Origin: Octopus sinensis
Lineage: Eukaryota
NCBI RefSeq assembly: GCF_006345805.1
Contig: NW_021823588.1
Span: forward strand, 1-21,827
Direction of reading: 5' to 3'
Length of the DNA: 21,827 nt
Made by a program: the position numbers and the translations under genes. Under the pieces are notes generated by a model. The model did no database searches, was not told the DNA's origin, and saw only the letters and a list, made by a program, of their open reading frames with translations. This document shows, piece after piece, positions 1 through 21,827 of the stretch (its first letter is position 1; each line of letters opens with the position of its first letter).

Positions 1-1251
1 GCGGGACACAAGGTACGACGGTCAGGCGGTAATCGAGGACGGATGCGATTGTACGCGTTCGCCCACTCCGCCCGGCCTTTTAGAGACAGCTTTCTCTCGG
101 CCCATGTTTGGCTGAGAGCGACCACTCGTGATCTCGTCCCAGTTCTGATCCATTGAGGTCCGGACTGAACCAAACGCCGAGCAATTTAACCGGTCCGTCC
201 GTCCAGCGTCCCACTATTGAGCCGCAGTCGGACGGCATGGGTTTGCTTCTCCAGGTGCGGAGTAGCAAACTGACTTTTCCGGGTTAATTTTCGCTCCTGT
301 CACCGTTTCGTAGTTTCTTAGTGTCTCGCCTATCATCTGGATGTGTTTGTCGCTCGACACTATGACGGTGACATCATCCGCATATGCCGATACGCTCGTC
401 CCGCAACCCAGTTCCCGTGGGATGCCCCAGCGCCGCCAGCTTCCGTAGTAGCAGCTCGAGAGTCAATACATACAGAAACGCCAGACAGGGGACGCCCCTG
501 ACGGATCGACGCGAACGCGTGATGTCAAACGGTTTCGACAGGTGGACCGTTCACCCGAATCACCGATAGGATGCCGCTATACAAGGCAGCGATCCACCGC
601 GGAAGACGGGACCGAAGCCAGTCGCCCTGAGGAGGCGCCAAGTACCGATGGTCGACCCTATCGAAGGCTTTAGACTGATCCAAATTGATCAGTGCCCCAC
701 CCATGGCAGGATCCTTAACTACCCTATCCACAATGTAGCGCATCAGATGGAAGTTGTCATGTATGGTTCTGCCCGGCACAGCGCATGTTTGCGACCAGTT
801 TACCAATGACAATCGCCAACCTCTCGGCTATTACTTTAGCCAAAATTTTCAAATCTGCGTTGAGCAGAGTGATGGGCCTGAAATTATCTATAAAATTCCC
901 CTTGTTTGGGTCTTTCTTCAGCAACGTCACTGCACCTCGTCTCACGAAACCGGGGATTCTCCAGTTTTGTTGCCAGTTGCAGTAGACTAATGCCAAGAGG
1001 TCGCCAAACAAGTCTGGCATTTGACAATACAGCTCGTAGGGTAAACCATCCAATCCAGACGACTTATCCCTCGCGCAGCCCGCCATCGCATCCCGCACGT
1101 CAGCGGCTATGATGGGACTTTCACAACACTCCGCTTGTCTTGCCGAGAGCCGCGGCATGTCGGTCAGGTAGACACTGTAATCCATCCCGCGTTCCGACCC
1201 ACCACTCGCACCAAACAGTCGAGCAAAGAAAGTGCTGTTGAAAGGCCTCAC
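1..1251 (-). pseudogene. Reverse transcriptase domain of ORF2, copy A (frameshifted)
   Basis: Motifs GLDGLPYELY, NFRPITLLNADLKILAKVIAERL, INLDQSKAFDRVDH, SIRQGRPLS and AYADDVTVI (YADD at 373-384) match non-LTR RT consensus. Confidence 0.93.
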
Positions 1252-1607
1252 ACATCCTTTCGGGCTCGAGTAAACTGCATCCCTGTTGATCTATTAGAGA
1301 CCGAATGGTGGCTCTGTTGCCACGTTGCGCCTCCGCTACACGGGCCTCTCGCACAGCTTCGATCCCTTCATTCCTTAAGGCACGCATTTTAGCACTGACG
1401 ATGCAACCCTCGTGCTTGGCGTTGAGGTGTTGGTCGAGGGCCATCCTCGCAGTCAGCACGCTGGTTGCACTGCCAGTGGTAAGTGTCTCTTCTAGTTTCT
1501 TAACCAGGTCTCCCTCTACTCTATTTCGTTCTATCGCTAATTCCTTGCTGCTAAACCTAAATGATTCCGATTTTATTGCCATTTTCAGGGCGTACCACCA
1601 GCGGTTG

Positions 1608-2342
1608 TTAACGACGGCTCTCGTCAGCCCCTCTAATTAACTCGCTAATCCGGTTCCTGAAAACCTGTCGCGCTAAGAGCGACGTGTTCAGTTTCCAGTA
1701 ACCGGGATCCTGTCTATGTGTCTTATCTAAGTCGAGCGTACACGTCACAAATTTGTGATCTGTGTAGATGACTATTTTAAATTGTGGACATCCTACACTA
1801 TCCCTATCCGCTGTCCTGTCAGACAAATGGAAACGTCTGAGTAGGTCTTTGAGGCACTTACACCTCCTTCTATTCCTATCCATTCCCAGATAATCTAGAT
1901 GCGTGTCCAAGGTAGCGCTCCAATCCCCTACTAACAGTAAAGGTCTAGATGTACCCGGGAAAACCTCTAGACGTATGAAGAAATCCGCCCGACCTGTTAA
2001 GGACAGTGCATAAACTGCCATCAGACGGAATGCACACCCATTTCTGCCATCCACGTCCAAGACAACCAGCCCCGTGTCTAGGAATATTGTTCTTACTTTT
2101 ACATTTAGACTCTTTCGAAAAAGCACCGCGGTACCTCCACCACACATGTTCGACAGACAGGGAGAAAAATAAATGTCGAATTGATTGCCAAACATGGACG
2201 CGAGGGCCCGCGGCTTGCTGACTCTGGTTTTACTGATTGCTACTATATCCATGTTCAGTGACTTGATGTCGTTTAGAAGGTAACCTTGTTTCCAAGCCGA
2301 CGCCAAGCCACGTGCATTCACACAACCTAATTTAAGCATCAT
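1608..2342 (-). pseudogene. APE (exonuclease/endonuclease/phosphatase) domain of ORF2, copy A
   Basis: N-terminal CVNARGL, DIVAISKTR (E to K), LLLVGDWSA (GDFN-like), TDHKFV (SDH-like) and GYWKLNTSLL, the typical L1/Tx1 endonuclease end. Confidence 0.92.
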
Positions 2343-2348
2343 TGACGT

Positions 2349-2765
2349 TTACGAAAATTGTGTTTCACACACTACATTGGAAGAGACAAGAGGCAAGAGG
2401 GAAAGTGACTTACTCATTTCGAAAGTTTCAGTTTTTTCTTCATCTTTTGTAGTTTCTTTGAGAGGTGTTGAATAGTTTTTTGAGAGATATTTTTGAAACC
2501 CGCCTACCGCATTTGGAAATATGGTTTTCAGTGTGTGGTGTTGTGTTTGTGTTATGTGTACAATTCTTATGTGTTTCGGTGGAGTGGTGCGCGGATGATT
2601 ATTGGTCTTAAAGTCATCTTCGCAGATGTCCTTGTTGGATGCAATGTAATCCATTAATTTTTTATTGTCTGTGTCTATTGCAGTTAGTTGTGTGTGTAGT
2701 TTTTCGGGGTCATTGATTTTTGATTGTCTAAGGGGATGCTGTCCGGGGTTAAATATCTCTCTGCT
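2349..2765 (-). pseudogene. Probable C-terminal remnant of ORF1, copy A
   Basis: About 139 open codons ending in TAA 6 nt before the ORF2 ATG. Assigned by position only; no recognisable motif. Confidence 0.5.
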
Positions 2766-2780
2766 TTACTTACTTGTTTG

Positions 2781-2882
<102 letters not shown>

Positions 2883-4176
2883 TGTTTCTTTATTAGCCAC
2901 ACGGGGCTGCACACAGACAGAACAAATTACAAGGTAGAGCTTTTCTTTTGGGGAAAGAAAAAAGGTGGGGTAGGTTTTCGAGCAAAAGGGATCGTAAAAT
3001 GGAAAAAAGAAAATAAAGTGAAAAAGGAAAAGAAACAAAAGAAAAAAAACGATCAATAGGGATCGTGTATCACAGTGTCATGATGTACGGTGTAAAGGAG
3101 GAAGCAGTTAGGGTTTATGCGTGGGAAGAAAAGCCTACGAAAAATACCACCGTAACCTCGGTCAATATTGTAATATGTTACTACATTTGTTTGCAAGTGA
3201 GTAACCCTCTGTTTTCAATTTCTGCGTTCATAGGATTATGCTCAAGGTGGCTTCGTCATTCATACGTGCCATCCTTTCTACATTCATCCATCTTTTTTTG
3301 AAACATTCGCTAGACAAAAGTTGCCTCTCTACTCTCACTTTCTTGTTCAAGTGATACTTGAAGAAGTTGATGAGAGATTGACCAGAGAGGAAAGTGTTTG
3401 TCTCTAATCCTTTGAGGCGCGTCCACCACATACATTCTTTCGCCATAGCCACAAGGATGATGAAAATAGCTCTTCCTTCCCGTTTGAAGGAAGGAGGCGT
3501 GACGATATTGACGATAGACTCGGCTGATAAACAAACTCGTCCCACAGGTGACAGCAGTTGTTCGACATAAGCCCACAGGTCGGAAATTGTTGGACACTGC
3601 ACGAGTGCGTGCAGAACGGTTTCGTCGCTCTTGCCGCATCTCGGGCAGGCCGGACCCGTGTTTCTCGCTCATGTCTGTAGAGCTTATCCCGAACAGATAG
3701 CGCTTCTCGGTAGTACTGCCAGGCCAGGGATCTCTGGAAGTTGTCCATGGGCCCTGGTCCGAAAGTTGTCCTGAACAGGCGGGTCAGGTATTCCTCGTCG
3801 ACATCCAGGTTCTCCCCGAGCTCGTCGTCGTACCTCCCTTCCACTAATCCCCTATAGAATGCTTGGGTTGTGATGGAGTTACTCAGGGTCAACCCAGGAC
3901 GACAGAGTTGCTTAAGAGCAACGCGACACTCGCGGTGCCATTCGCCCTTCCTCGGCCTCTTTTTGATCCACGACTGCAGTTCGGTCATGGAGACTAGCTG
4001 CGGGAACGCGTGCCTCACAAACGGCGACCACACCTGTTCACCGTCGTCTACGAAGAACCTGAGATGTCGCAGTCCCAGCGCGTGTCTGCGCATCATCAAC
4101 CACGGCATGCCCAGTCCTCCTTTTAACGGGTGTTGACAGTAAATGGATCGCCTGACCATCGGGACGCATCATTTCA
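2883..4176 (-). mobile_element. L1/Tx1 LINE copy B: 5'-truncated, ORF2 C-terminus plus complete 3' UTR
   Basis: QHPLKGGLGMP motif; CCHC finger CPRCGKSDETVLHALVQC (3594-3647); stop at about 3228; U-rich 3' UTR ending GTGGCTAATAAAGAAACA followed by (TATC)n. Confidence 0.92.
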
Positions 4177-4330
4177 GATAGACAGACAGATAGATAGACG
4201 GGTAGATACATAGAAATATAGATAGAGAGAGGAGAGACAGAGAGGAGAGAGAGGAGAGAGAGAGAGACAGACAGACAGACATATAGATATATGTATAGAT
4301 ATGTATATATGTACATACATATATGTATAC

Positions 4331-4406
<76 letters not shown>

Positions 4407-4429
4407 ATATATATAATATTACGTATATG
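4177..4429. repeat. Compound microsatellite: degenerate (GATA/GACA)n, (GA)n, (TA)n
   Basis: Read directly. Confidence 0.95.
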
Positions 4430-4447
4430 ATATGTTACAATTACTCG

Positions 4448-4520
4448 ATAGTCAAGATAAAACTCTGAGTTTCAGATGCCGAAGTGGGAATCCACGACAT
4501 CGCTTCGGTTATTTGTCTAT
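4448..4520 (-). ncRNA. Hammerhead-like motif, type I minimal (family A, left arm, decayed)
   Basis: Minus strand: ATAGACAAATAA-CCGAAGC-GATGTC..GGCATC-T-GAA-ACTC(A)GAGT-T-TTATCTTGACTAT. Core deviates at positions 4 and 9 and has one extra U before G12. Confidence 0.5.
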
Positions 4521-4874
4521 TTGAAAACTCTATGAAAAAATACCGTTATACAAAGGGAAATTACTCTGTTATAACTCTGCTTGCCTGCGTACTTATACAT
4601 CACTCGCATTTTACGCCATAAAAATTATATAAAAATACATAAAAAATATATTAAATATATATAAAAAATATATAAAAAGATATAAAATCTTCTTGGGACA
4701 TAACATAGAAAGCATGTTCTATCTGTTTTCTTTAGGGGACCAAAAACGTAACAGAAATTTAGTCACATGTGGGCATGAACTGAAAAGTTCTGTCCTTGTG
4801 TTTAGACATGTAGTAGGGTCTAAGCTGCTTTTCCAGATTAGCCATCTCTCCATGTCGCATAGACCGCACCTTCC

Positions 4875-5775
4875 ACCCAATGATAGACTAAGTTATATTA
4901 ATGTAGGTTCATGCCATCCCCCTATAGTATTCAAAAATTTAGTTAAAAATATTAGTAAGAGGATTTCTAGCCTCTCATCTGATAAGGACATCTTCAATAG
5001 CGTTGCCCCAGTTTATAATAAGGCTTTAAAAGATAGTGGTTTTAGCGAAAAAATAAAATATACACCCATTACTAGCCCAACAGTAAGGAAAAGGAATAAT
5101 AGAAATAGGAAGGTCATCTGGTTTACGCCCCCTTACTCACCCGAGGTGGCCTTCAATATAGGTAAATATTTCCTGGCACTGATAGATAGACATTTTCCAG
5201 TTAACCATACTTATAGGAAACTCTTCAATAGACACAATTTAAAAATTAGTTTTAGTTCCACTACTTATTTTAAAAACATAATCAAACATAACATACAAAA
5301 AACACAAGAAAACAGCTGTTCATGTAGGAATAAAGAATTGTGCCCGCTAAATGGAGCTTGCATGTCCAAGACCATCATATATGAAGCTACCGTAAACTCT
5401 ATGACCACTAAAGACACCGTTTCGACGAAGAAATACATGGGCCTTACAGAGGGTAACTTCAAGGCCAGGTTCAATAACCACACTTTGAGCTTTAGGCACT
5501 GGAACAAAAGAAAAGCGACACAATTATCTAATCATAGTTGGTCTTTAAGTGATAAAGGTGTCGATTATAACATACATTGGAAGATTTTGGCCAGATGTAA
5601 CCCCTATACCAACGGCAGCGGAAGGTGCGGTCTATACGACACGGAGAGATGGCTTATCTGGAAAAGCAGCTTAGACCCTACTACATGTCTAAACACAAGG
5701 ACAGAACTTTTCGGATCATGCCCATATGTGACAAAATTTCTGTTACGATTTTGGTCCCCTAAAGAAAACAGATAG
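4875..5775 (+). pseudogene. PLE ORF fragment: RT thumb/C-terminus, Cys linker and GIY-YIG endonuclease
   Basis: YINVGSCHPP, YNKALKDSGF, RKVIWFTPPYS, CSCRNKELCPLNGAC, IIYEAT...KKYMGLTEGNFKARFNNH, RCGLYDTE and CLNTRTELFGSCPY. Confidence 0.93.
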
Positions 5776-5963
5776 AACATGCTTTCTATGTTGTGTCCCA
5801 AGAAGATTTTATATATTTTTATATATATTTTATATATTTTTTATGTATTTTTATATAATTTTTATGGCGTAAAATGCGAGCGATGTATAAGTACGCAGGC
5901 AAGCAGAGTTATAACAGAGTAATTTCCCTTTGTATAACGGTATTTTTTCATAGCGTTTTCAAA

Positions 5964-6022
5964 TAGCCAGATAACCGAAGAGATGGTTTCGGCATCTGAA
6001 ACTCAGAGTTTTATCTTGGCTA
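5964..6022 (+). ncRNA. Hammerhead-like motif, type I minimal (family A, right arm)
   Basis: Helix I TAGCCAGATAA/TTATCTTGGCTA (11 bp plus a bulge), core CCGAAGA (5975-5981), helix II GATG/CATC, extra U, GAAA, helix III ACTC-A-GAGT, triplet GUU. Confidence 0.62.
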
Positions 6023-6393
6023 CCGAATAATTGTCACATATTATTTTACAGATAAATTTCCTCTATTTACATAATATTGAGGTCTCTTTCTTTCTTTCGT
6101 TATCTTACCGTTTTTACCAATATATATATATATATGTGTGTGTATGTATATAGACATATACATATATGTTAGATAGACAGTGAGAGGGAGAGGGAGACAG
6201 AAAGAAAAAGAAGAAGAGAAAAGAGAGAGAGAGGGAGACAGAGAGATGTATATGGAATTCAAAGTGGACAATGGCAAAATATGAAAAATGAACAAGTTAA
6301 GAAATAAATTTCGCAAAATATTTCTTTCTATATTTATAAATGCATACTTACACTTACACACACAAACATACACACACACATATATATATATAT

Positions 6394-6867
6394 GCAGGCA
6401 CGTCGCTCAGAGTTTATGGTATTGGATTGATGGTCGTAAGATTGTGGTTACGAATTCTGGACTGGAAGATGCGTTCCATTCTTGAGCAAAGCAATTAATT
6501 GCACCGGGATTCAGTCCCACTGCGTGGCACCTTGGGCAAGTGTCTTCTACTATAGCCTCGGGCCGACCAAAACTTTGGGAGTGGATTTGGTAGACGGAAA
6601 CTGAAAGAAGCCTGTCGTATATATATATATATATATATACATATATATATGCGTGTGTGTCTTAGTGTGTCTGTGTTTGTCCCCCTAGCATTGCTTGACA
6701 ACCGATGCTGGTGTGTTTATGTCCCCATTACTTAGCGGTGCGGCAAAAGAGTCCGATAGAATAAGTACTGGGCTTACAAAGAATAAGTCCTGGGGTCGAG
6801 TTGCTCGATTAAGGGCGGTGCTCCAGCATGGCCGCAGTCAAATGACTGAAACAAGTAAAAGAGTAAA
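6394..6867 (+). mobile_element. Two abutting tRNA-derived SINE fragments with CORE-like domain; the second has an internal (TA)(TG) tract
   Basis: A degenerate A/B-box head at 6394-6500 ending CTTGAGCAAA, then a B-box-like GGATTCAGTCCC, GGCACCTTGGGCAAGTG (resembles the CORE GTGACCTTGGGCAAG), and a GTAAAAGA-type tail. Confidence 0.7.
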
Positions 6868-7010
6868 GTGGGTTCACTCAGGTGGGAAAAATGAGCAATT
6901 CTGCGTCGGACCGGCGCCGGCAAGTTTATCAGGTAAATTTTGATGTCAGTTGCTAGAATGCTATTTTAATATCAATATTTCAACTGTCGGGAATTCAACC
7001 AGTAATTCTA

Positions 7011-8035
7011 AGTTCGATCAATATTATATGCGCGCGTAGATTTGTTTTTTAGAAATATATTTTACATAGAATTTTTCGGAACGAAAGGGCAAAATATCTT
7101 TAATAAAAGTTTGAAATTAAATAAATATTGCATTCATACACAACTAGTAGGACCCGTGAATATTTCAAGGAACTATTGGGAAACCGATTGCATTGCATCT
7201 CAAAACTTTATCCAAAAAATCTCCAGAAAATGGTGTACAGGTATATGAGACAAAATTTCATCCCATTTCCCAGCGAGCTACTTTGGCGACAGTCGTAGAG
7301 TTGTAGGATATTCCTGATTCTGCGTTACAAGTAATTCACGAAATTATTATTATTATTATTTTCTACTCAAGTACTATTAGCCTTTTAAAAGTTGATATAT
7401 AGTAATTTCGAGCATGACTGTTAATCTAATATTATTTATGATAGTTTGTTTATGACAACGCTCATTCGAAATTAAGCAAGTTGAAGACCCACATGTCTGT
7501 TTCAGAGTTCGATCAATATTATAGTCGCTCGTAGAACTTTTATTTCACTTAAGATTTGTTTCTTTTCAAATATATTTTGCATAAAATGTTTCAGGAGTAA
7601 ATGGCAAAATATCTTTTGAAATTAAATAGATATTTCATTATTACTCAACTAGCAAGACCCGTGAATATTTCAAGGAACTATTGGTAAACCGATTGCGTTG
7701 TATCTCAAAACCAGAAAAGGTGTACAAGTTTATGAAACAAAAATTTCATCCTAATTTCCAGCGAGCTACTTTGGCGACAGTCGTAGAGTTGTAGGATTGT
7801 TGTAATTCCGAGTGCGGTTGTTTTCCAGGTAGCTCGCGGAATTATTAATTTTTTTTTTTCTATTCAAGTATTATTAGCCTATTAAAAGGTGATACATAAT
7901 TATTTCTAGCATGAAGGTTAATGTATTATTCTTTTTATTAGAGTTTGTTTTTAAAAATGCTCACAGGAAATTTAGCAATTTGACGGCCGATATGTCTGAT
8001 TTAGAAAATTTATGGAATACTACACTCTGATTCTA
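7011..8035 (+). repeat. Tandem duplication, two diverged ~495-bp units (start at 7011 and 7506)
   Basis: Shared start AGTTCGATCAATATTATA, with identical 29-nt (7151-7179/7656-7684) and 40-nt (7270-7309/7758-7797) blocks. Confidence 0.92.
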
Positions 8036-8302
8036 CCAAGTATTCTGACAGATATGTGTGTGTATGTATACATGTATATATATTCGTCTATGTGATGTCG
8101 TTTATACTTTCTGTAAACCCAAGGAAACAAGTTCCCCTGGGGATACATAATATGCATGGGCGGTGGTACGTCATTGCATAAACTTGGCTTAGCCAATTCC
8201 ATCAACTCATGTTCTTCGTTTCCTGCTCAAATTATAAAGCTCGAATATTAGAGAGCAAAGAATATTTTAGCAGAATATTACTTTAAATGACGAAAATATA
8301 TA

Positions 8303-8524
8303 CCTATTTCTTTACTACCCACAAGGGGCTAAACACAGAGAGGACAAACGGATTAAGTCGATTATATGGACCCTAGTACCCCACTGGTACTTATCTAATC
8401 GACCCCGAAAGGATGAAAGGCAAAGTCGACCTCGGCGGAATTTGAACTCAGAACGTAACGGCAGACGAAAAACCGCTTAGCACTTCGCCCGGCGTGCTAA
8501 CGTTTCTGCCAGCTGGCCGCCTTT
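8303..8524 (-). mobile_element. tRNA-derived SINE, near full length (tail type A)
   Basis: Minus strand: A box TGGCAGAAACGTT, B box GAGTTCAAATTCC, central GTCGACTTTGCCTTTCATCCTTTCGGGGTCGAT (Nin/Deu-like domain). Further copies lie at 15147, 19905, 20572 and 20783. Confidence 0.85.
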
Positions 8525-9185
8525 GATGAAAATATATACCACGAAAGGAAAACATTATCAATGCAAAAACAACAGTACAATCTACGTATATATACATGTG
8601 TGTGTGTGTGTGTTTGTGTTTGTGTGTGTGCATGTGTGTCTGTGTGTTTCTCTGTGCGTACGTGTGTAAATCTATGGAACTGAGTAAAGTTTTATAGTCT
8701 ATATGTATACACCAAGTGATTTTTGCATGCGAGCAAGATTGCGTATACATATGTGTACATGTATTTGTGTGTATATTTTCGTTTTGCATTTATATGTCTG
8801 CATATGTATGTGGTCTGTGCACATCTATCTATGTATTTTGATGTATACATGTATATTGATGGTTTAGTATGAGTATATACTATTGTGAAATATTTTTTAT
8901 ATATTTTGATATATTTTAATTTCAATTTTTATGTATTATTTGTATTAATCGAATTATATTTTCTACATAATTAATGGCAATATGTATTTGAACCAAAGCT
9001 TCGATTTAAGGTTTTTCCTCGATTTTTATAATTTTATATTTTATATTGAACTCATTTATTTGTTTCGTTTAATTTTTGTTTATCGCTCGCATACGACCGT
9101 TATTCGAAAGGACCAATCACGCAAGTCCATTTTTTAAAGTGTAACGTTTAAACTGGTGTTGATCGAATTGCCATCTCGGTTCTAT

Positions 9186-9244
9186 TTTAACAAAACTGTC
9201 CGACGAACGGAAACGTGAAACTCCGAGTAACAGCTTTTGTTAAA
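9186..9244 (+). ncRNA. Hammerhead ribozyme motif, type I minimal (family B)
   Basis: Helix I TTTAACAAAACTGT/ACAG(C)TTTTGTTAAA (14 bp), core CCGACGA (9200-9206), helix II ACG-GAAA-CGT, GAAA, helix III ACTC-C-GAGT, triplet GUA (cut after 9229). Confidence 0.8.
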
Positions 9245-9259
9245 TATCTGCTGCTTTTA

Positions 9260-9299
<40 letters not shown>

Positions 9300-9301
<2 letters not shown>

Positions 9302-9623
9302 CGTAAGGGGTATCAGCCATCTGAATGTGGCTAGCCACTGGGGGGGTGTTACTGATGCTTACCATGCGTTGACGAGAGGCAATTACCTTGAAACTATAGT
9401 CCGTATGTAGTACTCGGTTCTTCGAGGGAGGATGACCTCCCTTTGCAAGTAACACAAGGACACTGAGATAGTGTCTAAAGTCCTTCTGGTGACGTTGATC
9501 GCCTGGGGCTAAAAGCATCAGTAACCCCCCCCCTCCCCAGTGGCTAGCCACATTTAGATGGCTGATACCCCTTACGTTGTCGAGCGGTTACTGTTTATAT
9601 CTCGTTCAGAGATTTATTATTGT

Positions 9624-9625
<2 letters not shown>
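9300..9625 (+). mobile_element. Small inverted-arm element, probably an extremely 5'-truncated PLE terminus
   Basis: Arm 9300-9360 is the reverse complement of 9513-9578. A hammerhead starts immediately inside the left arm, and (TA)n lies on both sides. Confidence 0.65.
9363..9407 (+). ncRNA. Hammerhead ribozyme motif, type I minimal (family C)
   Basis: Helix I CATGCG/CGTATG, core TTGACGA (C3U), helix II GAGG-CAATTA-CCTT, GAAA, perfect palindrome ACTATAGT as helix III, canonical GUC triplet (cut after 9401). Confidence 0.75.
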
Positions 9626-9659
<34 letters not shown>

Positions 9660-9819
9660 ATTATTATTTGAGGGAATAAAATCCAAACTTACAAGGATTT
9701 ATATATATATAATGATATGTATTTAGGGTGTTTATGAGTGTGTAAAGAAACAGAAGTAAAAATTTTAATATCTAAAATTTGATCCCTGTTTCCAATATAC
9801 GACTTTTGTGCAAAGATTA

Positions 9820-10440
9820 AATCTTCCGTCTAGGTACGATTGGGATTTCAAATTAAACGCTCTATACTAACAGAGAATTCAATATGTATTAGGATTTGTT
9901 CCGTCTGAAAGCAATATTTATTTAATTTCACAGTATTATTCAAGATATAATTTCATATATAAGCCCTGAAATTATTTATGCAAAATATTTTACAAAACTT
10001 AAGTGGAACAAAGATTTTACGTGCCTCTTTAATCTGAATTGAGCTCAAAATCGACAGATCAATTCTCGACAGATCTACTAAAGTAACACGTAGTCAACAA
10101 GCAGAAAATTTCACCTCGTAAATTTTCTCACTGTTCTATAATGATATGTTTACAGACGCGCATATACGCACAAATACGTATAAAGCACAAACAAACACTC
10201 ACACACACACACACACTCAGGTTCATACGGACTTGCATATAAACCCGCAATACAGTGCATGCACTCATGCACTCACATATATGGATATATACACATCTAT
10301 ACATACACTCACATATCTGAAAGAATAATCATGAAGTAGTTTTAATTCGTGAGAATTGCATTTTTTGAAATCACTTTCCATTCCATTTACTCTGGTTGAG
10401 TTGTCTTTCATACATTCACCTGGAAATCGTTAATTCATAT
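9820..10440 (+). repeat. Local diverged direct duplicate of about 11350-11770
   Basis: CTATACTAACAGAGAATTC occurs near 9862 and 11397; a CA-rich spacer and TTTACTCT..AGTTGTCTTTCATA block follow in both copies. Confidence 0.7.
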
Positions 10441-10651
10441 ACTACAAGACATCACGATATCGAAAACTTCAACAATCGTCAAAGCTTTCTTAAGATCTAC
10501 AGGTTGGCGGTGGAATCAGGGATTGCGGAATCAACAAGATCTTCGGAATGTTTAATGGATGACGGTAAAATGAAAACATTTTGCTTTCACAGCGTTGCCA
10601 CCATGACGGTGGCCGGTCAAAATTTAGCCTGAATGAAGAAGAGGAAATGAG

Positions 10652-10781
10652 CGTACATACATACATACATTATTACGTACGTACGTACATACATACATGC
10701 ATACATACGTACGTACATACATACATGCATACATACGTACGTACATACATATGTACGTACATACATACATACATACATACA

Positions 10782-10817
<36 letters not shown>

Positions 10818-10820
10818 TAT
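10652..10820. repeat. (TACA/TACG)n microsatellite
   Basis: Read directly. Confidence 0.95.
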
Positions 10821-10919
10821 GTATTTCTTTTCAATCTCATACCAGTTCCAGCTTTCGAATTGAAGTCATGTGATTGCGAAAGCGAACTGAACTTCGAAGC
10901 CATCCAGTCCCGAGAGCAC

Positions 10920-11110
10920 ACATAACATGCATGGCCGATGCTAAGTCATTGCATAAACGTGGCTTAGACAATTCCATCAACTCATGGACTCATGTCCTTC
11001 GTTTCGTACTCACATTATTAAGTCAGTTCAATCGATTTCTATTCTTGGTTTGGTTCTCACATTATAAGTTTCGAATCTTAAAAAGCAAACATTATTTTGG
11101 AAGAATGTAA
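10920..11110 (+). repeat. Direct duplicate of about 8145-8290
   Basis: CATAA(C/T)ATGCATGG..GTCATTGCATAAAC(G/T)TGGCTTAG(A/C)CAATTCCATCAACTCATG is present in both. Confidence 0.85.
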
Positions 11111-11151
11111 AATTTAAAAAAAAAGCAAAGTAGAATGTATATACACACACT

Positions 11152-11190
<39 letters not shown>

Positions 11191-11799
11191 ACACACACAC
11201 ACTTACACACACACATGTTTATATACATACATACATATAGTGATATATGTATTGTTTGTGTATGTGTGTATGTGTGTTAAGTTATACGAGTATGTAAAGA
11301 TTTAATGGCGATAATTTAATCCGTTTCCAACAAGTGGCTTTTGTCCAATGATTACAACCTCCGCCAACGTAGGATTCGGAGTCCAAATTAGGCATTCTAT
11401 ACTAACAGAGAATTCCGTCTGTCTTTGGATTTAGTGACAATAATTTCAATATTTATTTCAAATTATTAAAGATATCATTTTATCGTTTATTCCTGCGACA
11501 CACCACAAACATACACACATATTCTCGTACCCACGCATACTCATACGCACATGTGTATGTACAGGAAAACTAACACATAAGCACATATACAGACATAGAC
11601 GAATATATATACATGTATACATACACACGCATATGTAGGAGAATACTGGGAAACTAATCTTAACATCTGAAAATTGTATTTATTGCAATTATATTCCGTT
11701 TGATTGGCCTCCGTTGCTTTACTCTTAATAAGTTGTCTTTCATATAAGAAAAAAAATCATTCATCTCTATTACAGTCCGGTGTGTAATACACCGTACTG

Positions 11800-12098
11800 T
11801 TGGTAGAGTCATACTGTAGTATTCCGTAAATTTTCTAAAACTGACAACTTGCTAAATTCCTTGAGAGCATTGTTAAAACATACTAGTAAATATAATAATA
11901 CATATCCTTCATGCTCGAAATTACTATATATCAACTTTTAAAAGGCTAATAATACATGAATAGAAAAAAAAAATAATAAATTCGCTGGCTAATGGTGGAA
12001 AGTCGAACTCGGAATCACAAATATCCTACAATTCTACGATTTCTCCAAATAGCCTGCAGAGAATTTCGATGAAATTTTGTCTCATAAGCCTTTACACC
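11800..12098 (-). repeat. Inverted third copy of the 7011/7506 unit (3' half)
   Basis: The reverse complement contains TATGAGACAAAATTTCATC, TCGTAGA.TTGTAGGATAT and TATTAGCCTTTTAAAAGTTGATATATAGTAATTTCGAGCATGA, as in unit 1. Confidence 0.88.
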
Positions 12099-12289
12099 TA
12101 ACCCTATCTGTATGTTCACACACACACACATACATTCACATAAACATATATACAGATGCACACATGCACACACATCAAATGCATTGTTGCCAACTGCGTG
12201 AAAATGTCTTCCAGATATTTTCTACGGTGGTCGAAACAGCCTGGAAAATGGTAACTAAAAAGCAAGGGAAGTTGACCTTATTGAGATCG

Positions 12290-12545
12290 GTGAGTCAAAA
12301 GAATATTGATAGAACTTAGAGATTAAAACAGCCCCTAACTTATAACGCTCCCGGCCAGATATCGTTGTGAGGGAGCGCGATGAAGTTATATGTTATGTCC
12401 TGAAATGCATCCGCTCTCTGGAAACCATTATGTTTAGAAAAATGCAAGAGGAAGTGGATATCTGACGATCATTGATAAACGAGTTTGCAAATCAAACACG
12501 TAGGATACACTTTCAGTTTCATGCATACTACAACTGGAGCAACTG
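12290..12545 (+). pseudogene. Possible highly decayed restriction-like endonuclease fragment
   Basis: RPDIVVRERDEVICYVL (from 12352) resembles the RPD-x-V RLE motif; the rest is weak. Confidence 0.35.
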
Positions 12546-12800
12546 TGTGTATACATACATAAATACATACATACGCACAGACGGTTCATCAGGGAGACTG
12601 ACTGAGAAATACATGGTTAGACAGACAGAGAGATAAATAGATAGAGAGATAGATAGATAGATACATACATGCATACATACATACATGCATACATAAGTAC
12701 ATGTATTAGTAGTAGATTTCGATCAAGTTTTATATATATATATATATATATATATGAATGTATATATGTCGATATACATACATACACACATGCATACATC

Positions 12801-12867
<67 letters not shown>

Positions 12868-12875
12868 TATATATA

Positions 12876-13022
12876 CACCGGAGTAAGCACATAAATGTGA
12901 AACAATGTGAAAAAGAGTCTCCAATACCTGAGATAGAGTAATATGCTTTATTTCAAAACAGCAGAAAATATAACAAAAGCTGTTACTCAGAGTTTCACGC
13001 TTCCGTTCATCGAACAGTTTTA
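12876..13022 (-). mobile_element. Short PLE-terminus-like repeat carrying hammerhead family B (12975-13021), ending in (TA)n
   Basis: Reverse complement matches 9191-9265: AAAACTGT-TCGATGA-ACG GAAG CGT-GAA-ACTC(T)GAGT-A-ACAGCTTTT. Confidence 0.75.
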
Positions 13023-15897
13023 AATGTCCCACACGCGATAGCAGTCGTTCGACATAGGCTCACAGGTCGGAAATGGTTGGACACTACGAGTGTGTGCAGA
13101 ACAGTTTCGTCGCTCTGACCGCATCACGGGCAGGTCGGCTCCGTGTTTCTCGAGCCATGCATGTAGAGCTTATCCCGAACGGGTAGTGCTTCTCGATAGC
13201 ACTGCCAGGCTAGGGATCTCTGGAAGTTGTCCATAGGTCCCGGCCCGAAAGTCGTTTCAAACAGGCGGGTCAGGTATTCCTCGTCGACGCCCAGGTTCAC
13301 CCCGAGATCGTCGTCGTCCCTCTCCTCCCCTAATCCCCTTTTAGAAAGCTTTGGTTGTGTTGTAGTCGCTGAAAGTCGATCCGAGACAGCATAATTGCTC
13401 GAGAGCAACATGACACTCGGGGTGCCATTCGCCCTTCCTCGGCCTCTTTTTGATCCTTGACTGCAGTTCGGTCATTGAGACGAGCTGCGGGAAAGCGTGC
13501 CTCACAAAGGGCGACCACACCTGTTCACCGTCGGGAAAGCGTGTCTCGACGGTGAACATCACCGTCGCCTGAGATCTCGCAGTCTCAGCGCGTGTCTGCG
13601 CATGCCCAACCACGGCATGCCCAACCCTCATTTTAACGGGTGCTGATAGCAAATGGATCACCTGACCATTGGAACGCATCCTTTTCACAAGAAGCGGAAG
13701 AGAATGCGTTCCAGTTTGGTGATGGTAGGATCGGTACAAGGCACCACGGTCAGGCGGTAGTAGACGTTGGGCGCGATGTATGTGTTCGCCACCTCCGCCC
13801 GACCTTTCAAGGACAGCTTCCTCACAGTCCATTGCGAGAGTGACCACCCTACTCGTTATCTCCTTCCAGTTTTCTCCATTTGGAGGTCCGGACCAAACCA
13901 GACCCCGAGCAACTCGACCGGACCGTTGGTCCAGCGTCTCACGACGGAGGCGCTGGTGGTCGGTATGGGCTTGCTTCTCCAGCCGCAAGCCCACTGACTT
14001 TTCCCGGTTGATTTTCGCTTCTGTCACCGCTTCGTAGTCTTTCAGTGTCTCGCCGACCAGGTCAATGTGATTGTGGCTAGACACTATGACGGTGACGTCT
14101 TCCGCGTATGCAGACACGCTCGTCCCGCATCCCAGTTCTCGCGGGATGCCTCTCAGCGTCGCCAGGTTCCACACTGGTGGATCGAGAGTCAATACGTACA
14201 GAAGCGACGAGAGGGGGCATCCCTGGCGGACCGAACGTGCAATGTCGAAAGGTCTCGACATTGCCGCTATGAGAACAGCCTCCAATTATCAGTGGTCTAC
14301 CCAATCGAAAACTTTTGATTGATCCAAATACATCAGGGCCCCACACATGCCAGGTTCCCTAACTACCCTGTTTGTGATGTAGCGCATCAGATGGAGGTTG
14401 TCATGGATGCTCCAGCCAGGCACAGCGCACGTTTGCGCACAAAATCGGGGATGCTCCCATGTTGCTGCCAATTGCAGTACACTGGTGCCAAGACGTCTCC
14501 AGACAAGTTTAGCATACAACTTTAAAGCTCGTAGGGTAGACCATCCAAACACGGGGATTTGTCCCTCGAGCATTCTGCCATCGCGTCCTCCACTTCCGCC
14601 GCCGCGATGGCACCTTCGCAGCGCCCTGCTTCTCTTGTCGAGAGTCGTGGCAGGCTGTGTAGGTAAGCACTGAAGTCCACCCTACGTTCTTGCCCGCTAC
14701 TCGTCCGGAACAGTCGGGCAAAATGCTGTTGAAAGGCCTCACACATTTTACTTGACTCGAGCAATTCACGCCCCTGTTCATCTACCAGAGACTGAATGGT
14801 GGGTCTGTGGGCCTGCTGCGCCCCAACCGTGCGGCCCCAACACCTCCGTCCCTTAGAGCACGCATCCTAGCTCTGACAACACACCCTTCGTGTTTGGCTT
14901 TGAAGTGTTGGTCGAGGGCCAACCTCGCCACCAAAACGTCGGAAGCGATGCCACTCCTTATTGCCTCTTCTAGCTTCTTAACTAGCTCATCCTCTACTCT
15001 ATTTCTATCTGTGGCTAGTGCTTTGCTGTACCTAATCGCTTCTACTTTCATTGCTCTCTTGAGAGTAAACCACCATTTGTTGTTGATGATGGCTCCCGTG
15101 AAAGCCCTCTTTGCTAGCGTCCTAATCCGGTCTCTGAAAACTTGTCTCTTTATTGCTGACAAGGGGCTAAACATAGAGGGGATAAACAAGGTCAGACAAA
15201 GGGATTAAGTCGATTACATCCACCCCAGTACGTAACTGGTACTTAATTTATCGATCCCTAAAGGCTGAAAGGCAAAGTCAAACTCGGCGGAATTTGAACT
15301 CAGAATTTGAACCCAGCGAAAGACGTCTTTAGTTTCGAGTACCCGGGACGCTGCCTATGTGTCTTATCTAAGTCTAGCGTACACGTCACAAGTTTGTGAT
15401 CCGTGTACCTGACTATGTGGAATTGTGGACACCCTACGCTATCTCTATCTACAGTATCCTATCTTGTTACGATCTCGATGACCTGATGTGGTTGCTCCAT
15501 GTCCACGTTGGTACATTTGGGTGGTCGAGTCGGTACCTGTCACACAATTGAAAGCATCTAAGCAGGTCTCTGAGGCATTTGTATCCCCGTCTAATCCTAT
15601 CTCTGCCCACGTAGTCTTCATGCGTGCCCAAGGTAGCATTCCAGCCCCCCACAAAAAGTAATGGGCGAGACGTTCCCAGGAAACCTATAGGCGTCGAAAG
15701 ATAACCGGCCTACCTGTTAAAGGTGATGCGTAGACTGATATGAATCGAAAAGCGGGCCCTTTGCTGCCGCCGACATCCAGGACGACCAGTCTACCCTTCA
15801 GTTCTGCGAATATTGTCTTTACTTCGAGACCCAGACTCTTCAGAAAAAGTACCACCGTGCCACTACCTGTCTCTGCAGACAGGGGAAAAAAAAATAT
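13023..15897 (-). mobile_element. L1/Tx1 LINE copy C: most of ORF2, truncated at both ends, internally deleted, interrupted by a SINE
   Basis: Endonuclease (LLFVGGWNATL, PTWTWSN), RT (PCLDGLPYEL, LDQSKVFDWVDH, SVRQGCPLS, AYAEDVTV) and CCHC finger. Collinear with copies A and B. Confidence 0.92.
15147..15312 (-). mobile_element. 5'-truncated tRNA-SINE (tail type A) inserted in LINE copy C
   Basis: Matches 8307-8455. It interrupts the YxKLxTS..RQVFRxRI segment, which is contiguous in copy A (about 1655-1705). Confidence 0.85.
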
Positions 15898-16060
15898 ATT
15901 CCTCTGTCTTCCCTCTCTGGATCTTTCCTTCTCCTGTGTTTCCGACGAAGAGCTCCGCTTGAAACGTTAACCCTCCTTCTTCCTTCTTCCTGAGCGTCCA
16001 TAATAATATTTTGTTCCACGTCCTCCGTTGTGTTTTTTGTGCTTTCATGTTTGATTAACT
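15898..16060 (+). mobile_element. Short PLE-terminus-like segment with hammerhead family D (15938-15971), running into (TA/CA)n
   Basis: GTTT-CCGACGA-A-GAGC TCC GCTT-GAA-ACGT-T-AAC. LINE homology stops at about 15897. Confidence 0.55.
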
Positions 16061-16136
16061 TATACACACACACATACACACACACACACATATACACACA
16101 CACACCATATATAATATATATACACACACACATATA

Positions 16137-16178
<42 letters not shown>

Positions 16179-16314
16179 TAGTATGTTGCATATATGAATA
16201 TACGTGTATGTATTTACGTGTATACATACGTACACACACATACACATACATATACACATGCATACTGACACATACACGCTTGCATACACAAATATGTATA
16301 AGCGTGTATGCCTT

Positions 16315-16345
<31 letters not shown>
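16061..16345. repeat. Compound (CA)n/(TA)n/(TG)n microsatellite
   Basis: Read directly. Confidence 0.93.
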
Positions 16346-16693
16346 GTGCATCTGGATGTAACGTATGAGTCTGAGATTCGCATGCCTTTCTTATAGATCA
16401 TTAGCTTCCTAAGTGGATGTCATTCATGATTTTAATCGTAATCGAAACAGGTTCGATGATATCTTTGAGCGGGACAATGGCCGCCTTACACGGACAGATA
16501 AACTCACACAGGCATTAATACTTACAGCATTGCTCACGCACAATACACCGCGCACAACGAACTCACTTACACGCTCATATGTTTTTAAGCACGTACGTAC
16601 ATATGTATGTGTACAAATGTATATACACATGCATATTCATATATAGAGTGAGTGTGGGAGAGACGGAGAGATGTAGTAGATAGATTCATGGAT

Positions 16694-16886
<193 letters not shown>

Positions 16887-16973
16887 CTTAGACTGATTGA
16901 TAGAGAGATATCGGGAGAGGCGAGTCATTAATTGATTTTCTTCTTTAATAGATACATGTTTATGTAATTACAC

Positions 16974-17031
<58 letters not shown>

Positions 17032-17260
17032 GTGTGTATGTATATATAGTTTATGTATGTATATTTATAAGTATTATATGTACATATGTAGGCTCACTCT
17101 CACACAGGCATTCACGTGCGCGTGCCTTTTTTAGTTTCTTTTTTGTATGGATTTTTTCTGTGCCTTTATGAGATTATTAACTTATACACGTAAAGCACAT
17201 ATAATGGCCTTTTATAGCACGGCAGAGAGTGCAGTAAATATAATAAACAATAGATAAACA

Positions 17261-17294
<34 letters not shown>

Positions 17295-17375
17295 TAATAA
17301 TAATAATAATAATAATATAATAATAATATAATAATAATAATAATGAAGATGATGATGATGATAACGACAACGACG
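17261..17375. repeat. (TAA)n grading into (GAT)n/(GAC)n
   Basis: Read directly. Confidence 0.95.
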
Positions 17376-17399
17376 AAAACAATTGCATTAAGCGCAACA

Positions 17400-18329
17400 A
17401 TTCCTTTTATTTGCCACAGGGGCCCAAGAGGTTGGGAACTGTACAAAGGTGAAACACAAAAGAAGCCAACAAACAAGTAACTGTGGGATTTACATCAAGT
17501 ATAAGGTGAGATCAACAATTACAATCTATAAATGCATAACAATAAATAACAATAACAATGCAGGATAATAGAACCGCAAAATGTATTAAAGACCAGCCAC
17601 ACAGGGTGACTGGGGACAAGTTACTCACAACCCCTGAATTGCCTTGAGGCAGATGTTGCCACGATCCTACAGCCAATAAGTCAATTTATCCTCGTTTTCA
17701 ACGTCATTTTCGCCAGTTTCACTCACTTTTCTTCTTAAAATTTACTAAAGAACAGTAACTCCATTCTTAACCTCACGTTCTTCTTCAATTGCTACATACA
17801 AAACATGTTGATTGCTGGCCCTGAGAAGGTAAGATCTGATCTGAACCCATTCATACACATCGCCATATAACTTTCTATACCCAAGCAACTAAACAACAGT
17901 CTTTCATTTTCCAAAGGAATGAGTCGGTTGATCTTCATGAGAACCTGAGCTAATAGCCGGGTCTGTACCATCCGTTTTAACAGCTACATAATATAAACTC
18001 ACGCACCAGCAATACACTGATAGTGAACAAGTCTGTTACCAGATGAATTTCTCCATTGTGCGATTCTTGCAGCGGCCATGTCGTTGCTGCTCAAGCATTG
18101 AATAGGCGGTTTTTCACGTAGCGATGCTCGATCAAATATTTTTGGAAATACACCTTTGGAAAGTTTTCTTGCAGAAACTATTAAGTCTGTTCTCAGTGCC
18201 ACACAGAATCGATTCCAAGTCACCGTGGCTTTTAGCGTTGATTGATCCAGCATAGAATGTGTGTAGTGACATTACACTCGACCACATTGTCACACACGAG
18301 TAAGTACAGTCAAAGTCCTGCAATATTCT
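17400..18329 (-). mobile_element. Probable old L1/Tx1-like 3' fragment (copy D, different family)
   Basis: The 3' end GCCCCTGTGGCAAATAAAAG resembles copy B's GCCCCGTGTGGCTAATAAAG. It has a U-rich UTR and a decayed finger-like QCGRV..H....W motif about 0.9 kb upstream, a spacing similar to copy B. Confidence 0.45.
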
Positions 18330-18385
18330 AAATAATAATAATAATAATAACAACAATAATAATAATGGATAATAATAATAATAGC

Positions 18386-18416
<31 letters not shown>

Positions 18417-18547
18417 TGATGATGATAATAATAATATATAATAATAACAATAATAATATAATAATAATGATAATATAATAATAATAATAATATATAATAA
18501 TAATAATAATAATAATCATAATAATAAATAATAATAATGATAATAAT
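18330..18547. repeat. (TAA)n microsatellite
   Basis: Read directly. Confidence 0.97.
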
Positions 18548-19020
18548 TGGTATAACCAATAACCTAGTAAAGTACTAGAAGTAGGAATACAAGACGTCGT
18601 GGGACCTTAACATTTAGACTGACAGAGTAATAGGAACCAGAAGGCCTGATTTGGTAGTAGTAGATAAAGAGAATAGAAAGTACCAGATAATAGACTTTCC
18701 AATCCCAAATGATGAAAGCATTAATATAAGAAGTATAGAAAAAATAGCACAGTACAAGGACCTAGCCATTGCATTACAGGGACTATGGAAAGTTCGGGTA
18801 AAATGTATTCCTGTAATTATAGGTGCATTGGGAATTATCACTAAAGATCTGAACAAATTGATAGAGGAAATAGGCATAAAACCCAATTTACTGCAGCTGC
18901 AGAAATCGGTGTTGTTAGGCTTAGGGTTAGGATACTTAGGATGGTTCTTTGCCATCTAAGGTTATGATGTTAGGATTCTTTTCTTTTCCAGCAGTCTAAT
19001 CTGTTGAGTGTATATGAATA
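18548..19020 (+). mobile_element. 5'-truncated RLE-type non-LTR retrotransposon (R4/Dong-like), endonuclease C-terminus plus short UTR
   Basis: WDLNI*TDRVIGTRRPDLVVVDKE..IIDFPIP..EKIAQYKDL..LWKV..PVIIGALG..LQKSVLLG is a PD-(D/E)xK RLE. (TAA)n lies on both sides. Confidence 0.88.
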
Positions 19021-19072
19021 GATAATAATAATAATAATGATAATAATAATAATAATAATAAATAATAATAAC

Positions 19073-19109
<37 letters not shown>

Positions 19110-19200
19110 TAATATAATAATAATAATATGATAATAGTAATAATAATATAATAATAATAATAATATAATATAAAATAATAATAATAATATAATAATTATA

Positions 19201-19252
<52 letters not shown>

Positions 19253-19284
19253 TAATAATAAAATAATGTAATAGTAAAATAATA

Positions 19285-19325
<41 letters not shown>

Positions 19326-19345
19326 TGATGATGATGATGATGATT
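19021..19345. repeat. (TAA)n followed by (GAT)n microsatellite
   Basis: Read directly. Confidence 0.97.
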
Positions 19346-19904
19346 GACATGAGATGATGATTCTTGATGCATAGCAGGTACTGGCTTCTGATCTTAACTG
19401 ATCGGAAATGATATCATGTTCATGTTTTGTCTTGATATAAAAGATGGGCTACAGCAAATATTCTGCTCAATACCACAGATTTGCTTGTCAGTTGTTTGAC
19501 TTTAACCAGTTGAGCATGTCCCTTAGTGGCTGACGATATGTGCATCTCTGATCACGAGCAGAAGTAGTGGGGGAGCATCATAGCCATGTGTTGAGAGGGA
19601 TTCTTTGGGGTTTGAATAATTCACCTCAGGAAATGCGGGTGTTTCGTTCATCATCCTTAAACAACCCTTATCCAGGGATCTTTTGAGCGGGATGGGCTAC
19701 TCGACCAGAAGAAAATTCTAATTGTGCCCCACTTGCAAGATCAGGCGCTGTTTATTTTGATATGAGATCACCATGTCATGCACACATGATTGTGATGCAT
19801 GTGCCCTTATCAGACGGGTAGTCATGATGGGTATATTGGGCTTCGTATATTTTACCCGTGTCACTTTGATGGCATGCACTGCTCTCTCACTCAATAATAA
19901 TAAT
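19346..19904 (+). mobile_element. Non-coding, (AAT)n-tailed segment; probable long 3' UTR of a non-LTR element
   Basis: A GC-richer complex block with no ORF, bracketed by trinucleotide arrays and ending CTCACTC(AAT)n. The family assignment is an inference. Confidence 0.4.
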
Positions 19905-20091
19905 TTTGATGGGAGGGGGACAGTCGATTAAATCAAGCCTAATATGTGATTGGTACTTATTTCATCGAACCCCGAAAAGATGAAATTCAAATCAACCTCA
20001 GTAGTATTTGAACTCAAAACGTAAAGGCGGACGAAATGTTGTAAAGCATTTTGTCCGGCAATTTAACGCTTCTTGCCAGCCTACTTCCTTT
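19905..20091 (-). mobile_element. tRNA-SINE copy (diverged)
   Basis: Same head, B box (GAGTTCAAATAC) and central domain as 8303-8524. Confidence 0.75.
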
Positions 20092-20163
20092 AATATTTTG
20101 ATAATAATAATAATAATAATAATATAATAATAATAATAATAAAAGAATAATAATAATAATATA

Positions 20164-20541
20164 AATACCTGTTGTATAGGTGCCCTGGGAATGATAGCAA
20201 AAGGGCTGATAGCTACCTAACTCAAATACCAGGAAACCCCAAATGGCAGAAATTCAAAAGATAGTGCTCATGGAACTGGCTCATATCCTACGCAAAATAC
20301 TTTCTATGTAATCTCAAGGTTTTAAAACAAACATATTTTTTCGGTTTTAAAAAAAAAAAAAAAGAATTTTTTTTTTTAGACATTCATTAGTACAACACCA
20401 AAAACTCTCCCCCCCCCCAAAAAAAAAATATTGGCACACTAGGCATAACAACAACATGAACTTCCACCCTGTTTTCTCTTGAGGTCTCTGGGTGAGACTT
20501 GGAGCCAACTTGTACAAATATAAAGCAAAAGTCAAACATAG
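20164..20541 (+). mobile_element. Second RLE-type (R4/Dong-like) 3' fragment, different family
   Basis: Frameshift-corrected IPV.IGALGMIAKG..YLTQIPGNP..AEIQKIVLMGTAHILRKILSM*, then a UTR. (TAA)n lies on both sides. Confidence 0.8.
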
Positions 20542-20571
20542 AATAATATAATAATAATATAATAACAATGA

Positions 20572-20782
20572 TTTCAATTTTGGTACATGGCCAGCAATTT
20601 CAGGGTAAGGGGATAAGTCGATTAAATTGACCCCAGTGTTCAGCAGCTACTTTTTTTTATCGACTTCGAAAGGATGAACAACTAAGTTGACCTCGGTGGC
20701 ATTTGAACTCAGAGCGTAAAGACAGGCGAAATGCCGCTAAGCATTTCGCCTGTCGTGCTAACGATTCTGCCATCTCACCGGC
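20572..20782 (-). mobile_element. tRNA-SINE copy with alternative tail (type B)
   Basis: Same head and body as 8303, but the 3' end is CCCTTACCCTGAAATTGCTGGCCATGTACCAAAATTGAAAT followed by (ATT)n. Confidence 0.8.
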
Positions 20783-20970
20783 ACAAGGCAAAGAATTTTA
20801 AAACAAAAGAACATCTTAGTTGATAGTGTTGGACGTTAGTATTAAATTGGTATTTTATTTAATTGATCTCAGAGCAATAAAAGGCGAAGCTGCTGATACC
20901 GGCGATATTTGAACTCAGAGTCTAAGAACCGGAAGAGATACCACTCTAACTACTCTAATGTTACTGCCGA
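20783..20970 (-). mobile_element. Older degenerate tRNA-SINE copy
   Basis: Retains ATTTGAACTCAGAG (B box, plus-strand view) and the GGTA..TTAT..AAAGGC central remnant. Confidence 0.5.
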
Positions 20971-20997
20971 CAATCTAACGATTTTTTCAATCACCGT

Positions 20998-21000
20998 ACT

Positions 21001-21033
<33 letters not shown>

Positions 21034-21300
21034 AGGTGGTGGTGGTGGTAGTAGTAGTAGTAATAGTAATAGTAATAGTAGTAGTAGTAGAGTTGGTGGT
21101 GGTGGTGGTGGTGGTAATCACAGTAATAATAATATCATAAAAATGATAATGATGAAATGATGAGAGTAATTAATGCGATGATGATGGCGTCGATATTAAA
21201 ACGATGACGATGATGATGATGATGATCATGACGACGACGTCGACGACGACAACGATAAAGGATGGTGGTGGTGGTGGTGGTGGTGGTGGTAGTGGTAGTG
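20998..21300. repeat. Compound trinucleotide arrays (TAG)n, (GGT)n, (TAA)n, (GAT)n, (GAC)n
   Basis: Read directly. Confidence 0.95.
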
Positions 21301-21679
21301 TGTGCGTGCGTGAGTGTCAGGTAGTGCTGCTCTTCCATGATGTGTACAGTGCAATGTTTGCATAGAATTGAATTGATTTTTGTCCACCAGTGTTTATGAG
21401 GTCGAATCTCACCGGATGTAGCGTATCCGGTGAGTTAAGTGGAATCTCTGGTTAAATGGTACAGGTGTTCGATTTAACATTCGGGATTTTTTACTGGCGA
21501 ATTAAAAAGAAACACACACACAAAATAAATAAATAAATAAAATAAAGAAAAGACAAAAACAAAGAAACAAAGACAAAAAAACAACAAGTTTCAGAATGCT
21601 GAAGTTGGTTGGTTTTTAGTTAGGTTGGGGAATGTTTCAAATATTAGATTTATGTTAATTATGATAACGTATTGTAACG

Positions 21680-21827
21680 TTGATAACAACAACGGAGACG
21701 TCAACTATAACGACAACAACACCAATAACAACTATAGCAACGTTGGTAACAACAACAACAAAAACGAGAGCAACGATGACAACAACTACAACAACAACAG
21801 CTACAAATTCAGCAACAATAAGAGGAA
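21680..21827. repeat. Degenerate (AAC)n microsatellite
   Basis: Read directly. Confidence 0.9.

Follow-up and report, generated by a model that had tools for sequence, protein, structure and literature searches.

The window, that is, the whole stretch of 21,827 nucleotides of Octopus sinensis DNA analysed here (contig NW_021823588.1), carries six hammerhead motifs, M1 to M6, which fall into four repeat families, A to D, and a fragment of an open reading frame (ORF) belonging to family A (Table 1). In all six, direct reading gives the order helix I, 7-nt core, helix II, GAAA, palindromic helix III, U-H and helix I', as an earlier note on this DNA had described at these positions. The four families, the C at position 4 (C4) in five of the six motifs and the self-complementary helix III of each, all claimed in that note, are likewise borne out; helix III reads ACUC-A-GAGU (twice), ACUC-C-GAGU, ACUC-U-GAGU, ACUAUAGU and ACGU. 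Throughout, G12, A13 and A14, the A15.1-U16.1 pair and an H17 other than G are present, GAAA being followed by A...U palindromes and H17 being U, A, C or U; helix I of M6 is only 2-3 bp long. The general departure at position 4 stands for five motifs, while family C deviates at position 3 instead. Helix III is unable to close in a monomer, so any cleavage would need two palindrome-paired copies. Heterodimers of A and B, conceived of in the earlier note, are thermodynamically possible through helix III: the A-loop and U-loop versions are exact complements, with a predicted -14.5 vs ~-9.5 kcal/mol.

Table 1. Hammerhead motifs and repeat copies in the window, in order of position.
Feature	Position	Strand	Remarks
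Family A 3'-terminal fragment	4400..4570	(-)	inverted, 5'-truncated, ends in (TA)n; read from sequence; holds M1
M1	4448-4520	(-)	family A; core CCGAAGC at 4508-4502; A9 = C in this copy; family consensus CCGAAGA
Family A ORF fragment, 360 aa	4693..5775	(+)	post-RT region, CxCX5C linker, GIY-YIG endonuclease core
Family A 3' UTR / pLTR	5920..6040	(+)	sequence, descriptor; holds M2, a copy without the inner hairpin of helix II
M2	5964-6022	(+)	family A; core CCGAAGA at 5975-5981
Family B copy, subfamily b5	9140..9261	(+)	5'-truncated; adjoins (TA)n at 9262-9302; holds M3
M3	9186-9244	(+)	family B; core CCGACGA at 9200-9206
Family C 3'-end fragment	9303..9360	(-)	inverted, head-to-head with next (+) copy; 9513-9575(-) matches 9303-9360(+)
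Family C copy	9361..9575	(+)	5'-truncated; 353-nt retrozyme-like unit; holds M4
M4	9363-9407	(+)	family C; core UUGACGA at 9369-9375; U4 kept, position 3 = U rather than C
Family B decayed copy, subfamily b4	12950..13021	(-)	U-loop helix III; holds M5
M5	12975-13021	(-)	family B; core UCGAUGA at 13013-13007; C4 present, C3 decayed to U
Repeat family D, part	15899..16040	(+)	holds M6
M6	15938-15971	(+)	family D; core CCGACGA at 15942-15948

Family A appears to be an autonomous Penelope-like element (PLE) with a C-terminal endonuclease, Hydra-clade-like, the clade being placed by motif signatures alone. The linker of its ORF (C209-S-C211-RNKEL-C217) has the form CxCX5C, and the translated GIY-YIG core reads IIYEA...KYMGLTEGNFKARFNNH, with zero Cys between IIYEA and KYMGLT and the CCHH cysteines absent. 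The alignment of its 31 homologues (best E=1e-68) shows invariant Cys columns, VGLYRDDGL and YIGLTxGNFKxR. Pfam GIY-YIG is matched at E=0.046 by the window ORF and at E=0.003 by a sister copy (L050), both below the curated cut-off; RVT_1 found no match in the ORF and neither did a PDB profile search, and a YKDD RT motif lies upstream in sister copies. In copies that retain the ORF tail, the stop lies ~200 nt upstream of the hammerhead core. The repeat holding M1 is the one holding M2 in opposite orientation, a (-,+) head-to-head order typical of PLE insertions, and the two motifs bracket the ORF fragment in a partial, inverted 5'-truncated arrangement. Such inverted pairs are found genome-wide, and family A 3' ends adjoin (TA)n.

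Copies of family B are short and mostly 5'-truncated, and about one third of those sampled form head-to-head pairs. Family C repeats a 353-nt unit (repeat spacing 353-357 nt) in head-to-tail arrays of 2-3 units, so that insertions exceed unit length; on their flanks the arrays have partial units as well as (TA)n, which adjoins the 3' end ...GATACCCCTTACGTT. Strong self-pairing is predicted for the unit (-112.5 kcal/mol, z=-3.5), which, from DNA repeats and predicted fold, is best described as retrozyme-like. The family D consensus, ...UAUGUUU CCGACGA A GAGC UCC GCUC GAAA CG U U AACCC, has an extra A after A9, a G10.1-C11.1 pair and ACGU as helix III, and by these features would be a classic minimal hammerhead (min-HHR). 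All four families end at (TA)n. B, C and D are assigned to PLEs by their architecture, namely (TA)n targeting, copies in inverted or partial tandem arrangement and a min-HHR, and not by an ORF. Together with the ORF of family A, the architecture and the (TA)n ends support the proposal of the earlier note that the motifs are minimal hammerheads from PLE termini, their palindromic helix III being of the dimer type.

A chance likeness in AT-rich repetitive DNA was considered and discarded; we attach next to no probability to it. What speaks for it is that the Rfam hammerhead models gave zero matches for the motifs, at gathering score or at E<=10. The same models also miss sister copies with a canonical core (L092, L094, L095), so their silence is uninformative on C4. 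In the window, M2-M5 were picked out by a relaxed descriptor that required YYGANGA, a helix II of 3 bp or more, GAAA, a palindromic A...U helix III, H17 and a helix I of at least 5/6; in 200 dinucleotide shuffles it found nothing. It missed M1 solely through A9C and M6 solely through its short helix I. When at most one mismatch was allowed, GAAACTCNGAGT was found 6 times against 0.30 expected, and reversed-pattern controls gave 0-4 matches over the whole genome against 7,218-8,474 real ones. Moreover, the same architecture with a canonical core occurs downstream of homologous ORFs from other samples, and helix II shows compensatory changes. Absence of helix covariation had been named in advance as grounds for rejection. 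Across family A copies, 78% of helix II is paired, a share that drops to 36-39% when the partner is shifted; pair 11 changes from U-A to C-G (22 vs 9, with 8 U.G), and pairs 7 and 12 change from G-C to A-U. Among families A-D the sequences of helices I and II are entirely different, while their complementarity is retained.

C4 is a property of families rather than of single copies. It is the consensus of 30 family A and of 30 family B copies and occurs in 69/72 copies of family D, the consensus cores being CCGAAGA (A), CCGAYGA (B, subfamilies b2-b5), CCGACGA (D) and UUGACGA (C), none of which matches the conserved C3 U4 G5 A6 N7 G8 A9. A genome-wide search with U or C at position 4, as the earlier note had suggested, returned 8,474 CCGANGA...GAAACUCNGAGU copies, a count that pools the two helix III types of A and B, and 7,218 CUGANGA... 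copies. In samples anchored outside the core, position 4 was C in 53 and U in 47 copies of family A, and U in 59, C in 39 and G in 2 copies of family B. All other core positions were 95-100% canonical in both samples, as were the GAAA positions (96-100%) in that of family B. Canonical U4 sister subfamilies exist in A (CUGAAGA; a4) and B (CUGAUGA; b1), at an abundance similar to that of C4. C4 thus became fixed in the master copies, from which thousands of insertions inherited it, and is not copy decay. This agrees with the earlier note, which would have taken U4 consensus sequences as a sign of copy-specific decay; its statements that C4 occurs in three otherwise unrelated families and escapes standard CUGANGA searches are likewise supported.

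The direction of change can be read in lineage A. The nearest PLE homologues from other samples (L115, L120, L121) carry CUGAAGA/CUGAUGA min-HHRs downstream of their ORF. Among U4 copies of family A, 41 distinct helix II sequences, with compensatory pairs, were found in 44, against 19 in 51 among C4 copies, 26 of which are identical. The U4 copies are therefore old and diverse and the C4 copies a young, homogeneous burst; since outgroups and old copies both carry U4, U4 is ancestral in this lineage and C4 derived. The argument that TG to CG runs opposite to methyl-CpG decay accordingly holds for lineage A, while in family B a change from C4pG5 to U4pG5 would follow the direction of decay.

That the same U-to-C change became fixed in three unrelated families, while the rest of the core stayed intact, might instead point to a functional C4 or even to selection for it. 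C4 would then be a fully functional, lineage-specific core variant, self-cleaving as a dimer at biologically useful rates and overlooked only because searches require CUGANGA; protonated C4 or a protein partner might replace the U-turn contact of U4. Subfamilies with C4 rank among the youngest and most numerous, and between subfamilies of the core-free samples only positions 4 and 7 vary, with G5, A6, G8, A9, G12-A14 and A15.1 canonical. A natural U4C viroid hammerhead supports infectivity (PMC3088659), and a PLE hammerhead was found to be protein-assisted (PMC11167929). On the other hand, U4C considerably lowers in vitro activity in that viroid, the sole natural case cited (PMC3088659), and PLE min-HHRs are poorly active already (PMC4209133). 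The C4 subfamilies are also too young for core conservation to signal selection (the subfamilies of B have a few differences per 84 nt and are too close to reveal purifying selection on the rest of the core in C4 lineages), and the U4 sisters persist in equal numbers.

The closing pair of helix II, G10.1-C11.1, is found in D (GAGC/GCUC) and one subfamily of C (CCUC) and is possible, with one bulged C, in U4 A subfamilies; in C4 A subfamilies this position is G.U or has an extra U, and in B it is A.U, A.G or A.A. Further points against an active C4 come from the C4 clade of A: 11.1 has changed from C to U, helix II pair 8 is lost (U.U), and a perfect competing helix, CCGAAG/CUUCGG, has been gained that would sequester core nucleotides 3-8. 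For this clade, relaxed constraint fits no worse than a new active core would. On balance, we regard a fully active C4 as unlikely, though worth keeping in view.

We give still less credence to a purely non-catalytic role, in which RNA dimerisation or template switching takes place at the palindrome, or the region is a recognition or structural element for the PLE RT/EN, catalysis having been lost with C4 and U3 and the hammerhead likeness being a relic. The palindromes of helix III are strictly retained in all families and subfamilies, although the palindrome was fixed in the search patterns used and its conservation is partly by construction. The minimum free energy fold prefers an alternative hairpin in the window's A subfamily, hammerhead catalytic mutants are without effect on PLE insertion in vitro (PMC11167929), and Craig et al. 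propose that hammerheads may merely parasitise PLEs (PMC8557442). Against it, no specific non-catalytic function of PLE hammerheads is known, and the other catalytic nucleotides, needless for a pure dimerisation site, are all intact. Heterodimers of A and B, conceived of in the earlier note, are thermodynamically possible through helix III: the A-loop and U-loop versions are exact complements, with a predicted -14.5 vs ~-9.5 kcal/mol.

Our preferred reading, held with moderate confidence, is that the six motifs are 3'-terminal (pLTR-type) minimal type I hammerheads of four (TA)n-targeting PLE families, in which the inherited C4 weakens activity and is tolerated. PLE pLTRs carry min-HHRs that act as dimers and have low in vitro activity (PMC4209133). 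A Poseidon PLE hammerhead needs the protein, and its catalytic C3G/G8C mutants leave in vitro insertion unaffected (PMC11167929). The natural U4C viroid hammerhead, considerably less active in vitro, is viable in vivo (PMC3088659). U4C, and C3U in family C, would most likely weaken a ribozyme that is already weak, dimer-dependent and possibly protein-assisted. Such a change could be tolerated since cleavage by the hammerhead may be neither rate-limiting nor required for PLE retrotransposition. Along master lineages, position 4 would therefore drift from U to C or back as the elements go on amplifying.

Minimal type I hammerheads of Penelope-like elements were reportedly also treated by Lunse, Weinberg and Breaker in 2017. 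The motifs share with the PLE min-HHRs of Cervera & de la Pena (2014, PMC4209133) their place in terminal repeats or the 3' region, an absent or very short, palindromic helix III implying dimer action, thousands of copies, dispersed and for the most part truncated, that group into consensus families, pairs on opposite strands 100-700 bp apart and, in family D, the extra nucleotide after A9 with the G10.1-C11.1 pair. They differ in cores that are CCGANGA (A, B, D) or UUGACGA (C) instead of CUGANGA, and in the 10.1/11.1 combinations of family B. The only variant in the text of PMC4209133 is a compensated U3-A8 pair, whereas U3 of family C faces G8.

With Hydra-clade PLEs (Craig, Yushenova, Rodriguez & Arkhipova 2021, PMC8557442), family A, a probable member by motif signatures, has in common a putative C-terminal GIY-YIG, the CxCX5C linker, the lack of CCHH cysteines between GIY and YIG, (TA)n insertion and a hammerhead motif near the 3' end; its young subfamilies differ in carrying C4. 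Family C resembles the non-LTR retrozymes of animals (Cervera & de la Pena 2020, PMC7229834; Li, Clavereau & Pollet 2026 preprint) in a unit length within 170-400 nt, head-to-tail repeats with a type I hammerhead in each, predicted strong self-pairing and coexistence with autonomous PLEs. It differs in that its arrays have just 2-3 units, with partial units and (TA)n to either side, in its UUGACGA core and in that no loop-loop tertiary contacts were identified.

The viroid U4C hammerhead, as cited by Perreault et al. (2011, PMC3088659), has the identical substitution at the same core position. There it is one sequence variant, in an RNA replicon whose hammerhead is full-size, whereas here three DNA-encoded retroelement families have C4 as their consensus, and >8,000 copies with the two helix III types (A, B) were counted genome-wide. 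Finally, the Naiad and Chlamys PLEs (PMC8557442) are likewise successful, high-copy and (TA)n-targeting while lacking a canonical hammerhead core. The endonuclease of Naiads is N-terminal, and no three-helix motif is recognisable in them, whereas the families described here retain the full hammerhead architecture bar one core base.

All six minimal type I hammerhead motifs of the window (M1 to M6) read in the order proposed for them in the earlier note, namely helix I, a 7-nt strand, helix II, GAAA, a self-complementary A...U helix III, U-H and helix I'. C at core position 4 (C4) was likewise read directly in the five motifs for which it had been claimed, M4 being the sole exception. A relaxed descriptor recovered M2 to M5 from the window and gave no match in 200 dinucleotide shuffles, and GAAACTCNGAGT, with at most one mismatch, was matched six times against 0.30 expected. 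Chance resemblance was rejected, since the shuffles, the expected-count test and genome-wide reversed-pattern controls all speak against it. Rfam returned no hammerhead match at the gathering score or at E ≤ 10 in the window, its sub-windows or canonical-core sister loci. As perfectly canonical-core sister copies (L092, L094 and L095) are missed as well, this result is uninformative; the silence is due to the minimal architecture and not to C4.

Features of the window
Feature	Position	Strand	Remarks
M1 (family A)	4448-4520	-	core CCGAAGC; A9 decayed to C in this copy
M2 (family A)	5964-6022	+	core CCGAAGA
M3 (family B)	9186-9244	+	core CCGACGA
M4 (family C)	9363-9407	+	core UUGACGA; position 3 is U
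M5 (family B)	12975-13021	-	core UCGAUGA; C3 decayed to U
M6 (family D)	15938-15971	+	core CCGACGA; helix I of 2-3 bp only
ORF fragment of family A	4693-5775		360 aa
Competing helix in M2	5975-5997	+	from the A-type sequence list
Competing helix in M1	4508-4475	-	from the A-type sequence list
Inverted family C 3' fragment	9303-9360	-	adjoins the + copy
LINE-type retrotransposon fragments	757-4159, 13341-15208	-	endonuclease-like N-terminus, partial RVT_1 (E=1.5e-6), shared C-terminal region
(TA)n, (TATG)n/(TACG)n, (GT)n microsatellites	4276-4400, 6080-6390, 8450-8820, 9262-9302, 10650-10820, 11180-11290, 12650-12860, 16020-16400, 16950-17040
102-aa ORF (...VIIGALGIITKDLNKLIEEIGIK...LQKSVLLG...)	18651-18959	+	no Pfam match; possibly a retroelement remnant
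His/Tyr/Ile/Leu low-complexity open frame	18970-19350	-	simple repeats; adjoins the 102-aa ORF

The (TA)n tracts are insertion targets for all four families of Penelope-like elements (PLEs) to which the motifs belong, and the second LINE fragment is some 320 nt away from M5. Pfam searches of the window ORFs gave only a sub-threshold GIY-YIG match and the partial RVT_1 on the neighbouring LINE. Dozens of sub-threshold Rfam miRNA matches (mir-297, mir-3149, mir-466 and others) were discarded as microsatellite artefacts.

Position 4 is a near-invariant nucleotide of the hammerhead core. In the 2.72 Gb genome searched, C4 is a property of families and not the result of copy decay: it is the consensus in 30 copies of family A, in 30 of family B and in 69 of 72 copies of family D, so that copy-specific decay, against which the family consensus was to be checked, is not borne out. 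Genome-wide, CCGANGA-N(6-36)-GAAACUCNGAGU occurs 8,474 times and its CUGANGA version 7,218 times, with 0 and 4 matches for the reversed-pattern controls. The genome-wide count by helix III type, which covered families A and B, puts their C4 copies at more than 8,000, alongside canonical U4 sister subfamilies of these elements. With patterns anchored on the helices and the core left unconstrained, position 4 in the first 100 places of the B type (6,124 in total) was U in 59, C in 39 and G in 2, the rest of the core being 96-100% canonical; the first 100 places of the A type (5,851 in total) had C in 53 and U in 47, the rest being 95-99% canonical. Family C (about 350 copies in two subfamilies) has UUGACGA throughout, with no CUGACGA relative observed among these copies. 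Copies of C4 families regain CUGANGA via C-to-T at C4pG5 (3 of 72 D copies and single b4-type copies of B).

M1 and M2 are two copies of one repeat, placed (-,+) around the ORF fragment of family A. This ORF holds a GIY-YIG core (IIYEA...KYMGLTEGNFKARFNNH) and a CxCX5C linker, without the cysteine pair between GIY and YIG; its Pfam GIY-YIG match is sub-threshold (E=0.046 in the window, 0.003 in a sister copy), and a PDB profile search gave no matches. A YKDD RT motif is located upstream in sister copies, and the hammerhead core about 200 nt downstream of the ORF stop. Not one of 28 A copies had an intact long ORF upstream of its C4 motif, all being truncated or interrupted. Family B comprises short copies with variable 5' truncation and a (TA)n end about 40 nt past the predicted cleavage site. 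In the B sample (list from another contig, C1), about a third of the copies occur as (-,+) head-to-head pairs with a spacing of 49-330 nt, the minus copy always coming first, as for M1 and M2. Family C has a 353-nt unit in (TA)n with a strongly paired predicted fold and occurs in more-than-unit-length copies with two to three hammerhead motifs, while family D is a dispersed repeat with the consensus UAUGUUU CCGACGA A GAGC UCC GCUC GAAA CG U U AACCC.

By sequence comparison, U4 is ancestral in lineage A, and the change there thus ran against CpG decay. The earlier note had held that the change opposes such decay, and for lineage A only this agrees with the presence of U4 in outgroups and old copies. 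The proteins most similar to that of the A ORF were found in other samples and share 39-43% identity with it; past the stop of the homologous ORF, canonical CUGAAGA/CUGAUGA hammerheads are present in L115 (ENA ERZ25878340; three CUGANGA motifs), L120 (ERZ23499590; CUGAAGA-U-UGUA GAAA UACA-U-GAAAC...) and L121 (ERZ907985; CUGAAGA-U-CGGG AGUAA CCCG-U-GAAAC ACAC-U-GUGU). Five loci of sample ERZ21867824 (L114, L116-L119) contained no plausible hammerhead candidate, and L122, from another sample, has CTGAAGA with no GAAA nearby. The A copies with U4 are old and diverse: 44 copies hold 41 different helix II sequences, with compensatory changes (e.g. GUGG/CCAC versus GCAG/CUGC) and 78% pairing in helix II versus 36-39% with the partner shifted. 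The C4 copies are a young burst, with 19 distinct helix II sequences among 51 (26 identical). Intermediates among the listed sequences give the order GGCGGCG to GGUGGUG, then U4 to C, then CCUCGG to CUUCGG together with C to U beside G12.

Some of the contigs of L115, L120 and L121 are labelled marine metagenome; the DNA looks like animal DNA and was used as outgroup. Helix II of these outgroup motifs has U on both sides (U10.1.U11.1), and (TA)n follows the motif in L120.

In family B, subfamily b1, which has U4, accounts for half of the sample with near-identical copies; it is young, and so are subfamilies b2-b5, which have C4. The dating of U4 versus C4 in 31 flanked copies is too noisy to polarise the change, because 5' truncation varies, the samples are small and b5 was sampled with bias. 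The step from CCGACGA to CUGAUGA in B would amount to two CpG deaminations. In the D and b4-type copies with a regained CUGANGA core, CpG decay has made a canonical core from a non-canonical master.

Helix III, a palindrome with a central A, C or U "loop", is identical in A and in b1-b3 (ACUCAGAGU), and its U-loop form (b4, M5) is the exact reverse complement. Duplex prediction gave -14.5 kcal/mol for A-loop with U-loop, -9.8 kcal/mol for A-loop with C-loop and -9.4 to -9.9 kcal/mol for the A-, C- and U-loop homodimers; by these predicted energies, cross-family pairing between A and B is possible on paper. MFE/dimer folding predicted pairing between molecules through helix III for every family, and for b1 a full hammerhead dimer; the others showed competing pairings, and the helices are too short for such prediction to be decisive.

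In the C4 clade of A, pair 8 of helix II is lost (U.U), and core nucleotides 3-8 (CCGAAG) of the C4 subfamilies form, in A-type sequences genome-wide, a perfect complement to CUUCGG in the helix II 3' strand. In the U4 relatives the corresponding pairing, CUGAAG/CCUCGG, contains a single wobble and a single mismatch, so that U4C plus one C-to-U gives a perfect 6-bp helix sequestering these nucleotides. This competing helix is the MFE structure for the window's A subfamily and M2, but not for subfamily a1.

PLE minimal hammerheads depend on dimerisation and have low activity in vitro (PMC4209133), and the one natural U4C hammerhead cited (PMC3088659), a viroid variant, has much lower in vitro activity and is viable in vivo. 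A Poseidon PLE hammerhead requires the element's protein, and its catalytic mutants leave in vitro insertion unaffected (PMC11167929); Naiad PLEs thrive without canonical hammerheads (PMC8557442). Because of these published results and the C4-clade changes in A, we consider the C4 hammerhead to be probably weakened and tolerated, in preference to its being an active variant or having a non-catalytic role. An active C4 variant seems unlikely, even though the same base has changed in three unrelated families with all other core bases intact, a recurrence that is its main argument; the subfamilies are too young for core conservation to prove selection. A non-catalytic role for the motif is more doubtful still.

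C4 is quite possibly mere tolerated decay, and it is rather improbable that an advantage drove the independent fixation of U4-to-C in three or more PLE families of a single animal genome. If it did, an attenuated or conditional hammerhead may protect the 3' end of its own element against being cleaved too early; its activity might depend on protein or pH, or be gated by the competing helix CCGAAG/CUUCGG. Alternatively, C4 may mark a naturally active class of hammerhead core not recognised before. Canonical CUGANGA ribozymes would then keep being regenerated genome-wide by CpG deamination of C4 copies.

The subfamilies b1 versus b2-b5, and the U4 subfamily a4 versus the C4 subfamilies a1-a3, constitute natural matched U4/C4 pairs that are directly testable. 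Cleavage by C4 dimers would mean that hammerheads are under-counted by the accepted core consensus and by every genome scan based on CUGANGA. Absence of cleavage would make the families direct genomic evidence of PLE amplification without hammerhead catalysis, with a bearing on the open question of PLE ribozyme purpose.

In the literature searched, which did not extend to Lunse et al. 2017, we found no report of a family-level C4 or U3.G8 hammerhead core and no paper on hammerheads in cephalopods or octopus; natural U4C is described there only as a single viroid variant (PMC3088659). The motifs are members of the known PLE minimal hammerhead class, one family being retrozyme-like. Family A shares its linker signature and (TA)n targeting with the Hydra clade of PLEs (Craig et al. 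2021, PMC8557442), and family D, with its extra nucleotide after A9 and its G10.1-C11.1 pair, is a textbook PLE minimal hammerhead (PMC4209133) except for C4. What sets these motifs apart from the described class is a core that is non-canonical at the level of whole families, three having C4 and one U3.G8.
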